In this document: positions 1-64,000 of the stretch, piece by piece
Layout of the letters: the number at the start of each line of letters is the position of its first letter
Numbering within the stretch: the first letter of the stretch is position 1
Assembly: GCA_949290355.1 (NCBI GenBank)
Contig: CASERN010000011.1
Coordinates: 669,865-733,864 of the forward strand
Source: an uncultured bacterium
GTDB lineage: Bacteria > Cyanobacteriota > Vampirovibrionia > Gastranaerophilales > Gastranaerophilaceae
Direction: 5' to 3'
Length of the DNA stretch: 64,000 bases
Program-made: the position numbers and the translations under genes
The notes under the pieces: generated by a model
Database searches by the model: none
Seen by the model: only the letters and a program-made list of their open reading frames with translations
What the model was told of the DNA's origin: nothing

Positions 1-1
1 T

Positions 2-232
2 GAAAAATTACTTAAAGAATTTTTTAGGGATTATGAGGAATTTTTAAAAGCAGGTTTTATTTTAGTTAAAGATGAATATATAAAACGAGCTTCTTTTTTG
101 GGTAAACATATTGAGGTTCAAGTATTAAATAAAAAAGTATGCGGAGAAGCAAAAATGATAAATGATGATGGAGAATTGATTATTCATCATTTAGGTAAAG
201 ATTTAATTTTGACAATAGGAGATATATTATGA
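2..232 (+). CDS. birA: Biotin--[acetyl-CoA-carboxylase] ligase, C-terminal fragment (5' end lies outside the window)
   Basis: The frame is open from the window edge. It translates to ...GKHIEVQVLNKKVCGEAKMINDDGELIIHHLGKDLILTIGDIL*, which matches the typical BirA C-terminal SH3-like tail. The TGA stop overlaps the oadG ATG (ATGA). The partial sequence limits certainty. Confidence 0.55.
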   Translation, partial: EKLLKEFFRDYEEFLKAGFILVKDEYIKRASFLGKHIEVQVLNKKVCGEAKMINDDGELIIHHLGKDLILTIGDIL

Positions 233-465
233 GTGAAAATTTAATGAATGGCTTAACGCTTTTATTTATTGGCATGGGTTTTGTACTGTGCTTTTTATGT
301 ATTTTGATTGGCGCAATGTATGTGATGTCAGCCATTGTGAAGTATTTAAATAAGATTTTTCCGGAAAAAATTGAAATTGTCGAGAAAAAGTCTTCTTCAA
401 AATCTTCATCTGCTGATGATGAAGCTGTTGCTGTTGCGTTAGCTGCAATTATGTCAAAAAGATAG
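229..465 (+). CDS. oadG: Oxaloacetate decarboxylase gamma subunit (small membrane anchor)
   Basis: 78 aa with a single N-terminal TM helix (LTLLFIGMGFVLCFLCILIGAM) and an Ala/Ser-rich tail. It sits immediately upstream of oadA and oadB. Confidence 0.7.
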   Translation: MSENLMNGLTLLFIGMGFVLCFLCILIGAMYVMSAIVKYLNKIFPEKIEIVEKKSSSKSSSADDEAVAVALAAIMSKR

Positions 466-497
466 TATTTATTTTAATAATTTAGGAAGGAAAAATT

Positions 498-2282
498 ATG
501 GCAAAAAAACTTATTAAAGTTATGGATACCTCATTTAGGGATGGTTTCCAATCTGTTTACGGCGCAAGGGTCTTTGTAGATGATTTCTTACCTGCATTGC
601 AGGCTGCTGTGAATGCTGGATTAAATCATTTTGAAGTTGCCGGAGGGGCAAGATTTCAATCTCCAATTTTTTATTGTAACGAAAATGCTTTTGAAACAAT
701 GGATAAAATCAGAGCTGCTGTCGGGCCTGATATTAATTTGCAAAGTTTAGCAAGAGGTGTAAATGTTGTAGGTTTGGATTCTCAACCAAGAGATATAATT
801 AACTTGCATGCAAAAATGTTCAAAAAACATGGAGTTACTACTGTAAGGAATTTCGATGCATTAAATGATGTAAATAATTTGATATATTCAGGACAATGTA
901 TTAAAGATAATGGTCTAAAACATGAAGTAACAATTACCATGATGGAATTACCAATTGGTTGTAAAGGTGCTCATGATGTTGAATTTTATGAAAGAGTTTT
1001 AAGAAATATTTTAGATGCTGGTATTCCTTTTGACAGTTTAGCATTCAAAGATGCATCTGGAACATCAGCACCAAGAAAAGTTTATGAAACCGTAAAAAGA
1101 ACAAGAGAAATTTTAGGTGCTGATATGCATATCAGATTCCATTCTCATGAAACTGCTGGTACTGGTTTAGCAGCATATTTAGCTGCTTTAGACGGTGGCG
1201 CTGATGGTATTGATCTGTCTATGAAACCTGTTTCCGGCGGTACAGCACAACCTGACATTGTTTCAATGTGGCATGCATTGAAAGGTACAGAATATGATTT
1301 AGGTTTGGATATTGAAAAAATCCTAGAAACTGAAGAGATATTTAAAGAATGCATGAAGGATTATTTCTTGCCTCCTGAAGCTTTATCTGTAAATCCTATG
1401 ATAATACAATCTCCATTGCCGGGTGGAGCCTTAACAGCAAATACTCAAATGTTGAGAGATAATAATTTGATGGATAAATATCCTGAAGTAGTTGCTGCAA
1501 TGAAAGAAGTTGTTGAAAAAGGCGGATTTGGAACATCTGTTACGCCTGTTTCTCAATTTTATTTCCAACAAGCATTTAATAATGTTATGTTTGGACCTTG
1601 GAAAAAAATTGCAGAAGGATATGGTAAAATGGTTCTTGGCTATTTTGGAAAGACTCCTTGTGAACCGGATAGTGATGTTGTAAAAATTGCATCTGAACAA
1701 TTGAATTTGCAACCTACAACTGAAAAAGTTGTCGATATTAATGATAAAGATCCAAATAAAGGTATTCCTGCCGCTAAGAAAAGATTGGAAGATGCCGGCT
1801 TGCCTGTTAATGATGAAAATATCTTTATTTCCGCGGCTTGTAAAGAAAAAGGTATTTTATTCCTTGAAGGTAAGGGGACAATCGGCGTAAGAAAATGTGA
1901 AAAAGGAGAAAAAGAGCCTTCTGTAGATTCCGCTAATAACGCTTATACCGTAAGTGTAAATGGTAAAAAATATGCAGTTGCTTTAGAAGGTAGAAAAGCT
2001 TCGGTTAACGGAAAACTTTATGATTTTGAAGTCAAAGCAGGTATTGATGCAAAAGCTGTTAGCGGAGATGCTTCTCCTGTTAAGGCAGCTTTGCCTGGAA
2101 CTGTTTTAAAAGTATTGGTTTCTGTTGGTGATAATATTGCTGAAGGTGATGTTATTGCTGTTGTAGAGGCAATGAAAATGGAAACTGAAATCAAATCACC
2201 AATGGCAGGTACCGTAAAAGATGTAGAAATAGAACCTGGAGATAAAGTTAAAACAGGTGATGTTCTAGTAACAGTAGCATAA
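498..2282 (+). CDS. oadA: Oxaloacetate decarboxylase alpha subunit (carboxyltransferase plus C-terminal biotinyl carrier domain)
   Basis: It has the N-terminal DRE-TIM motif MDTSFRDGFQS and the HSHETAG metal site. The C-terminal biotin attachment motif VEAMKMETEI is present. SD is GGAAGGAA. Confidence 0.9.
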   Translation: MAKKLIKVMDTSFRDGFQSVYGARVFVDDFLPALQAAVNAGLNHFEVAGGARFQSPIFYCNENAFETMDKIRAAVGPDINLQSLARGVNVVGLDSQPRDIINLHAKMFKKHGVTTVRNFDALNDVNNLIYSGQCIKDNGLKHEVTITMMELPIGCKGAHDVEFYERVLRNILDAGIPFDSLAFKDASGTSAPRKVYETVKRTREILGADMHIRFHSHETAGTGLAAYLAALDGGADGIDLSMKPVSGGTAQPDIVSMWHALKGTEYDLGLDIEKILETEEIFKECMKDYFLPPEALSVNPMIIQSPLPGGALTANTQMLRDNNLMDKYPEVVAAMKEVVEKGGFGTSVTPVSQFYFQQAFNNVMFGPWKKIAEGYGKMVLGYFGKTPCEPDSDVVKIASEQLNLQPTTEKVVDINDKDPNKGIPAAKKRLEDAGLPVNDENIFISAACKEKGILFLEGKGTIGVRKCEKGEKEPSVDSANNAYTVSVNGKKYAVALEGRKASVNGKLYDFEVKAGIDAKAVSGDASPVKAALPGTVLKVLVSVGDNIAEGDVIAVVEAMKMETEIKSPMAGTVKDVEIEPGDKVKTGDVLVTVA

Positions 2283-2303
2283 AATTTATAAAGGAAAGAA
2301 AAA

Positions 2304-3479
2304 ATGGATATAGTAGAAAGTTTATACAAATTATGGCAATCGACAGGTATTGCAAATTTTGTTCAACCCGTTGATCCTAATATTACAAGCGGTTTTGAAC
2401 AATTTTTGCATCAATTCGGTTCTCCAATAATGATAATTGTTTGTTTATTTCTTCTTTGGTTAGGTATAAAAAAACAATTTGAACCGTTGTTGCTTGTCCC
2501 TATTGCTTTCGGAGGTTTGTTATCTAACATTCCTGTTGCTGATATTGCAGGGCCCCATGGCTTTTTAGGAATTATTTATGAATTTGGTATTCACCAAGGA
2601 TTATTTCCTTTGATTATTTTTATGGGTGTTGGAGCAATGACCGATTTTGGACCTTTGATTGCAAATCCTAAAACTTCGTTGTTAGGAGGAGCAGCTCAGT
2701 TTGGTATTTTTGCCGCTTTGCTTTTAGCATTATGTGTATTTGGCTTTACTTTACCACAATCAGGTGCTATTGGTATTATTGGTGGTGCAGATGGCCCAAC
2801 GTCAATTTATGTTACAACTAAATTAGCACCAGAACTATTGGGTGCAATTGCTGTTGCTGCGTATTCTTATATGGCTTTAGTTCCGGTAATCCAGCCTCCA
2901 ATTATGAAATTATTAACAACTGAAGCTGAAAGAAAAATTGAAATGACACAATTAAGAGAAGTGTCAAAACGTGAAAAAATAGTTTTCCCTTTAGTTGTAC
3001 TTGGGTTGTGTATTATTTTCTTACCTGATGCATGTCCATTAATTGGAGCTTTGACATTCGGTAATTTATGTAAAGAATGCGGTGTAGTGGAAAGATTGTC
3101 TGATACTATGCAAAATGCTTTAATCAATATTGTAACTATATTTTTAGGTCTTTCTGTTGGATCAAAATTGTCAGCTGAACAATTTTTGACTTTGCAGACT
3201 TTATTCATATTGATTTTAGGTATTTTAGCATTCTCTTTCGCAACAGCGGGTGGAGTTTTGTTCGCAAAATTTATGAATTTATTTTCAAAAAACAAAATCA
3301 ATCCACTTATAGGTTCGGCAGGTGTATCTGCAGTTCCAATGGCTGCACGAGTCTCAAATAAAGTAGGTTTGGAGGCTAATCCTCAAAATTACTTATTAAT
3401 GCATGCAATGGGACCAAACGTTGCTGGTGTTATTGGATCTGCGGTTGCTGCAGGTATATTACTTGCTTTGTGTAACTAG
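2304..3479 (+). CDS. oadB: Na+-translocating decarboxylase beta subunit
   Basis: 391-aa polytopic membrane protein with the IIGGADGPT motif typical of the OadB/GcdB/MmdB family. The oadGAB gene order supports the call. Confidence 0.9.
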
Positions 3480-3500
3480 ATTATATAATACATAATATAA

Positions 3501-3526
3501 AGGCCTGTTTTTACAGGCCTTTTTTG
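3501..3526 (+). terminator. Rho-independent terminator after oadB
   Basis: Perfect 8-bp stem AGGCCTGT/ACAGGCCT with a TTTT loop, followed by a T5 run. Confidence 0.75.
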
Positions 3527-3564
3527 TGTTAAAATTTAGTATATTAGGAAAAGGGGGTATTTAT

Positions 3565-4155
3565 ATGAAAAAAATCGCTGTATTAGGGTCTTCATCGGGA
3601 AATCTTTTAGAAGCATTATATAATCGCTTAAATAGTGTTGATGTGACATTTGAGTGTCTCTGTGATGATGAAAAGTCCGATTTCTTTAGTAAAGCTAAAT
3701 CTCTAAAGATTTCTTGTAAATATTTGCCTTGGGAAAAGAATTTTGAATATTTTTCGTCTCATGATTTTGATTTAATTGTTCTTTGTGATTATAAAAAAGA
3801 GTTGCAAAGTGATGTTTTGGAACTTGGAAAGTTTATAAATATTCACCCTTCTTTATTACCATCTTTTAAAGGAAATGATGCTTTATATAGAGCTTTTAAT
3901 TCAGGGGTTAAGGTTTCTGGAGTAACGGTGCATTGGGTAAGAGAAAATTTGGACAGTAAAAATATAATAGCTCAATATCCTGTTTTAATTGGAAATTTAA
4001 TGCATTTTGATGAATTTGAAAAAGAAACTAATGAATTAGAAAAAATGTTGTATCCGCTTGTTATTGATAAAATTCTGAAAGATGAGGTATTTGATTATAC
4101 TGATTTGATAAGTGTAAATAAGTGCAGTGGATCTTGTTCTAATTGTCAATCGTGA
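3565..4155 (+). CDS. purN: Phosphoribosylglycinamide formyltransferase-like protein
   Basis: It carries the INIHPSLLPSFKG (N-x-H) motif and VTVHWVRENLDS (Asp). I chose the ATG at 3565, which follows SD GGGGG, over the GTG at 3526, which lies inside the terminator. The C-terminal tail KCSGSCSNCQS is Cys-rich. Confidence 0.7.
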   Translation: MKKIAVLGSSSGNLLEALYNRLNSVDVTFECLCDDEKSDFFSKAKSLKISCKYLPWEKNFEYFSSHDFDLIVLCDYKKELQSDVLELGKFINIHPSLLPSFKGNDALYRAFNSGVKVSGVTVHWVRENLDSKNIIAQYPVLIGNLMHFDEFEKETNELEKMLYPLVIDKILKDEVFDYTDLISVNKCSGSCSNCQS

Positions 4156-4224
4156 AATAATTATAAATAGTGGACATTGCTTTGCTGTTTGTTATATAAT
4201 GGGCATGAAAGTAGGAGTTAATTT

Positions 4225-5460
4225 ATGTCTATAGATAATGCATTGGTTATGATTTTAGCAGGTGGAGAGGGTAAGAGATTATACCCTTTAACAAAAGATA
4301 GAGCTAAACCTGCAGTACCTTTTGGTGGTAGATACAGAATAATAGATTTTGTTTTAAACAATTTTATAAATTCTGGTTTCTTCAAAATAAAAGTTTTAAC
4401 CCAATATAAATCTGATTCTTTAAATAAGCATATTACAAGAGGATGGGCGTTATCGCCGTTTTTAAATCAGTATGTTGATCTAGCTCCTGCTCAGATGAGA
4501 ACTGGATCTGATTGGTATAGAGGTACGGCTGATGCGATTTATCAAAATGTCTTTCATATAACAGATGAAGATCCTGATTATGTTTGTATTTTTGGAGGGG
4601 ATCATATTTATAAAATGGATGTCTCTCAAATGCTAGATTACCACAAGGAAAAAGATGCAGATTTGTCTATTTCGGCTATTCCTATTCCAATATCTGAAGC
4701 GCATGAATTTGGAATTATTGAAGTGGATGATGATTGGAAGCTAATAAATTTTGTTGAGAAACCAAAAGAAAAGCCTAAATCAATTCCAGGTAATCCTGAT
4801 ATGTGTCTAGCTTCTATGGGAAATTATATATTTAGCAAGGATATTTTACTTGATGCTTTAAATAGAGATGAAGAAATAAAAGAGTCAAGTCATGATTTTG
4901 GTAAAAATGTTATCCCAATGTTGTTAAAAGAAGGAAAAAGAGTGTATGTTTATAATTTTAATGATAATTCTTTCCCTGGAATGACAGATAGAGAGCGTGG
5001 ATATTGGATGGATGTAGGTAGTATTGATGCATATTGGCAAGCTAATATGGATTTATTGGATTATGACCCTGAGTTAAACTTGTATTCTCAAGATTGGCCT
5101 TTGAGGACTTTTAATTATAATTATCCTCCTGCAAAATTTATTTGGGAGGAAGGTGAAAGAGTTGGAATGGCAACAAATTCTATGGTATCAGAAGGATGTA
5201 TTGTCTCAGGTGCAGGACTTTCTCGATGTGTTTTGTCTCCAAAAGTAAAGGTAAATAGTTATTCTCAAATATCAGAAAGTATTTTAATGGAAAATGTTGA
5301 AATTGGTCGACATTCAAAAATTAAAAAAGCAATTATTGATAAAAATGTAATAGTACCGCCAAATACCCGTATTGGTTTTAATAAAGAAGAAGATGAACGA
5401 AGGGGCTTTCATGTTTCTCCAAATGGAGTTACAGTGGTACCTAAGGGTGCTAAACTTTAA
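4225..5460 (+). CDS. glgC: Glucose-1-phosphate adenylyltransferase
   Basis: The N-terminus ILAGGEGKRLYPLTKDRAKPAVPFGGRYRIIDFVLNN matches GlgC. A C-terminal left-handed beta-helix region is present. SD is AGGAG. Confidence 0.9.
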   Translation: MSIDNALVMILAGGEGKRLYPLTKDRAKPAVPFGGRYRIIDFVLNNFINSGFFKIKVLTQYKSDSLNKHITRGWALSPFLNQYVDLAPAQMRTGSDWYRGTADAIYQNVFHITDEDPDYVCIFGGDHIYKMDVSQMLDYHKEKDADLSISAIPIPISEAHEFGIIEVDDDWKLINFVEKPKEKPKSIPGNPDMCLASMGNYIFSKDILLDALNRDEEIKESSHDFGKNVIPMLLKEGKRVYVYNFNDNSFPGMTDRERGYWMDVGSIDAYWQANMDLLDYDPELNLYSQDWPLRTFNYNYPPAKFIWEEGERVGMATNSMVSEGCIVSGAGLSRCVLSPKVKVNSYSQISESILMENVEIGRHSKIKKAIIDKNVIVPPNTRIGFNKEEDERRGFHVSPNGVTVVPKGAKL

Positions 5461-5584
5461 GTTCTGGAATTTTTTTTATATTTGTTATATGCTTGCTTTG
5501 GCTATTGTAAATCTTTATTAATATGAAGGGATATTATGGCAATTCTTTGCCTTTACAGTCTTTATAGATTTGGGTAGTGAAATC

Positions 5585-6154
5585 ATGATATCAAGTATAA
5601 GATTAAATATTACAAATACTCCAATATATAAAAATATGTTGAGTTCTGCTCATAGTGCTCAACAGAAAGCCTTGAATTTACTTCCCAATAAAGCTTTTTC
5701 AGGTGAAAAGATGATAAAGGCTATGGATTATCTTGGAAAAAATTTCTCATCTGATAAACAAAGACTAGCTTTAGGTGTAACTGCTCTGGTTACTCAACCT
5801 ATTATTGATGCACATAATAGAGATGTTGATGAAAAAACTCGAAAAGTTTCTGTTGCAAGAACTATTGCCAAAATCATTGCTGGAACTTTTACCGGGTTCT
5901 TTATCAGATATGGTTGTATAAAGGCTATTAAAGCTTTTTCACAAATACCTGCTAAAGGAATAAAAAAATATAAAACTATTTTTACTCCACAGGGTGTAAA
6001 AGATAACACTACGGATGCTTTTGAACAATATCGTAATGCAATGGGTACTATTGTTGCTCTTGGTGTTATGGTGTTTACTAATTTCTTGATAGATGTTCCT
6101 CTTACAAAATTTTTGACAAATGTTTTTGTGAAAAATCAGGAGGATAAAAAATGA
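5585..6154 (+). CDS. Hypothetical membrane protein, tandem remote paralogue of the next gene
   Basis: Long ORF with hydrophobic segments (LGVTALVTQPII, IIAGTFTGFFI, IVALGVMVFTNFLI). The start is uncertain: ATG at 5585 or TTG at 5570. I recognise no family. Confidence 0.4.
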   Translation: MISSIRLNITNTPIYKNMLSSAHSAQQKALNLLPNKAFSGEKMIKAMDYLGKNFSSDKQRLALGVTALVTQPIIDAHNRDVDEKTRKVSVARTIAKIIAGTFTGFFIRYGCIKAIKAFSQIPAKGIKKYKTIFTPQGVKDNTTDAFEQYRNAMGTIVALGVMVFTNFLIDVPLTKFLTNVFVKNQEDKK

Positions 6155-6789
6155 ATCCTTTAGTTAAATTTTTCACGAATGCAAAAACTTATTTGTATAA
6201 AAATTATGGTGAAAATCCTGGAACCATGCTTGTTCATACTGGTGTGTTGGGCTGGATTTTATCAGCTATGGCTCAAGTAACAGCTGTTTTGATAAATGAT
6301 AAAATTTCTAAAAAAGAAAAATCTTTTTTGATACCTCAAGAAATAGCAGATGCTGCTATAAACATTTTATCTTTTTATATTGTTACAAGTTCTTTTAAAA
6401 ACCTAGCTTCAAAATTAGTTTCTACTGGTAAAATTTCTACAAAAAATATTATAAAGCATATAGAACAAAAAGGAGTTAATCTTAAAGATTATATAGGGAA
6501 ATTAGATTCAAATATTGCAAATGATTTCCCAGAGTTAAAAGGCGAATATAAGAGTTTTAAAAATGGTGTAGATGTTGTAGCAAGTACTATTGGTTCTATT
6601 GTATCTTGTAATATTCTTACACCTGTTTTAAGAAACCAGTACGCAGCCAAAAAACAAAAAGAATTGATCGCTCAAATGGATGGTGTAGAAAATAAAGATA
6701 AAAAGCTTAATCCTCGAAATTCATTATCCATGGATGCTTATCAGAAAATGGCTTCAATGAAATATTCATCAGGAAGTTTAAAGATATAA
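6151..6789 (+). CDS. Hypothetical membrane protein
   Basis: ATGA overlap with the upstream gene and a strong SD (AGGAGG). Its layout matches the upstream protein: a hydrophobic hairpin interrupted by a short charged loop, then a late hydrophobic segment. Confidence 0.45.
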   Translation: MNPLVKFFTNAKTYLYKNYGENPGTMLVHTGVLGWILSAMAQVTAVLINDKISKKEKSFLIPQEIADAAINILSFYIVTSSFKNLASKLVSTGKISTKNIIKHIEQKGVNLKDYIGKLDSNIANDFPELKGEYKSFKNGVDVVASTIGSIVSCNILTPVLRNQYAAKKQKELIAQMDGVENKDKKLNPRNSLSMDAYQKMASMKYSSGSLKI

Positions 6790-7317
6790 AAGTACTACTA
6801 TACCTGTAATTATTCCAGTAATCATAATTGAAAATATTATTGACAGTTTTATGAATGGATCAAAATGTTTTTCTTCCGGATTATTTTGATGTATTTGAAA
6901 TATGATATTTTTTGAAAAATCACTTTTCAGATCATTTTTAGTTTTTTCGTATGAAGATAAAAGCATTTTTTTGAACGTATATATATTTTCAAGGTCTTGT
7001 CTTGCTAGAGGATTTGATATTGCTATTTTTTTTATTTTAATATTTTCGAAGTCATTTAATTCATTATCGATGTATGCTGATAAGTTTAGTTTAAAGTCTT
7101 CATATTGCTTTGTTATATATTGATTTTCAATTTCATTATTATCGATTTTGACATACTTATTAAGCATATTTTTAAGTTGCAAGTATTTATTCATGCAGCT
7201 TGGACAGTTTTGCAAGTGTTCTTTTACATATTCAGACAATTTGCTGCTTAATTTTTCTTCTACATAAAAATTTAATAATGCAACTACTTGTTCGCAGGAT
7301 AATTGATGGTTTGCCAT
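6778..7317 (-). CDS. Anti-sigma factor, zf-HC2 type, tail-anchored
   Basis: N-terminal CEQVVALLNFY...HLQNCPSC (H-x3-C-x2-C). The single TM helix is at the extreme C-terminus. It lies immediately downstream of the ECF sigma gene. SD is AAGGAG. Confidence 0.6.
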   Translation of the reverse strand: MANHQLSCEQVVALLNFYVEEKLSSKLSEYVKEHLQNCPSCMNKYLQLKNMLNKYVKIDNNEIENQYITKQYEDFKLNLSAYIDNELNDFENIKIKKIAISNPLARQDLENIYTFKKMLLSSYEKTKNDLKSDFSKNIIFQIHQNNPEEKHFDPFIKLSIIFSIMITGIITGIVVLLYL

Positions 7318-7330
7318 ATTTTTCTCCTTT

Positions 7331-7924
7331 TTAAATATATGCTTTTAAGTCTTGTTGTAATTTTCCTCTAGCTCTGGCAATTCTTGATTTAACTGTTCCA
7401 ATACTAGAGTGTGTTGCTTTAGCTATTTCTTCATAACTCAATCCTTGAAATTCTCTTAGAACTATTGCTATTCTAAATTGTTCGGGGAGTTCTTGAATAG
7501 CATTTTTTATAATTTTTTCAAGTTCATTGGACACACATTTTTCATGAGGTTTACATTTTTTGTCAGGTAATTGGAATTTTATTGGATGTTCTCCTTCTGT
7601 TTCTTCGTCTAACGAAATTGTTTCAACTTTTTTTTGAGATTTTCTAAGCTCATCATAAAATAGATTAGTAACTATTTGGTTAAGCCAACTTCTGAATAAT
7701 TTTGGATTTTTGAGGTTTTGTATATTTTTAGCAACTCTGAAAAGAGCTTCCTGTGTCAGGTCTGAAGCATTTTCTCTTTTGTTGCAAAGATATGAAAATG
7801 CTGCAAATACATTTTTTTGTTCTCTTTTTATTAATTCTTCAAGTGCCTTAAAATCATTTTGTTGTGATAATACAACAAGTTCTTCCAAAGGCATCTTTTT
7901 GTACTGCAATTTATTGCCCGACAT
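7331..7924 (-). CDS. ECF-type RNA polymerase sigma factor
   Basis: Region 2 reads QEALFRVAKNI...FRSWLNQIVTNLFYDELRK. Region 4 reads LPEQFRIAIVLREFQGLSYEEIAKATHSSIGTVKSRIARAR. The ATG at 7924 follows SD AAGGAG; the longer TTG start at 7963 is rejected. Confidence 0.8.
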   Translation of the reverse strand: MSGNKLQYKKMPLEELVVLSQQNDFKALEELIKREQKNVFAAFSYLCNKRENASDLTQEALFRVAKNIQNLKNPKLFRSWLNQIVTNLFYDELRKSQKKVETISLDEETEGEHPIKFQLPDKKCKPHEKCVSNELEKIIKNAIQELPEQFRIAIVLREFQGLSYEEIAKATHSSIGTVKSRIARARGKLQQDLKAYI

Positions 7925-8026
7925 AAATTTCTCCTTACATTTATAGTAAGAAATTTTGGGCAAGAAATGCTCATTCCTTATAGTATATCCAATGGAGTAT
8001 ATTTTTTTTAATAAGATTATAAATTT

Positions 8027-9268
8027 TTATTCTGCAGAAATATAGCCTCTTAATGCAGTGTAAGCTGCAACGTATGGGGAAGCAAGGTATATCTTACCAT
8101 CAACATTACCCATTCTGCCTTGGAAATTTCTGTTTTGCGTTGCAAGACAAACCTCTCCATCAGCAAGCGTTCCGGCATGAACACCGACGCATGGTCCGCA
8201 TCCTGGAGGTAAAATTGTTGCATTTGCTTCTACAAATTTTTTTATTAATCCTTCTTCTAATGCATTTATGTATACATCTTTTGATGCTGGACAAATTAGC
8301 ATTCTAACATTTGGATTAATTTCTTTACCTTCAAGTATGTCAGCTACTACTCTCAAATCTTCTATACGTCCATTTGTGCAGGTTCCAACAAATACCTGGT
8401 CTACTTTAATATTTTTTAAATCTTTTACATTTTTTGTATTATCAACTGTGTGCGGACAAGCTACAGTATGTTCTATATCTTCTGCATTAATTTTTATTAT
8501 TCTTTCATAAATCGCATCATCATCTGGTCTTATACTTCTGAATTTATTTTCTCTTCCATGTTGTCTTAAAAATTCTTTTGTTTTTTCATCAGCTACAAAC
8601 AGTCCTGCTTTTGCACCTGCTTCTACTGCCATATTAGCAAGTGTAAATCTTTCCGACATATTCATTTTTTCAATTGTATCCCCGCAAAATTCAAGAGCTT
8701 TATAAGTCGCTCCATCTGCTCCTATTAACCCAATTATATATAGCATCAAGTCTTTAGAGCATATTCCTTTTTTGAAATTCCCGTTTACTTCTATTTTAAA
8801 TGTAGCGGGTACTTTTAGCCAAGTTTTTCCTAAAGCCATTGCTACAGCTACATCTGTAGAGCCCATTCCTGTTGCAAAGGCTCCAAGAGCTCCAGATGTG
8901 CAGGTATGAGAATCTGCTCCTACTAAAATTTCTCCGGGATTTACAAAGGATTCTACTAATCTTTGATGGCAAACTCCCGCTCCTACATCTGAAAGTATAG
9001 CACCATATTCTTTTGAAAAGTTCCTTAAAATAGTATGAGTGTTTGACAATTCTTTTCTTGGACTAGGAGAAGCGTGATCAATAAATAAAATTGTTCTTTG
9101 AGGATTGTGTAATTTTTCTTTTCCCAACTTCAAAAATTCTTGCACGGTTAAAGGACCTGTACCATCTTGTACTGCTGTAACATCTACATTTGCAATGACA
9201 AGTTCTCCTGCTTTAACTTTTTTCCCTGCGTGTTCTGATATTATTTTTTCTGCTAAAGTCTGTCCCAT
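8027..9268 (-). CDS. leuC: Aconitase-family dehydratase large subunit (3-isopropylmalate / homoaconitate dehydratase LeuC/HacA type)
   Basis: It has GADSHTCT, the Fe-S ligand motifs VGTCTNGR and PPGCGPC, and QNRNFQGR. Start is the ATG at 9268 after SD AAGGAG. No small-subunit gene is adjacent. Confidence 0.75.
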   Translation of the reverse strand: MGQTLAEKIISEHAGKKVKAGELVIANVDVTAVQDGTGPLTVQEFLKLGKEKLHNPQRTILFIDHASPSPRKELSNTHTILRNFSKEYGAILSDVGAGVCHQRLVESFVNPGEILVGADSHTCTSGALGAFATGMGSTDVAVAMALGKTWLKVPATFKIEVNGNFKKGICSKDLMLYIIGLIGADGATYKALEFCGDTIEKMNMSERFTLANMAVEAGAKAGLFVADEKTKEFLRQHGRENKFRSIRPDDDAIYERIIKINAEDIEHTVACPHTVDNTKNVKDLKNIKVDQVFVGTCTNGRIEDLRVVADILEGKEINPNVRMLICPASKDVYINALEEGLIKKFVEANATILPPGCGPCVGVHAGTLADGEVCLATQNRNFQGRMGNVDGKIYLASPYVAAYTALRGYISAE

Positions 9269-9351
9269 TAACCCATTCTCCTTTTTATTTATGAATTTTA
9301 GCATGAAAAGCAGCTAAAAACAATGTTTTTATTTGATTAAACTTATTAAAC

Positions 9352-10662
9352 TCAGATGATTTTGTGCGGTTTTGTAATAAGTTTTGACTCAACTCTTTCT
9401 TTGATAGCTCCTTCAGGTTCATAATATGGAGAAACAGTCATGATTTTAGCTGCAATATCAGGATAATAATAAATAAATCTTAATTCACTTGATGTAAGAG
9501 GTTTTTGGGTATGAACGTTTGCATACCTTGCAAGTTCCAGAATATTTCTTGCTTCGTGTTCATCTTTAAATTCAATTTCAAGATTATTGTATACGTTTCT
9601 AAAACCTTTTATCCCTCCGTATTCACCAGTTGTAATCATTCTACCTGTTTCAATAATTTCAGGTTCGCCTCTCCCCAATTCTTCATAGTCATATAACTCA
9701 TAATTCCTTCTGTCTTTTAGTGCTCCATCAGCATGAATCCCTGATTCATGAGCAAAAGCATTATCTCCTACTGCAGGTTGATTTATAGGAATTGGAACTC
9801 CAAAAGCGTATGACGTATATTTTGCAAGTTTCCAAATTTTGCTTAAATCAATATTTTCATCGATTTGATATCTGTTTTTAAATCCTGCGGATTTTAAAAC
9901 AGCTAAAAGGCAGGATGCAAGATCTGCGTTTCCGGCTCTTTCCCCCATTCCGTTTATTGCGGTATTTATGTAAGCATCTACTCCAGCATCAATTGCAGCT
10001 TTCGCCCCCATAACAGAACAAGCCGCAGCCATTCCTAAATCATTATGAAAATGAAGTTCTGTTGCCATTCCTGTTGCTTTAGCTATTTTATATATTCTTT
10101 CATATGTGGTATTTGGGTCTTCATATCCTAAAGTATCGCAATATCTAAAACGTCTGGCTCCGCATTTTTTTGCTTCTTTAGCATATTGTATAAGAAAATC
10201 AACATCGCTTCTTGAGGCATCTTCTGCATTTACTCCGATATCTTCTGCACCCAAAGATACAGCGCATTCAACAGCTTCGCATGTCATATTTATGATGTCT
10301 TGAGGAGTCTTTTTGCCCATATATTTTCCATTAATCATTTGTTCTGATGTTGATTGGGATAGATTTATGTTTTTTAGCATTGGAACATTTTTGAATGAAA
10401 GCTCAACATCAGATACAATTCCACGCATCCAACCTGACAGTTTTGTTTTTGAAATTACATTTCTTTCCACAAGTTCAAGATTACCATTAAGATAGTTGAT
10501 TTCATGCTTTGTTGTAGGAAAGCCAAATTCTGATTGAGTAATTCCCATATCGTCCAGCATTAGATTAATAATTGTTTTTTCAAGCTTAGCTAACCCAAGT
10601 CTGGATGTTTGTACACCGTCTCTATTTGTAACATCAACAAAATAAATTTTATTATTTCCCAT
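9352..10662 (-). CDS. DRE-TIM (HMGL-like) 2-oxoacid:acetyl-CoA condensing enzyme of the isopropylmalate / homocitrate / citramalate / Re-citrate synthase family
   Basis: N-terminal VDVTNRDGVQT replaces the canonical TTLRDGEQ. It has ELHFHNDLGMAAA, GERAGNA and HESGIHADG. At 436 aa it lacks a LeuA-type C-terminal regulatory domain. The substrate cannot be assigned by eye. Confidence 0.7.
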   Translation of the reverse strand: MGNNKIYFVDVTNRDGVQTSRLGLAKLEKTIINLMLDDMGITQSEFGFPTTKHEINYLNGNLELVERNVISKTKLSGWMRGIVSDVELSFKNVPMLKNINLSQSTSEQMINGKYMGKKTPQDIINMTCEAVECAVSLGAEDIGVNAEDASRSDVDFLIQYAKEAKKCGARRFRYCDTLGYEDPNTTYERIYKIAKATGMATELHFHNDLGMAAACSVMGAKAAIDAGVDAYINTAINGMGERAGNADLASCLLAVLKSAGFKNRYQIDENIDLSKIWKLAKYTSYAFGVPIPINQPAVGDNAFAHESGIHADGALKDRRNYELYDYEELGRGEPEIIETGRMITTGEYGGIKGFRNVYNNLEIEFKDEHEARNILELARYANVHTQKPLTSSELRFIYYYPDIAAKIMTVSPYYEPEGAIKERVESKLITKPHKII

Positions 10663-10789
10663 TTGAACTCCTAAATATAGTACACATATATGTTTTTATT
10701 TATAAATAACTTGCATTTTTCAGTTATATTATTTACAATATTAAGTATGGAACTTTTTGAATGTTCTGTCAAGAATTTTAATAATAATT

Positions 10790-12382
10790 ATGAATAACAC
10801 AAAGCAGCTTGAAAAAAAAATTAATAAAGAGTATAAAATTGGAAATGTAAAAAGTGCAATTGAATTATGTCAGATAGGGCTTCAGGATGATCCTACAAAT
10901 GCTGACTTACATGTTAGGTTGGGTGATTTGTATTTAGCTTGGCATCTTGATATATATAATTCATGTCAATATATTGATGAGGCTATTACGGAATATCAAA
11001 GAGCTTTAGAAACTTATATTGATTCTGCAGAAATTTATTTTAAAATAGGTCAAGCTCATTATTTTAAAGGTGATTTAGATAAAGCTATAAATTATTTAGA
11101 TACTGCAATTTCTAAAAATCCTAAATTGGGTAAAGCATATTACTTGTTAGCTGAAACTTATACTAAAAAAGCAAGGTTTTTAGAAGCTTCAATAAATGCT
11201 AAAAAAGCTATAAAGGTTATGCCTTTTTCAAATTCTTGCGCTCATTTCTTGCTGTCGAATCTTTATAATATTTCATCAGCAAGAAGTTTTAAGCATTTTT
11301 TATTATCAAAATATGAATTCTTGCTTTCATTCTTGACATTGCCTTTTGACAAAATTGCATTGGGAAATGTATCTAAAAGTCTAACTTATTTAAAGTTTCT
11401 ACCTGTTTTGATTAAAGGTGCTTATCAGGTGCAGAAAAACAGGTTGAGTGAGGCTTTGGATACTTATAATGAAGCTGTAGAAAAAGCTCCAGGATTTTTA
11501 CCTTTATATTGTTTGCTTGGAGATATATACAGATCTCTTGGTCAGTTTGATGATGCTATTACCGAATATAAGATGGCTATTTGGCTAGATTGTTTAAATA
11601 TCCCAGCATATAAACATCTTTGTCAAGCTTATGAAGAAAAAGGTGATTATGATAGTGCTGTTGAAATTTATGAAAAATTGATTGAAATTATGCCTAATAT
11701 GCCAGATGTGCATTCAAATCTTGCAAATATTTTATATGTAAAAGGAGATATTGATGCAGCTATTTCGCATTTTCAAACAGCAGTTACTTTAAATCCTAAA
11801 AAACAATGGACAAGTATAATAAATCAAACTTTAGGTTTTGTATACCAAGAGTCGAAACAGGATTTGAATGCTGCAATTAGTTCATATCAAAGTGCATATC
11901 TTTTAACTCCAAAAGACATTGATATTTATGTTAACCTTGGTAGTGCTTTTTATGATAAAGAAGATATTGAAAATGCATTACAGGTGTACCGCAATGCTTT
12001 GGATTTAGATCCGGAGAATGCAAAAATTCATTGTAATTTAGGCTTCTTATACTGGGGGAAGGGCGATATTGACGAAGCATTGAAAGAATATGAGCTATCT
12101 ATTAAATACGATCCTAATTATGATATTGCATATAATAATATGGGTGTTATTTATCTAGATGATTTAGGTAGAGTAAAACCTGCTATAGATTTGTTTAAAA
12201 AATCTGTAGAGTGTAATCCAAATTATGCGTTAGCTCATTTTAATTTAGCTCGTGCAATTGCGATTACAGGTGATAAAGTTGAAGCAGCAAAGTTATTTCA
12301 AATAGCTCAGGATATAAATAAAATAACAAATGAAATTGATCCTCAGGATATTTTAGATAAAATTAATGGTTTGTTTGCATAG
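10790..12382 (+). CDS. TPR-repeat protein
   Basis: It shows many 34-aa TPR-like repeats, for example AxxxYxxALxxxPxxxxAxxNLGxxY. The start is ambiguous between TTG at 10757 and ATG at 10790. Confidence 0.7.
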   Translation: MNNTKQLEKKINKEYKIGNVKSAIELCQIGLQDDPTNADLHVRLGDLYLAWHLDIYNSCQYIDEAITEYQRALETYIDSAEIYFKIGQAHYFKGDLDKAINYLDTAISKNPKLGKAYYLLAETYTKKARFLEASINAKKAIKVMPFSNSCAHFLLSNLYNISSARSFKHFLLSKYEFLLSFLTLPFDKIALGNVSKSLTYLKFLPVLIKGAYQVQKNRLSEALDTYNEAVEKAPGFLPLYCLLGDIYRSLGQFDDAITEYKMAIWLDCLNIPAYKHLCQAYEEKGDYDSAVEIYEKLIEIMPNMPDVHSNLANILYVKGDIDAAISHFQTAVTLNPKKQWTSIINQTLGFVYQESKQDLNAAISSYQSAYLLTPKDIDIYVNLGSAFYDKEDIENALQVYRNALDLDPENAKIHCNLGFLYWGKGDIDEALKEYELSIKYDPNYDIAYNNMGVIYLDDLGRVKPAIDLFKKSVECNPNYALAHFNLARAIAITGDKVEAAKLFQIAQDINKITNEIDPQDILDKINGLFA

Positions 12383-12441
12383 TTTACTTGTTATAAAATA
12401 ATTTTATTATTTCAATTGTATTATAATCCAAATTAAGGGTA

Positions 12442-13179
12442 TTATTTATATATTTTGTTGCCTATTTGTACTTGTTTTACGTACATATCTTCACAAGCTC
12501 CATAACCTCTGCTAGTGGAGTCTTTGTCTGTTCTAGAAAGACTTGTTTTGGCGATTACTTCATTTTTATCAGTGTATATATCAACTAAGTAACCGTCAAG
12601 TTTTATAATTTCATTTTTTCTAATTTTTAATAATGCGCTCATAACATTTGTATTTGCCGGTATAATGTGTGTATGAGCTATATGTGAGCTAACATAATCT
12701 ATCCCCCAAGGCATAGAATCCATTTTATCTTTTGATCTCCATTCAAGTCTTCGAGCTTGACCTAGTGTTTTATATGATTTAAATTTCCAATGTTTATGAA
12801 GTTTTTTAGAATCTGCAAGTTCTCCCCATGCTATTCCAAAATCTATAAGACATACTTCATCAAACTTACTTCTCATTATGTCTCTAAACCAGAAATTATT
12901 ATTTTTTGTTATTACTATACCTGATATTGAATATTCAGCTTGTGGGCGTAATATATATAAATTTTTTTCTCCATAGAATTTTATAAATTTTGTACTATTT
13001 ATTGTTGTTTGTATAGGCTCATTGTTTGGATTAATTATATTTTTTGTTGTATCAGATATATGCGGGAATGAGTATTTTACTCTGAATAATATATCTCCGA
13101 GAATGGAATTTATTATTATTAAAAGCATTAAAATTGCGCATATTTTGCAGAATAATTCCCAAATTTTATTGAATTGCAT
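12442..13179 (-). CDS. Hypothetical membrane-anchored protein
   Basis: N-terminal TM helix (ICAILMLLIIINSIL). SD is AAGGAA. It starts 9 nt after the histidine kinase stop, so it is probably co-transcribed. I recognise no domain. Confidence 0.5.
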   Translation of the reverse strand: MQFNKIWELFCKICAILMLLIIINSILGDILFRVKYSFPHISDTTKNIINPNNEPIQTTINSTKFIKFYGEKNLYILRPQAEYSISGIVITKNNNFWFRDIMRSKFDEVCLIDFGIAWGELADSKKLHKHWKFKSYKTLGQARRLEWRSKDKMDSMPWGIDYVSSHIAHTHIIPANTNVMSALLKIRKNEIIKLDGYLVDIYTDKNEVIAKTSLSRTDKDSTSRGYGACEDMYVKQVQIGNKIYK

Positions 13180-13188
13180 TATATTTCC

Positions 13189-14973
13189 TTAAACTAAGGT
13201 TTTGTTGTCTTCATAAATTTTTGTAGGCAGGATGAAACCGAATGTTGAACCTTTTCCTGGTTCTGAATTTACAAAAACTTTTCCTCCATGGTATTTTTCT
13301 ATTGTTTGTTTTACTAAGTGAAGCCCTAATCCAGTTCCTTTAATAGTGTGTATGTTGTTTTCAACTCTATAGAATCTGTCAAATATTTTCTTTTGATGTT
13401 CAGGAGCAATTCCGCAGCCTTGATCACTTACTGTTATTTCTATATCATCTCCTGATTTTAATAGGTTAACTTTGATTTCCCCATTATCAGGAGAATATTT
13501 TATTGCATTAGATAATAAATTTGTCAAAGCTCTTTCTATACCATCATAATTAAATAGAAAATCTTCAATATTTTCCTCTTTATTTACCGTAATTTTTAAA
13601 TTTCGTTCTTTAGTGAGTGGTTCCACTTGATTTACGCAATTATCAATAACCTCATATATGCTGTTTAAAGCTTTTTCCATTTGAGCGTTAGCTTCCATTC
13701 TGGAAAAGTCAAGAATATCATTTACCATTCTGTTAAGTCTTATAATTTCTTGGTTTATTGTGCCAATGAATTCTTTTTGAGTTTCGTAGTCAAATTCATT
13801 CCCATAATTATACAGCGTATCAATATAGCTTCTTAATACTGTAACAGGAGTTCGTAATTCATGTGAAACATTAGAAATGAATGTTGATCTCATTGCATCC
13901 ATTTCTGCTTCTTTTGTCATATCAATGAGAACAATAATATACCCTACATAGTCTTTATTTCTTGTAAACATTGGAGATATTATTGATTTAATAACTCTTT
14001 TATCTACTTGAATGTTAAATTCAAGAGGTTTGTTTTCCATTACTTCAATAGGGGTATCTTTAAATTCTTCTATTTTTTCTTTAAAGCAATAATTCCCTTC
14101 TGTGTCAATATATTGTTGTATTTTGGTATTCATCATCTGATTATCTTGAAGTTCAAGTAATTTATGTGCGTGATTATTAATTAATACAACATTGTCATTA
14201 TTATCGCATACAACAACACCATTTGCGATACTCATTAGTATTGCTTCAAGTTTGTTTCTTTCTAAAGTTAGCTGCTCAATATTTTGTTCTTCATATAGGT
14301 GAAGTTTGTTTGACATATCATTAAAAGCATTGAACAGCTCTTTAACTTCAGAGCTTACATCTTTATCTTGTATTGTATATCCAAATTCTCCTGTTGAAAT
14401 TTTATGTACACCGTTATGTAGAATTCTTAATTCTCTTGTAATAAGATAAGTGTTTATAAGTATTACAAATGCAAAAACAATCCAAGCTACAGTAAATACA
14501 AAAAGTAATGAAGCTCTGGTAGTTGAAGAAATTTCAGTTATAATGTTGCCAGAAAGACCAATTGTTACAGATCCTATATTTAATCCGTTTGCTTTAACTA
14601 TAGGAGAACTTACAATTATATTTGGGTTTTTACTGGCAATTATTTTGTTACTTTCTGCTTTATATAATGTTTTGCCGCTTTGGTCTCTGTATTCAATAAA
14701 AATAATATCATTATGGGTTTGTACAATTGTATCAGCATGTGATTTTAAAATATCATACACTTTTTCTTTTTGAGAATTTTCTATAAGTTCAGAACATTCA
14801 ATAGCGAGAGCTTTTGACACTATTTGACCAAAATTTTGATAGCCTTCATTAAGCTTTTTTTGTATGTTAAAAATTGCAAAAATTGCAATAAATACGATTA
14901 AAGCTGTGCTTAAAATAAGTCCTGAAATTATAAGTTTATTTTGAGTATTCAAGCTCACTTGTTTCTTATTCAT
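13189..14973 (-). CDS. Sensor histidine kinase (2 TM, HAMP, PAS-like, HisKA, HATPase_c)
   Basis: H-box SHELRTP, N-box LLSNAIKYS, G1 DQGCGI, G2 GTGLGL. The start is either ATG at 14973 or TTG at 15009. No response regulator is adjacent. Confidence 0.85.
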   Translation of the reverse strand: MNKKQVSLNTQNKLIISGLILSTALIVFIAIFAIFNIQKKLNEGYQNFGQIVSKALAIECSELIENSQKEKVYDILKSHADTIVQTHNDIIFIEYRDQSGKTLYKAESNKIIASKNPNIIVSSPIVKANGLNIGSVTIGLSGNIITEISSTTRASLLFVFTVAWIVFAFVILINTYLITRELRILHNGVHKISTGEFGYTIQDKDVSSEVKELFNAFNDMSNKLHLYEEQNIEQLTLERNKLEAILMSIANGVVVCDNNDNVVLINNHAHKLLELQDNQMMNTKIQQYIDTEGNYCFKEKIEEFKDTPIEVMENKPLEFNIQVDKRVIKSIISPMFTRNKDYVGYIIVLIDMTKEAEMDAMRSTFISNVSHELRTPVTVLRSYIDTLYNYGNEFDYETQKEFIGTINQEIIRLNRMVNDILDFSRMEANAQMEKALNSIYEVIDNCVNQVEPLTKERNLKITVNKEENIEDFLFNYDGIERALTNLLSNAIKYSPDNGEIKVNLLKSGDDIEITVSDQGCGIAPEHQKKIFDRFYRVENNIHTIKGTGLGLHLVKQTIEKYHGGKVFVNSEPGKGSTFGFILPTKIYEDNKTLV

Positions 14974-15030
14974 ACTCAAAATTATATCACTTTTATAGTG
15001 CTCAGGCAAGGTGTTTAATGTATAAAATTA

Positions 15031-15501
15031 TTACTTGACTATATATGCTAGATTGTATCTGATAACTTTAGCCAGCTCAGAAAGCTTCAATTCTACTTGG
15101 TAACCGATTTTACCTGCGCTAAAAATGATAGATTCAAAATTCTTGGCAGACTCATCTATTGTAGTTGTAAAAAATTTTTTCATCCCTATAGGAGAACATC
15201 CTCCATGGATATATCCGGTTAATCCTAGCAGTTCTTTTGATTTGACCATTTCTATTGATTTTTCTCCAACACTTTGTGCTGCTTTTTTCAAGTCAAGTTC
15301 TTTTGCAACAGGTACCATAAAAACATAATATTTTTTTGACTTGCTGACTGTTACAAGTGTTTTGAATACTTTTTCAGGATTTTCATTCAAAACAGATGCA
15401 ACTTCGACTCCGCTTATTGCATCTGTATTTGAATAATTATAATGATTATATTTTATTTTGAGCTTGTCAAGCTCTCGCATTACGTTTGTTTTATGCTCCA
15501 C
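15031..15501 (-). CDS. ybaK: Cys-tRNA(Pro)/Cys-tRNA(Cys) deacylase, YbaK family
   Basis: The N-terminus HKTNVMRELDKLKIKY and the motif GGCSPIG resemble YbaK/EbsC. The GTG at 15501 follows SD AGAGGA and lies just after the upstream stop. The alternative ATG at 15537 would overlap the upstream gene by 32 nt. Confidence 0.7.
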   Translation of the reverse strand: MEHKTNVMRELDKLKIKYNHYNYSNTDAISGVEVASVLNENPEKVFKTLVTVSKSKKYYVFMVPVAKELDLKKAAQSVGEKSIEMVKSKELLGLTGYIHGGCSPIGMKKFFTTTIDESAKNFESIIFSAGKIGYQVELKLSELAKVIRYNLAYIVK

Positions 15502-15505
15502 AAAC

Positions 15506-16882
15506 TTATCCTCTTGAAGCAATTGTTCTGGCTGCATGTACCCCTGAAGCGGAAGCTTGTATCAAACCTCTTGTAACTCCAGCGCCATCACCTATTGCAA
15601 ACAAGTTTTTTACCCCTTCTGTTTCAAGTTCATTTGTAAGTTTTACTCTCGCAGAATAGAATTTTACTTCTATACCATAAAGTAAAGTATATCTTGAAGC
15701 AGTTCCTGGACATATTTTATCAAGAGCTTTAAGCATTTCAATGATACTTGTCATTTGTCTGTATGGTATTACAAGACTCAAATCTCCAGGAGTTGCGCAA
15801 GTAAGTGTTGGTTTGATTATGCTTGATTTAATTCTGTCAGGAGTTGATCTGCGACCGTCAAGCAAATCTCCGAATCTTTGAACTAAAATTCCTCCTCCTA
15901 ACATATTTGCAAGTCTTGCTATATGCTGACCATATTGTATTGGTTCTTTGAATGGTTCAGTGAATTTCTCGCTTACTAATAATGCAAAATTTGTGTTATT
16001 AGTTGTTTTTTCAGCGTAACTGTGTCCATTTACTGTGGATATCCCGTTATAGTTTTCTTGAACAACTTCTCCATTAGGGTTCATGCAAAATGTTCTTACT
16101 TCATCACCAAAAGTCGGAGAGTAATAAATAAGTTTTGACTCATATAATTTATCAGTCAATGGTTCAAATACAGGAGCCGGTAATTCTACTCTTACGCCTA
16201 TATCAACTGCATTATTTACCATTCCAATTTTATGTTTTGCAAATTCATGAGTAAGCCAATCAGCTCCTTCTCTGCCGGGCGCAATGATTGTATATTCAGC
16301 ACATATTGTCTCTCCGTTGTCAAGAACTATTCCCTTTACTTGCTCACATTCTACAATTAAAGATTGGGCTGATACATTATTTAAAATAGTTATTCTTTCT
16401 CCTAAATAATCTTGCATATTTTTAAGAACATTAAGGCTTCTTTCAGTTCCTAAATGTCTGACAGGCGAATGTACTAACTTTAATTCTGCAAGTGATGCTT
16501 GACGTTCCAATTCTTTAAAAGTATTCATATCTGTGCCAAATACTTCATCTGTAGCTCCAAAGTCAAGGTATAAATGATCTGCATAGTCTATTAATTTTTC
16601 TACTTGTCTTCTATCCATATAGTCAACAAGGTGTCCGCCTACATCCGGGGTAAGTGTTAATTTCCCGTCAGAAAAAGCTCCTGCTCCTCCCCATCCGCAT
16701 AGCAATCCACATTTTTTGCAAGATGGACATTTTTCATAACCTTCACGCAAAAGGCACTTTCTGCTTTCTATTTTTTGCCCCTTTTCAATTAGAACAACTT
16801 TCCAATCGGGTTTTAATTTTGTAATTTCAAGAGCTGCAAAAATTCCAGCTGGACCTGCACCTATTATCGCTACATTGTACAT
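15506..16882 (-). CDS. FAD-dependent protein (COG2509-type NAD(FAD)-utilising dehydrogenase)
   Basis: N-terminal Rossmann motif VAIIGAGPAGIFAA. It has the Cys cluster CPSCKKCGLLCGWGGAGAFSDGKL and a C-terminal GDGAGVTRG motif. Confidence 0.75.
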   Translation of the reverse strand: MYNVAIIGAGPAGIFAALEITKLKPDWKVVLIEKGQKIESRKCLLREGYEKCPSCKKCGLLCGWGGAGAFSDGKLTLTPDVGGHLVDYMDRRQVEKLIDYADHLYLDFGATDEVFGTDMNTFKELERQASLAELKLVHSPVRHLGTERSLNVLKNMQDYLGERITILNNVSAQSLIVECEQVKGIVLDNGETICAEYTIIAPGREGADWLTHEFAKHKIGMVNNAVDIGVRVELPAPVFEPLTDKLYESKLIYYSPTFGDEVRTFCMNPNGEVVQENYNGISTVNGHSYAEKTTNNTNFALLVSEKFTEPFKEPIQYGQHIARLANMLGGGILVQRFGDLLDGRRSTPDRIKSSIIKPTLTCATPGDLSLVIPYRQMTSIIEMLKALDKICPGTASRYTLLYGIEVKFYSARVKLTNELETEGVKNLFAIGDGAGVTRGLIQASASGVHAARTIASRG

Positions 16883-16966
16883 TTCATATCTCCGTAATCT
16901 TTAATTTTCCAAACCAAATAAGTATATATTAAACAATTCATTTTTTAAAGTTTTTGTAAGCATTTG

Positions 16967-17593
16967 TTAAGAATTATGCGGTTGGAATTTTATTTCATTT
17001 AGTTTCATTTTAAAAGTAGAAAGACCATATTTTTTGTTGCTATCCATATTTATTATTAACTCAATAGTCTTACCTGATTTAATTTTTGTTGGCTGCTCAA
17101 ATCTTTCTCGAATTCTTAATTTTACACTTTTGATAAATTTTAATATTGCATTAAAATATTTTGATTTTGCAACTCGCAATTCAAAACTGTTTAAAATATT
17201 TTTTTGTTTACAAAATTTTTGTTCTTTCCCAACTTCTTTTCCAAGAGTTGATAATTGTTCTGCTTGTACTCCTGTAAAAAGGTAATTTTTATCATTTTGT
17301 GTTATACATTTGAAATAATCTGATGGATGCATTACTTTTGAATTTTGCTTTTTAGGATATCCTCTATACCCATATTCAATAATGTAATCAGGATCGTATT
17401 TCGCAAATTCTTTTATTATATTTACTTTTTTTTCATTATTTGCAGGCCCTGCCAGTATATTAGTAAGTTGATGACAAGCTGATTTTATATTTTTATTATT
17501 AAATGTTTCTACCCCATCTACAAAAACTCTTACAGGGATTACACTTGTAAATGTTGGATTGTAATTAATTTTATTATTTATTTTCGAAACCAT
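16967..17593 (-). CDS. Hypothetical protein
   Basis: Long ORF in the same orientation as, and closely following, the protease gene. I recognise no motifs. The start is ATG at 17593 or TTG at 17623. Confidence 0.4.
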   Translation of the reverse strand: MVSKINNKINYNPTFTSVIPVRVFVDGVETFNNKNIKSACHQLTNILAGPANNEKKVNIIKEFAKYDPDYIIEYGYRGYPKKQNSKVMHPSDYFKCITQNDKNYLFTGVQAEQLSTLGKEVGKEQKFCKQKNILNSFELRVAKSKYFNAILKFIKSVKLRIRERFEQPTKIKSGKTIELIINMDSNKKYGLSTFKMKLNEIKFQPHNS

Positions 17594-17638
17594 TTTACAG
17601 CCTTTTTTTGCTTTAAAAAACAAAAATAAATATTTTTG

Positions 17639-18991
17639 CTATTCATTAATATTTATTTTAAATGCTTTAGTATGAGATTTTTTCGCATGATTAATATTCA
17701 TTATTAATTCATTTATATCATCTGTATTAGATATATTTTTTGCTTGATTTGCATATTCCAAAGCTTTTTTTAGGTTATTATTGTTTAGATTTACAGCTGC
17801 AAGATTAAACAGTACAATATATTTTTCATTGTTGTTTTTTACAAGAGTATTTGCCTTTTCAAAAGCTTTCACAGATTCGCTGTATTTATTTAATTCTGCA
17901 TATGCAATTCCTAAATCGATATATCCTCCAGCTAATTGAGGCGCATTTTTGATGTAATTTTTCGCTTCTTCAAGTTTTTTTGATGATAATTCTCTAGATG
18001 TCCCAAGTACTATTGGGGCGTAGATTAGCCCTTTTTTATCTATTTTTTTTATATCTGTATTTGTAATATCAGGAACTAATTTATATAGTAATTTGATGGT
18101 GTTTAAGTCTTGTGCTGAAAGATATTGGAAAGAGCTTTTATATGGCACATAAAAATTACTGCTTGTATTATTGTTGCTCATATACATTAAATCTCCAGAA
18201 CTATAGCTGTGCCCCATTATTCCTAGAGAATGACCAATTTCATGTAATATTGTATTGTACAATTCTTTATCTGAAAAGAAGTTACCAAATGGGTCTTTAT
18301 CGTATAAAACTATTGTCATTTTTTTTAATGTAGAACCTTTAAAATCAGGTGTAGTATATCCTACAACATATTTACAAATATTATCAGAGCAAATATCTTT
18401 GGGCAGTGGAACTATTTTTACAATAATATTGGCATATTTAACGTTATTTGTTTGTTGAAATTTAATAAATTGAGTTGAGTTTTGCCACTGAGTAAATGCA
18501 TTTATAATTTCTTCATTATAATATGCTGGTAATTGATCACTTTTAGTATCATCAATAATAATTATTTTTAAAGGAAATTTATTTACATCCCAACGAATTA
18601 TTCCTTTATCAAAAGCAGCTTGTTCTATATAATTTTCTCCGATAGTTCTATATATATTATTTCTCCAATCGTTGATTATGGAAGTTGCTGTTAATTTTGC
18701 GCTGTCTTTGATATTATCTGTTGACAAAAGAAACATTTCTTTTTGGACTTTAATTGTAGGATTTAGGTTTGAAAGAGATTGCACATAATAATATCTGTAG
18801 TTTTGATTTTTTTTATCCAAATTACAGGCTTGTTTTAAATTTTTATAGGCTTTAACGTAATCTTGTTGTTTTAAATAGCTTTGTCCCCTTTTGTAATAAT
18901 ATACTGGCATTAACTTTATAGTTATTCCAAATACTATTGCAAACAAACAAATTAAAACGGTGATTATTCTATCATTATTTTGCGATGTCAT
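17639..18991 (-). CDS. Membrane-anchored TPR plus metzincin (matrixin-like) zinc metalloprotease
   Basis: N-terminal TM helix. The zinc motif HEIGHSLGIMGH fits HExxHxxGxxH. TPR-like repeats flank it at both ends. The start overlaps the scpB 3' end by 17 nt. Confidence 0.7.
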   Translation of the reverse strand: MTSQNNDRIITVLICLFAIVFGITIKLMPVYYYKRGQSYLKQQDYVKAYKNLKQACNLDKKNQNYRYYYVQSLSNLNPTIKVQKEMFLLSTDNIKDSAKLTATSIINDWRNNIYRTIGENYIEQAAFDKGIIRWDVNKFPLKIIIIDDTKSDQLPAYYNEEIINAFTQWQNSTQFIKFQQTNNVKYANIIVKIVPLPKDICSDNICKYVVGYTTPDFKGSTLKKMTIVLYDKDPFGNFFSDKELYNTILHEIGHSLGIMGHSYSSGDLMYMSNNNTSSNFYVPYKSSFQYLSAQDLNTIKLLYKLVPDITNTDIKKIDKKGLIYAPIVLGTSRELSSKKLEEAKNYIKNAPQLAGGYIDLGIAYAELNKYSESVKAFEKANTLVKNNNEKYIVLFNLAAVNLNNNNLKKALEYANQAKNISNTDDINELIMNINHAKKSHTKAFKININE

Positions 18992-19502
18992 TATCTTTTA
19001 TCCCTTTATCAATTTCAAGGATTTTAGCAAGAGATCGTGTATCTCCTTTAAGTTTAAAGTATTCTGCAAATTTAGGCGTAGTCTTTAAATTATAACTTCT
19101 TCCGTTTTTATCTTTTGTTTTAGAAATAAGTCCTTTTTCAACAAGTTCTTTTATATGATCATATGCAGATGAACCTCTTAAATCTATCAATGCAGTCTGC
19201 CTTATAGGTTCCTTAAGAGCTATTACAGACAAAGTCCTTAATGTGGCAGGCTTCAAGTCTACAGGACATAAAAGTTCTACTAAATCCATATGTTCCTCTT
19301 TTACCTGAAGAATGTAACCATTTTCATCATCAATTTCTAAAGCTCCATCTCTTGAAGAATAATCCATTATTAATTCCAATATAGCTTCTTCTATTGTTTC
19401 TGTTTCTTCATCTAATATAGTTGCGATTTCATCAAGCGTTACTGCTCGTGCTGTTATAAATAAAACAGCTTCAATTCGCGATTTCAACTGCTCTATTTTC
19501 AT
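18975..19502 (-). CDS. scpB: Segregation and condensation protein B
   Basis: RIEAVLFITARAVTLDEIA plus tandem winged-helix layout. The ATG at 19502 follows SD AAGGTGG. It overlaps the scpA 3' end. Confidence 0.8.
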   Translation of the reverse strand: MKIEQLKSRIEAVLFITARAVTLDEIATILDEETETIEEAILELIMDYSSRDGALEIDDENGYILQVKEEHMDLVELLCPVDLKPATLRTLSVIALKEPIRQTALIDLRGSSAYDHIKELVEKGLISKTKDKNGRSYNLKTTPKFAEYFKLKGDTRSLAKILEIDKGIKDNDIAK

Positions 19503-20298
19503 CTTTACCACCTTTTACAACATATAAGTCTGAATAAAATTCATCTTGTTGAAGTTCATAATCTGTTTCTGCTGTTAAAAACAGTAATGCAATATACGCA
19601 CTAATTTTATCCATTCCTAATAAAGTTAATTCATTTAATTCTATTTTTTCATTTTTTTCAAAAATTTGACCCAAATTTTCTTTTAAAGTCAAAACGCATG
19701 TTTCAATATATTCCTCATGAGCTAAATTAACAATATCATCAGGAGTTAGTCTTGAATATGATTGAACACGTCTTTTAGCTCTTTCATGAGCGCTTTTTAA
19801 TGATTGTTTCTGCTCAAGTTTTTCATAAAATTCTAATTGCCTTATTAAATCTTTTAAAGTAACAACTCTATTATGATTCAATCTTACACTTGTCCTTCTT
19901 TGAAGGACTTCGTCAATAGAAATAACGTTATTTGTCGGGACATAATCTTCTTCGCCATAATCAACAATAAAACCGTCATCGTCATATTGAATTTCCGGTT
20001 CATCAGGCTCAAATTGCATTATGTCTATACCCTCTAGAACATTTGATTTTAATTTTAACAAAACAGCAGCAAATAAAAATGTTCTTCCTGTAACTCTCAA
20101 ATTTTGTGATTTCATTTGAACCATATGAGCAAGATATTTATCTGTTACATCAACAATATCAATATTCCAAGGATCTATTTTGCCGGCTTTGGCCATATCG
20201 ACCAAAATACCAATCCCTTCACTTTTAGGCTTGCGATCTTTTGATAAGCCTAAATCAGGTAGATCCAAATTATAATTTAATGCTGCCTCTGTACTCAT
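19471..20298 (-). CDS. scpA: Segregation and condensation protein A (kleisin)
   Basis: Its size and motifs (IDPWNIDIVDVTDKYL, FLFAAVLLKLKS) are typical of ScpA. It starts 7 nt after the smc stop. Confidence 0.8.
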   Translation of the reverse strand: MSTEAALNYNLDLPDLGLSKDRKPKSEGIGILVDMAKAGKIDPWNIDIVDVTDKYLAHMVQMKSQNLRVTGRTFLFAAVLLKLKSNVLEGIDIMQFEPDEPEIQYDDDGFIVDYGEEDYVPTNNVISIDEVLQRRTSVRLNHNRVVTLKDLIRQLEFYEKLEQKQSLKSAHERAKRRVQSYSRLTPDDIVNLAHEEYIETCVLTLKENLGQIFEKNEKIELNELTLLGMDKISAYIALLFLTAETDYELQQDEFYSDLYVVKGGKDENRAVEIAN

Positions 20299-20305
20299 AT
20301 CCTAA

Positions 20306-23300
20306 TTATTCGTCCCTTAGTTTTATACCTGTAACTTTAGTTATTCCTTTTTCTTTTTGGGTAACACCTAAAGTTCTATTAGCTGATTCTATCATAGGTT
20401 TTCTATGACTAACTACTATAAATTGCGTATCTTTTGATTGGTTCTGCACCATTTGGGCGATACGTTCGACGTTCATTGTATCCAAGCTAGCATCTACTTC
20501 ATCAAATGCGTAGAATGGAGATGGCATATATCTTTGTATTGCGAATACAAATGCAAGTGCTGTTAATGATTTTTCTCCACCTGACATACTTTCTAGTCTT
20601 TGCAGTTTTTTATCTCTAGGCTGAGCTTCGATTGTCATACCTCCAGATAAAGGATCTTCCGGACATTCAAGTTTTAATTCTCCTTCACCTTCTGAGAGTT
20701 GATGGAATACTTCTTTAAAGTTTTCGTTTATGTGATTATATGTTTTCATAAACGTTTCTTTTTTTAATTGTTCATAACCTTGCATTCTTTCAAGAATTTC
20801 TTTTCTTTCTTTTGAAAGAGTGTCTATCTGTTGTTTTAATTCTTCTTGTCTCGCAAGTACTTCATCATATGCAGCTATAGCTCGCATATTTACATCCCCT
20901 AATTCTGCCATTCTTTTTTCAAGACGCTGGATTTTTGATGTAATTTCTTCTATAGAAATTTCTACAGGTGCTAATTTATTAATATCCTCGCCTGCATCTT
21001 CTAATTCTTTTCTTGCAGTTTCTAACTGCGGCTCAAGTTCTCTTCTTCTCGCTTTGAAAGATTCTATTTGTTCTGCTGTTTTTTCAATATCAGAAATTTT
21101 TATATGTTTTTGTTTTTCCAAATCAATCAAAGTATTATTAATATCTTCACGTTCTTTTAACAATTTGCCGAGCTTTTCTTCTATTTGGACAATTTGTTCA
21201 TGAAGTTCTTCTTTTTTCTTATTAACTTCTATAATTTCATTTTTGTAACGATCTTTATCTTCTTCAAGTTTCTTATTATTATGTTCTATATTTGTAATTT
21301 CTTCTTCTTTGGTTTCTATAAGGTTTTGATGGAAAGAAATTTGACGATTTATTTCATTTTTGTCATTATCAGCTGTCATCAATTTTGTTTGGAGGCGTTT
21401 AATTTCAGATTCAACCCCTTCAGTTTTTTCTTTTAAATCCTTCAAGTCTTTGTCATTGATAAGTTTTTCGACTTCTTCAATTTCCTCTTGACATACAGTC
21501 ATTTCATCATATATTTTAACATTTTTTTCTTCAAGTTTATCAAGTTTTTTATTGATCTCAACAATTTTAGGCTCTGTTTGAGCTACGAAATCAGCTTTTT
21601 CTTTTAAAATATTTTCACTGTTTTCGTAATTTTCTTTCATATTATTAAGTTCAATTCTTGAAGAATTAAATTCATTCATCGAATCAGAGTATTTACCTCT
21701 TACATCTTCAAGTTTTTCTTCTAAAGAAGACTTTTTATTTTCTAATGAACCAAGTTTTTGTTCCATTTCTTTCAAGCGGTCTTTGAATTTATTAAGTTCA
21801 TCATCATCATTTTGACTAAAACTTAAACCAGTTCTGAGTCTTGTCCCTCCAGTCATAGAACCGGACTTTTCTAATAATTCCCCTTGAAGAGTAACCATCC
21901 TGTATTTACCAATAAGTTTTTTAGCACATTCTAGGTCTTCAACAACTATTGTATCCCCTACTGCATAGAAAAATGCATCTATATACTCATCGTCAAAATC
22001 AACAAGATTTATTGCAAAATCTATAACTCCCTTGTCCTTTGGTAATTGTAAACGTGTTGGAGCTTTTTTTATTTTGTTTAAAGGTATAAATGTTGCTCTT
22101 CCTGCATTTGATGATTTTAAAAGCTCAATTGCTACACCAGCAACATGTTCATCGTCAACTACGATATGTGCCATTCTTCCGCCGAATGCGACTTCCATAG
22201 CAATTGAATATTCTTTGTCAACGCTTCCTAATTGTACTAATGGAGCATGTACACCTCTTAATTTCGCATTCATTATTGTATCAACTGCTCTCCCGAAGTT
22301 TGCATCTTCTGCAGCTTGTTTTTTAGCTTCCATTGATGAAATTTTTCTATAAGCCATTTGAATGTTATAATTCAAATCATTTATTTCATTTTTTGTTATA
22401 TCGAGGTCATGAAGAGTATTTTGTTGAATAATTTTCAAATCATTCATTTCTTTTTGCAATTGCTCTACCAGAGTTTTTTTCAAATCTTGATCAGAAGCAA
22501 AATTAGCTTTCAATTCATTTAGTTCTTGTAATTTAGCCTTCGCTTCTTCGAGTTCTTTTTGAAGATTTTTTAGTTCATTTTCTAATGGGAGCTTTGTTTG
22601 AATAATTTTAGTTTCTTCGTCTTTCAAATCCTCTAGCTGTTTTCGTAAATTGTTGCGTTTTTCGATATGTTGATCAGCAGTAGCATTCAATCCTGTCATA
22701 TCTTCTAGGATTTTTTTTAATTCTGCTTCTTTAGTTTTTGTATTTTCTTTTATTATATTAATTTCATCATCTTTTAGTTTTATTTTTAATTTAAAATCTT
22801 CAATTTTCTTTTTAAAATTTTCTATACCGTTTTTAGCATTTTCAATTGAGCGCAGCCCATCATGAATCTGTTTGTCTGCATAATTAGATGCATTATTTTT
22901 ACGGTCTATTTCTCCTTTTAGACTTTCTTCTTGTTTTATTAATTCTATTCTTTGAGATTCACCTTTTTCTTTTACTAATTCAGAAATTTTTTGGTATTCT
23001 TTTTTTATTAGATTTAATCTTTCCTCTAGATCTTTATTTTCTAATTCTTGTTCTTTTTTCTTTTTGGTAAATTCCAGAATGTTTTCATGAGCTTTTTCCA
23101 AATTTCTTCTGATATCAAAAAAGCGAACTTTGTTTATTTGGCTTTCTAAACCTTGTTTTTCTTCTCTAAGAGTTTGATATTTTAAAGCAACTTCTCTTTC
23201 TTCTTTTAGTTGTTCGAGTCTGTTGTCTACTTCATTTAAAATAACAGATGACCTTTCTACTCTTTGTTCAACTGTTTCAAGTTCTCCTGTTGCTTGTTCA

Positions 23301-23803
23301 ATACGTCTGTCGAAGTCTGCAATACCTGCAATCTCGTCAATAATTTTGCGTCGATTTTTGGGGGAACAGTTCGTAATCCCCATTACATCTCCCTGCATCA
23401 TTACGTTATAACTGTTTGGGGTTACATTATATTTTTCAAGAACAGCATGGACATTTGTTAATGTTGTAACGCTGTCATTTATGTAATAAGTACTGGCATA
23501 TCCTTGAGAAGTTTTTCTTATTCGTCTGCCTATGCTTAGATCTTCTCCATTTTCAGTTTCGCCGAATGTAACTTTTACAAATGCCTCGTTTCTTTTAGTA
23601 TAGGTAGAAATAAAATGGGATAAATTTTCTGCACGTAACTCACTTGCGTTTGCCAATCCTAAAGCAAACAGGACGCTGTCTATGATATTACTCTTCCCAG
23701 ATCCGTTAGGCCCAGAGACAGTCGTAAATCCTTTTAACAGCGGGATTTCTGATTTATTTGCAAATGATTTAAAATTATCAATTTCAAGTTGTTTTATGTA
23801 CAT
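20306..23803 (-). CDS. smc: Chromosome partition protein SMC
   Basis: 1165 aa with Walker A GPNGSGKSN, long coiled coils and a central hinge. The signature motif is MSGGEKSL and Walker B is FYAFDEVDASLD. Confidence 0.95.
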   Translation of the reverse strand: MYIKQLEIDNFKSFANKSEIPLLKGFTTVSGPNGSGKSNIIDSVLFALGLANASELRAENLSHFISTYTKRNEAFVKVTFGETENGEDLSIGRRIRKTSQGYASTYYINDSVTTLTNVHAVLEKYNVTPNSYNVMMQGDVMGITNCSPKNRRKIIDEIAGIADFDRRIEQATGELETVEQRVERSSVILNEVDNRLEQLKEEREVALKYQTLREEKQGLESQINKVRFFDIRRNLEKAHENILEFTKKKKEQELENKDLEERLNLIKKEYQKISELVKEKGESQRIELIKQEESLKGEIDRKNNASNYADKQIHDGLRSIENAKNGIENFKKKIEDFKLKIKLKDDEINIIKENTKTKEAELKKILEDMTGLNATADQHIEKRNNLRKQLEDLKDEETKIIQTKLPLENELKNLQKELEEAKAKLQELNELKANFASDQDLKKTLVEQLQKEMNDLKIIQQNTLHDLDITKNEINDLNYNIQMAYRKISSMEAKKQAAEDANFGRAVDTIMNAKLRGVHAPLVQLGSVDKEYSIAMEVAFGGRMAHIVVDDEHVAGVAIELLKSSNAGRATFIPLNKIKKAPTRLQLPKDKGVIDFAINLVDFDDEYIDAFFYAVGDTIVVEDLECAKKLIGKYRMVTLQGELLEKSGSMTGGTRLRTGLSFSQNDDDELNKFKDRLKEMEQKLGSLENKKSSLEEKLEDVRGKYSDSMNEFNSSRIELNNMKENYENSENILKEKADFVAQTEPKIVEINKKLDKLEEKNVKIYDEMTVCQEEIEEVEKLINDKDLKDLKEKTEGVESEIKRLQTKLMTADNDKNEINRQISFHQNLIETKEEEITNIEHNNKKLEEDKDRYKNEIIEVNKKKEELHEQIVQIEEKLGKLLKEREDINNTLIDLEKQKHIKISDIEKTAEQIESFKARRRELEPQLETARKELEDAGEDINKLAPVEISIEEITSKIQRLEKRMAELGDVNMRAIAAYDEVLARQEELKQQIDTLSKERKEILERMQGYEQLKKETFMKTYNHINENFKEVFHQLSEGEGELKLECPEDPLSGGMTIEAQPRDKKLQRLESMSGGEKSLTALAFVFAIQRYMPSPFYAFDEVDASLDTMNVERIAQMVQNQSKDTQFIVVSHRKPMIESANRTLGVTQKEKGITKVTGIKLRDE

Positions 23804-23914
23804 ATATTCCTACCAAGTCTTATTATCTATTGAACAACAACTTTTATGACATGTCAAAAGATTAAATAAATCTTTACGTTTGCCAATAATCGGAATTAAT
23901 GTTATTATTGATAT

Positions 23915-25774
23915 ATGTTGGATTTTAAAGAACAAAATGATAAAGAAAGAGTTTTCTTTGAAAAAGATTTTTCTGGTGTGAATATTCTTTTACATAGAAT
24001 TAGAAATTCTTTGATAACTGGTATTCCTATAGTTATAGACGATTTAGATCTGCCGATTACTTATGATAGATCAGAGACTTTGGTATATATTACACTTTTC
24101 CAATCAGGTCAAAAATATATTCGTTATGGAAGTAAAAGAGCTGATTTGGTAACTACTCTTAATCGTGATATAGAAATGCTTCGTAAAAATAAAAAAATTA
24201 GTAATTTTTCAGTAGATGATGCAACTTTATGCAGAATAATGCTTGAATATGTAATAGACAGAAAAAAAATATCTCCAAAAGAATTAAATTCTGAAAGATT
24301 TGATAATGGAAGATTTGAGATAGGAATAAATGGACTTGAATTAAGAAAAGATGGTGTTTCTTATTATTACATGCCAACAGATGCTATTGCATTAAGTCAT
24401 ATGGGACTTAGAGCTGTGTTGCAAACTTTAGTTAGAAAAACACCTATCGCAAAATTATCTAATAGTATTTCTGAAAGATTAAAGATTCTAGCTGAATCAA
24501 AAGATTATGAATATTATTTATTTAAAAGCAGAGCTTTTGTTTCTTATAAAGATGAATGCATTCCTCTTTATCGCGGGAATATTCGTTATACAGACTTCAA
24601 TTATGATGTTTTATACAATCAAGTAATAAAATCTGCAGACTGGCTTCTTGAAAATATGTATGATGATGGTCGTTTCCTTTATTATTATGATTGTTGTGAT
24701 GATACATATAAAGATCATGAACATCCAAACAGACCTGAAAATAATCTTTATTATAATGATTTAAGACACTGTGGCGGGATAATCTCTCTAATTAGAGCTT
24801 ATGAACTTACTTCTGACGAAAGATATATCAAAGCTGCGAAAAAAGCTGTTGATTGGAGTATTTCTGTATCAAGATCTCATGATACCAGATGGGGTAAGGC
24901 TTATTATGCATATTATAATAATAAAGCAAAGCTTGGAGGAACAGGAGTTTTGCTTGTTGCGATGATGCAATACAGGTCTTTTACTGGAGATAAATCTTAT
25001 GATGAATATATAAAAGGTTACGTTTGTCATATATTGAGCAGAGTATATGAAAATGGAGAAATTTTAGGATATTATATTCATCCTAAATTCCATAATGGAG
25101 AACCGTTAATTAATATGACAGATGAAGAAAGAAAAGCAACTTTTTCTTTCTATTATCCAGGGGAGGCTTTGCTTGGATTAGCTCTTTTCGCTAATAATTT
25201 TTTAGATGATGAAGGATTAGCAAAAGAAGTTAGAAAAATTGCTAAAAAGGCTCTTGATTGGATTGTAGATGAAAGACCTCATATATATTCTGATTTATTT
25301 ACGGCTTTACCATCTGATGCTTGGCTTATGCAAGCAATAGAGGAGTGGGTAAAAGATAAGAATTTCAGAAGGGATAATTATATTAATTTTGTATTTAATG
25401 ATGCAGCAACTATGGTTGATAAAATGTATAAGCGAGATGATTCTCCATATATAGACTATGAGGGCGGGTATTATTATGAATATGGAGATCATTATTATCC
25501 AGATGGTGCTCGTTCTGAAGGTTTGGTTGCAGCATATTATCTCGCGAGGTATTTAGGAAGAACTGCTTTAGCTGAAAAATTACTTAATGCATGTAAAAAA
25601 GCTGCTATGTGTCAATTCCACTTATTTAACAATGAATTAAATAATTATTCTCATAAAAATCCTGCTCGTTCTTTAAATACTATTAGATTTAAAGCGACAA
25701 GACAATGGGTAAGAGTTGATTCTATCCAGCATGTAGCTTGTTTCTTTGCTCGTTTATATAAAGCAGAAAATTGA
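23915..25774 (+). CDS. Hypothetical protein, possible alpha/alpha-toroid (six-hairpin) fold in the C-terminal two thirds
   Basis: 619-aa ORF. Repeated helical segments (GGIISLIRAYELT, GTGVLLVAMMQY, YYPGEALLGLALFA, SEGLVAAYYLARY) resemble six-hairpin glycosidase or prenyltransferase-like folds. This is a weak pattern call only. Confidence 0.45.
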   Translation: MLDFKEQNDKERVFFEKDFSGVNILLHRIRNSLITGIPIVIDDLDLPITYDRSETLVYITLFQSGQKYIRYGSKRADLVTTLNRDIEMLRKNKKISNFSVDDATLCRIMLEYVIDRKKISPKELNSERFDNGRFEIGINGLELRKDGVSYYYMPTDAIALSHMGLRAVLQTLVRKTPIAKLSNSISERLKILAESKDYEYYLFKSRAFVSYKDECIPLYRGNIRYTDFNYDVLYNQVIKSADWLLENMYDDGRFLYYYDCCDDTYKDHEHPNRPENNLYYNDLRHCGGIISLIRAYELTSDERYIKAAKKAVDWSISVSRSHDTRWGKAYYAYYNNKAKLGGTGVLLVAMMQYRSFTGDKSYDEYIKGYVCHILSRVYENGEILGYYIHPKFHNGEPLINMTDEERKATFSFYYPGEALLGLALFANNFLDDEGLAKEVRKIAKKALDWIVDERPHIYSDLFTALPSDAWLMQAIEEWVKDKNFRRDNYINFVFNDAATMVDKMYKRDDSPYIDYEGGYYYEYGDHYYPDGARSEGLVAAYYLARYLGRTALAEKLLNACKKAAMCQFHLFNNELNNYSHKNPARSLNTIRFKATRQWVRVDSIQHVACFFARLYKAEN

Positions 25775-25791
25775 AAATCTTTATGTATAAT

Positions 25792-25826
25792 AAAACAAAG
25801 CCTCATATTTTATGAGGCTTTGTTTT
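25792..25826. terminator. Bidirectional rho-independent terminator between convergent genes
   Basis: Perfect 16-bp stem AAAACAAAGCCTCATA/TATGAGGCTTTGTTTT with a 3-nt loop. A/T runs lie on both sides. Confidence 0.8.
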
Positions 25827-25844
25827 ATATTATTATTAGTTTTC

Positions 25845-27539
25845 TTACTTAATGTTAGAGAAAGTCCAAGCATCAAATGTTGGAGTCTCAGAAATATTCA
25901 TTTCTTTTTTCTTTTCTCCAGTGCAAGAATCATCATGAGCAATAGGTTTATATAACCTATTGTAGTATTCAATTACCATACGATCAGAGTTGAAATATGC
26001 TTCAGAAGTTCTTATAGCTTGTCTCATTAATCGAGTCCATTCTGCTTTATTTTCATAGTAAGTTGGAATTATTTCATTTTCAATTATGTTCATAATGCAG
26101 TCATGATCTTTCCAATGACGTTCTTCCCAAGGCATTTCATCGTCAAGTCCAGGGTATTCAACTGTATAACCATTAATGCCGTTGAATGTTCCCTCTACTG
26201 TCCAACCATCATATATTGATAAGTGTAATGCTCCGTTTGCGTTAGCAGACATGCCAGAAGTACCAGATGCCTCAAATGGTCTTAGCGGAGTATTTAGCCA
26301 AATATCTGAACCTCTTTTTAGTTTGCCGGATAATTCCAATTCATACCCAGGAAGTACGACAACATTTTTCAAGCTGTGTGAACGGTTAAGAAGTTTGTTA
26401 AACATTTCTTTACCCATAACATCATCCGGATGGAATTTACCTGCAAATATGATTTGAATTTTGTTTGAATCTAAAAGTTTATTGATTCTGTCTTTATCCA
26501 TTAGAATCAACCAAGCTCTTTTGTAATCTGCAAATCTTCTTGCCCAAGTGATTGTCAATACATCAGGATCAAATCTTTTTCCTGCAACATTGGCAACATA
26601 TTCAAACAATTCAGCTTTCATTTCTCTTTTTACGGCTAACAATTTTTCAGGATCATTAGCTGCTTCTTTGACTCTTTTATCTTGCCAATAATGAAGGTTT
26701 ACAGCATTTGTAATAGCTCTGATTGGGCATCTGCCTTCAACCCATTCCCACATTTTGTTAGCAACAAGACCATGTAGTTGTGATACAGCATTAGCAATTC
26801 TTGACATTCTTAACGCTGCAACTGTTAATGAGAAGTTTTCTCCACCTAATTGAACTGCAGTTTCTCTAGAACATCCTGCAAAAAATCCGCCTTCCATTAA
26901 AGTATCTACCCAGTGAACTTCATTACCAGCAGCCACAGGAGTATGTGTAGTAAATACAGTCTTCTTTTTAACTTCTTCAAGATTTCCATTGTACTGTCTC
27001 AATAATTCAAATGCTGCAGGAAGTGCATGCCCTTCGTTCATATGAATTACATCAAAGTTGTATCCTACTTTTTGTAGTATTCTTACACCTGCTATACCAA
27101 GAACTGTTTCTTGAGCAATTCTAATTTTTTCATTACCGTCATACAATTTATAAGAAATACTTTTAGCCCAATCACTGTTACCTTCAATATCGGTTGTTAA
27201 AAGATATACAGGACAAGCTCCGAATAATTCTGGTTCAACCAAATAAGCTTTTACTTTAACTTTTTCTCCAAATATATCTACTTCAGTTGATACGTTTAAA
27301 TCTTTCAAAAAATCGTAATATTTTCTTATGTATGCAACTTCGACCTGACCATCATGTGCAATTCTTTGATCATAGTATCCATATGACCATAACATAGTTA
27401 CACCTACCATAGGCATTTGCAAATAACCGGCAGATAACATGTGAGACCCTGCCAAAAATCCTAAACCGCCTGAATATGTCTTTAAAGATTGATCCATTGC
27501 GATTTCCATTGAGAAATATGCTACATTTGGTAATGACAT
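25845..27539 (-). CDS. Alpha-glucan phosphorylase (GT35) homologue, short divergent form lacking the PLP-binding lysine
   Basis: N-terminal VAYFSMEIAM...YSGGLGFLAG. The GT35 signature region reads EASGTSGMSANAN, against EASGxxxMKxx[LM]N as recalled. It is 564 aa. SD is AGAGGAAGG. Confidence 0.75.
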   Translation of the reverse strand: MSLPNVAYFSMEIAMDQSLKTYSGGLGFLAGSHMLSAGYLQMPMVGVTMLWSYGYYDQRIAHDGQVEVAYIRKYYDFLKDLNVSTEVDIFGEKVKVKAYLVEPELFGACPVYLLTTDIEGNSDWAKSISYKLYDGNEKIRIAQETVLGIAGVRILQKVGYNFDVIHMNEGHALPAAFELLRQYNGNLEEVKKKTVFTTHTPVAAGNEVHWVDTLMEGGFFAGCSRETAVQLGGENFSLTVAALRMSRIANAVSQLHGLVANKMWEWVEGRCPIRAITNAVNLHYWQDKRVKEAANDPEKLLAVKREMKAELFEYVANVAGKRFDPDVLTITWARRFADYKRAWLILMDKDRINKLLDSNKIQIIFAGKFHPDDVMGKEMFNKLLNRSHSLKNVVVLPGYELELSGKLKRGSDIWLNTPLRPFEASGTSGMSANANGALHLSIYDGWTVEGTFNGINGYTVEYPGLDDEMPWEERHWKDHDCIMNIIENEIIPTYYENKAEWTRLMRQAIRTSEAYFNSDRMVIEYYNRLYKPIAHDDSCTGEKKKEMNISETPTFDAWTFSNIK

Positions 27540-27766
27540 ATTAACCTTCCTCTTTTTATACTATGTAAACTAAATCCCCCTCGGGGTATACAAATAGCAT
27601 ATCACAAAAAATTCTTAGTCAAATATCATTAGTATAATTTATAAGTCTAATTCTATAGAATTAATCATATGGTGCTATTCTGGCTTTAAAAAACTTAACA
27701 AAACTATTTTTCTTGTAAAAAAATTTTTTTTTGAGTACTTTATTGGGTATCAATTGGAGATTTTTA

Positions 27767-28540
27767 ATGAAGATTTTACCCTTAAATTTGTTGAATAATA
27801 AATATAAAATTAATCGTTCTAAAATAAAAGAACTTGATAAAATTGAAGTTCCAGCTGATTTTTTAAAAAAATCTTATAGTTTTATTATGAAATCTGTTGG
27901 TATCAATGAAGATATTGCTCCTGAATTGGTTATAAAAAATATGCAATCAGATTCTAATATTTCTTATCGACCAGAATTAAACTCATTGATAGTAAATAGT
28001 AAATGCTTAAATTTAAGCAGACCAAGATTGTATTCATTGATAAGACATCAAAGCAAACATGTTGAGCAAGTTTATAATGCTTTTAGAACAGAGGGGTTTA
28101 ATGAAAGAGCAATAAATATAATGGCTGAAAAATCTGAAAAAGCAGCTTTAGTTGATTTTTTTAATATGGTTAACTCTTCTTCTGTTGAGGATTTGACTAA
28201 ATTGTTTAATGATAAAAAAATTAGTTTTGAAGTTTATAAAACTTTAATTGCAGCTAAACAAGCTATTGGCAAAGGTAAAAGTTATTATCAATCTTTTGAG
28301 ACCAAATTATTTAATGCAGAAATACCTTTTGTAAAAAAGAGTTTAAAAAAATTACAGGAAAGTATAATTAAAAGAACAAGTACTATTAAAGAAAATTCAT
28401 TAAAAGCTAAAATTGCGAAAAATGAATTTATATCAATTTTAGATAAAGAAAATTGTGAATTTTTCCCATTATCAGAAATTAGTGCTTATGCTGTAACTTT
28501 TTCTTCTTATATGAAATATCTTATTTCAAAGTGGTTTTAA
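27767..28540 (+). CDS. Hypothetical protein
   Basis: The ATG at 27767 follows SD TGGAGA. I recognise no motifs. The TTG start at 27731 is rejected. Confidence 0.4.
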   Translation: MKILPLNLLNNKYKINRSKIKELDKIEVPADFLKKSYSFIMKSVGINEDIAPELVIKNMQSDSNISYRPELNSLIVNSKCLNLSRPRLYSLIRHQSKHVEQVYNAFRTEGFNERAINIMAEKSEKAALVDFFNMVNSSSVEDLTKLFNDKKISFEVYKTLIAAKQAIGKGKSYYQSFETKLFNAEIPFVKKSLKKLQESIIKRTSTIKENSLKAKIAKNEFISILDKENCEFFPLSEISAYAVTFSSYMKYLISKWF

Positions 28541-29766
28541 CTAACTTTTTCAATAATTTTCTCTAAAACAATTTTTACATGAGAATATGTTAGACCTCCT
28601 TGCATATAAGCGACATATGGCTCTCGCATAGGTCCGTCTGCTGATAATTCAATTGTAGAGCCTTCTATAAATGTTCCACCGGCCATTATTACTTGATCTT
28701 CATATCCTGGAATGTATTCAGGAATTGGAGTTACATAACCGTTTACAGGTGATAACGATTGGATTGTTCTACAGAATTCTTCTAATGGTTTTGGAGAATT
28801 AAATATTATATTTTGAATAATATCGGCTCTTTTTTCATTGTATTTTGGAGCACTATCATATCCAATTTCTTCAAATATTTTGGCTGCAAGAACAGCTCCT
28901 TTTACAGCATCGCATACAATTGATGGAGCCATAAAAAATCCTTGGAAAATAAGTCTGTGCTGATTAAACATAGCACCGCCTTCACTACCGATTCCGGGAG
29001 CTGTAAGACGATTGGCAGATTTTTCTACATATTTAGCTTTGCCTGCAATATATCCTCCGGCTTCCACAATTCCACCACCTGGGTTTTTTATCAATGATCC
29101 TGCAATTAAATCAGCTCCAACTTCAAGAGGTTCCTTTTTATCAACAAATTCTCCGTAGCAGTTATCTACAAAGCAAATACAATTAGGATTTTTCGATTTA
29201 ATTGTTTTACAAATTTTTTCAATATCTTCAATTGTTAAAGATTTTCTGGTTGAGTAGCCTTTTGAACGCTGAATTAATGCCATTTTAACGGTATTGTCAA
29301 TTGCTTTTTCAAGTTTATCAAAGTCTATCGTATTATTTTTTAGCGGAACTTCTTCATATTTTATGCCGTGCGCAATTAAAGAATCTTCTTTAGTAGAGTC
29401 GTCCCCTGCGGTTCCAATAACTTCAAGCATAGTGTCATAGGGTGTTCCCGCAACAGATATAAGTTTATCCCCCGGACGTAAATTTCCGAACAGGCAGCAG
29501 GCCAGAGTGTGTGTACCTGAGGCAAAATGGATTCTAACAAGAGCTTTTTCTGCCTTAAATACGTCAGCAAATACGTTATCTAAGACTTCTCTTCCTAAGT
29601 CATCATGCCCGTAGCCTGATACTGTATAAAAATGCTCAGGTGCTACTTTATTTTTTATAAAAGCATTCAATACTTTTTCTTGGTTAAAATCTCTAATATC
29701 TTCAATCTGCTCAAATTCTTTTGATAATTCTTTTTCTGCTTTTTTTATTAATTCTTTACTATTCAT
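28537..29766 (-). CDS. Aluminium-resistance / methionine gamma-lyase-like PLP protein (YnbB family)
   Basis: MNSKELIKKAEKELSKEFEQIE...FNQEKVLNAF...HFYTVSGYGHDDLGR follows the typical family N-terminus. I chose the ATG at 29766 rather than the 41-codon longer ORF. Confidence 0.65.
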   Translation of the reverse strand: MNSKELIKKAEKELSKEFEQIEDIRDFNQEKVLNAFIKNKVAPEHFYTVSGYGHDDLGREVLDNVFADVFKAEKALVRIHFASGTHTLACCLFGNLRPGDKLISVAGTPYDTMLEVIGTAGDDSTKEDSLIAHGIKYEEVPLKNNTIDFDKLEKAIDNTVKMALIQRSKGYSTRKSLTIEDIEKICKTIKSKNPNCICFVDNCYGEFVDKKEPLEVGADLIAGSLIKNPGGGIVEAGGYIAGKAKYVEKSANRLTAPGIGSEGGAMFNQHRLIFQGFFMAPSIVCDAVKGAVLAAKIFEEIGYDSAPKYNEKRADIIQNIIFNSPKPLEEFCRTIQSLSPVNGYVTPIPEYIPGYEDQVIMAGGTFIEGSTIELSADGPMREPYVAYMQGGLTYSHVKIVLEKIIEKVS

Positions 29767-29881
29767 GATATCTCCGCTAGTTTTTCTATTATTTTTATAA
29801 TATTGCAATAAATTATAATCGTCAAATTGGAATGTATTTGGGTAAGGTAATAAGATTTTAAATAAGATATATAATATTTTT

Positions 29882-30601
29882 ATGAACAAATTTTGTATTT
29901 TAATAATAATGTTTTTATTAATACTTCCTGTTTGTGCTGAAAATTATAGTATAAGCAGACCTGAAAATTTTACTTTATCTCAAAATGATGAAGATGAGCG
30001 AGTTTTATTTATTTTAGATTTTTCAAATAGTATGTCCGAATATTTAGAAGGAAGAAGGAAGGTTGATTTAATGATTGATACTATGAAGCAGATTCTTCCT
30101 AATTTGAATCCTAATATTTCCGTTGGGCTTAGAGTTTACGGGCATAAAATGGGGTTGACACCTTTTGAGGCTTGCAGAGCGTCTTCATTAATATCTCCTA
30201 TTTCTGTTGCGAATGGAATTAATATTAGAAACTCATTATTAGATATTAAACCTCGAGGTATGACTCCTATTACTTATTCTTTAAAACAAGCTGTAAAAAA
30301 TGATTTTTTAGGATTCAGCGGGAAAAAACATATTATTTTATTAACTGATGGCGGAGAAAACTGCGATGAAAGCCCTTGCAGTTATGTATTAGAGTTAATA
30401 AAAATCAGGAAAGACATAAAAATAGATGTTATAGCTTTTAACATTGATGACGAAGATGATTTGGATCAGTTGGAATGTACATCTTTAGTTACCAGTGGAA
30501 AATTTTATAACGCAAAAACTGCAGCAGAATTGGCAAGAAGTCTTAATAATAGTGTAAATAGTGTAAAAAAAGTTGAAGCAGAAATTATTCAAAATCCTTA
30601 A
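29882..30601 (+). CDS. Secreted von Willebrand factor A (VWA) domain protein
   Basis: It has a signal peptide. The MIDAS motif is LDFSNSM (DxSxS), and MTPIT and LLTDGGEN are also present. Confidence 0.7.
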   Translation: MNKFCILIIMFLLILPVCAENYSISRPENFTLSQNDEDERVLFILDFSNSMSEYLEGRRKVDLMIDTMKQILPNLNPNISVGLRVYGHKMGLTPFEACRASSLISPISVANGINIRNSLLDIKPRGMTPITYSLKQAVKNDFLGFSGKKHIILLTDGGENCDESPCSYVLELIKIRKDIKIDVIAFNIDDEDDLDQLECTSLVTSGKFYNAKTAAELARSLNNSVNSVKKVEAEIIQNP

Positions 30602-30641
30602 TTTTATTTATGTAAAAAGATTTGTATAATATAATTTTTTT

Positions 30642-31439
30642 ATGAATATTATTAAATTAAATTCAGCAAGGAACTGTTTTCGATATTTAATAAAATCTTT
30701 AAGAATAAAAGAGGTTTATATACCTTATTATATTTGTTCTTGTATTAGACATGTCGCTTTTGAAGAAGGTTGCAAGATTAATTATTATCATATAAATTTA
30801 GATTTTTCTCCTGCTTGTATATTTCCAAAAAATGCTTATATATTATATCCCAATTATTTTGGCATTTGTTCAAAAATTGTTGAAAACTTAGTTGAAATTT
30901 ATCCTAATTTGATTGTGGATAATTCTCATTCTTATTATTCAAAACATTCTGGAATTGCTTCTTTTAATTCTTTGAGGAAATTTTTCCCTCAAATCAGAGA
31001 TGGCGGATTCCTTTATACATTAAAGAAGTTTTCTTTAAATATTGATATTGATAATTATTCTTATACTCCGAAAATTTTAGATTATGCTGAAATTTGTAAA
31101 AATGAGTCAAGAATTGATAAGCTTGATATGAAATTTATGTCGGAGACTACTTCTAATTTGGTTGAAAAAATTGACTTTCGTGCAGAAAGCGCTCATAGAA
31201 AAATAGTCTTTAATAATTTGCGAAAAATTTATGATGGTACAAATTGTCTAAATATAAATATTAATGCTTGTGATATTCCTTTTTGTTATCCATATTTAGC
31301 TAAAAGTGAAGAAGATGCTGATAAGTTGGTAAATGAATTAAAAAGCAAAAATATTATTATTTATAGATATTGGGATAATTTACCAAGTAGCTATGTTGAA
31401 AATAAATTTTATAAATGTTTAGTTGCGATTCCTATATAG
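30642..31439 (+). CDS. DegT/DnrJ/EryC1-like aminotransferase-related protein (short form)
   Basis: Weak pattern match: VYIPYYICSCIRHV, DNSHSYY, and SFNSLRKFFPQIRDGGFLY resembling SFxxxKxxxxGEGG. Confidence 0.35.
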   Translation: MNIIKLNSARNCFRYLIKSLRIKEVYIPYYICSCIRHVAFEEGCKINYYHINLDFSPACIFPKNAYILYPNYFGICSKIVENLVEIYPNLIVDNSHSYYSKHSGIASFNSLRKFFPQIRDGGFLYTLKKFSLNIDIDNYSYTPKILDYAEICKNESRIDKLDMKFMSETTSNLVEKIDFRAESAHRKIVFNNLRKIYDGTNCLNININACDIPFCYPYLAKSEEDADKLVNELKSKNIIIYRYWDNLPSSYVENKFYKCLVAIPI

Positions 31440-31466
31440 ATTATTTTATTAATATACAGTTGATGT

Positions 31467-33236
31467 TTATTTACAGCCTATATCTTCTTTATCTGTTTTA
31501 CCATCAAAATTATTGTCAATCCCATCAGAACAGGAACCTATAGAGTAATGTCCTTCAGCTCTGAGACCATGTTTTAGGTATCTGTCAGGAATTTTTGACC
31601 ATAAATATTCGAAAAATCCTCTGTAGTAACTTGCTAGTTTAGAATCCTCAATGATTAAGACGTTTTCATCATTTTTATCTTCTCCGCTTTTTGAAAAATT
31701 CATAGAGCCTGTAATAATATATTTATCATCTACAATTATACTTTTAGAATGCATTTTGCCTGCGTAATTTTCTATTTTTGTCGGAATTCCTGCTTGTCTA
31801 AAACTCTTTATTTTGCTTCTTGATGCGTTTGTATTTGTTGCATCTATAATTATTTTTACATCAACTCCACGCTTTTTAGCATTTATTAAAGCATTTGAAA
31901 ATTCATCATGAGTAATTATAAATGCAGGGATATAAATATACTTTTTTGCATTATTTATAATAGGGATTATTGTATTTGTAATAATTTTGTCTTTAGGAGA
32001 AAACAAGGGAGTAATTTTTGTAGAATTTAGCTTAACTGTTTTGTGTTTTACAATATCTTTGTCTTGATGAAATTTCCCAGAGAGCATCTGATTAAATTCT
32101 TCTTGGTATATTTGAGCTATTTCTAATGAATTTATAAATACAATACAGTTTGAGTTAAAACCGGAAAATCCTGTTTTTGAAAAATTCATAGAGCCTGTAA
32201 TAATTTTATTTTTATCAAAGATGAAAAATTTATTATGCATTAAAATTTGTGGAGTTTCAGTTTTTGATATATGTGAAATTTTTATAATGAATTCTGTATC
32301 AGGATAATATTGATTTTTACTTGTATCGTAAACGGATCTTATTTTTACACCTCTTGATTTTGCTCTAATTAATGCATTATTTATTTCCGGAATATTTCCC
32401 CAGCCATATAGAGCTATATCAATACTGCTTTTACTGTTATCAATTTGGTTCAGGATTTCTTTACAAGCAAGTGAAATACATTTATTTTCAGGTTTAAGTT
32501 GCCGAGTTAAGTCTGTGAGGTAAAGTTTAATATTACCATTTGATATTGCTAGAGGATATGTCTTATCAAAAGTTATCTTTGTTGTGTATATATTTTTTTT
32601 TGATCTTTCAATATGGCAGAATTTGCATGGTCTAGCATCTGATGATAGCTGTTTAAAGGGTATAATGACAGAATCTTTTGCAATTAATCCATATTTGCAA
32701 TTTAAAGTATGATATTTGTTACTTTTATGGTTTAAAATTACCAAATGCAGTTTTTTTGCTTGTTCTAAATTTTTTATAAAAGCTTTATTATTTGTAGGTT
32801 TGCCGTTGACAAATCCGTATCCTGTTCTCAAAAGCTTTTCTCTGTATGATTCATTATCAACTTTTAAATCCCCGAATAGGCAGTTTTGATTTTGTTTTTT
32901 AGAGAGTATTATTTTTACTTTCTTGTTATCAAGCAAGTTTTCTATAAAATTATCTGTTATGTAGCCATATTTTATTGCATTTTCATTTGATATATTAAGT
33001 TGCTTTGCTAGACTTTCTATATTTTCTCGATTAATTGCACTTAGTGTTTGGATATTTTCTATGCATATTGTCTCATTATTATCAATAATCTTATTATTGT
33101 TTAAGTCGACTTGTATAATGTTTGGTGAAATAATTTTTAAGATAGTTTTTTCATTGGTTCTATAAAATTCGCAGAATACGAAAATTATAAATATTCCAAA
33201 AATTAGAAAAATAGAAAAAAGTTTATTTATTTGCAT
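31467..33236 (-). CDS. Membrane-anchored phospholipase D superfamily protein with N-terminal SNase-like region, Cys/His knuckle and C-terminal Cys/Asp-rich motif
   Basis: Two HKD motifs: MHNKFFIFDKNKIITGSMNFS and MHSKSIIVDDKYIITGSMNFS. The N-terminus is a TM helix. LLRTGYGFVNG is thermonuclease-like. YHTLNCKYG...PCKFCH is also present, and the C-terminus reads GSCSDGIDNNFDGKTDKEDIGC. Confidence 0.8.
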   Translation of the reverse strand: MQINKLFSIFLIFGIFIIFVFCEFYRTNEKTILKIISPNIIQVDLNNNKIIDNNETICIENIQTLSAINRENIESLAKQLNISNENAIKYGYITDNFIENLLDNKKVKIILSKKQNQNCLFGDLKVDNESYREKLLRTGYGFVNGKPTNNKAFIKNLEQAKKLHLVILNHKSNKYHTLNCKYGLIAKDSVIIPFKQLSSDARPCKFCHIERSKKNIYTTKITFDKTYPLAISNGNIKLYLTDLTRQLKPENKCISLACKEILNQIDNSKSSIDIALYGWGNIPEINNALIRAKSRGVKIRSVYDTSKNQYYPDTEFIIKISHISKTETPQILMHNKFFIFDKNKIITGSMNFSKTGFSGFNSNCIVFINSLEIAQIYQEEFNQMLSGKFHQDKDIVKHKTVKLNSTKITPLFSPKDKIITNTIIPIINNAKKYIYIPAFIITHDEFSNALINAKKRGVDVKIIIDATNTNASRSKIKSFRQAGIPTKIENYAGKMHSKSIIVDDKYIITGSMNFSKSGEDKNDENVLIIEDSKLASYYRGFFEYLWSKIPDRYLKHGLRAEGHYSIGSCSDGIDNNFDGKTDKEDIGCK

Positions 33237-34077
33237 ATTCTTTTTTATAATTTGTTATTTCAAATCCAAGTCTATCAATTTTATCTTTTAAAGATTTGTT
33301 TTGTGTAATTAAAAATTCGTTGTAATGCTGATTATTATTTGAAACAGCATAGTAACAAGGATGAATCAGAGCTTCTGCTATACAATTATCAGCTTCAATA
33401 GCATTTAATCCGTATTCTATTGCATCAGCATCCATCATGCCTGTGTATCCTACACCTATAAGAAAGTCATTTGTCTTTAGCCCATATTCTTTGGCAACTT
33501 GTTTATTTTGTTTTGTAAAACTGTTTAATAGGATTATCTTTAAGATATTTGGGGGATATTTTAAATTGAAATGTTTTTTTAAGCTTGGAATAAAATACAT
33601 TTCTTCATATTGAGTTCTAATATATGGGATATTATATTCTTTAGCTAATCTTGCAGTTAGCTTGAAGATATTTGGTATTGCATGTGTATGAACATGAGAA
33701 TCAATATGGTCAACCTTTGTATAATTCATTACAGTCTCAATCTGAGTTCTAAATTCGTGTTCTACTTGGTTTAAAAATTCTGAATCGTGAGAATTTAGCC
33801 ATATTGATAAAAATCCTTTATTAAATTTTCCTTTTTTATTAGTAAGTAATGGAGATTTTGTAAGAGAACGTCCTTCAATTATGTTTAGATGAACTCCTAT
33901 TCCTAAATTTGGGCACTCCGGAATAATTTCATTTACTGCAGCGTTAAAAGCTTTTCCGTTCGCACATAGACTCGCACTTGAAAGAAAACCGTTGTGATAT
34001 CCGTTTAAAACCGCTCTGTTGAATGGCTTTGACATTCCAAAATCGTCAGCATTTAATACAAATTTCTTGTTAACCAT
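33223..34077 (-). CDS. YdjC/ChbG/HpnK/NaxD-family carbohydrate deacetylase
   Basis: N-terminal VLNADDFGMSKPFNRAVLNGYHNGFLSSASL and the DSHVHTH motif. Confidence 0.8.
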   Translation of the reverse strand: MVNKKFVLNADDFGMSKPFNRAVLNGYHNGFLSSASLCANGKAFNAAVNEIIPECPNLGIGVHLNIIEGRSLTKSPLLTNKKGKFNKGFLSIWLNSHDSEFLNQVEHEFRTQIETVMNYTKVDHIDSHVHTHAIPNIFKLTARLAKEYNIPYIRTQYEEMYFIPSLKKHFNLKYPPNILKIILLNSFTKQNKQVAKEYGLKTNDFLIGVGYTGMMDADAIEYGLNAIEADNCIAEALIHPCYYAVSNNNQHYNEFLITQNKSLKDKIDRLGFEITNYKKEYANK

Positions 34078-34155
34078 ATTTTATAAATCCTTGATTTAAT
34101 AATATGTATATTATAATATAAAATTGCATATTTTGGCAAATATGAAAGAGAGATT

Positions 34156-35109
34156 ATGAATATACCAACTTTAGCAGTCGTTATTCCATGTTTTAATGAG
34201 GAACTTTGTATAAAATCAACTATTGAAAAACTTGATGTTTTATTTGATAAACTTATAAATAGCGGAAAAATAAAATCAGATAGTTATTTTTATCTTGTAG
34301 ATGATGGGTCAAGTGATTCTACTTGGGATATTATTGAAGAGTTGCATAATATAAATTCCCGCGTAAAAGCTGTCAAGTTTATTAGAAATTTTGGGAACCA
34401 AAAAGCTATTTTAGCAGGTCTTGAGGGTGTTCGTGATATTGGCTGCGATTGTGCAGTATCTATTGATGCTGATTTACAACAGGATGAAAATGCTATTGAG
34501 AATTTTATTGATGAATATATGAATGGAGCAGATATTGTATCAGGTATAAGAAATGATCGTAAAACTGATTCTTTTTTTAAGAAAACAACTGCTTTGCTCT
34601 TTTATAAAACAATGAATATCTTAGGGGCTAAGATTCCTCCGAATCACTCTGATTACCGTTTAGTCAGTAAAAGGGCTCTTGATATTATGGAGCTTTATCA
34701 CGAAAAATATTTATTTTTACGAGGCTTTTTTAATGAGGTAGGTTTAAAAACTTCTTATGTTCATTTTGATGTTAAGCCTCGATTGGCAGGTGAATCTAAA
34801 TTTAATTTTATGAGTTTAATGACTCTTGCATTAAATGGGATTACTTCTTATAGTGTAGTCCCTTTAAGATTTGTAGCTGTTTTAGGATTTTTTATGGCTC
34901 TATTTGGTTTTCTTGTAGGTGTTGAGACTGTTATTGAAAAAATATTCTGGCATAATTCTCCAAATGGTTGGGCTACTACAATTATATTACTTTGTATATT
35001 TGGTGGCATACAACTTTTTTGCTTAGGTCTAATAGGTGAATATGTCGGACAAGTATTTAGAGAAGTTAAAGCTCGTCCGCGCTATATTAAAGATAAAGAA
35101 CTTTTATAA
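34156..35109 (+). CDS. Family 2 glycosyltransferase, polyprenyl-phosphate sugar transferase type (ArnC/GtrB/DPM1-like)
   Basis: VVIPCFNEE, VDDGSSDST and SIDADLQ (DxD) are present, followed by two C-terminal TM helices. Confidence 0.85.
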   Translation: MNIPTLAVVIPCFNEELCIKSTIEKLDVLFDKLINSGKIKSDSYFYLVDDGSSDSTWDIIEELHNINSRVKAVKFIRNFGNQKAILAGLEGVRDIGCDCAVSIDADLQQDENAIENFIDEYMNGADIVSGIRNDRKTDSFFKKTTALLFYKTMNILGAKIPPNHSDYRLVSKRALDIMELYHEKYLFLRGFFNEVGLKTSYVHFDVKPRLAGESKFNFMSLMTLALNGITSYSVVPLRFVAVLGFFMALFGFLVGVETVIEKIFWHNSPNGWATTIILLCIFGGIQLFCLGLIGEYVGQVFREVKARPRYIKDKELL

Positions 35110-35110
35110 C

Positions 35111-35145
35111 AAAAAAAAGAGTGATTGATAATCACCCTTTTTTAA
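35111..35145. terminator. Bidirectional terminator between convergent genes
   Basis: An A8 run, then stem AAGAGTGAT/ATCACCCTT with one mismatch, then a T6 run. Confidence 0.6.
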
Positions 35146-35161
35146 TATTTATTATTTTATT

Positions 35162-37426
35162 TTAAAATCTGTATTCAGGAATTACAAACGGTTCGTTATT
35201 TGCATCTTTATTAACAAATTCTAAGTAATATTTCATTGCTTCTTCTTTGGTTGAGTTATAGAAATTTTCAGGAATATATTTTTTATGAAAATCATTTAAA
35301 TCACCTGAATAATTTCCTAGTATGTTTGCATAAGCTTCTATAACAGCTTTATCCAAACCGCCTCCATATGCTTTTGTTTTAGCATCAGTACCGGAAGGTC
35401 TAATTTCAATATATTTGTCTGTAAATTCAAGATAAGTTCCGTCTCCAACAAATTTGATGGATGATAGGCTGTCAAAATTTAAACTTTTGAATGTGTTGTT
35501 TAGTACCTCTTTCACATTTTCAATGTTCATAATTCCTTTTTTTACACCCATAGCCATTGAAAGAAAGAATAAATCATTTTTGGTCCTTTTAGCTTCTCCA
35601 GCGATTTTGGCCTCTTTCAATTTGTTAATATCAGGTTCTGATTCATTGTAATAAGCAATGTCTACACGAGTATCAAAGCGACCTATAATATTATTATCAT
35701 TAAATATTTTTACAAGATATTCAGATAATGACATTTGTCGTTTTTGTAGTTTTGCAATCAATGCTGAGGCTACAATAATAGCTTCAGTTGCACTTTTTTC
35801 TCTCATTGCAATCGCAAATCTGCCATTGTTTGATTTGATAAGGTCTTCTGTACCCATTATCATTCCGCCGGATTCTTCTCCCCCAAATAGTAATCTTGGA
35901 TTTATTCCTAAATTTATTTGATTTCCAAATACATCATCAATAATTACTTCTTTGTCAGGTGCATTTTTAAGTTTAAGTTCTACTTTTTTCATAATGTTGG
36001 CAATTTCTTTAAATCCAACTGGGACATTGACAACTTTTACTTCTTGTTTTTTAGCCCATTCATCCCAAGATATGGCTGATGCTGTTGTTTTTATCATAAA
36101 TCTTGGATGTTTATCCCAAAGTCCTTGTGATTTAAGTTGTTTTGCCCAAAAATCCATAAGCATTAAAAATGCTTGGTTTGCTGTGAAAATTGTTAAAATC
36201 AAATCTTCATTTAATTTAATAAAATCAATACCTGCTTTTTCTAATTCTGGTATTGTGCAAGCATACTCTGTTTGCGCAATAGTTAGTCTGTCGTGATCAG
36301 GGTCTGTTATTAAAACAGTTGTACCTACAGGCATGTCTGTTAATTTTTTATCATAATGAAGAGTCTCAATTACAGGGAAGAATTTTTCTCCGTTTTGTCT
36401 TTTTGCAACAACTGTTGCATCTACTGAGTAGTCATAAAAAGCTTTTTCCCCTTTGGGAGTGTGGTCATATTTTCCGATTGAGTGGAAAAAAGGATCTTCT
36501 TCTGTATTAAACCAAGTAAATTTATCAGAAATACCAAGTTTATTTAAAACTCTACTTAATGTTCTGTATGCTGATCCACCAACATTTTCGATTACAATTT
36601 TATCTCTTATTCCTTTTATCAAATCTAGATTTATTTTTTGAGCTACTCCTGATTTAAGGTATTCAACATATAAATCTACCCCATCATCAATATCACTCAA
36701 AACTTTTTCATCGATAAGAGGATTATCTTTGGCTGCAATTTTAATTTCATATGAACCATTTTTATTTGTTTGTTCAAAAATTTCTCTGATTTTATCTACA
36801 AATTCCATAGATTCTTCAGGTAAATATTGGCTGCCTTGAGAGTTTAAATCTTTGGTTGCATTTTTTACAGAAATACCATGACTTGATGTAATGTATTCTC
36901 CTCCAAGCAAGTCTAGTTTAAATGCTAAAAAAGATGCAAGCCATATAGGAATGGTTTTTCTCTCTTTAGGTACTAAAGTTCTAATCCCATTTGCCGCTTG
37001 AATTCTTGCAATTGCATCCAAAAATAAATCAGAGTTGTATCTTACTTCTCTTCCGGCTACTTTAATAATTTTTTTGCCAGTATATTTTTCTTTTGCAACA
37101 AGTGCCTTAGCTAAAGTTGCAAGAACAATTCCGACAAGGTTTATAGGAAATCTTGTATCTTGTGGATATAAGATATTTTGTGGTCCTCTTATGCCTGCAG
37201 TTGAAACTTTTGCTTCTTTTTCATAGTTAGCAAACCATTCTTCAAGATTTAATCCTTCAGGATTTTTATTTTTATCGTATGGTTTTAGATGCTCTTTTTT
37301 TAGTACAAATGTAAATTCTCCATCATTGGAAAAATCCATAAGATTTAATTCTTTAATATAATCTGGAGTCTTATCGTAAATACTTTTAAACAATTCATTT
37401 TCTAGTTCTATATTTGATTTTTTCAT
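35162..37426 (-). CDS. Alpha-D-phosphohexomutase superfamily protein, unusually long and divergent
   Basis: STAGIRG is present. The catalytic loop is ITSSHGIS (canonical TASHNP). The metal loop is ITDPDHDR (canonical DGDGDR). The sugar loop is GGEESGG and the phosphate loop is IRPSGTDAKTKAY. It is 754 aa, against about 450-580 typically. Confidence 0.75.
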   Translation of the reverse strand: MKKSNIELENELFKSIYDKTPDYIKELNLMDFSNDGEFTFVLKKEHLKPYDKNKNPEGLNLEEWFANYEKEAKVSTAGIRGPQNILYPQDTRFPINLVGIVLATLAKALVAKEKYTGKKIIKVAGREVRYNSDLFLDAIARIQAANGIRTLVPKERKTIPIWLASFLAFKLDLLGGEYITSSHGISVKNATKDLNSQGSQYLPEESMEFVDKIREIFEQTNKNGSYEIKIAAKDNPLIDEKVLSDIDDGVDLYVEYLKSGVAQKINLDLIKGIRDKIVIENVGGSAYRTLSRVLNKLGISDKFTWFNTEEDPFFHSIGKYDHTPKGEKAFYDYSVDATVVAKRQNGEKFFPVIETLHYDKKLTDMPVGTTVLITDPDHDRLTIAQTEYACTIPELEKAGIDFIKLNEDLILTIFTANQAFLMLMDFWAKQLKSQGLWDKHPRFMIKTTASAISWDEWAKKQEVKVVNVPVGFKEIANIMKKVELKLKNAPDKEVIIDDVFGNQINLGINPRLLFGGEESGGMIMGTEDLIKSNNGRFAIAMREKSATEAIIVASALIAKLQKRQMSLSEYLVKIFNDNNIIGRFDTRVDIAYYNESEPDINKLKEAKIAGEAKRTKNDLFFLSMAMGVKKGIMNIENVKEVLNNTFKSLNFDSLSSIKFVGDGTYLEFTDKYIEIRPSGTDAKTKAYGGGLDKAVIEAYANILGNYSGDLNDFHKKYIPENFYNSTKEEAMKYYLEFVNKDANNEPFVIPEYRF

Positions 37427-37526
37427 TTTTCTCTCCTTAAATCACAGTTATAATATATATGAAAAACTTGTAATATGCAATGTTTGTATGTATAATCTTA
37501 TTATACATTCAGTTAAGGAGAAAATT

Positions 37527-38198
37527 ATGTTCTGGGACAAAGACAAGAACTATTCAAAAAGAAAAGCCTCAGAGTTTAACGCTTGGAGAACATTTCTTCA
37601 AATTTTGGTGTGTAAGTATTTTTACGGTATAAGATTAAAATTTGTATATCGAATAGAAGTCCATGGGCTTGAAAATGTCCCAAAAGACAATGCATATATT
37701 GTTTGTCCAAATCATTTATCTACATTGGATCCCCCAATGTTAGCAGCAGTTTTTCCTAGAAGAATATCTTTTATGGCTAAAAAAGAGCTTTTTGATATTC
37801 CTTTTATAAGATGGTGGCTAGATTGGCTCGGAGCATTCGCTGTAAATAGGGAAAGTTTGGGACCTTCGACAATTAAAACTGTTATGGAAATAAAAAAAAG
37901 CTCATGGGTCTTTGGTATTTTCCCTCAAGGTACACGCGGGGAATATGGTACTATTACTTCTGTTACTAAAGGCTTTGCTGGGCTTGCAAAAATTACTAAA
38001 TGTGCAGTATTACCTGTTGGTGTTATAGGTACACAAGAAGTTAAAAAGTGGCCTTTTTCTGGAAAAATTATTGTAAGAATAGGTAAACCTATTCCATATA
38101 GTGATAATACAGATGAGGTTGTAGAAAAGTGGATTGACGCAATTCAAGAATTAACAGGGTTTAAGTATATTCCACAAAGTGAAGAAGAAAAGATTTAG
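37527..38198 (+). CDS. plsC: 1-acyl-sn-glycerol-3-phosphate acyltransferase family protein
   Basis: HX4D motif NHLSTLDPP, with FPQGTRG also present. The ATG at 37527 follows SD AAGGAG. Confidence 0.75.
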   Translation: MFWDKDKNYSKRKASEFNAWRTFLQILVCKYFYGIRLKFVYRIEVHGLENVPKDNAYIVCPNHLSTLDPPMLAAVFPRRISFMAKKELFDIPFIRWWLDWLGAFAVNRESLGPSTIKTVMEIKKSSWVFGIFPQGTRGEYGTITSVTKGFAGLAKITKCAVLPVGVIGTQEVKKWPFSGKIIVRIGKPIPYSDNTDEVVEKWIDAIQELTGFKYIPQSEEEKI

Positions 38199-38208
38199 GA
38201 GTTTAAGA

Positions 38209-38919
38209 ATGGCGCAAAAGGTGAGAAATTATAATAGAAGATATCCTTCTGAGTATGGTATATTTAGAACTATTTTTTATATGTCTTTTTTGTATGTTGT
38301 TGTAATTCCATTTATGAAAATATTCTATAACTATACGATTACAGGTAGAGAAAATTTGCCTACAAAAGCCAAAAGCGGTAAATTTATTTATACTGCTAAT
38401 CATGTCTCTCATTTTGACCCTCCTATGGTTACAATGGCTTGTGGAAGACCAATTGCTTACATGGCAAAAAAAGAATTATTTGAAAAAGGTGATAAGTTTG
38501 AATGGTTAGTAAAAAGGCTTGGTGCATTTGCTGTAGATAGGACAAAACCAGAAATTGCGACATTTAAAACAGTTAAAGATATTTTATCAACAAGCTGGTC
38601 ATTGGGGGTTTTCCCTCAGGGTGGAATAAGACCTTATGGATCTGAATTGAGTGATTTAAAAAAAGGCTTTATTGTAATTGCGAAAAATGCTAAGGCAGAC
38701 ATTGTGCCTGTTGCAATTGGAGGTTTTGATGGATACCCGAAATTAAAACCTTTTACAAGAAGAAATGTTCATCTTCATGTTGGAAAACCTATTTCATATA
38801 AGTTAAGTGCTGAAGAAATTGTTTATGAATGGTGCAGACAGATATCTGAACATGCTGATTATGTTAATAATGCTCCTGTCCCAGAATCATATAAAAATAC
38901 TCAGCCTGAGAATGTTTAA
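38209..38919 (+). CDS. plsC: 1-acyl-sn-glycerol-3-phosphate acyltransferase family protein (tandem paralogue)
   Basis: NHVSHFDPP and FPQGGIRP are present. The ATG at 38209 follows SD TAGGAG. Confidence 0.75.
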   Translation: MAQKVRNYNRRYPSEYGIFRTIFYMSFLYVVVIPFMKIFYNYTITGRENLPTKAKSGKFIYTANHVSHFDPPMVTMACGRPIAYMAKKELFEKGDKFEWLVKRLGAFAVDRTKPEIATFKTVKDILSTSWSLGVFPQGGIRPYGSELSDLKKGFIVIAKNAKADIVPVAIGGFDGYPKLKPFTRRNVHLHVGKPISYKLSAEEIVYEWCRQISEHADYVNNAPVPESYKNTQPENV

Positions 38920-39064
38920 TTTCATTATTCGAAAATTTAATTAACTTATATTACTGTTCATAACAATGTAAATAAAATAAACCCTTTTCTTTGCTATGCT
39001 TGCACAAAATCTTTTTTGCAGTATGATTAATGTAAAACGTATTAATAAAGAAAAGGATAAAAAG

Positions 39065-40357
39065 ATGAAAGTAACTTTAGAAAAAGAAAAAGAAAATATT
39101 GTAAAATTAAATATTACAATTCCAGCAAAAGATGCAGCTGATGCTTATAACACTGCTGTTAGAAAAATTTCTCAGTATGTTAATATTGATGGTTTTAGAA
39201 AAGGAAAAGCACCTCGTGCAGTGGTAGAAAGACATGTTGGAACTGAAAGAATTAAACAAGAAGCTATTGAGTCATTAATGCCTAAAGCTATTAATCAGGC
39301 TGTTGTTGATAATAATTTAGATCTTATTGCTCAACCTTATATAACTAATTATAATTTCAATATTGGAGAAGATTTAACAGTTACTGCAAATGCAGAATTA
39401 AGACCTGAAGTTGAATTAGGACAATATAAAGGTTTGAATTTAGAAATTAAAGACACACCGGTTGAAGAAGATGCAATGCAAAAGTCAATTGATAATCTTT
39501 TAAAACAACATAGTACTCAGGAAACAGTAATTGATAGACCTACTAAAGAAACTGATATTGCTGTAATTGATTTTGAAGGTATTTCTAACGGTGAAAAAAT
39601 TAAAGGCGGAGATGCAAAAAATTATCCTTTAGATCTAGCTCATTCAAATTTTATTCCAGGTTTTGCTGAACAAATAGTTGGCAAAAAATTAAATGATGAA
39701 TTTGATATAAAAGTAACATTCCCTGAAGATTATCATGATGAAAAATTAAAAGGACAACCTGCAACATTTAAAATTAAAATTAATGAAATAAAAGAAAGAA
39801 AATTGCCTGAGCTAAATGATGAGTTTGCTCAAAAAGTCGGTCCTTTCAAAACAGTAGATGATTTAAAAGCTGACATTCAAAAATATCTTGATTCAAACAG
39901 AGAAAGAACAAACAAACAAAATGCTGAAAATGAAGTATTTAAAACAGTAATCGATTCTTCAAAAGTTGATATTCCTCAATCAATGATAGATAGAGAAGCA
40001 AATTCATTGAGAGAAGAATATAAACAGCGTTTGGCTGCTCAAGGTATCGATTGGGAAGCCCTTGTAAAATCTCAAGGTGAAGATGAACTTTTGAAAAATT
40101 TGAATGAAGATGCGAAAATCAGAATTAAAAATTCTTTGGTAATTGATAAAATTGCAAAAGATGAAAATATTAAACTAGACCAAAAAGATCTTGAAAGAAA
40201 ATTTGCACAACTAAGTGCAGCATATGGCTTAAAACCTCAAGATTTAATTAAACAGTTAGGACAAAATCCAGAAGTTATAGCTTCAATTTCTCAACAAGCA
40301 ATGAATGATAAAGTTCGTGATTTCTTGATGGAAAATAATAAAGTTGAAGTTAAATAA
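39065..40357 (+). CDS. tig: Trigger factor
   Basis: MKVTLEKEKENIVKLNITIP... and GFRKGKAP are present, with a central FKBP-type region. It sits upstream of clpP-clpX. The ATG at 39065 follows SD AAGGAT. Confidence 0.9.
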   Translation: MKVTLEKEKENIVKLNITIPAKDAADAYNTAVRKISQYVNIDGFRKGKAPRAVVERHVGTERIKQEAIESLMPKAINQAVVDNNLDLIAQPYITNYNFNIGEDLTVTANAELRPEVELGQYKGLNLEIKDTPVEEDAMQKSIDNLLKQHSTQETVIDRPTKETDIAVIDFEGISNGEKIKGGDAKNYPLDLAHSNFIPGFAEQIVGKKLNDEFDIKVTFPEDYHDEKLKGQPATFKIKINEIKERKLPELNDEFAQKVGPFKTVDDLKADIQKYLDSNRERTNKQNAENEVFKTVIDSSKVDIPQSMIDREANSLREEYKQRLAAQGIDWEALVKSQGEDELLKNLNEDAKIRIKNSLVIDKIAKDENIKLDQKDLERKFAQLSAAYGLKPQDLIKQLGQNPEVIASISQQAMNDKVRDFLMENNKVEVK

Positions 40358-40371
40358 TTATCAAATATAAT

Positions 40372-40404
40372 ATATGTGCCGTATTTACTACGGCACATAT
40401 TTTG
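40372..40404 (+). terminator. Rho-independent terminator after tig
   Basis: Perfect 12-bp stem ATATGTGCCGTA/TACGGCACATAT with a 5-nt loop, then TTT. Confidence 0.75.
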
Positions 40405-40498
40405 ATTAATATACAAAAAGTTATATAATGATATTAAATTCTATGTAAGATTATTAATTAATTTTACTGGAACCGGTTAAAAGAAAGGGAATTAAATC

Positions 40499-41089
40499 AT
40501 GAGTTTTGTACCTGTAGTAATAGAGCAATCAAGTAGAGGTGAACGTTCTTTTGATATTTTTTCAAGATTATTAAGAGAAAGAATTATTTTCTTAGGAACT
40601 CCTATTGATGATATGGTTGCAAATTTAGTTGTTGCCCAATTATTGTTATTGGATAGTGAAAACCCTGAAAAAGATATTATGTTGTATATAAATAGTCCTG
40701 GCGGTTCTGTTACAGCTGGTTTTGCTATTTACGATACTATGCAGCATATAAGAGCTGATGTATCTACAATATGCTTAGGTCAAGCGGCTTCTATGGGTGC
40801 ATTTTTGTTATCATCTGGCGCAAAGGGTAAAAGAATGGCTTTACCTCACTCAAGAGTTTTGATTCATCAACCTTTAGGTGGTGCTCAAGGACAAGCTACT
40901 GATATTGAAATTCAAGCTGCTGAAATTATCAGAATAAAAAAATCATTGAATGAAATTTTGGCTTCAAACACTGGTCAATCAATTAAAAAAATAGAAAAAG
41001 ATACAGATCGTGATTATATCATGACACCTGCTGAAGCTTTAGAATATGGTATGATTGATAAAGTTGTTTCACGAGACGCAATAAAATAA
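40499..41089 (+). CDS. clpP: ATP-dependent Clp protease proteolytic subunit
   Basis: [19 protein letters not shown] is present. The catalytic Ser context is [11 protein letters not shown], and HQPLGG is also present. Confidence 0.95.
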
Positions 41090-41138
41090 TAAAGAAAGGA
41101 AATACTAATTTAATAATAAATTGGTAATGGTATAAAAT

Positions 41139-42434
41139 ATGGTAAAACATGATGACAGCAGATTAAAATGTTCATTTTGCGGAAAATCTCAAGATCAAGT
41201 AAAAAAACTTATTGCTGGTCCTGAGGTTTATATTTGTGATGAATGTGTTGATTTGTGTAACCAGATTTTGGATGAAGAATTTTTTGAAAACAAAGAAAAA
41301 GACGGCATTGAGTCTTCTTCTGAGTCTGAAGAAAAACCTATTCCGAAACCTCATGAAATAAAAGCATATTTAGATGAATATATTGTAGGTCAGGATGATG
41401 CTAAAAAAGTTTTATCCGTTGCTGTATACAATCACTACAAACGTTTGAAGCATAACAAAGATACAAAAGATTCTGTTGAAATCCAAAAATCAAATATTCT
41501 TTTAGTTGGACCAACAGGATCTGGTAAAACCTTGTTAGCTCAGACACTTGCTAAAATGCTAGATGTTCCTTTTGCAGTTGCAGATGCGACAACATTAACC
41601 GAGGCCGGTTATGTTGGTGATGACGTTGAAAATATATTGTTAAGACTTTATCAAAATGCTGATTTTGATTCTGCAAAAGCAGAAAGAGGTATTATATATA
41701 TTGATGAAATTGATAAAATTTCAAGAAAATCTGAAAATACTTCTATTACTCGTGATGTTTCAGGTGAAGGTGTTCAACAAGCTTTATTAAAAATGATTGA
41801 AGGAACTGTAGCTCATGTTCCTCCTCAGGGTGGAAGAAAACATCCCCATCAAGAGTTTATCGAAATTGATACAAAAAATATCTTATTTATTGTAGGTGGT
41901 GCTTTTGTTGGCTTGGAAAAAATTGTTGAGCATCGTGCCGGTGAAGGAATTTCTGTTGGTTTTGGAGCAAAAGCTCCTTTAACTCAAGCTGAAAAAGAAG
42001 CAAATGCTGTCAAAATGCTTAAAAAGCTCCAACCTGAAGATTTACTTAAATTCGGTTTAATTCCAGAATTTATAGGTCGTATTCCTATTTATGCGGTATT
42101 GGATCAATTAAATGAGAAAACTTTAAAAATGATTTTAACTGAGCCTAAAAATGCTGTATTGAAACAATACCAAGCATTGTTGAAAATGGATGGTGTTGAT
42201 TTAGAATTTGAACCTGAGGCAATTGATTTAATTGCACAAGAGGCAATCAAGCGAAAAACTGGTGCAAGAGCTTTAAGATCAATTGTTGAAGAAATAATGT
42301 TAGATGTAATGTATGATGTTCCTACTAAAAAAGATATTACTACATTTACTGTTACTGCAGATATGGTAAAGAACCGAAAAAATGCTGAGGTTTTGCCTTT
42401 ACCGACGCCAAAAGATAAAGAAATTACAGCTTAG
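41139..42434 (+). CDS. clpX: ATP-dependent Clp protease ATP-binding subunit ClpX
   Basis: Zinc finger CSFCGK...CDECVDLC. Walker A is GPTGSGKT and Walker B is IIYIDEIDK. Confidence 0.95.
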
Positions 42435-42467
42435 CAAAAAAAAGACCGTTAAAACGGTCTTTTTTTT
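42435..42467 (+). terminator. Rho-independent terminator after clpX
   Basis: AAAAAAAAGACCGTT-AA-AACGGTCTTTTTTTT. Confidence 0.8.
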
Positions 42468-42520
42468 GTATATAACTTAACATATTTGTAAATTCTTTTA
42501 ATTTGTGAAAAAATACTTAT

Positions 42521-45373
42521 ATGGATAATAGTAAAACTTTAATTTTGATTGATGGACATGCACTGGCATTTAGACAATTTTTTGCTTTAGAAAGAACTAA
42601 TATGCAGACTTCAGAAGGAACTCCTACTTGGGCTGTTTATGGCTTTTTTAAAGCTATTTTTGATTTATTAAAAAATAAAGATTTAAAACCTGATGCAATT
42701 GCTGTTGCTTTTGATGTAAGTCATCATACATTCAGAACTGAGACTTATGCTGATTATAAATGTAACCGTGAGGCTATGCCTGATAATATGAAGATTCAGA
42801 TGAATCTTATATATGAAGGACTAAAAGCATTTAATATTCCTATTTATACTAAGGAAGGATATGAAGCGGATGACGTAATTGGGACAATTTCTAAACAAGC
42901 ATGTACATTAGGTCATAATGTTTTGATATTAACTGGAGATCAGGATGCTTTTCAATTAGTAGATAAAGACGGTTGTGTAAAGGTGATTTTACCCTCAAAA
43001 GGAGAGCTTATTGAGTATGATTGGGATAAAATTTATGATAAATTAGGTGTATATCCTAATCAAGTAATTGATTATAAAGGTTTGCGCGGAGATGTTTCTG
43101 ATTGTATTCCCGGCGTGAAGGGTATTGGAGAAAAAACAGCTCAAAAGCTCCTTGCAAGATATGGTTGTTTAGATAAAGTTCTTGAAGATTGTGAAAATAT
43201 CGCTGAAAAATCAATTCGTGAAAAAATTTGTGCAGGTAAAGAACAAGCAAAAATGAGTCAGTATTTGGCAACTATTGTCAGAGATATTGATGTTTCTTTT
43301 GATTTTGAAAAAGCAAAAATATTTCTTCCAGATATTGCTGTTGTAACTGATTATTTGAAAAAAATGCAGTTTTATACATTTATAAAAAATATAAATGAGA
43401 TAATGGGTTTGTTTAATGAATCTAAAGATCTTGATTTTACAAATTCTAAAACAACAGATAATATGCAGTTAGGATTTTTTGCTAATGAAGTAAACAATCA
43501 AATTAATAAAAATGCTGATTATAGTGCGAATTTCAATTTAATTTTAACGATAGAAAATTTACAGCTGGCGATTAATAAGTTAAAACAACAGACTTTAATT
43601 GCATTTAGAGTGTATGCAGAGGTATCATCTGCTGTTGATTCTGAAGTTATAGGTTTTGCTTTTGCATTTAATTCTGATATATCTTCAAAAAACGGCAAAA
43701 TAGACTTTAGGAATCAAGATTCAAATTATGATGTTTTTTATGTACCAATAAAACATTCAGATATTGAAAATCAGTTTTCTTTATCAGAGGCAATAGAATT
43801 AGTTAAACCTGTTTTTGAGGATATTAACATAAAAAAAGCAACTTTTGATGCAAAAAATGAATATAATATTTTAAGAAATATCGGAATAAAGTCTGAAGGA
43901 ATTATTTTTGATGATATGCTTGCTAGTTATGTAAAGGATCCACAACGCAATCATAATTTAGATATTCAGGCAATGGAACATTTGGATTATGCTGTTCATC
44001 AATTTGCACCTTTGGAAAAAGATAAGAAAAAACAAGTAAAATTTTCAGGCGCAGAGCAAGAAAACGTAAAATTATTCGTAAAAGACGAGTTGATATCTAT
44101 TATAGAGTTATCTAAATTTTGGCATTCTAATTTAGATGAAAAAGAATTAGAACTTGTTTATAATATAGAGGTTCCTTTGGCTCTTGTTCTGGCAGATATG
44201 GAATATACAGGGGTCTCTGTTGATGAATTATATTTAAAATCTTTAACAGTATTTATGAATAATGAGCTTTTAAAGCTTGAAAATAGAATTTATGAAATTG
44301 CAGGATGTACATTTAATGTAAATTCTCCAAGACAAGTTGGAGAAGTTTTGTTCGAAAAATTAGGCTTGAAAGCTAAGAAAAAAAGAGGCAAGTCAGGTTA
44401 TTCAACAAATGCTGCTGTATTGGAAGAATTAGCTGAAGAAAATGAAGTTGCGAGATTAATACTTGATTATAGAAAGTATGCAAAGTTAAAATCAACTTAT
44501 ACAGAAGCTTTACCTGCTTTAATTGATAAAAAAGATGGAAGAATTCATACTACATATAACCAAACAGTTACTGTAACAGGAAGATTATCATCTTCTAATC
44601 CAAATTTACAAAATATTCCTATTAGGACTGAAGAAGGTAATAAAATAAGAAATGCATTTGTGCCTAAAGATAAAGAAAATTGGCTAATTTTATCAGCAGA
44701 TTATTCTCAAATTGAATTAAGATTATTAGCTCATATTTCACAGGATCAACATTTAAAAGACGCTTTTAATTCAGGTATTGATGTGCATACTTTGACTGCT
44801 TCAAAAGTATTTGATGTTCCAGTGGAAGATGTTACAAAGGATATGAGGTATAAATCAAAGGCTGTAAACTTTGGGATTATATATGGACAAACAAAATATG
44901 GGCTTGCAAAGGCTTTGGGAATTTCAAATTCTGATGCAGAGATGTTTATAAGTAAATATTTTGCAACATATCCGAAAGTTCAGGCATATATGGAAGGCAC
45001 TGTAAAAGAGGTTATGCAAAAAGGTTATGTTGAAACTATTTTTGGTAGAAAGCGCTATTTGATGTCAGAGCTTTCAAGTTCAAATAATATGATAAGAGAG
45101 TTTGCTAAAAGAGCTGCAATTAATCAGCCTATGCAAGGTACTGCTGCAGATTTAATGAAAATTGCAATGATTGATTTTAATAAAAAATTGATAGATAATA
45201 ATTTAAAATCCAAAATGATTATGCAAGTGCATGATGAGCTTGTGATTGAAGTATATAAGCCAGAGCTTGAAAAAGTTAAAGAGCTTGTAAAACAGGCGAT
45301 GGAACTTAACCAGCCTTTATCTGTTCCGTTGGTAATTGATATTAATGTAGGTGAATCATGGAAAGAACAATAA
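42521..45373 (+). CDS. polA: DNA polymerase I
   Basis: It has a 5' nuclease domain (LILIDGHALAFR) and polymerase motifs DYSQIELR, RYKSKAVNFGIIYG and QVHDEL. The Exo I acidic residues appear to be replaced (IAFRVYAEV against FAFDTETDS). Confidence 0.95.
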   Translation: MDNSKTLILIDGHALAFRQFFALERTNMQTSEGTPTWAVYGFFKAIFDLLKNKDLKPDAIAVAFDVSHHTFRTETYADYKCNREAMPDNMKIQMNLIYEGLKAFNIPIYTKEGYEADDVIGTISKQACTLGHNVLILTGDQDAFQLVDKDGCVKVILPSKGELIEYDWDKIYDKLGVYPNQVIDYKGLRGDVSDCIPGVKGIGEKTAQKLLARYGCLDKVLEDCENIAEKSIREKICAGKEQAKMSQYLATIVRDIDVSFDFEKAKIFLPDIAVVTDYLKKMQFYTFIKNINEIMGLFNESKDLDFTNSKTTDNMQLGFFANEVNNQINKNADYSANFNLILTIENLQLAINKLKQQTLIAFRVYAEVSSAVDSEVIGFAFAFNSDISSKNGKIDFRNQDSNYDVFYVPIKHSDIENQFSLSEAIELVKPVFEDINIKKATFDAKNEYNILRNIGIKSEGIIFDDMLASYVKDPQRNHNLDIQAMEHLDYAVHQFAPLEKDKKKQVKFSGAEQENVKLFVKDELISIIELSKFWHSNLDEKELELVYNIEVPLALVLADMEYTGVSVDELYLKSLTVFMNNELLKLENRIYEIAGCTFNVNSPRQVGEVLFEKLGLKAKKKRGKSGYSTNAAVLEELAEENEVARLILDYRKYAKLKSTYTEALPALIDKKDGRIHTTYNQTVTVTGRLSSSNPNLQNIPIRTEEGNKIRNAFVPKDKENWLILSADYSQIELRLLAHISQDQHLKDAFNSGIDVHTLTASKVFDVPVEDVTKDMRYKSKAVNFGIIYGQTKYGLAKALGISNSDAEMFISKYFATYPKVQAYMEGTVKEVMQKGYVETIFGRKRYLMSELSSSNNMIREFAKRAAINQPMQGTAADLMKIAMIDFNKKLIDNNLKSKMIMQVHDELVIEVYKPELEKVKELVKQAMELNQPLSVPLVIDINVGESWKEQ

Positions 45374-45780
45374 AATTTTTATTAATATTTTTATTTACAT
45401 TATTTTTAGGTTCAATTAGTGTAAAAGCTGATGATGAAATGCCTTTAAGCACTTTAATAACTCCTCAGAACGTTGATTTCAATATTTGTACAAGAAATTA
45501 TATATTACCTGCTGAAAAATTATTTTATATGGCTATAGCTAGTGCAAATGCTAATAATTTTGAAGTAGAGGAGATACAATCAAAAACAGGTTATATATTA
45601 TTTTCAGCAGTTGGCAAGCAGTATCTAGCTAGTGTTGTAAAAATTGATGGAAATCACTCTTTGTTAAAGATTACTCCGACTAATAACAATTATTTTTTCC
45701 CGCCAGGAGTTGTATTAAATTTCTTTAGATATATTGATTTATATGGAGCTACACCATTAGTTACTTTACCAAAAGTTTAG
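45358..45780 (+). CDS. Hypothetical secreted protein
   Basis: Signal peptide FLLIFLFTLFLGSISVKA. SD is GGTGA. It overlaps the polA 3' end by 16 nt. Confidence 0.5.
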   Translation: MERTIKFLLIFLFTLFLGSISVKADDEMPLSTLITPQNVDFNICTRNYILPAEKLFYMAIASANANNFEVEEIQSKTGYILFSAVGKQYLASVVKIDGNHSLLKITPTNNNYFFPPGVVLNFFRYIDLYGATPLVTLPKV

Positions 45781-46586
45781 TTCAATACCTCAAATGCTTC
45801 ATTCACAATCTTTTCAATATCAAATTCGGTTTCATTGTCTTTATCTGTAGAAAGCCAAATGAGATATTCTATATTCCCAGACGGTCCTTTTATAGATGAA
45901 TATGTCAGACCTTTTATATTATATTCAAGTAATTTCGCGCAGGAAATAACATTTTTAATAACTTCTGAATGGATTTTTTTATCTCTTACTACTCCGCCTT
46001 TTTGAACATTTTCTTTCCCTGCTTCAAATTGAGGTTTTATAAGACAAATCATTTCATGAAAATTCGGATCAAGTAATTTTTTTAAATTTGCAAGAACTTT
46101 TGTAAGAGAAATAAATGATAAATCACTTACCAGCAGATTAGCTACAGGCTCATCTGCTTTATATATATCTTCATAGCTGCAAATTCTTAAATTTGTTTTT
46201 TCAATAGCTTTTACTCTTTTATCTGATCTGATTTTCCAGTCTAACTGCCCATATCCAACATCTGCGGCATATACAAATTTAGCACCATTTTGTAATAAGC
46301 AGTCTGTAAAACCTCCAGTAGATGCACCTGCGTCAAGGCATATTCTTTCATTAATTTTTACAGGAAAAGTGTCAAGTGCTTTTTTTAGTTTAAAACCGCC
46401 TCTTGATACGTATGGCATTGATTTTACCTGAATATCATATTCTTTAGTCGGATTAATTTGAAATCCGGCTTTTGTTATATATTCGTCGTTAATTTTTACT
46501 TGCCCTGCTAATATTGCTGATGCAGCTTTGCTTTTAGTATCAAAGTAGCCTAAATCTGTTAAATATTTATCTAATCTTTCTTTCAT
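45777..46586 (-). CDS. tlyA: TlyA-family rRNA (cytidine-2'-O)-methyltransferase
   Basis: N-terminal S4 domain (RLDKYL...SKAASAILAGQVKIN) and the FtsJ SAM motif LDAGASTGGFTDC. Confidence 0.85.
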   Translation of the reverse strand: MKERLDKYLTDLGYFDTKSKAASAILAGQVKINDEYITKAGFQINPTKEYDIQVKSMPYVSRGGFKLKKALDTFPVKINERICLDAGASTGGFTDCLLQNGAKFVYAADVGYGQLDWKIRSDKRVKAIEKTNLRICSYEDIYKADEPVANLLVSDLSFISLTKVLANLKKLLDPNFHEMICLIKPQFEAGKENVQKGGVVRDKKIHSEVIKNVISCAKLLEYNIKGLTYSSIKGPSGNIEYLIWLSTDKDNETEFDIEKIVNEAFEVLN

Positions 46587-47338
46587 ATATTAAATATTCT
46601 TTCCGCATTTTGTGTTGTAATATTTTTCACGTCATTTATGGTAATATTTTTAATTTTTGCGATTTCTTCTGCTACAAATTTTACATATGCCGGTTGATTT
46701 TCTTTCCCTCTATATGGTACAGGTGTTAAATATGGAGCATCTGTTTCCAGAATTATTTTTTCTATAGGCACATTTTTTACGACATCTTTCATTTTTATTG
46801 CGTTTTTAAATGTAACTACGCCGCCTATTCCTAAATACCACCCTTCTTTTATACATTCTTTAGCAAATTCTACGCTGCCTGAAAAGCAATGCATTATTAT
46901 TGTAGAATTTTTATTGTATTTTTTTACTATATCAAAAGTATCTTTATGCGCTTCTCTATCATGGATATCAATTGGGAGATTAAGAGAATTTGCAAGTTTT
47001 ATTTGTTTTATAAAAATTTCTTTTTGAAGCTCATTAAAACTTTTATCCCAGTAATAATCCAAACCTATTTCACCGATGCCTACAATTTTTTTGTTTTTTG
47101 AGTATTCTCTAATTTTATCAATTATACTATCGTCCCAGTCTTTCGCTTCAGATGGATGAATTCCAAGCATTCCATATACATTTTCGTATTTGTCAATTAA
47201 CTTCATTATGTCATCAAAGTCAGATTTACAGGCAGCTGGAACAATAACTTTTTCAATACCGTTTCTTTTTGCATTTTCAAGTATTTCGTCGGTGTTTAAT
47301 TCCAAAATTGTATTTATATGTGAATGTGTATCAATCAT
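46583..47338 (-). CDS. tatD: TatD-family metal-dependent hydrolase
   Basis: MIDTHSHIN, GEIGLDY, DIHDREA, IMHCFSG and ETDAPYL are all present. Confidence 0.85.
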   Translation of the reverse strand: MIDTHSHINTILELNTDEILENAKRNGIEKVIVPAACKSDFDDIMKLIDKYENVYGMLGIHPSEAKDWDDSIIDKIREYSKNKKIVGIGEIGLDYYWDKSFNELQKEIFIKQIKLANSLNLPIDIHDREAHKDTFDIVKKYNKNSTIIMHCFSGSVEFAKECIKEGWYLGIGGVVTFKNAIKMKDVVKNVPIEKIILETDAPYLTPVPYRGKENQPAYVKFVAEEIAKIKNITINDVKNITTQNAERIFNI

Positions 47339-47379
47339 ATAGAGATTATAGCACGATTATGTGTTATAATTAAACAAGC

Positions 47380-48114
47380 ATGGAAAAGAGAAATTTAAAA
47401 ATATCAATAGCCCATTTATATCCTAAATTGCTTAATTTGTATGGAGATATGGGGAATATTATAACTCTTATTAAGCGTTGTGAATGGCGCGGTATATCTG
47501 TTGAATTTGAACAGATTAATATTGGCGATAAAATCTCAAAACACGATTTATACTTTATAGGTGGTGGACAAGATAAACAACAGCAAGAGGTTGCAGGAGA
47601 GCTATATAAAAATAAGGATTTTTTGATTTGCGAAAGAGACAATAATTCTGTTTTTTTAGGCATATGCGGAGGCTATCAGCTTTTTGGACATTACTATCAG
47701 CCTTTTGAAGGTGATAAACTTTTAGGCATAAGTTTAATGGATGCTTATACTGTTGCCGGAAAAAAAAGATTTATTGGAAATGTTACAATTCAGACAGACT
47801 TTTTGACACCATCAACTCTTGTCGGTTTTGAAAATCATAGCGGATTGACTTATCTACAGGGAGATACTATACCTTTAGGAAAAGTTACGGTTGGAAATGG
47901 TAATAATGGTGTTGATAAAACAGAAGGAGCTCGTTATAAAAATGTATTTGGAACGTATTTACATGGGTCTCTTTTGCCTAAAAATCCAAATTTTGCTGAT
48001 TATTTAATAGAATTAGCTTTAGAAAAACGTTATGGAGAAAAATTTAATTTGTCTAAATTAGATGATAAAATAGAATATGAAACGCATAATTCGCTAGTAG
48101 GAAAAGCATATTAA
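47380..48114 (+). CDS. gatD: Lipid II isoglutaminyl synthase glutaminase subunit GatD (CobB/CobQ-like GATase)
   Basis: It is collinear by eye with S. aureus GatD: LNLYGDMGNIITL, FIGGGQD, catalytic Cys in GICGGYQLFG, GFENHSG and GTYLHGSLLPKNP. Confidence 0.8.
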   Translation: MEKRNLKISIAHLYPKLLNLYGDMGNIITLIKRCEWRGISVEFEQINIGDKISKHDLYFIGGGQDKQQQEVAGELYKNKDFLICERDNNSVFLGICGGYQLFGHYYQPFEGDKLLGISLMDAYTVAGKKRFIGNVTIQTDFLTPSTLVGFENHSGLTYLQGDTIPLGKVTVGNGNNGVDKTEGARYKNVFGTYLHGSLLPKNPNFADYLIELALEKRYGEKFNLSKLDDKIEYETHNSLVGKAY

Positions 48115-48539
48115 TGAATAGAGAATCCGTTGTAAATTTGTATAATAGGTGGTGTTTAATATCCGATAAAATTCGCTTTTTGCTTGTCGGAGGTTTTAAT
48201 GCTGCTTTTTCTTATGTAATATTTGCATTAGCTTTTTATTTGATGCATCATCAGCATTATCAAATATGTGTTGCATTACAGTGGATTATATCTTCTGTTT
48301 TTTCATTTACTAATCAAAAAGTTTTTGTATTTTGTACAAAGGGTAATTGGTTGAAAGAGTATTTTAAGTGTTGTACTACTTGGGTTGTAAGTTATATTTG
48401 TAATGCCATAATCCTTGAGATAATCGTTAGATATGTTACTAAAAACGTTTATATTGGACAAATTATTTCTATTTTTATGGCATCAATTGTTACCTATTTA
48501 TTATTTAAGTACTTTGCATTTAAGCATCATAAAAAATAA
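48114..48539 (+). CDS. GtrA-family membrane protein
   Basis: 141 aa with four TM segments and the N-terminal FLLVGGFNAAFSYVIF motif. The start overlaps the gatD stop (TAATG). Confidence 0.7.
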   Translation: MNRESVVNLYNRWCLISDKIRFLLVGGFNAAFSYVIFALAFYLMHHQHYQICVALQWIISSVFSFTNQKVFVFCTKGNWLKEYFKCCTTWVVSYICNAIILEIIVRYVTKNVYIGQIISIFMASIVTYLLFKYFAFKHHKK

Positions 48540-48564
48540 AAGCGGTTATTATTTAACCGCTTTT
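48538..48564. terminator. Bidirectional terminator between the gtrA-like gene and proS
   Basis: Stem AAAAGCGGTT/AACCGCTTTT with a 7-nt loop. The 3' arm overlaps the last proS codons. Confidence 0.65.
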
Positions 48565-50282
48565 ATAATATTGATAAGTTTTTGTGTTGCTTCCTCTGGT
48601 GTATATTTTTCTTGTTCTCCTGTTTCTCGGACTTTGTATTCAACGAATCCTTCATTAATTGTTTTCCCAACTGTTACTCTGTATGGGAAGCCTATCAAGT
48701 CAGCATCTTTGAATTTTACACCAGCTCTTTCATCTCTATCGTCAAGAACAACTTCTACTCCTGCTAATTTTAAAGCTTCATACATTTCATTTGCTACTTT
48801 CATTTGTAATTCATCTTTAATATTTACAGGTACTATTACAACATGGTATGGTGCAATAGCAATTGGCCATTTGATTCCGTGTTCGTCATAATGAGCTTCT
48901 ACAGCAGCTGCTGCAGTTCTTGAAATTCCTATTCCGTAGCAACCCATTACATAAGGATGAGTTTTCCCATTTATATCTGTATATACAGCATTCATTGGTT
49001 TTGAATATTTAGTTCCAAGTTTGAAAATATTTCCGACTTCAATACCTTTTGTTACAAATAAAGGTTTCCCGCATTGAGGGCAATATTCCCCTTGCTGTAC
49101 AAGTCTAATATCTGCATATTCTAATTCTGTTTCTAAATCGCATAAGTTAGCTCCAACTATATGTTTATCGGTAATATTTATACCTACAACAAAGTTTTTC
49201 ATATTACGGACAGTTTCATCTGCAATTATTGTAATATTTTTCATTCCCTTTGGCCCGATAAATCCCGGAACTGCATCAAAACCATTTTCTTCCATAAGTT
49301 CAGCGATTTCTGCAGAAGATGCAATTCTTACGTCTATACCACCAACAGCATTCATCAATTTTGTTTCTTCTACGGCTTTGTCTGCTCTAATTAATGCAAT
49401 TACAGGTTTTTTATCAATAATATATACAAGTGATTTTAAAATTAGTGTATCCGGAATATTTAAGAATTTACTTAATTCTTCGATAGAATGAGTGTTTGGA
49501 GTATCAATTACTTTTGTTTCTTTGAAGTAATCTTTTCCATCAACTACAGCATCAGGCAAGTTAGATATTGCATGGTTTGAATTTGCAGAATAATCGCAAT
49601 GATTGCAGTAGAATACGTCATTTTCTCCTGCATCAGTATCGGTTATAACCATAAATTCATGTGATACGCTTCCGCCAATTGCACCTGAATCAGATTGGAC
49701 CATCTTTGTATCAAGTCCACATCTTTCAAATATTTTTTTATAAGCTTTAGCCATATTTTGATATTCTTTATCAAGTCCGGCTTCATCAATATCAAAACTG
49801 TATGCATCTTTCATTATAAATTCACGGCCTCTTAAAAGTCCGTATCTTGGTCTTATTTCATCTCTGAATTTAGATTGAATTTGATATAGATTAACTGGTA
49901 ATTGTTTATATGACTTTAATGCATCACGTGCAACTGATGTAATGATTTCTTCGTGAGTAGGGCCAAGACACATATCTCTGTCATGGCGGTCTTTAAGACG
50001 CATTAATTCGCGGCCGTATACTTCCCATCTGCCTGATTCTTCCCATAATTCTTTAGGTTGAACGAAAGGCATTAAAAGTTCTTGTGCGCCTGCATTATCC
50101 ATTTCTTCTCTAACGATATTTTCTATTTTTTTCAAAACTCTCCACATCAAAGGCATATAAGTGTATACCCCTGGAGCAAGTTTTTTTATAAACCCTGCTC
50201 TACCAAGCATTTTGTGAGATATAACTTCAGCGTCAGAAGGATATTCTCTTAGGGTTTGTACAAACATTTTTGACATTTTCAT
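48549..50282 (-). CDS. proS: Proline--tRNA ligase (bacterial type with editing insertion)
   Basis: MKMSKMFVQTLREYP, class II motifs (FRDEIRPRYGLLRGREF, GCYGIGISR) and a central INS domain. It is 577 aa. Confidence 0.95.
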   Translation of the reverse strand: MKMSKMFVQTLREYPSDAEVISHKMLGRAGFIKKLAPGVYTYMPLMWRVLKKIENIVREEMDNAGAQELLMPFVQPKELWEESGRWEVYGRELMRLKDRHDRDMCLGPTHEEIITSVARDALKSYKQLPVNLYQIQSKFRDEIRPRYGLLRGREFIMKDAYSFDIDEAGLDKEYQNMAKAYKKIFERCGLDTKMVQSDSGAIGGSVSHEFMVITDTDAGENDVFYCNHCDYSANSNHAISNLPDAVVDGKDYFKETKVIDTPNTHSIEELSKFLNIPDTLILKSLVYIIDKKPVIALIRADKAVEETKLMNAVGGIDVRIASSAEIAELMEENGFDAVPGFIGPKGMKNITIIADETVRNMKNFVVGINITDKHIVGANLCDLETELEYADIRLVQQGEYCPQCGKPLFVTKGIEVGNIFKLGTKYSKPMNAVYTDINGKTHPYVMGCYGIGISRTAAAAVEAHYDEHGIKWPIAIAPYHVVIVPVNIKDELQMKVANEMYEALKLAGVEVVLDDRDERAGVKFKDADLIGFPYRVTVGKTINEGFVEYKVRETGEQEKYTPEEATQKLINIIKAVK

Positions 50283-50401
50283 AAAACTAATTCCTCATAT
50301 AATATTTTATATTAATGATTTTATCATAAAAAAAACATATTGAAATTTAATTGAAAATAAGTTATAATATTTTTGTTATATAAGAATACGAGGAGCAAAT
50401 T

Positions 50402-50449
50402 ATGAAAAAAATGTTAACGAATATGCCTTTCGGGGGGGGGGCGATTTAA
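50402..50449 (+). CDS. Candidate 15-codon upstream ORF (MKKMLTNMPFGGGAI) traversing the G10 tract
   Basis: SD AGGAG lies 7 nt upstream of the ATG. A same-length ORF with the same SD and the same FGGGAI* ending occurs at the second pilin locus. Coding status is unproven. Confidence 0.3.
   Translation: MKKMLTNMPFGGGAI
50432..50441 (+). repeat. G10 homopolymeric tract (candidate hypermutable simple sequence repeat)
   Basis: Ten consecutive G in an AT-rich window where every other G or C run I saw is 5 or shorter. The twin tract is at 55503-55512. Confidence 0.9.
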
Positions 50450-50474
50450 GGCTTTCTACAAAGGTTTTCGGGGG

Positions 50475-50502
50475 TTGCAAAAGTAAAAAAATCTGTTATA
50501 AT
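50475..50502 (+). promoter_or_regulatory. Sigma-70-type promoter with extended -10 for prepilin-like gene 1
   Basis: TTGCAA, a 16-nt spacer, then TGT-TATAAT (TGn extended -10). It is identical in copy 2. Confidence 0.6.
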
Positions 50503-50538
50503 AGTAATGTATGTCATCACAATTATAGCGGAGAGTTT

Positions 50539-51249
50539 ATGAAAAGATTATTCGGATTTACGTTAGCAGAGGTATTGATTACACTTGGAATTATTGGAGT
50601 TGTGGCTGCAATGACTATTCCTACATTAGTTGCAAATTATCAAAAGCAGGTTTGGGTTACTCAATTAAAAAAAGATGCAAACTTTATTTCGAATAGCATT
50701 AAAAAAGTATTAGCTGATGAAGAAGTTGATTCTCTTTGTAATGCATCTATTGGCGGCTGTAGCAGCAACTATATCAATATTGATGTTCCGAATATAAATC
50801 GTCCATATATTTTAGGTGAAAAATTTGGAAAGTATTTTGATCTGTCACCTGTAGAGCATGGAACTTTATTTTATGAAGCAATGGAGAACGAAATACCTAG
50901 TGCAGGTAGTGATGTTTCAGATTGGATAAAAGCTTTTTATTTAAAAGATGGCTCTTGCATAGCTACTGCTACAACTTATTCTACAACAGGTACAGCAGGT
51001 GCAACTGCTGCGTTAGGCTTTTTCGTTGATGTTAACTGTGATAAAGGCCCTAATAAGTGGGGACGTGATAGATTTTTAATAAACTATGATGCAAGAGGAA
51101 ATATTCCTGGATCAGGTTTCTCTGATGAAGAAATGAATTTGATTAAATCTATATGTTATTCAGGTGATGATATTATGGAGCAAGCCGGATTTTTGGCGGG
51201 ATTTTGTTCTCTTGATATTATTAGAAATGGTTGGCAGATGAAGTATTAG
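50539..51249 (+). CDS. Prepilin-type N-terminal cleavage/methylation domain protein (type IV pilin / T2SS pseudopilin-like)
   Basis: Class III signal peptide MKRLFG|FTLAEVLITLGIIGVVAAMTIP with Glu5. The motif FFVDVNCDKGPNKWGRDRF is shared with the second gene. SD is GGAGAG. Confidence 0.85.
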   Translation: MKRLFGFTLAEVLITLGIIGVVAAMTIPTLVANYQKQVWVTQLKKDANFISNSIKKVLADEEVDSLCNASIGGCSSNYINIDVPNINRPYILGEKFGKYFDLSPVEHGTLFYEAMENEIPSAGSDVSDWIKAFYLKDGSCIATATTYSTTGTAGATAALGFFVDVNCDKGPNKWGRDRFLINYDARGNIPGSGFSDEEMNLIKSICYSGDDIMEQAGFLAGFCSLDIIRNGWQMKY

Positions 51250-52172
51250 TTTATAAACTTGTCCAATTCTTTTTTTATTAATTTGGGCGGAATTGTTAAT
51301 GTATTATTATTTTTTAATGCATTATTCATACATTTAACATACTCATCATTTGCTTTTCTTAATTTTTGAATTTGGGCAAGTATGTAATAAGAATCTCCAT
51401 TTGCACCACAATTATCAATAGATTCTTCCATAATCATTGCAGCATTGTCATAGTGATGTTGTTTTGCCATTATTTTGGCATATATTCTATATGCATCAAT
51501 ATCTTTTGGGTTTAATTCAAGAGTTTTTCGCAGATTTTGGATAGCTGAACTTAAATTTCCTTCATCAAAATCTATTGATGCAAGATTATAATATGCCCAG
51601 CTGTAATCGGGTGATAGTTCAAGTACTTTTTTGAATTTATCTTTTGCACCAGCATTATCGCCTTGTTCTTTTAAAATATTTCCAATGTAAAAATGAGCAT
51701 ATATATCTTCATCATTAAGATCTATTGTTCTTTGAAAATAGTATTTTGCTCCGTCCAGTTTACCTTCTTTAAAATAACAAAGTCCTATTGAAAAATAGGC
51801 ATTTGAATCATTATTATCTTTTGCTAATACATTTTCAAAACAGTCTATAGCAGTTTCGAACTTTTTTTTATCAAGACATACAAGACCTAAATTGTAAAAA
51901 GCATCTGTTTCATTTGGAGATATCTCAATAGATTTTCTATATGCTTCTTCTGCTTTGTCTAAATCTTTTAGTTTTTCGTAAGTAATTCCAAGATTGTAAA
52001 AAATTCCACTGTCATCTGTAAAAATTTTTGATAAATATATAAAATGCTGTTTTGCTTCCTCTGGATATCCACAATCAAGCAATAATACAGCCAGTTCTCT
52101 GCGAGCTTGAAAATTTGTTGCATCTTCTTTTAAAAGATTTTGTAATTCTTCTATTTTATCAATTTTAGACAT
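51246..52172 (-). CDS. TPR-repeat protein
   Basis: It has about eight TPR units, for example AEEAYRKSIEISPNETDAFYNLGLVC. Confidence 0.7.
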   Translation of the reverse strand: MSKIDKIEELQNLLKEDATNFQARRELAVLLLDCGYPEEAKQHFIYLSKIFTDDSGIFYNLGITYEKLKDLDKAEEAYRKSIEISPNETDAFYNLGLVCLDKKKFETAIDCFENVLAKDNNDSNAYFSIGLCYFKEGKLDGAKYYFQRTIDLNDEDIYAHFYIGNILKEQGDNAGAKDKFKKVLELSPDYSWAYYNLASIDFDEGNLSSAIQNLRKTLELNPKDIDAYRIYAKIMAKQHHYDNAAMIMEESIDNCGANGDSYYILAQIQKLRKANDEYVKCMNNALKNNNTLTIPPKLIKKELDKFIN

Positions 52173-52279
52173 ATTAAAATTGTACTAATTTTTATTAATT
52201 CGAGCAACTTCTTAATATTTTGCTATTGCTTTTTTTTATAAATTTGCTAAAATGGATTGAAAAATAAGGAGAGTATATT

Positions 52280-52954
52280 ATGAGATTTTTAGCTATAATT
52301 TTTTCGATTTTACTTTTTGCTCAAACAGCAATATCTGCACCATTTAGTGCAAATGCTAAAACAAAAAGAATCCCTGCAGGAACAAAGTTTTCTCTAAAAC
52401 TTATGAATCCAGTATCTACAATGACAAATTCTGCAGGCTCAGAATTTACTGCAATATTGATGACAGATGAGACTGCTGATTCTGATGTTATACTGCCTAT
52501 GGGTTCATTAGTGAGAGGTACTATTAAAAAAATAGAACCTGCAAAACGTATGTCCAAGGGTGCAATTTTATATCTTGATTTTGATCATGTTGTTACTCCA
52601 AATGGGAGACAGTTACCATTAACTTTTTCTGTAATAGGTAGAAGTGATTTGACATATGACGGCGGAATTACATCTTCAAGAGGTTATAAAGACGCTTTGA
52701 AAGAAAATTGGGAAGTAACAAAAGATATTACAAGTTCTGCTACAGAATGGGGCGGAGATGTATTTGATGATGTGATTGTGGCTGATCAATTGATGACAGG
52801 AATTTGTGCTGTAGGTGGCGCAATTGGAGGCGGTGCTTATTATATATATGATGGTATTGCTGATATGATAAGAAAAGGAAAAGATGTTAATTTAAGACAA
52901 GGTGAAGTCTTAAATGTTATTCTTGTTGACCCTGTGGATGTTCCTGTAATTTAG
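52280..52954 (+). CDS. Secreted protein with TrbI/VirB10-like beta-barrel pattern and C-terminal Gly-rich hydrophobic segment
   Basis: Signal peptide ILLFAQTAISA. IPAGTKFSLKLMNPVST...AILMTDE...VILPMGSLVRGTI...VVTPNGRQLPL resembles the VirB10/TrbI C-terminal domain pattern. This is a call by eye only. Confidence 0.45.
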   Translation: MRFLAIIFSILLFAQTAISAPFSANAKTKRIPAGTKFSLKLMNPVSTMTNSAGSEFTAILMTDETADSDVILPMGSLVRGTIKKIEPAKRMSKGAILYLDFDHVVTPNGRQLPLTFSVIGRSDLTYDGGITSSRGYKDALKENWEVTKDITSSATEWGGDVFDDVIVADQLMTGICAVGGAIGGGAYYIYDGIADMIRKGKDVNLRQGEVLNVILVDPVDVPVI

Positions 52955-52983
52955 GAAGCTTTTATATTTTTTATAATTAATTT

Positions 52984-53014
52984 GTAGGATAAGTCTTTAA
53001 TATACTTATCCTAC
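52984..53014. terminator. Bidirectional terminator between convergent genes
   Basis: Perfect 11-bp stem GTAGGATAAGT/ACTTATCCTAC with a 9-nt loop. The 3' arm overlaps the cyclase stop codon. Confidence 0.6.
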
Positions 53015-54772
53015 TTGATTTCTCCCATTATTTTTAGCATTATATAATTTTTTATCAGCAGCTTCAATAAGTTCAGATGCATTTTCTCCATCATAAGGAA
53101 ATGTAGCTACTCCTAAGCTGATTGTTACATTAGATTCTTTATCATTAGTAAGTTTAAATTTTTTTGCGGCAACTTTTTCACAAATTTTCTTAGCTGTTGA
53201 CATTGCTTCTTCTTTATCTGTGTTTGCTAGAATAATACTCATTTCCTCTCCGCCGTATCTGCATACAATATCTGTAGATCTGACATTCTTTTTTAATGTT
53301 TGCGCTACTTGACGCAATACGGCATCTCCTGATTGATGACCGAATTTGTCATTAAACTTTTTAAAGAAATCTATATCAATAATAATAAGTGAAAAGTTGG
53401 TATCGTATCTTCTGCATTGTTCAATTTGCATTCTTAGGTGTTCTTGGAAATATCTGTGGTTGTATAATTCTGTTAGTCCATCAGTTGTTGCAAGTTTGTA
53501 TTGCTGCTCAAAATCTCTTGATTTTAAAATATATTTTATTATATATGCACAGGTAAAAGCTAGAATAGAGAATATCAAAGGATATGTAACATTAAGCCAA
53601 AGATTTTCAAATTTCATTGCATAATATGAAATAAATAAGTATATTATGTATGTTGAACATGACACTAATGATGCGGTAAATGCGGAACTTACTCTTGTTA
53701 CAACGGAGCCAATCAGTAGTGCTAATAATATACTTAGTGTAATTGTGTATTTTTTATTTACTTTTTTAATAAAGTTGTTATCTATCATGTTATTAATATA
53801 AGTAGCTTGTATTTCTACTCCAGGATAAATTTTGCCTGTTGGAACGGTTTTTATATCAAATAAGCTTGAAGCTGTTGTTCCAAAGTATATTATTTTATTA
53901 GAAAAATCATAATTAAGATCTGTTTGTTCTCCATTAACGATTTTTATGAGTTTATAAATCGGAATATATGTATAAGTACCTGCAGGCCCGTACCAATTTA
54001 ATATAGCACTGCCATCGTTATCCAAATATATTTTTTTATCTCCGAATATAAAGTTAGAATTTTTATCAATTGCAAAAGAAGAAGTATTTTCTCCCAAATA
54101 ATCTACTCCAATTTTGAATGCAAGTTGTGGGTAAAATTCTCCATTATATTTTACGACAACTGGCATTTTCCTTAGTATTCCGTCATCTGAACGAGAAACG
54201 TTTATTATTCCTATGTTTGATGTTGCATCAATAATTCCTTGCAATATCGTTCTACAATTTTTGAACGACAGTTTATCAAATTTTATTTGAGAAGAATTAT
54301 CAATTTCTACCGTAAGTTTGTGGGGTAATTTAGGGGGCATTCTCAAATCTTCTGATTGATTATCAAAATTCATTGCGGTGTATAAATTTTTATATTTTTT
54401 GAAAGAATTAATTAATGCTTCATCGGCTTTGTTTTTACTTTTGAGTGATTTTACAAACATCATATCAAAAGCTATTGATCTTGGATTTTGTTTTTCAAGG
54501 TAATTGATAATACTAGCATAAATATCTCTTGAAAGAGGCCATTCTCCATAATTATCCAATATGTATTCATAAGAAGCATCATCTACAGCTATAATAACTA
54601 TGTCTTTATTCGCTTGTTTTGCTCCTTCTGATATTAATATATTTTGCCTTAAATCAAATGTCCTATTTTCAACAGAATCAATGAAAGCTATTAAATTAGC
54701 ATTCTTAAATATTAAAAACGTAAAAATCGCAAAGAATAACAATCCCAATGCGTATAATATTCTTTTTAACAT
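53006..54772 (-). CDS. Diguanylate cyclase with periplasmic CHASE2 sensor domain
   Basis: The layout is N-terminal TM, about 300 aa extracytoplasmic region, three TM helices, then a GGDEF domain. The active site is RYGGEEM and the I-site RSTD lies five residues upstream. Confidence 0.85.
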   Translation of the reverse strand: MLKRILYALGLLFFAIFTFLIFKNANLIAFIDSVENRTFDLRQNILISEGAKQANKDIVIIAVDDASYEYILDNYGEWPLSRDIYASIINYLEKQNPRSIAFDMMFVKSLKSKNKADEALINSFKKYKNLYTAMNFDNQSEDLRMPPKLPHKLTVEIDNSSQIKFDKLSFKNCRTILQGIIDATSNIGIINVSRSDDGILRKMPVVVKYNGEFYPQLAFKIGVDYLGENTSSFAIDKNSNFIFGDKKIYLDNDGSAILNWYGPAGTYTYIPIYKLIKIVNGEQTDLNYDFSNKIIYFGTTASSLFDIKTVPTGKIYPGVEIQATYINNMIDNNFIKKVNKKYTITLSILLALLIGSVVTRVSSAFTASLVSCSTYIIYLFISYYAMKFENLWLNVTYPLIFSILAFTCAYIIKYILKSRDFEQQYKLATTDGLTELYNHRYFQEHLRMQIEQCRRYDTNFSLIIIDIDFFKKFNDKFGHQSGDAVLRQVAQTLKKNVRSTDIVCRYGGEEMSIILANTDKEEAMSTAKKICEKVAAKKFKLTNDKESNVTISLGVATFPYDGENASELIEAADKKLYNAKNNGRNQVG

Positions 54773-54800
54773 AAGCCTCTAATCTTCTTAAATTATTCAA

Positions 54801-54968
54801 TTATTTTATTATATCAGTATAATTGAATGTTGAAGATTTGGCAACAAAATTTTTTAGGATAAATTGTTTTTCAAGGATAAAGTTATTTAGTTTTAATACT
54901 TCAGTTGAATATGATAATTCATCAGGGTTTTGTAAATATCTTAGTAGGCATTGCTCGTGCAGATTCAT
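54801..54968 (-). CDS. Possible 55-aa protein upstream of the cyclase gene
   Basis: An ATG-initiated ORF (MNLHEQCLLRYLQNPDELSY...) with SD AAGGTG. It falls below the ORF-track length cutoff. I recognise no homology. Confidence 0.25.
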   Translation of the reverse strand: MNLHEQCLLRYLQNPDELSYSTEVLKLNNFILEKQFILKNFVAKSSTFNYTDIIK

Positions 54969-55159
54969 ATAATTTAATCACCTTTTAAACTAATTTCGTA
55001 TAACTTTCTCATTATTGCAAATTTAATAAAAATTAACATCAGACAAATGCATGAGATTTAAAAAGCTATTGCACTTTTTTATTTCTGTAGTACTATTATA
55101 TCAGTAGAACTAAATTTATAATCAAGTTTGGAATCTTGAGAAAAAGAAAGAGGTAAAAA

Positions 55160-55363
55160 ATGAAACAAGGAATACATCCGGATTATAAAAAAACTGTAAT
55201 CAAATGTGTATGCGGTAATGAGATTGAAACTGGTTCAATAAATGATAATATCACTGTTGAAATTTGTAACAATTGTCATCCATTTTACACAGGTCAACAA
55301 AAAATCTTAGACTCAGAAGGTCGTGTTGAAAGATTTAATAAACGTTACGGTAAAAAAGCGTAG
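55160..55363 (+). CDS. rpmE: 50S ribosomal protein L31 (zinc-ribbon form)
   Basis: [11 protein letters not shown]...CVCG...[15 protein letters not shown] is AAGAGG. Confidence 0.95.
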
Positions 55364-55386
55364 TTTTTTTCTGCAGATAAGATAAT

Positions 55387-55422
55387 AAAAAAACAAGAGA
55401 ATTTTACTTCTCTTGTTTTTTT
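55387..55422 (+). terminator. Rho-independent terminator after rpmE
   Basis: AAAAAAACAAGAGA, an 8-nt loop, then TCTCTTGTTTTTTT. Confidence 0.8.
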
Positions 55423-55472
55423 ATGGTAAATCGTTTATAATAATCAATATATAAATGAAAGGAGCAAGATTT

Positions 55473-55520
55473 ATGAAAAGATTTGACTTATTGCAGGATT
55501 TCGGGGGGGGGGCGATTTAA
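55473..55520 (+). CDS. Candidate 15-codon upstream ORF (MKRFDLLQDFGGGAI) traversing the G10 tract
   Basis: SD AGGAG. The length and the 30-nt ATG-to-tract spacing match copy 1, although codons 3-9 differ. Confidence 0.3.
   Translation: MKRFDLLQDFGGGAI
55503..55512 (+). repeat. G10 homopolymeric tract, copy 2
   Basis: Ten consecutive G at the position homologous to 50432-50441. Confidence 0.9.
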
Positions 55521-55545
55521 GGCTTTCCACAAAGGTTTTAGGGGG

Positions 55546-55573
55546 TTGCAAAAGTAAAAAAATCTGTTATAAT
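55546..55573 (+). promoter_or_regulatory. Sigma-70-type promoter with extended -10 for prepilin-like gene 2
   Basis: TTGCAA, a 16-nt spacer, then TGT-TATAAT. Confidence 0.6.
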
Positions 55574-55609
55574 GGTAATGTATGTCATCACAATTATAGC
55601 GGAGAGTTT

Positions 55610-56350
55610 ATGAAAAAAATATTCGGATTCACATTGGCAGAGGTATTGATTACTTTAGGAATTATAGGAGTTGTAGCAGCATTAACTATACCCTCTGTAA
55701 TTGGAAATTATAAAAAAGAGGTGACTGCTAAAAAATTAGAACATACCTATTCAGTATTATCTCAAGCACTAAGGGCTGCTCAAGCAGAACATGGAGACCC
55801 TGCTAATTGGGATCTAGGTGGTTTTTATTATGGTATGCCTGCAGATGGAAGTAAAGAAACTATTTTGAATAATTTCGCAAGTAATTATTTATTGCCTTAT
55901 TTGAAAGTGATTAAAGATTACGGTTTTGTTACAACAAGCCAAGCTTCAACAAAAGTAGGATATGACGGTCCTTATAAGCCTATATCAAATGACTTTGCCG
56001 GTTTAAATGAAGGATATTATTTTGTTTTAGCTGATGGTACTTTAGTAAATTTATTTCTAGGTTCAAATTGTTCAGGATATGATTCTGATGGAAAATGTAA
56101 TGCGTATTCATACGCTTATATAACTTTTGGTGTTGATATAAACGGTTCAAAAGGTAATAATCAACTCGGTAAAGAGTACTTTTTGATGTATTATAATCAA
56201 GCAACCCATAAATTTTTGATGTATAGTGCAGGAAATAATGCTTCTAGAGATTTTATGCGAAGCTCTTGTAATACTGATGATGCATTAAGTTGTGGTGGAC
56301 TTATTCAGTATGACGGATGGAAGATAAAGGATGATTACCCTTGGTTTTAG
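55610..56350 (+). CDS. Prepilin-type N-terminal cleavage/methylation domain protein (type IV pilin / pseudopilin-like)
   Basis: MKKIFG|FTLAEVLITLGIIGVVAALTIP. It has the shared motif FGVDINGSKGNNQLGKEYF and a C-terminal DGWKIK resembling NGWQMK of gene 1. Confidence 0.85.
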   Translation: MKKIFGFTLAEVLITLGIIGVVAALTIPSVIGNYKKEVTAKKLEHTYSVLSQALRAAQAEHGDPANWDLGGFYYGMPADGSKETILNNFASNYLLPYLKVIKDYGFVTTSQASTKVGYDGPYKPISNDFAGLNEGYYFVLADGTLVNLFLGSNCSGYDSDGKCNAYSYAYITFGVDINGSKGNNQLGKEYFLMYYNQATHKFLMYSAGNNASRDFMRSSCNTDDALSCGGLIQYDGWKIKDDYPWF

Positions 56351-57210
56351 TTAGGGCATCTGGCTAGCCAGATATCGCTCACTACATTTTCTAATACTCT
56401 TTTACTAACAGAACCTGTTAAAAAACGATCTAATTTTGATTTGTTTTTAGAACCTAATATTATTAGGTCAATATTGTGTGTTCTTGTATATTCTATTATT
56501 CGTTGTGCAGGTATGCCATTTAATATTGCTGTTTCATATGCTTTTATATTATATTGATTCAAGATTCTTTCTATATCTTCAATTGCGCTCGCTGCATATT
56601 TTTGTTGTTGTTTTTGTATTTCAAATAACCAATTTGTATCTAATGTCCCATCCAAAAATAAAAGATTAGGGTCTTCGTTTACCATGCAAATATGTATTTC
56701 TTTATTTTCTAAATTTAAAGATGGTATTATTTTATCTAATATATTCAAAGAACATTTTGTTCCATCTGTTGTGATAAGCAGTTTTTTCTTTTCGTTTTCT
56801 TCTTTTGAAATATAATTTGAGATTTTGCTGCTGTTGATTATTTCTTGGGATACTGATCCAAGCCATTTTTGCAGTCCCTTTTTCCCATGCGATCCCATTA
56901 AAATAAGATCATAATCTTTTTTGTTAGCCTGCTCAAGTATACTTTCAATTGCAGAGCCGCAATTTTTTATTTTTTCACCGGTTTTAAGACCTAATTTTTC
57001 AATTTCTTCTGTTGCATAATCAAGTATTGTATCGGCAACGTTAGCGCAAGAGTATGAAAAATTTTTTTCTTCTATATTTATTTCATCTGGTAAAAAACTC
57101 CAATCAATTACGCAAATAGTATCTATTTCTGCATTATTTATCCAGCCGTTAATGTTTTTTAATGCTTTAAAACTGATTTTTGAACCGTCTGTGCAAAATA
57201 ATATTTTCAT
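56347..57210 (-). CDS. Universal stress protein, tandem Usp domains
   Basis: Two repeats of the pattern MKILFCTDGS...LILMGSHGK / LLITTDGT...LIILGSKNKSKLDRFLTGSVS. SD is AAGGAG. Confidence 0.75.
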   Translation of the reverse strand: MKILFCTDGSKISFKALKNINGWINNAEIDTICVIDWSFLPDEINIEEKNFSYSCANVADTILDYATEEIEKLGLKTGEKIKNCGSAIESILEQANKKDYDLILMGSHGKKGLQKWLGSVSQEIINSSKISNYISKEENEKKKLLITTDGTKCSLNILDKIIPSLNLENKEIHICMVNEDPNLLFLDGTLDTNWLFEIQKQQQKYAASAIEDIERILNQYNIKAYETAILNGIPAQRIIEYTRTHNIDLIILGSKNKSKLDRFLTGSVSKRVLENVVSDIWLARCPN

Positions 57211-57344
57211 ATATTCTCCTTTTTTTATATTTTTTCTAAATTAAATATAATTTATGTTAAGAGAAATTACATTGTCTGGTATTCTATATTTTTTTTTGTT
57301 ATTATGTTGTTAGGGAAATGTTTTTATAGGAATATGTTATAGTC

Positions 57345-57962
57345 ATGACAGCAAAGCAAAACATTCGTCAAAAGATTAATTTAAGCGATTATAAGAATTT
57401 AGTTGATACAATTGCAAAGGTTGAGTACCAAAAATTTTCTACATCTCATCTCATAGAATTGCCTGAACTTATTAATATTGGAAATCATACATTATATATT
57501 TTATTTAAAAATAATCCTCCAGAACATTTCAACAATACATATCTATCTACCGCAATCAAATGGGCTATAAGAAACGAAGTAAGACGAAGATATAAATGGT
57601 ATTCTTTAAAAAATAAAAGACAGCAGGCAGTAGATGATAATGAAAATTTGAGGGAAGAAGTATATAAAACAATTCTTTCTATTGATGAAATGCAAGAAGC
57701 TGAAGTGCCAACTCAAATTAAGGCAGATGATTTAACTCCAGAGGAAAGTATTGAGCTTTCTGAATTAAAATCTGAGATATTGGAATCAATGAAAAAGCTG
57801 CCTCAAAGGGAAAGAGAATTAATTGAGTATAAGTTCTTTAAAGAAAAAAAATTAAGAGAAATTGCAGAAGAGTTTAATATTTCTCAATCAAGAATTTCTC
57901 GCATTATTCAATCAGGTTTGGATAAAATAAAAAGAGATTTAAAAAAACAGGGGATTATTTAG
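57345..57962 (+). CDS. Sigma-70 family sigma factor (group 3, FliA/SigF-like region 4)
   Basis: Region 2-like LSTAIKWAIRNEVRR. Region 4 reads LPQRERELIEYKFFKEKKLREIAEEFNISQSRISRIIQSGLDKIK. There is no clear SD, so the start is uncertain. Confidence 0.7.
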   Translation: MTAKQNIRQKINLSDYKNLVDTIAKVEYQKFSTSHLIELPELINIGNHTLYILFKNNPPEHFNNTYLSTAIKWAIRNEVRRRYKWYSLKNKRQQAVDDNENLREEVYKTILSIDEMQEAEVPTQIKADDLTPEESIELSELKSEILESMKKLPQRERELIEYKFFKEKKLREIAEEFNISQSRISRIIQSGLDKIKRDLKKQGII

Positions 57963-59386
57963 TGGATACAATTTTTGAAAAAAGTAATGGAATTTCAGGT
58001 ATAACTTTAACCGATGAAAAAGAAGACCTGTCATTCATTGATAAATCTTTATTAAGAAATTCTGAAATAGGTTTGCCTCAAGTAAGTGAACTACAAGCTA
58101 TGCGTCATTATAAAGAGTTATCTGACAAGAATTTTTGTATAGAAAAAGGTTTCTATCCTTTAGGTTCTTGTACAATGAAATATAACCCTAAAGTAAATGA
58201 ATTGTTAGCAAGTTTAGAAGGGTTTGCAAATTTACATCCGCTTTCTGATGATTTTGACTGTCAAGGTGCTCTTGAATTAATGTATAATCTTCAAGAATTA
58301 CTAAAAAAGATAACCGGTATGAGTGCTGTTTCTTTGCTACCAGCTGCTGGAGCTCATGGAGAGCTTACTGGAATGATGGTAATAAAAAAATATTTTGAAG
58401 TAAAAGGTGATAAACGCAAGAAAGTTATTATTCCTGATTCCGCTCATGGTACTAATCCCGCAAGTGCTCATCTTTGTGGCTTTGATGTAGTTTCTGTTAA
58501 ATCAAATGAAAAAGGTCAGGTTGATATTGAAGCATTAAAAGAAATTTTAGACAAAGATGTTGCTGCAATAATGATGACTAACCCAAATACTTTAGGTATT
58601 TTTGAAGAACATGTTCTTGAAATATCAAAATTAATGCATGAAAATGGTTCTTTGCTTTATTATGATGGAGCAAATCTTAATGCAGTAATGGGTTATACAA
58701 ATCCAAAATTAATGGGATTTGATGTCGTTCATTTGAATTTGCATAAAACATTTTCAACTCCTCATGGGGGTGGCGGTCCTGGTGCTGGCCCAGTTTGTGT
58801 AACCGATGAATTAAAGGATTGTCTGCCAGTTCCTGTTGTTGATTTTAATGGAGAAAAATATTTTAGAAATTATGATTTAGAGCATACAATTGGAAAGGTA
58901 AAAGCTTTTTATGGTAATTTCGGAGTTTTAATAAAAGCATATGCATACATCCTTATGATGGGTGATAATTTAAAAGAAGCAAGTGCAAATGCTGTTTTGA
59001 ATGCAAATTATTTAAAAGAAAAATTAAAACAAGCATACCTTCTCCCATATGATGTTCCTTGTATGCATGAATTTGTGCTTTCTGGCGAAAAAATAAAGGA
59101 ACAGTATGGTGTATCAACATTAAATATTGCAAAAGCATTAATGGATGATAATACTCATCCTCCAACTGTTTATTTCCCATTAATTGTTCATGAGGCAATT
59201 ATGATTGAGCCTACGGAATCTGAGACAAAGGATGTTCTTGACAATTTTATTTCTGTAATGTTAAAAATTGCTAAAGAGGCTGAGAATAATTCTGAAAAAC
59301 TCATTTCTGCTCCTCATAATACTCCAGTAAAAAGGATTGATGAAACATTAGCTGCTCGTCATCCTAATTTAAAATTTGTACAGTAA
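57962..59386 (+). CDS. gcvPB: Glycine dehydrogenase (aminomethyl-transferring) subunit 2
   Basis: PLP-lysine motif HLNLHKTFSTPHGGGGPGAGP. The GTG start overlaps the sigma-factor stop by 1 nt. Confidence 0.9.
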   Translation: MDTIFEKSNGISGITLTDEKEDLSFIDKSLLRNSEIGLPQVSELQAMRHYKELSDKNFCIEKGFYPLGSCTMKYNPKVNELLASLEGFANLHPLSDDFDCQGALELMYNLQELLKKITGMSAVSLLPAAGAHGELTGMMVIKKYFEVKGDKRKKVIIPDSAHGTNPASAHLCGFDVVSVKSNEKGQVDIEALKEILDKDVAAIMMTNPNTLGIFEEHVLEISKLMHENGSLLYYDGANLNAVMGYTNPKLMGFDVVHLNLHKTFSTPHGGGGPGAGPVCVTDELKDCLPVPVVDFNGEKYFRNYDLEHTIGKVKAFYGNFGVLIKAYAYILMMGDNLKEASANAVLNANYLKEKLKQAYLLPYDVPCMHEFVLSGEKIKEQYGVSTLNIAKALMDDNTHPPTVYFPLIVHEAIMIEPTESETKDVLDNFISVMLKIAKEAENNSEKLISAPHNTPVKRIDETLAARHPNLKFVQ

Positions 59387-59408
59387 AAAAAGATAAGAGA
59401 TAAATAAA

Positions 59409-60551
59409 ATGACAGATAAAAAGAAAAAATTAAAAGTAGCATTCCCTCATATGGGAACAGTATATATAGCTTGGTCAGCAGCTTTGAAAAAAGTTGGTGT
59501 AGAACCTTTTGTACCACCTTATACGAGCAAAAAGACTCTTTCCTTAGGTACAAAACATTCTCCAGAGGCTATATGCTTGCCTTACAAGTTAATTTTAGGT
59601 AACTTTATTGAAGCCATTGAAGGTGGAACTGATTATGTTGCAATGATTTCATCTCCTGGTTGTTGCAGATTAGGTGAATATGGAAATTGTATTTATAATG
59701 CACTTACTGATTTAGGCTATCATACAAAGTATATTGAATTAACTCTTTATGACGGAATAAAGGGAATGTATGACTTTTTAAAAAAAATTAGCGGGAAAAA
59801 TGATCCGATTTTATTTGCAAGAGCTATTAATATTGCGATAAGAAAAGTTTTTGTCCTTGATGATTTAGAAAATTTATTATCATATTATAGAGCAAGAGAA
59901 ATAAAATTTGGGGATGCTGAAAAACATTATCATAAAGCTATTAATTACATTAAAGATGCTGATAATACAAGAAAATTGAACAAAGCAAAGAAAATGGCTT
60001 TTGAAGAAATGAAAAAGACCGAAATTGATCCTAATAAAGAGGTTTTGAATGTTGATTTAACAGGAGAGATTTATCTTGTATGCGATCAATTTTCTAATCA
60101 GGATATTACGAGAGAACTTGGTAAAATGGGGGTTCAAACAAGACGCAGTTTGACTATTAGTAGTTTCTTGAAGGATGCTATTATTCCTAAAGTTTTCAGA
60201 AAAGGTGAAACTCATCTTCAAAGAGCTTATCGTCTTGCAAAACCTTATTTGATGCGTGATATTGGAGGTGATTCTCTTGAGTGCGTATCAGATGTTGCTT
60301 ATGCTGATGAGAGAGGTATAGACGGTATTATTCATATTAGTCCGTTTACTTGCATGCCTGAAATTATGTCGCAGAATATTTTCCCTGCAATGAGAGAAAA
60401 TTGTGATATTCCAATTTTACCTTTAATAATGGATGAGCAGACCGGTAAAGCTGGATATATAACAAGATTGGAAGCCTTTGTTGATTTGATGAGGAGACGT
60501 AAAAGAAAATTAGCCGCTGAACAACAAAATCAACCTGAGCTTGCTAAGTAA
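59409..60551 (+). CDS. Stand-alone DUF2229-type protein (acyl-CoA dehydratase activase-associated domain)
   Basis: KVAFPHMGTVYIAWSAALKKVGVEPFVPPYTSKKTLSLGTKHSPEAICLPYKLILGNF matches my recollection of the family N-terminal pattern. Confidence 0.55.
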   Translation: MTDKKKKLKVAFPHMGTVYIAWSAALKKVGVEPFVPPYTSKKTLSLGTKHSPEAICLPYKLILGNFIEAIEGGTDYVAMISSPGCCRLGEYGNCIYNALTDLGYHTKYIELTLYDGIKGMYDFLKKISGKNDPILFARAINIAIRKVFVLDDLENLLSYYRAREIKFGDAEKHYHKAINYIKDADNTRKLNKAKKMAFEEMKKTEIDPNKEVLNVDLTGEIYLVCDQFSNQDITRELGKMGVQTRRSLTISSFLKDAIIPKVFRKGETHLQRAYRLAKPYLMRDIGGDSLECVSDVAYADERGIDGIIHISPFTCMPEIMSQNIFPAMRENCDIPILPLIMDEQTGKAGYITRLEAFVDLMRRRKRKLAAEQQNQPELAK

Positions 60552-60594
60552 ATAGGTTATTACATAAAAATTTGTAAGAGGTTATCATAGACTT

Positions 60595-61458
60595 ATGCAT
60601 AAAATATTTAAAGAGGCAGTGAAAATAACAAATTACAATATTATATTAACTATTCCGTTAATTATATTTGTCAAAATCTTGGATTTGTATTCTTTATATT
60701 CAAGATATCATGTTGATTCTACTCCAAAATTTATATTAGCGTCAATAACTGTTTTATTTATGTTCGCAGTATTTTGTGCAAGTTGGTTTTATATGGTAAA
60801 AGGTGCTATCGATCTATCTAAAAAAGTATTTGTATTGGATGAAGATAGGGCTAAAGCAACTTTAAATTTATTCAAAACTATACCGGACGGAATTAGTAAA
60901 TTCTTTTTGCCTTTTGTTGGTGTGTATATAATATTTATTCTAATTCAAGTCTTTGCTACACCTTTGGTTTCTATGATAGGAGTAAAAGTTATCGGAAGCC
61001 TTGATGCAGTTTCAATGCAGCATTTACAACAAATTACGATTGATTCATCTTTGACGACGCCTGAGGGAATGGCAGAATTTATCAACAGTTTGACTCCTGA
61101 GCAGATAATATTTTTTGGAAAATGGAGTTTATTGTTTATGTTTTTTACTTCATTAATAATGTATTTACTTTTGCTATGGATTCCTGAAATTGTTTATTCA
61201 ACTCCAAATCCAATAGTTGCTTTATGGAGAGGGTTGTGTAAATTATTTAAAGATTTTTTTGTAAGTGTTAGATTGTATCTAGCTTTGTGGTTTCTTGGAT
61301 TTATTTTACTTTTTATAAATACTTTTGCGCTCATTAATCCTATTGCTTATATAGTAATGAGTATATTGTTATTTTATTTTTCGGTTTATTTTGTTATTGT
61401 TATATTTTTGTACTATGACAAAACTTTTGTAGAATTGGAAAATCATGAAGACGATTAA
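60595..61458 (+). CDS. Hypothetical polytopic membrane protein
   Basis: It has about six hydrophobic helices and no recognisable motif. Confidence 0.5.
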   Translation: MHKIFKEAVKITNYNIILTIPLIIFVKILDLYSLYSRYHVDSTPKFILASITVLFMFAVFCASWFYMVKGAIDLSKKVFVLDEDRAKATLNLFKTIPDGISKFFLPFVGVYIIFILIQVFATPLVSMIGVKVIGSLDAVSMQHLQQITIDSSLTTPEGMAEFINSLTPEQIIFFGKWSLLFMFFTSLIMYLLLLWIPEIVYSTPNPIVALWRGLCKLFKDFFVSVRLYLALWFLGFILLFINTFALINPIAYIVMSILLFYFSVYFVIVIFLYYDKTFVELENHEDD

Positions 61459-62323
61459 GAAAACTAAGGTATATGCAATTGTTGGTGCTACAGCAAGTGG
61501 GAAAAGTGCTTATGCGGTGGATTTGGCTAAAAAATTAGATGGAGAAATTGTTTCTGCTGATTCACGATTGGTATATAGGGGATTTGATATTGCAACAGCA
61601 AAGCCTACTTTTGAGGAGATGGCAGGTATTCCTCATTATATGATCGATGTTGTAGAACCTGAAGTTGATTATTCTGCAGGTCTTTATGCCAAAGAAGCAA
61701 AAAAACATATTGATAATATTATTTCAAAAGGTAAAATCCCTATTGTTGTAGGTGGTACTGGGTTATATTTTAGAGTTTTGTTAGAAAATTATGATCTCCC
61801 AAATGTTGCACCTGATTATAATTTGCGGAATGAGCTTTCTGAAAAATCTTTTGATGAATTGTTAAATATTTTATTAAAATTGGATATTGATGCTGCAAGT
61901 TCTGTAGAATTAAATGATAAAAAGAAATTAATTCGTTATATTGAAATTGTAAAATCTACAGGTGTATCTTTAAGTAATGCAAGAGGAATAAAAGATTGTG
62001 ATTATGATGTTGAGTGGATTGGGTTAAATTTCCCAAGGGAAATTTTATATTCAAGAATAAATGATAGAGTCGAACAGATGATTGAAAAAGGCTTAATAAA
62101 AGAGACTGAAAAGCTTTTGCAGCAGCATGGACGAATTAAAAACATTGTAGATACAATAGGTTATAAAGAAATAATATCTTATTTGGATGGTCAATGTACT
62201 TTAGACAATGCCATAAATAAATTAAAACAAAATACAAGAAATTACGCTAAAAGGCAATTAACATGGTTTAGAAAAAATGAAAAAATAAATTGGAACTGTT
62301 ATCCTGAGAAAAAGAAGAAATAA
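61445..62323 (+). CDS. miaA: tRNA dimethylallyltransferase
   Basis: P-loop IVGATASGKS. SADSRLVYRGFDIATAKP, HYMIDV and VGGTGLYF are also present. Confidence 0.9.
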   Translation: MKTIKKTKVYAIVGATASGKSAYAVDLAKKLDGEIVSADSRLVYRGFDIATAKPTFEEMAGIPHYMIDVVEPEVDYSAGLYAKEAKKHIDNIISKGKIPIVVGGTGLYFRVLLENYDLPNVAPDYNLRNELSEKSFDELLNILLKLDIDAASSVELNDKKKLIRYIEIVKSTGVSLSNARGIKDCDYDVEWIGLNFPREILYSRINDRVEQMIEKGLIKETEKLLQQHGRIKNIVDTIGYKEIISYLDGQCTLDNAINKLKQNTRNYAKRQLTWFRKNEKINWNCYPEKKKK

Positions 62324-62358
62324 TTTCCAAATTGATATTTCAATCAAAAGGGGTGTGG

Positions 62359-64000
62359 ATGATGAACAAATTTGTTAAATATTTTGGTATAACTTTTGTA
62401 AGTATAATTGCAATTTTATATTTGTTATTTTTAGTTGTTCCTTTTTTCCTTACAGGATTAATAAATTCATATAATGAACAAATTGTGAAATTTGTTGAAG
62501 AATCTTGCGGATTAAAAGTTAAAATAGAAAACATAAAATTGTTAACAACTCCAAAATTAACTATTGGTGGCGGTGTCCGTCATTTAGAAGTTGCGTTGTC
62601 TAGTGGTGAAACATTTCTTACAGCTGATAATGTTAATGCAAAATTGTCTTTGATTCCAATAATTATAAAAAAAATTGAATTGGATAGTATAAGTGCGGAT
62701 AACGTTAATTTTAATATAAAAGTAAAGAAAGACGGAGATTTTTTAATCGCAGATTTGATAAATTCTAAAGAGCAAAATAGTGATAATCAACAGCCTGTTG
62801 TAAATTCTTTACCTTATGGATTAAAGCTTTCTAATCATTTGCCTAATATTCAATTAAATAATTATAATATTTCATTTATAGATATTTCAACAGACAAGAC
62901 ATATTCAATATATGGAAATAATTTTTCAATAAATGATTTTATTTTTAATAAGAAAATAAAATTAGTTGTTGATGGGAAGTTTATGCTTCAGGATAGAGTT
63001 CAATTTAATTATGATTTAAAGTTATTGAATAAAATTATGCCTGATGTTGATTTTAACGATTTTATTTTTACTTCAGCTGTTTCAGATAATGCTGAGTCTC
63101 AGAATTTTAATTTTAATATAATAGATTTTTTTGATGCTATTCATAAAAATTACTTAACTGCTGATTTAAATGGCGATTTAAAAGTATTTGGAAATGCTCA
63201 AGATGTTTTATTAAATGGCTTTTTAAATATTTCTAATCTGGGCATAGCTGTAAATTCAAAAAATTTGCCAAAGAGTAATATCGATTTAAAATTTAAACAT
63301 AATAAGACTGATATTTATGCGAAGTTATATACATCTGTTAATGAGATAACAGAGTTGATTGGAGATTTTAAAATAGGTAATCACCCTAGTTTTAATTTGA
63401 ATTGTAAGTCAAATGCAAGATTTGAAAGTATTTTAAGTATGTTAAAGAGTATCGCTAAATCTTTTGAATATAATGATCTAGATACTTTAACTGCTAAAGG
63501 TGGTGTTGATGCAGATTTTTCTATTAGTTCAAATCTTAAAAAAGTTGATTCTTCAGGGTATTTAAAAATAAATTCAGCTTCATTGGCTTATAAAATTTAT
63601 AATATTTTGGTTGATAATATAAATGCTGATATTGATTTTTCCAATAATATTGTTAATATAAAAAATGCTGGTTTTTCTATATTTTCGCATCCATTTAAAT
63701 TGAATGGTACAATCTCTCATAAGGCAGATGCAAATATTAATATTATTGCTGATAATCTCCAGTTAAAGAGTCTTTTGCTTGCATTAGGGCAATTATCTGT
63801 ACTGAAAGAAAACAATATTAATAGCGGAACATTTTCTATGAATGCTTCTTTGAAAGGTAGACTTGATAAAATTGTACCAAAAGTAAATGTAAGTATCGAT
63901 AATGTTAATGTGAAAAATTTACCGTCAAATACAAATATTTCACTTTTAAATTCTAAAATAAATTTTACTACAGATTGGAAAAAATCAAGTGGTGATATTG
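62359..64000 (+). CDS. AsmA/TamB-like large envelope protein, N-terminal part (continues beyond the window)
   Basis: The frame is open from the ATG at 62359 (SD AAAGGGG) to the window end. It has an N-terminal TM anchor followed by long Asn/Ile/Lys-rich beta-strand-like repeats, which is typical AsmA-family architecture. It is absent from the ORF track because no stop is reached. Confidence 0.5.
   Translation, partial: MMNKFVKYFGITFVSIIAILYLLFLVVPFFLTGLINSYNEQIVKFVEESCGLKVKIENIKLLTTPKLTIGGGVRHLEVALSSGETFLTADNVNAKLSLIPIIIKKIELDSISADNVNFNIKVKKDGDFLIADLINSKEQNSDNQQPVVNSLPYGLKLSNHLPNIQLNNYNISFIDISTDKTYSIYGNNFSINDFIFNKKIKLVVDGKFMLQDRVQFNYDLKLLNKIMPDVDFNDFIFTSAVSDNAESQNFNFNIIDFFDAIHKNYLTADLNGDLKVFGNAQDVLLNGFLNISNLGIAVNSKNLPKSNIDLKFKHNKTDIYAKLYTSVNEITELIGDFKIGNHPSFNLNCKSNARFESILSMLKSIAKSFEYNDLDTLTAKGGVDADFSISSNLKKVDSSGYLKINSASLAYKIYNILVDNINADIDFSNNIVNIKNAGFSIFSHPFKLNGTISHKADANINIIADNLQLKSLLLALGQLSVLKENNINSGTFSMNASLKGRLDKIVPKVNVSIDNVNVKNLPSNTNISLLNSKINFTTDWKKSSGDI

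Follow-up and report, generated by a model that had tools for sequence, protein, structure and literature searches.

In Neisseria, the opa genes form a multigene surface family in which each leader-coding region carries its own repeat switch and the paralogues recombine. The vlp and vsa genes of Mycoplasma combine a conserved 5' region, spanning promoter, leader and signal, with divergent mature regions and a homopolymer switch. For Neisseria pilC, Jonsson and colleagues reportedly positioned the tract in the signal peptide in 1991. The pilC gene is known to be phase-variable and has a genic G(9-20) tract, and Opa has a genic CTTCT(7-21) repeat (PMC5953494). In C. jejuni the modal tract is G9, and between G8 and G11 longer tracts mutate increasingly by deletion instead of insertion (PMC3401435).

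The window analysed here, a 64,000-nt stretch of DNA from a Gastranaerophilales bacterium, holds two pilin-like genes, A and B, each with a G tract at its 5' end. As in pilC, the gene is pilus-associated and the tract would fall within its cleavable N-terminal leader; because of this location, frameshifts in pilC and in the window genes would switch expression while leaving the mature protein unaltered. Unlike in pilC, the tract is found in the pilin-like subunit genes themselves, within an unusually long class III leader; it is repeated in many paralogues per genome, some members carry a second promoter and start codon past the tract, and the host is an uncultured gut relative of cyanobacteria. 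C. jejuni is similar in its AT-rich genome, in G/C runs of 8-11 confined to surface-structure genes and in having a modal tract length. Its tracts, however, are scattered in unrelated glycosylation, capsule and restriction-modification genes, whereas those described here occupy a fixed place in one homologous 5' cassette, with most copies one step below the in-frame length. The likeness to opa lies in a surface multigene family with a switch for every copy and segment exchange among paralogues, but the repeat here is a homopolymer rather than a pentamer, and the products are prepilin-type rather than beta-barrel outer-membrane proteins. With vlp and vsa the family shares a conserved 5' block, divergent mature coding sequence and a homopolymer switch; in vlp a poly-A tract between -35 and -10 controls transcription, whereas the tract here lies in an upstream coding frame and would act on translation.

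We consider it likely that the 111-nt block shared by genes A and B is most of a modular 5' cassette common to a large family of pilin-like genes, with a phase-variable G tract, and that its two copies were recently homogenised. The initial annotation had found no known feature type that fully explains the block, but all of its parts are of known kinds. Conservation of this leader requires no new class of regulatory element; in our reading the block is an on/off switch of a well-known type, met here in a new lineage, rather than a novel sort of regulatory RNA. The parts of the two copies are as follows.

50340..50368, + strand: candidate P1 of copy A, an upstream promoter-like site, TTGAAA-17-TATAAT, 11/12 by consensus scan
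50390..50395, + strand: SD1 (GAGGAG) of upstream ORF A, read from the sequence
50402..50449, + strand: upstream ORF A in the G10 state, MKKMLTNMPFGGGAI and stop; G11 would fuse it in frame to the pilin
50428..50538, + strand: repeat block copy A (TTTC-G10, linker, promoter-like site, dyad, second SD), defined by identity to copy B
50432..50441, + strand: homopolymeric G10 tract A, the putative slippage site
50442..50538, + strand: linker A, without stops in the pilin frame, DLRLSTKVFGGCKSKKICYNSNVCHHNYSGEF
50475..50502, + strand: P2 of copy A, an internal promoter-like site, TTGCAA-16-TATAAT with TG extension, from consensus scan
50504..50520, + strand: imperfect dyad A, GTAAT-N7-ATCAC, directly after the -10 (family consensus GTGAT-N7-ATCAC)
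50530..50535, + strand: SD2 (GGAGAG) for the annotated pilin start of copy A, read from the sequence
50539..51249, + strand: pilin-like gene A, 236 aa, MKRLFG/FTLAEV..., with PF07963 and TIGR02532 matches
55436..55441, + strand: -10-like TATAAT 5' of ORF B, a weak P1 candidate read from the sequence
55460..55464, + strand: SD1 (AGGAG) of upstream ORF B, read from the sequence
55473..55520, + strand: upstream ORF B in the G10 state, MKRFDLLQDFGGGAI and stop; G11 would bring it in frame with the pilin
55499..55609, + strand: repeat block copy B, defined by identity to copy A
55503..55512, + strand: G10 tract B
55546..55573, + strand: P2 of copy B, an internal promoter-like site, from consensus scan
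55575..55591, + strand: dyad B, same sequence as in copy A
55601..55606, + strand: SD2 of copy B
55610..56350, + strand: pilin-like gene B, 246 aa, MKKIFG/FTLAEV..., with PF07963 and TIGR02532 matches

The consensus scan reported no full promoter at 55436..55441.

The initial annotation started from the near-identity of 50428-50538 and 55499-55609, and its counts hold: 108 of 111 positions agree, the differences being 50457 T/C, 50469 C/A and 50503 A/G, and the first 96 coding nt (32 codons) of the two genes differ at 20. At least 8 silent codon changes had been claimed; we count 10 purely synonymous codons in the first 32, and the third position differs in 10 of the 25 N-terminal codons that specify the same amino acid (40%). 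Over their full length, proteins A and B are 29% identical. The block has a sharp left edge, with unrelated sequence in the 60 nt before TTTC-G10 (26/60 identity, ungapped). On the right, similarity fades into the conserved pilin N-terminus, giving 86% over 243 nt altogether. Shuffles predict 0.00 occurrences of a 30-mer taken from the block, and the window contains two; the only G or C runs of at least 6 nt in these 64 kb (30.4% GC) are the two G10 tracts. L001, an independent contig from a metagenome, and L002, a sister strain, both carry the block, which excludes an assembly artefact. Copy A is identical at 111/111 positions in L002, and copy B shows two differences from copy B of that strain.

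Both genes score above the cut-offs for PF07963 (A 22.2 bits, B 22.5 bits; cut-off 21.2) and TIGR02532 (A 18.5, B 18.1; cut-off 16.3). In each, the G/A(-1) F(+1) xxx E(+5) motif precedes a hydrophobic helix (in A, MKRLFG/FTLAEVLITLGIIGVVA), and by this motif they are predicted type IV pilins or pseudopilins with a class III signal peptide. From ATG2 the leader is 6 residues long, typical of class III leaders, which are short, basic and usually under ~30 residues. The description of the 111 nt as simply non-coding is not supported. They lie downstream of an SD-ATG and are free of stops in the pilin frame, and both tracts sit inside ORFs that start at 50402 and 55473. With G10, a stop occurs two codons past the tract; with G11 or G8, the ORF is continuous into the pilin. 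The predicted fused ON leader would be atypically long, with 52 residues here and 38-88 in relatives, and no library family matches the long extension. In the fused reading, putative peptides of tract and linker include FGGGGDLR, LSTKVFGGCK and ICYNSNVCHHNYSGEFMK.

A search for further copies, which the initial annotation had proposed, found the same architecture 5' of 26 distinct pilin-like genes in Gastranaerophilales genomes. These genes encode the prepilin N-terminal motif, often with DUF6613, and their hosts are gut Melainabacteria. The ProRS encoded in the window shares 90% identity with the ProRS of 'Clostridium sp. CAG:729' and of 'Candidatus Melainabacteria bacterium 35_41'. All 26 tract-bearing genes have an SD-like site and ATG before the tract. 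Between tract and F codon, the pilin frame has no stop in 25 of 26 (median 31 codons), while the two control frames are stop-free in 0/26 and 1/26. Among 'type-1' leaders, pairwise differences fall at codon positions 1, 2 and 3 in numbers of 9, 11 and 32, a skew which indicates that the leader extension is translated. Sixteen genes have a G10 tract, three have C10 and four have G9, and all the G/C runs of at least 8 nt in the loci scanned are at the 5' ends of pilin-like genes. The C-tract genes were considered as products of an invertible-segment switch, but their flanks misfit a simple inversion of the G-type cassette.

A phase-variation cassette had been among the candidates of the initial annotation, and here it gains support: the G10 of the window lies in an upstream ORF one nt out of the pilin frame, and a homologous locus varies in tract length. 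Across five assemblies from five samples, this locus has G10 in L043-L045 (in frame), G11 in L005 and G12 in L006, and the 600 nt after the tract are 100% identical in all five, with 0 mismatches. Its G10 allele encodes a predicted fused protein of 304 aa that is exactly P0242. At the level of sequence, G10, G11 and G12 on identical flanks are phase variation at this locus. Consistent with this, a single 90% cluster mixes ON, alternative-frame and internal-start forms (P0260, P0007, P0258), and ON-form proteins with the canonical MKRF...GGGG start are found for other family members (P0059, P0068, P0073, P0078, P0094, P0121, P0130, P0141 and P0142).

At the window loci, a tract of at least ~7 nt lies in the 5' coding region and its length would toggle the pilin between in-frame and out-of-frame, as in a contingency locus. 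The length polymorphism expected of such a locus is present in the family and absent at the window loci among the assemblies compared, which show G10 for copy A in all three (window, L001, L002) and for copy B in both (window, L002). We infer switching at the two window loci. In the cassette, SD1 and ATG1 are followed by ~6-30 codons, then by 8-12 nt of G (or C), by a linker that stays stop-free in the pilin frame and by the predicted prepilin cleavage site, (G or A)/FTLAEV. The tract would act as a slipped-strand hypermutable site whose length sets whether ATG1 reads through to the pilin. Since both window tracts are G10, the upstream ORF stops two codons beyond the tract, which would be the OFF state; at G11 or G8 the product would be a prepilin whose leader has 52 residues.

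The distribution of frame states needs a further assumption. To reach the pilin frame, 20 of the 26 genes need +1 nt and 4 need -1, and 2 are in frame. The one-short excess (20 vs 4) has a binomial p = 0.0015, which is optimistic because the paralogues are not independent. Simple symmetric switching does not predict such an excess, and a modal tract length arising from mutational bias must be assumed in addition. Mutational bias has been reported to set the modal tract length in C. jejuni (PMC3401435).

Alternatively, the one-short state might be designed, with slippage or stuttering operating together with heritable length changes, and the TTTC-Gn-C...AAGCT module might be a recombination anchor; we regard this as unlikely. 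In such a design, constitutive low-level -1 ribosomal slippage or RNA-polymerase stuttering may take place on G9-G10. The one-G-short state does span several genera and leader subtypes. The TTTC-Gn-C...AAGCT module keeps a constant chromosomal orientation regardless of gene direction, and at the DNA level it could thus promote the shuffling of 5' cassettes between pilin genes. Within the window, GC skew tracks gene orientation and does not reveal the direction of replication.

A purely programmed recoding, in which tracts are kept one G short and the pilin frame is reached constitutively by a -1 ribosomal slip on GGG GGG GGG G or by RNA-polymerase G addition, with heritable length changes playing no part, is quite unlikely in our judgement. 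It would fit the 20 of 26 genes that need exactly +1 beside the 2 that are in frame, the termination of the zero-frame ORF 2-3 codons past the tract in every +1 allele, and the constant tract length across assemblies (window/L001/L002, L003/L004, L010/L029, L025/L033 and L027/L034); a homopolymer should also permit perfect re-pairing of tRNA-Gly after a slip. However, a programmed frameshift calls for a length fixed one short, and one locus is found with G10, G11 or G12 between identical flanks. Public data contain many in-frame alleles, four genes deviate by the opposite phase, and L010/L029 would take two steps to reach an in-frame length. No stimulatory structure was noticed 5-9 nt past the tract in a non-systematic look at predicted folds, and mutational bias towards a modal length accounts for the skew (PMC3401435).

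In the window subtype, the linker would also carry the family's ordinary pilin promoter, P2 (TTGCAA-16-TGtTATAAT), followed by the GTGAT-N7-ATCAC-like dyad, SD2 and ATG2. By consensus scan, P2 agrees with the consensus at 10 of 12 positions in both copies. Its hexamers fit a sigma-70-type promoter, being 16 nt apart, within the 16-18 nt of that class, and kept among relatives; compared with L005, the hexamers are retained and the spacer varies. In tract-less pilin genes (L009), a P2-like module upstream of the SD-ATG is the sole promoter candidate. We infer promoter activity for P1 and P2 from their sequences. As P2 is followed by SD2 and ATG2, a short-leader prepilin is probably still made when the tract is OFF. 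The tract in the window genes would then modulate expression rather than abolish it and, with P2, SD2 and ATG2 intact, its effect on these two genes may be small.

This arrangement raises the question of whether the upstream ORF and tract are non-functional leftovers of a long-leader ancestor, with expression solely from P2, SD2 and ATG2 and with the copy identity a by-product of duplication of the 5' region. P2, SD2 and ATG2 do form a complete short-type start like that of the tract-less pilin genes, and the window tracts are OFF in all assemblies seen. We nevertheless find a relic very unlikely: both copies, as well as the diverged L022a and L041, keep SD1, ATG1, the tract and 32 stop-free codons, and L041 is in frame; linkers across the family are open in 25/26 cases against 0-1/26 in control frames; and the L005-type gene, with the same internal module, is ON in three samples.

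For the near-identity of the two copies, the initial annotation had offered leader-restricted gene conversion or strong nucleotide-level constraint, and the comparison between lineages favours the former. Leaders from different lineages are 66-87% identical (promoter block 79-87%, post-tract block 66%, against 75-79% for N-terminal coding sequence), whereas window copies A and B are 97% identical in the leader and 77% in the N-terminal coding segment. This modest conservation across lineages points to recent gene conversion or cassette exchange as the source of the 97%, which is not due to extreme purifying selection. In another genome, the paralogue leaders L022a and L022b are clearly diverged; the exact leader subtype of the window is known in only two copies in this genome.

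Comparison of the window with L002 is in agreement with exchange. Housekeeping genes differ by ~0.1-0.2%, and the corresponding values are 5.1% for pilin A, 11% upstream of ORF B and 5.4% for the 5' end of pilin B. In the pilin B 5' end of L002, three clustered differences have the copy A state (TTT ACG TTA, against TTC ACA TTG in window copy B), and at the site corresponding to 50469/55540 leader B of L002 shares the C of copy A. Elsewhere in the family, P0247 has the same mature pilin as P0004 with a different 5' module, and L007 and L008 encode an identical mature protein (P0037) behind different leaders. Sharp-edged near-identity between old paralogues and between-strain mosaics that match the paralogue are the marks of concerted evolution. 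The identity patterns point to gene conversion and suggest its direction and mechanism: old paralogues would have been recently homogenised by gene conversion or 5'-cassette exchange, in a segment with the family-wide TTTC-G10 motif as its left limit and the conserved N-terminal coding segment as its right limit.

Real constraint is superimposed on this homogenisation at a promoter core of ~26 nt. The proposal of strong nucleotide constraint stands for this core around the extended -10 and fails for the rest of the 111 nt. The core, AAAAAATCTGTTATAATRGTRATGTA, is invariant in three lineages, third codon positions included, a pattern that could also be taken to mean that nearly every base of the 111 nt is selected for a cis-regulatory role, as a leader RNA or as a region bound by protein at several sites. 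The dyad 3' of the -10 would fit such a role, as would a predicted hairpin whose arms are the -10 region and the stretch immediately 5' of SD2; L022a and L041 keep this hairpin through one-sided changes. We consider selection on the whole block highly improbable, however, given the free variation outside the core (66-87% between lineages), the divergence of the L022 paralogue leaders and an open pilin frame that shows constraint of the coding type instead. The cis-regulatory RNA proposed in the initial annotation also found no support in structure: Rfam gave no match, fold z-scores of the two leaders were modest, at -1.8 and -2.1, and no pair was changed on both sides. The covariation check suggested there, made by comparing the sequences of three lineages, shows hairpin pairs changing on one side only, with one mismatch in L041; both dyad half-sites are conserved in sequence, with no covariation. 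The Rfam scan of 49800-56500, at E up to 10, returned just four chance matches to eukaryotic snoRNA/miRNA families elsewhere in the region.

Recent whole-gene duplication or assembly collapse, to which near-identical 111-nt blocks just 5 kb apart might lend themselves, has next to no probability and is refuted by the abrupt left boundary and rightward decay of identity, by the protein and third-position divergence given above and by the recovery of both copies in independent assemblies.

Several other identities were rejected. The G10 tract and G5 run do not supply the four G3 runs of a G-quadruplex. An amino-acid attenuator with a Gly-codon leader peptide does not fit a 10-nt tract, which is not made of whole codons, nor the C-tract versions, which encode Pro, nor a linker that is coding-constrained in the pilin frame. 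Terminal repeats of a mobile element or MITE are absent, and a whole gene family has 5' regions homologous to the block.

Gastranaerophilales are common in the guts of humans and animals but uncultured, and next to nothing is known of their surface biology; we found no paper tying the order to pilin phase variation. Their genomes appear to hold many pilin-like genes, each gated by poly-G and swapping 5' cassettes. This points to population-level variation of pili or pseudopili, a type of strategy used against host immunity or phage.

Scans of JGI metagenomes gave no match to the invariant 26-mer, and the tract pattern added only duplicates of species already recovered and soil contigs, the latter with no pilin motif near the G/C run. 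A leader-peptide query returned only proteins of at most 112 aa, and for this reason it yields no ON:OFF ratio. P0117, a conserved two-gene pilin operon without a tract, serves only as a contrast. Contigs break at the repeated cassette, and gene callers systematically mis-start genes of this family, placing starts at internal ATG, GTG or TTG codons or in alternative frames.

The 111-nt leaders of the two prepilin-like genes (leader A, 50428-50538, before pilin A at 50539..51249; leader B, 55499-55609, before pilin B at 55610..56350) are identical at 108 of 111 positions, with mismatches at 50457, 50469 and 50503, exactly as the initial annotation described. The 20 differences it reported in the first 96 coding nucleotides were also recovered upon re-comparison, and its minimum of 8 purely synonymous codon changes rises to 10; among codons specifying the same amino acid at the two gene starts, the third position differs in 10 of 25. 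The block has an abrupt left edge at TTTC-G10, where the preceding 60 nt of the two copies match at 26 positions. On its right, similarity fades through the conserved pilin N-terminus (86% over 243 nt overall), and the whole proteins share 29% identity. A 30-mer from the block occurs twice in the window versus 0.00 times expected, and L001, an independent metagenome contig, and L002 (GCA_964328035.1), a sister strain, contain the block too. Exact identity, edges, chance test and recovery in both contigs thus establish the near-identical block as a real observation. Assembly collapse was rejected because the block recurs in L001 and L002, and recent whole-gene duplication because of the sharp left edge, the decay on the right and the low protein identity.

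About 30 nt upstream of each block lies a strong SD (GAGGAG or AGGAG; SD1) followed by an ATG (ATG1), and each copy of the cassette has the order SD1-ATG1-G10-linker-P2-dyad-SD2-ATG2, with the following elements.

Features of the cassette in the window
50402, + strand: ATG starting upstream ORF A, read from the flanks
55473, + strand: ATG starting upstream ORF B, read from the flanks
50475-50502 (copy A) and 55546-55573 (copy B), + strand: internal promoter-like site P2, TTGCAA-16-TATAAT with a TG extension, from a consensus scan
50504-50520 (copy A) and 55575-55591 (copy B), + strand: imperfect dyad GTAAT-N7-ATCAC directly 3' of the -10, read from the sequence
Second half of each block, + strand: second SD, GGAGAG (SD2), then the annotated ATG (ATG2), from the sequence

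Both upstream ORFs enter the G10 tract and end two codons beyond it (MKKMLTNMPFGGGAI and MKRFDLLQDFGGGAI), one nucleotide off the pilin frame, and both copies are one G short of an ATG1-pilin fusion. At a length of G11 or G8, no stop interrupts the upstream ORF between the tract and the annotated ATG, and it runs on into the prepilin; the predicted fusion product is MKKMLTNMPFGGGGDLRLSTKVFGGCKSKKICYNSNVCHHNYSGEFMKRLFG|FTLAEV.... Both pilins carry the prepilin N-terminal cleavage/methylation motif above curated cut-offs (PF07963; TIGR02532). Apart from the two G10 tracts, the 64-kb window (30.4% GC) has no G or C run of 6 or more. A 17-bp stem-loop with a T run at 55385-55424, directly after rpmE (L31, 55160-55363), was reported by the scan on the - strand; it is symmetric and is a likely intrinsic terminator between rpmE and the pilin B cassette.

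Further copies were sought in the loci of pilin A homologues and by a scan of species-representative genomes using TTTCGGGGGGGGN{0,9}TTTAARGCTT. With duplicates of one locus removed, this yielded 26 distinct pilin-like genes with an upstream G or C run of at least 8; in the scanned loci, every run of this length sits at a pilin-like gene's 5' end. Tract-motif matches in the genome collection came from MAGs titled Candidatus Gastranaerophilales, 'uncultured Vampirovibrio' and 'Clostridium sp. CAG:768'. The ProRS encoded in the window shares 90% identity with proteins named 'Clostridium sp. CAG:729' and 'Candidatus Melainabacteria bacterium 35_41', and both results assign the window to a gut member of the Melainabacteria, order Gastranaerophilales. 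An SD-like site and ATG lie within 120 nt upstream of the tract in 26 of 26 genes. The stretch from the tract to F(+1) is stop-free in the pilin frame in 25 of 26 (median 31 codons, up to 88), versus 0 and 1 of 26 in the other two frames. Within the best-sampled leader subtype, M[KE]RFDG...FGGGG[DS]L[RK]LTPQGFRG.FK..VSGQAARLG|FTLAEV, pairwise differences number 9, 11 and 32 at codon positions 1, 2 and 3. The stop-free pilin frame and this codon-position pattern together argue that the extension is a translated, selectively maintained long prepilin leader, to which the tract would gate access. The original description of the leader as non-coding does not hold, given the upstream SD and ATG, the open pilin frame and the apparent translation of the extension in the family. 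Tract-less pilin genes also exist, for example two in L009 (at 3240 and at 6443) and those of the P0117 operon, a highly conserved pair; they have the promoter-SD-ATG module only.

In most cassettes, the -10 of the internal promoter-like module is followed, at a distance of 1-2 nt, by a dyad GTGAT-N7-ATCAC; the dyad was also seen in L005, L010, L016, L022 and L042, the window version being GTAAT...ATCAC. Both half-sites are conserved in sequence, with no covariation, and the dyad resembles an operator spanning the transcription start more than it does an RNA hairpin. The suggested cis-regulatory RNA is not supported. Type-1 leaders (L007 at ~2935-2960, L008 and L009) contain a GC-rich perfect hairpin, CAAGCG-GCA-CGCTTG, which encodes the conserved ...GQAARLG just before the cleavage site and is kept at both nucleotide and protein level in many relatives. 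At least 7 copies of TTTC-G9-TAACCTTTTAAGGCTTGTCTTTCC with varying upstream ORF N-termini occur in MAG JAMPCZ01 (L012, L017, L018, L020, L023, L024 and L028), whose title, Muribaculaceae, may reflect mis-binning or mislabelling, the cassette being typical of Gastranaerophilales. In out-of-frame (OFF) alleles, gene callers start at an internal TTG, GTG or ATG or in alternative frames (L003 1525, L007 195, L005 7617), and database proteins of the family therefore have inconsistent, artefactual N-termini.

The tract is genuinely variable within the family. P0004 shares 53% identity with pilin A, and its locus shows the same layout, the internal TTGCAA...TGTTATACT module among its parts. This locus was present in five assemblies from five samples: G10 in L043, L044 and L045, G11 in L005 and G12 in L006. 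Over the 600 nt 3' of the tract, all ten pairs of assemblies match at 100%. Here G10 is the in-frame length, and its product, P0242 (304 aa), is the exact fusion predicted from the G11 and G12 alleles. One gene of another 90% cluster is likewise represented by an in-frame (ON) form (P0260), an alternative-frame form (P0007) and an internal-start form (P0258), and many database proteins carry the canonical MKRF...GGGG...FTLAEV fusion. The phase-variation cassette listed among the original candidates is thus the correct one, given the three alleles of the P0004 locus on identical DNA. At the two window loci only G10 was seen (copy A in three assemblies, copy B in two), and we infer switching there.

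Tract lengths among the 26 genes are G10 in 16, C10 in 3, G9 in 4, G8 in 2 and G11 in 1. Relative to the pilin frame, 20 genes are one nt short (+1 needed), 4 are one nt too long (-1 needed) and the remaining 2 are in frame; the skew of +1 over -1 has a binomial p of 0.0015, which is optimistic because paralogues are not independent. Recoding, in which ribosomes slip by -1 or RNA polymerase stutters on the G run, is kept as an unlikely rival, disfavoured by the tract-length polymorphism in the family, the frequency of in-frame alleles and the genes that are off in the other phase. The simplest reading of the skew is a modal length set by mutational bias, with most members phased OFF at that mode and metagenome consensus showing the majority state only. 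In C. jejuni the modal tract is G9, and a G8 tract lengthened to G11 is ten-fold more mutable, with mutations changing from insertions to deletions (PMC3401435). The P0004 locus agrees with the modal-length reading: it is in frame at the modal G10, and three of the five samples have it ON.

In three pilin-like genes, all on the - strand, the coding-strand tract is C10 and encodes APPP or SPPP (L002 5934-5950, L003 8317-8331 and L027 100-113). On the opposite strand these have G-type flanks, TTTC-G10-C and then AAGCT/AGCTT within 20 nt, so the DNA module is inverted relative to the gene. At these three loci all tracts are G on one DNA strand whatever the gene direction, which hints, from three cases only, at a DNA-level or replication-strand constraint. 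This orientation and the +1 skew are the remaining oddity, and leave a modest chance of something more unusual.

In the window, slippage to G11 or G8 would yield a long-leader prepilin translated from the upstream start. The long leader would be removed at G|F, leaving the mature protein unchanged. Pilin A and pilin B are probably not silent at G10, because P2, SD2 and ATG2 make up a complete short-type start, and the tract would raise or lower their expression rather than fully switch it. For transcripts from P1, a promoter-like site upstream of ORF A, a hairpin predicted to pair the -10 region with the sequence just 5' of SD2 could, speculatively, make SD2 depend on ribosomes from ATG1.

Functionally, the cassette is a simple-sequence contingency locus, and the initial view that no known feature type explains it can be dropped. 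The tract of Neisseria pilC lies in the signal-peptide region. It is one of the closest parallels, as are the Neisseria opa genes, which form a multigene family whose copies recombine and have a repeat in their leader region, and the Mycoplasma vlp-type families, with their conserved 5' block. The genic G tract of pilC is given as G(9-20) (PMC5953494), and the poly-G/C genes of C. jejuni (PMC3401435) are a further close parallel. Unlike in these systems, the subunit genes themselves carry the tract here, within a dedicated prepilin leader of unusual length, at a fixed place of one cassette in many paralogues, with a second promoter and start 3' of it in some members and with most copies exactly one step below the in-frame length. 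A literature search found no paper tying Gastranaerophilales or Melainabacteria to pilin phase variation; a known kind of switch is now placed in a little-studied lineage (gut Melainabacteria, order Gastranaerophilales).

The near-identity of the leaders had been attributed to either strong nucleotide-level constraint or leader-restricted gene conversion. Constraint was calibrated on the same leader subtype in two other lineages (L022a and L041). Between lineages, identity is 66% in the post-tract block (window A versus L022a only), 79-87% in the promoter block (GGGGTTG to SD2) and 75-79% in the first 75 nt of mature coding sequence. Between window A and window B, it is about 97% over the whole 111-nt leader, promoter block included, versus 77% in the first 75 nt of mature coding sequence, which is as diverged as in genes of different lineages. 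On the between-lineage clock ~25 leader differences are expected and 3 are observed, and two paralogues in L022 only 2.2 kb apart have clearly diverged leaders. Both points argue for recent homogenisation of A and B, as gene conversion would have it, and not for extraordinary constraint. Constraint retains a part: AAAAAATCTGTTATAATRGTRATGTA, alone invariant among the lineages compared, would-be third codon positions included, fits a promoter core, whereas the leader outside it varies between lineages. The homogenised block lies between two sequences shared family-wide, TTTC-G10-C at its left end and the coding segment GFTLAEVLITLG at its right, which would be natural anchors for homologous exchange.

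Direct signs of such exchange came from comparing the window with L002. Housekeeping genes differ by ~0.1-0.2%, pilin A by 5.1% (36 positions), the 135 nt upstream of leader B by 11%, leader B by 1.8% and the first 74 nt of pilin B by 5.4%. Three clustered differences in L002 pilin B (TTT ACG TTA versus TTC ACA TTG) give copy A's state, as does one difference in its leader B. Elsewhere, P0247 has the mature pilin of P0004 with a different 5' module, and in L007 and L008 one and the same mature protein, P0037, follows two different leaders, that of L008 resembling the leader of L007's neighbouring paralogue. In the L003 - strand gene (F codon 8139) and in P0005, P0082, P0090, P0092 and P0247, the leader contains an additional, degenerate (A/G)FTLAE motif 5' of the genuine one, which looks like a trace left by unequal exchange between 5' cassettes. 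Assembly breaks tend to fall at the cassette: L002 stops after 72 nt of pilin B, and the motif is where several JAMPCZ01 contigs end.

The pilin A differences from L002 fall at 50800-51198, the C-terminal two thirds, especially in a dense patch with an indel at 50996-51015, and this region is a putative recombination or diversifying hot spot; the 3' end of the adjoining TPR gene (51267-51304) is also enriched in differences. The pilin-like family varies in presence between these strains, which are 99.8% identical nearby: L002 has an extra pilin-like gene at 5099-6044 (~950 bp, C10 tract) between two housekeeping genes (FtsJ-like and TatD) that overlap at ~46583-46587 in the window, without the insert. 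Upstream of the conserved tract-less pilin operon (L036-L040, 880-1010), the intergenic region and the start of a Fer4/CCG-domain gene, called as 385, 366 or 359 aa, differ wholly between samples, a replacement polymorphism unconnected with the 111-nt block.

Follow-up and report, generated by a model that had tools for sequence, protein, structure and literature searches.

A G10 tract in the 5′ coding region of two Gastranaerophilales prepilin genes as a probable slipped-strand contingency locus

INTRODUCTION

The Gastranaerophilales (Melainabacteria) are widespread, essentially uncultured gut bacteria and relatives of the Cyanobacteria. In a 64-kb stretch of DNA from this lineage (the window, meaning the whole of the DNA that was analysed), a run of ten G nucleotides is located inside a short open reading frame (ORF) immediately upstream of a prepilin gene and in a different frame from it. 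The question raised by this locus is whether the run joins and separates the two frames through changes in its length, is decoded by slippage, sets the spacing of a promoter, or is a remnant.

RESULTS

The module upstream of prepilin gene 1

The elements of the pilin 1 locus are itemized below from 5′ to 3′. A slash in a protein sequence marks the prepilin cleavage site.

50340 to 50368, + strand: upstream promoter-like site P1 (TTGAAA-17-TATAAT), 11 of 12 consensus matches, called from consensus match alone
50390 to 50395, + strand: Shine-Dalgarno (SD) sequence GAGGAG of the upstream start, from the sequence
50402 to 50449, + strand: upstream ORF in the G10 state, MKKMLTNMPFGGGAI and a stop codon, by translation; the design SD, ATG, 7–10 codons, tract is found in more than 30 loci
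50432 to 50441, + strand: G10 homopolymer, a putative hypermutable element, from a run search
50442 to 50538, + strand: leader segment DLRLSTKVFGGCKSKKICYNSNVCHHNYSGEF, open in the pilin frame (no stops, compared with 5 and 2 in the other frames)
50530 to 50535, + strand: SD sequence GGAGAG of pilin 1's own start, the same in the pilin 2 copy
50539 to 51249, + strand: prepilin gene 1, 236 aa, MKRLFG/FTLAEVLITLGIIGVVAA... (PF07963 22.2 bits, TIGR02532 18.9 bits)

The initial annotation placed the run inside an SD-preceded upstream ORF, with the pilin ATG located 137 nt 3′ of the upstream ATG in frame +2, and the pilin frame free of stops from 50368 to that ATG. All of this is confirmed by the sequence and its translation, except that the spacer between the SD and the upstream ATG, given as 7 nt, is 6 nt with GAGGAG at 50390 to 50395. 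It also holds that G11 would fuse the upstream ORF through ...FGGGGDLRLSTKVFGGCKSKKICYNSNVCHHNYSGEF to MKRLFGFTLAE, and that with G9 translation would end at a TAA within the spacer of an internal promoter (see below). The ORF from 50402 to 50449 is read as the probable true 5′ end of a long-leader prepilin ORF that exists when the tract is G11. The leader segment that follows the tract also houses an internal regulatory module.

A second copy at prepilin gene 2

The window contains exactly two G or C runs of at least 6 nt; both are G10, and each lies 5′ of a prepilin gene. About 0.001 G10 or C10 runs are expected from the base composition of the window (30% G+C), which excludes chance. GGG is the rarest glycine codon of the window ORFs, making up 11% of the total, so the G run is not there to encode glycine. 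The elements of the second locus are as follows.

55413 to 55441, + strand: upstream promoter-like site of pilin 2 (TTGTTT-17-TATAAT), read from the sequence and aligned with P1
55460 to 55464, + strand: SD sequence AGGAG of the upstream start, from the sequence and alignment of the copies
55473 to 55520, + strand: upstream ORF in the G10 state, MKRFDLLQDFGGGAI and a stop codon, by translation
55503 to 55512, + strand: second G10 homopolymer, from the run search
55610 to 56350, + strand: prepilin gene 2, 246 aa, MKKIFG/FTLAEVLITLGIIGVVAA... (PF07963 22.5 bits, TIGR02532 18.4 bits)

This second module is absent from the finding of the initial annotation. Both copies have the same order of elements, namely SD, ATG, 10 codons, G10, a stop after two further codons, and a pilin frame that is open as far as the pilin ATG. 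The tract begins 30 nt after the upstream ATG in both, and in pilin 2 the distance from the upstream ATG (55473) to the pilin ATG (55610) is again 137 nt, with an offset of +2. From the tract to the pilin ATG the copies share 97% identity over 110 nt, which exceeds the identity of the downstream coding sequence. On the 5′ side of the tract there is little conservation between them except for the SD, the ATG and the length of the segment; the sequence AGGAGC at the SD is kept in both window copies and in the related loci L003 and L004.

Both proteins have the G/FxxxE cleavage and methylation motif at the N-terminus followed by a hydrophobic helix, and both exceed the profile cut-offs of PF07963 (21.2 bits) and TIGR02532 (16.3 bits). 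They are predicted to be prepilin-type (type IV pilin-like) proteins, whose leader would be cleaved by a prepilin peptidase and which may assemble into filaments. Among the window ORFs between 47000 and 64000 no prepilin peptidase or assembly genes were seen, and a search for proteins identical to pilin 2 matched no record.

The internal promoter and inverted repeat

Between the tract and the pilin ATG lies a second set of candidate expression signals.

50475 to 50502, + strand: internal promoter-like site P2 (TTGCAA-16-TATAAT, with the TG of an extended −10), beginning exactly 33 nt past the tract
55546 to 55573, + strand: internal promoter-like site P2′ upstream of pilin 2, with the sequence of P2 by exact match
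50492 to 50532, + strand: inverted repeat TATAATnGT[AG]AT...[AG]TCACnATTATA, from the −10 to the pilin SD (fold z = −2.7)

The exact 30-nt internal promoter sequence has two matches in the window, with none expected. L048, L070 and L078 have the P2 element at this offset too, and L040 has it in weaker form. The distance of 33 nt from tract to −35 is constant in pilin 1, pilin 2, L048, L070 and L078, while the sequence between diverges. The inverted repeat is kept in five of six sequences, where its pairs are nearly invariant with one compensatory change in a covariation test; the repeat may act as a DNA operator or as a hairpin in the RNA. Together with the SD and ATG that follow, the internal promoter-like site would leave the window pilins partly independent of the tract, a point that the initial annotation does not make. 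No Rfam family reached its gathering threshold anywhere in the window, so that the leader matches no known riboswitch or leader RNA, and a tRNA scan of the window found none. The peptide CK..KICYN recurring in long leaders was considered as a functional leader peptide and rejected; it is the translation of TTGCAA-N16-TGTTATAAT, the promoter at its fixed spacing.

Recurrence among Candidatus Gastranaerophilales

An exact-pattern scan with the post-tract leader returned no matches in either genome_contigs or metagenome_contigs. At this stringency, the leader of the window type is specific to its species. The relatives were reached through the pilin protein, the exact leader pattern having given none.

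A G8–12 or C8–12 run occupies the position of the module in about 45% of the 114 pilin N-termini collected from Candidatus Gastranaerophilales. In 499 kb of Gastranaerophilales pilin loci, a G run of at least 7 nt is located within 260 nt 5′ of 36 of 110 pilin N-termini; the lengths are G10 in 25, G11 in four, G9 and G12 in three each, and G8 in one. C8–C12 occupies the same place in nine further N-termini (of the 114). In a set enlarged with additional loci, 42 of 64 sense-strand runs precede a pilin motif.

In approximately two-thirds of the pilin genes with a tract, the pilin itself lacks an in-frame ATG. Most tract-bearing pilins are compact, with the tract 10–22 nt from the cleavage codon, and keep the SD–ATG–tract order with no internal promoter. 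L003 and L004 have no start of their own, and there the gene caller began at a TTG inside EVLVTLG. An SD and ATG situated 21–31 nt 5′ of the tract are kept in dozens of diverged paralogues, so that the upstream ORF does carry a translation signal, the lack of which had been named as an objection. The zero-frame stop generally follows two or three codons past the tract, giving endings such as GGGAI, GGGAL and GGGAF. Stop codons have not accumulated in the pilin frame of the related leaders, a point on which the proposal of a switch had been made to depend: between the tract and the cleavage site of 26 distinct long leaders there are 10 in the pilin frame, compared with 100 and 77 in the other two.

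Tract-length alleles

The length of the tract differs between strains at both window loci, so that the invariance named beforehand as an objection to switching is not observed. At pilin 1, L086 has G9, and G10 is shared by the window, L001, L002, L085 and L087; at pilin 2, L085 has G11, which is in frame, and G10 is shared by the window, L002, L086 and L087. A further homologous gene has G11 in L088–L090, which gives the fused product MKRFEVRRALGGGGNREQERVMTKKTA/FTLAE, and G10 in L091–L093. In-frame and out-of-frame alleles of one gene are therefore both found. Clusters at 90% identity mix in-frame long leaders with truncated calls and interrupted tracts (CRGWGQ, CRGGEQ, LGEGAI), and of two paralogues in a single metagenome-assembled genome (MAG), L069 is in frame with G10 and L010 is out of frame with G11. 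Three distinct leaders, those of L028, L069 and a C10 gene in L039, are in frame at a length of 10 itself.

The distribution of lengths is skewed. G10 accounts for 28 of 42 distinct tracts, which come from many MAGs and studies. Where an SD and ATG can be identified (37 tracts), 26 are one base short of the pilin frame, six are one base too long and five are in frame; among the G10 tracts with an identifiable start, 22 of 25 need +1.

The G11 allele of pilin 2 in L085 is the sole in-frame allele of a window-type locus, and is located 8 nt from the end of its contig. Contig breaks or artefacts adjoin the tracts in L085, L092 and L093, and in L091 an N gap is accompanied by poly-C. As a sign of switching within the population, contig breaks at the tracts are only suggestive.

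DISCUSSION

A slipped-strand contingency tract

The arrangement is best explained if the G10 run is a slipped-strand contingency locus near the 5′ end of the coding sequence for a long-leader prepilin, with both window copies out of frame; we put the probability of this at roughly two in three. The tract is uninterrupted, and has the length (about 8 nt or more) and the excess over expectation of such loci. It is placed such that a change of 1 nt joins or unjoins the upstream ATG and the pilin frame. The switch between separate and fused translation proposed in the initial annotation is supported by the allele differences, the open pilin frame, the conserved SD–ATG and the existence of in-frame alleles.

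In this mechanism the real upstream start would be the SD-preceded ATG at 50402 in pilin 1 and 55473 in pilin 2. With G11 (or G8), translation from it would pass through GGGG and the leader into ...G/FTLAE, generating a prepilin with a leader of 52 aa, expressed from the upstream promoter with the strong SD that follows it. With G10, the state of both window genes, translation from the upstream start would end after 15 codons, and the nested extended −10 promoter, SD and ATG would yield the canonical short leader MKRLFG; the products would be a 15-aa peptide and a short-leader prepilin. Gain or loss of one G in replication would toggle the frame, as the allele differences between strains suggest. 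Given the internal promoter, SD and ATG, the switch in the window genes probably changes the form or the amount of the leader and is not all-or-none. In paralogues with no internal start the tract would be a true ON/OFF switch. Points against this reading are that a 52-residue prepilin leader would be far longer than those known from the type IV pilins that have been studied, that the one in-frame allele of a window-type locus lies close to a contig end, and that the window pilins have a promoter-like site, SD and ATG of their own.

Other explanations of the tract

Simple unbiased switching does not predict the skew to alleles one base short. This excess keeps programmed slippage alive as a rival, in which the conserved G10 is functional as it stands and the pilin frame is reached by −1 ribosomal slippage or by insertion of a G by RNA polymerase. 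The slip would occur on G GGG GGG, within three rare GGG codons with a stop close behind. Beyond the 26 of 37 tracts (22 of 25 for G10) that need +1, such recoding fits the modal length of 10 (28 of 42), the rarity of GGG and the zero-frame stop two or three codons past most tracts, and after a −1 slip on a G run the pairing would again be perfect. The heptamer X XXY YYZ is present in the run, but trivially so for any G10. Against recoding, in-frame alleles exist at the DNA level and are the consensus in some samples, L028, L069 and the C10 gene of L039 are in frame at length 10, and tracts that are interrupted yet in frame occur. No stimulatory element is conserved, whether a hairpin or pseudoknot downstream or an SD-like sequence upstream; homologues differ in the sequence that follows the tract, and the tract itself is paired in the predicted fold. 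The sole post-tract sequence kept among homologues is TTTAAAGCT, which encodes L-K-L in the pilin frame or provides the stop in the upstream frame. In bacteria, transcriptional slippage is less readily supported by G and C runs than by A and T runs, and the skew could also stem from shared ancestry of the paralogues, with G11 as the in-frame length, together with a deletion bias. Recoding is on balance unlikely; were it true, it would give stochastic, non-heritable and low-level expression of many pilin paralogues. The two mechanisms might also be combined, the one-G-short state being a selected default that is decoded rarely by −1 slippage or transcriptional G insertion in addition to switching to G11 in the DNA. 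This is a similarly doubtful proposition. It would give a large pilin repertoire three tiers, comprising constitutive short-leader, stochastic recoded and heritable phase-ON expression, and under it the window genes would nest a complete promoter, operator, SD and ATG module inside the long-leader coding sequence.

A role in transcription is less likely, and we regard it as distinctly improbable. Here the length of the tract would set the distance or helical phase between the internal promoter and an upstream binding site or UP-like element, in the manner of the Bordetella fim promoters, and the upstream ORF would be incidental. The constant 33 nt from tract to −35 in five loci of otherwise diverged sequence is in keeping with this, as is the near-identity of the window copies from tract to ATG, which is above that of the coding sequence. 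However, most tract-bearing pilins lack the internal promoter and still have the SD, ATG and tract, and this stretch has been kept open in the pilin frame. The poor conservation 5′ of the tract, beyond the SD, ATG and length, is unlike a protein-binding site. More improbable still is that the tract and upstream ORF are a decaying relic that the internal start bypasses and that now has no function, or that the run lengths are errors of sequencing or assembly. The window pilins could in principle be expressed with no contribution from the tract, and contigs break or show artefacts beside several tracts (L085, L091, L092 and L093). But neither paralogue has an interruption in its tract, and this holds across six assemblies from different studies; moreover, an unselected G10 should decay at 30% G+C, the frame is kept open, and the same architecture is found in dozens of MAGs from different pipelines. 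A poly-G artefact of the NovaSeq kind was rejected, as the runs are internal, lie in a conserved biological context and reappear with different assemblers and in different studies.

Comparison with known systems

The contingency reading has a close parallel in the Neisseria pilus-associated genes pilC1 and pilC2, which reportedly undergo phase variation by frameshifting at poly-G in the signal-peptide-coding region. In both cases the G run (about 10–13 nt in pilC) lies a few codons past the start in the region coding for the leader, and a change of one base moves the mature protein in or out of frame. Here, by contrast, the tract is in the prepilin-type genes themselves, with many paralogues per genome of uncultured Gastranaerophilales, and the window copies carry a promoter and start nested 3′ of the tract. 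The poly-G contingency loci of Campylobacter jejuni are said to be similar in that the DNA is AT-rich (about 30% G+C), runs of at least 8 G or C are essentially confined to surface-structure genes, and lengths of G8–G12 differ as alleles from strain to strain. Those tracts occur mainly in genes for glycosylation, capsule and LOS and at any point of the ORF, whereas the present ones keep to a single conserved position in one family of proteins; rates of switching have been measured in C. jejuni, while here switching is deduced from alleles.

The opa genes of Neisseria contain CTCTT repeats, and outer-membrane protein genes of Helicobacter pylori contain CT repeats, in their leader-coding regions. 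They too form families of surface paralogues, each copy with its own repeat in the signal or leader region, with most copies out of frame at any given time and expression therefore combinatorial. The repeat here differs in being mononucleotide, and the proteins are prepilin-type, processed by prepilin peptidase rather than signal peptidase I. In Bordetella fim2 and fim3 a promoter poly-C between the activator site and the −10 acts on transcription, and is likewise a homopolymer 5′ of a fimbrial subunit gene near a promoter. The present tract is instead 33 nt 5′ of the −35 of the internal promoter, inside an ORF, and most family members have no such promoter. A test for an arrangement of the fim type showed no conserved site 5′ of the tract and a fixed 33 nt to the −35 in class-B leaders. 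Known bacterial recoding (dnaX, IS elements, Shigella mxiE) relies on A or T runs, or on X XXY YYZ heptamers accompanied by a stimulatory structure or an SD-like element. It shares with these tracts a consensus one base short of frame at a slippery homopolymer, but here there is no conserved stimulatory element and in-frame alleles exist in the DNA.

Significance

The contingency switch is of a known type, here in a lineage for which a full-text literature search found no report of homopolymer phase variation (Gastranaerophilales/Melainabacteria), although one may already have been published. If nearly half of the prepilin-type genes carry a hypermutable leader tract, a population would continuously vary the pilins that it displays. 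Such variation bears on adhesion, on evasion of immunity and of phages, for which type IV pili are common receptors, and on natural transformation. Gene callers systematically mis-start or miss these genes, with truncated N-termini, spurious upstream starts and uncalled ORFs; together with the assembly breaks at the tracts, this means that pilin repertoires are mis-annotated in MAG catalogues.

Organization of the two pilin leaders

The leader of prepilin gene 1 (pil1) contains a run of ten G nucleotides within a short upstream ORF. The initial annotation had described this tract, the upstream ORF, the 137-nt offset to the pilin ATG and the open pilin frame, and the sequence bears out each of these. 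The Shine–Dalgarno (SD) sequence it had placed before ATG 50402 is also present, separated from that ATG by 6 nt instead of 7 nt. Translation of the pilin 1 frame encounters no stop back to 50368. Beyond that earlier finding, an equivalent module precedes prepilin gene 2 (pil2).

Features of the pil1 and pil2 leaders
50340–50368, + strand, pil1 upstream promoter-like site (11/12 consensus matches), with the upstream ATG 3′ of it
50390–50395, + strand, SD GAGGAG of the pil1 upstream start
50402, + strand, ATG of the pil1 upstream ORF, MKKMLTNMPFGGGAI, ending at TAA 50447–50449
50432–50441, + strand, G10 homopolymer of pil1
50475–50502, + strand, pil1 internal promoter-like site, TTGCAA-N16-TATAAT with TG (extended −10)
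50492–50532, pil1 inverted repeat, overlapping the −10 and extending to the pilin SD
50539, + strand, pilin 1 ATG, 137 nt 3′ of the upstream ATG (frame +2)
55473, + strand, ATG of the pil2 upstream ORF, MKRFDLLQDFGGGAI, preceded by SD AGGAG
55503–55512, + strand, second G10 homopolymer
55546–55573, + strand, pil2 internal promoter-like site, TTGCAA-N16-TATAAT with TG (extended −10)
55563–55603, pil2 inverted repeat
55610, pilin 2 ATG

The two G10 tracts are the only G or C runs of at least 6 nt in the whole window, which has a G+C content of 30%; about 0.001 G10 or C10 runs are expected from base composition. The distance from upstream ATG to tract is exactly 30 nt at both genes; at pil2 the upstream and pilin ATGs are likewise 137 nt apart, and the pilin frame is open. 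Up to the tract, the ten codons of each upstream ORF (MKKMLTNMPF and MKRFDLLQDF) differ in sequence and are equal in length. The 110 nt from tract to pilin ATG are 97% identical between pil1 and pil2, exceeding the conservation of the downstream pilin coding sequence.

The tract across the pilin family

Both pilins have a prepilin cleavage/methylation motif (MKRLFG/FTLAEVLITLGIIGVVAA, the slash marking the cleavage site) and score above the curated cut-offs of both PF07963 and TIGR02532. A protein search returned >7,000 relatives, and scanning a single genome per species gave 80 loci, labelled mostly Candidatus Gastranaerophilales, Gastranaerophilaceae, Melainabacteria or Vampirovibrio. The window is accordingly assigned to a non-photosynthetic, gut-dwelling lineage related to Cyanobacteria that has a large pilin-like family.

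Within 499 kb of pilin loci, a sense-strand G run of at least 7 nt lies within 260 nt upstream of 36 of the 110 pilin N-termini (G10 in 25, G11 in four, G9 and G12 in three each, G8 in one), and C8–C12 occupies the same position at a further 9 of 114. Over all pilin-locus DNA, including further loci fetched, a pilin motif lies downstream of 42 of the 64 homopolymers of at least 7 nt. The layout is constant: SD, ATG, 7–10 codons (often MKRF...), GGG GGG GGG, a short or long stretch, then [GA]/FTLAE. The poly-C tracts, read as PPP and mostly one base short of in frame, are found at L006:2446–2455 and in L038, L039, L051, L052, L054, L060 and, on the minus strand, L002. In this last locus, part of GCA_964328035.1, the closest related genome, an insertion of ∼950 nt separates the FtsJ-like and TatD genes (L002:3098–4045); the window and L085 lack it. 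The insertion contains an uncalled minus-strand pilin gene with a C10 leader tract.

The stretch following the tract is judged to be translated in the pilin frame, because pilin-frame stops are few, own ATGs are mostly missing and some database proteins are called in frame. Pilin-frame stops, which the initial annotation would have counted against its reading if present in orthologous leaders, number 10 across the 26 distinct leaders whose tract is 60 nt or more from the cleavage codon, against 100 and 77 in the other frames; nine of the 10 are confined to three outlier loci. About two thirds of tract-bearing pilins lack an in-frame ATG of their own. In L003/L004, which encodes a pilin 63% identical to pilin 1, the only gene-caller start is a TTG inside EVLVTLG; upstream lie SD, ATG, nine codons and a G10 that is one G short of KKSG/FTLAE. 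Some database proteins have the upstream ATG annotated as their start and continue in frame into the pilin, for example MKRFEIRRAFRGGGKHVA/FTLAE, MKNFLSSFGGGGTSGLTPKLLA/FTLAE and P0094, MENTDMNAFCGGGASEPLNSRGCKSQKICYNSDVYNHKYNGGFMKKFFA/FTLAE, the last a homologue of the window's long leader. Only 11% of the Gly codons in the window ORFs are GGG, and the need for glycine therefore does not explain the run.

Length polymorphism between strains

Five further assemblies contain the syntenic locus of the window (polA ... tatD, proS, pil1, TPR gene, GGDEF gene, rpmE, pil2), and tract length varies at both genes. The pil1 tract is G10 in the window, L001, L002, L085 and L087, and G9 in L086. The pil2 tract is G10 in the window, L002, L086 and L087, is not covered in L001, and is G11, the in-frame length, in L085, where it lies 8 nt from a contig end and is to be taken with caution. 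A homologous gene from human-gut samples has G11 in three assemblies, giving the fused MKRFEVRRALGGGGNREQERVMTKKTA/FTLAE, and G10 in three, with the caller start at MTKKTA. Within clusters at 90% identity, leaders that are long and in frame occur alongside truncated calls and tracts that are interrupted yet in frame (CRGWGQ, CRGGEQ, LGEGAI). Of two paralogues in one MAG, L069 is in frame with G10 and L010 out of frame with G11. Such an allele pattern is characteristic of a hypermutable homopolymer, which would toggle the reading frame at the DNA level.

Metagenomic contigs often end at or beside these leaders (L001, L002, L085, L092, L093), which fits repeats or length heterogeneity confusing assemblers; at L091:1425–1480 an N gap and then a long poly-C artefact directly follow the tract. 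For the compact pilin gene at L088:1531–1575, the upstream-ORF TAA of the G10 allele overlaps an internal ATG (GTGTAATGACT) with AGGAG in front of it. Even when out of frame, this gene may still yield a short-leader prepilin via translational coupling.

The long leader and its predicted internal promoter

Pilins 1 and 2 belong to a long-leader class, in which the internal promoter begins exactly 33 nt after the tract at both genes. The inverted repeat (TATAATnGT[AG]AT...[AG]TCACnATTATA) is followed by GGAGAG and the ATG of a canonical short leader, MKRLFG. The diverged relatives L048, L070 and L078 keep the promoter at the same offset together with the inverted repeat, more weakly in L040; among these relatives the 33 nt are diverged in sequence and constant in length. 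An apparently conserved leader peptide, CK..KICYN..D..HHNY, is just the promoter and palindrome in translation.

The window pilins are presumably expressible from the internal promoter and start at any tract length. Tract length would determine whether ribosomes from the strong upstream SD-ATG halt after 15 codons or read on across the internal promoter and enter the pilin. The predicted fold of the leader RNA has z = −2.7. On transcripts initiated at the upstream promoter, folding of the inverted repeat could partly mask the pilin's own SD, which would make these transcripts dependent on the fused frame. The inverted-repeat pairs are nearly invariant, and the covariation that would decide between an RNA and a DNA role is absent, so the repeat could be a 5′ RNA hairpin or, equally possibly, a repressor operator.

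In L086 and L087, pil1 has another leader cassette (L086:5871–5945, L087:5880–5954, against window 50442–50553), 39 nt shorter and with neither internal promoter nor ATG (...SGQSARLG/FTLAE); here the tract is predicted to act as a strict switch. The same cassette type is common to the paralogues P0010, P0023, P0037 and P0112, of which P0037 probably belongs to the window's own genome. This suggests that leader cassettes move or recombine between pilin paralogues.

Proposed mechanism of frame switching

The slipped-strand contingency locus proposed in the initial annotation is retained as the best reading, with a probability of roughly two in three, given the length alleles between strains and the open pilin frame. 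It would be phase variation of the kind known for the Neisseria pilC poly-G tract, the poly-G loci of C. jejuni, and the leader repeats of opa genes and of H. pylori outer-membrane protein genes. A naive version is misfitted by one feature. A start could be identified for 37 tracts: 26 of these lack exactly one base to be in frame, six have one too many and five are in frame. Of the 42 distinct tracts, 28 are G10. This skew could reflect shared ancestry of paralogues with G11 as the in-frame length, or deletion bias at long tracts. It could also reflect selection keeping most copies silent, by analogy with opa genes, most copies of which are silent.

The same excess leaves room for a rival reading, in which ribosomes that slip by −1 on three rare GGG codons, or transcripts that gain an extra G, decode the G10 state. 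Such recoding is unlikely, since in-frame alleles exist at the DNA level, three leaders are already in frame at length 10, interrupted tracts remain in frame and a conserved stimulatory element is absent. A role in promoter spacing, as in Bordetella fim, would account for the constant 33 nt to the internal promoter, but leaves unexplained the many compact tract-bearing genes that have no such promoter, and we consider it very unlikely. That the tracts are a relic or artefact is the least probable, as they are intact in two paralogues, six assemblies and dozens of MAGs.

Slipped-strand phase variation is a well known kind of system. A full-text literature search found no prior report of homopolymer phase variation in this lineage. 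Its occurrence in this lineage and in this protein family appears to be new, as do the fixed place that the tract takes in the prepilin leader throughout the family and the nesting of a promoter and start within the long leader.

Genomic neighbourhood

Both pilin genes are solitary amid housekeeping genes; the gene upstream of pilin 1 is proS, on the opposite strand, and the one upstream of pilin 2 is rpmE. Each has a 4-nt tail-to-tail overlap with a convergent gene, and there is no terminator between pilin gene and neighbour at either window locus.

Convergent neighbours
51246–52172, − strand, TPR protein gene, overlapping pilin 1
56347–57210, − strand, gene for a 287-aa protein, overlapping pilin 2

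A terminator-like hairpin with a T run (caagaga...tctcttg + T7, window 55390–55425) follows rpmE and overlaps the −35 element of the pil2 upstream promoter-like site.
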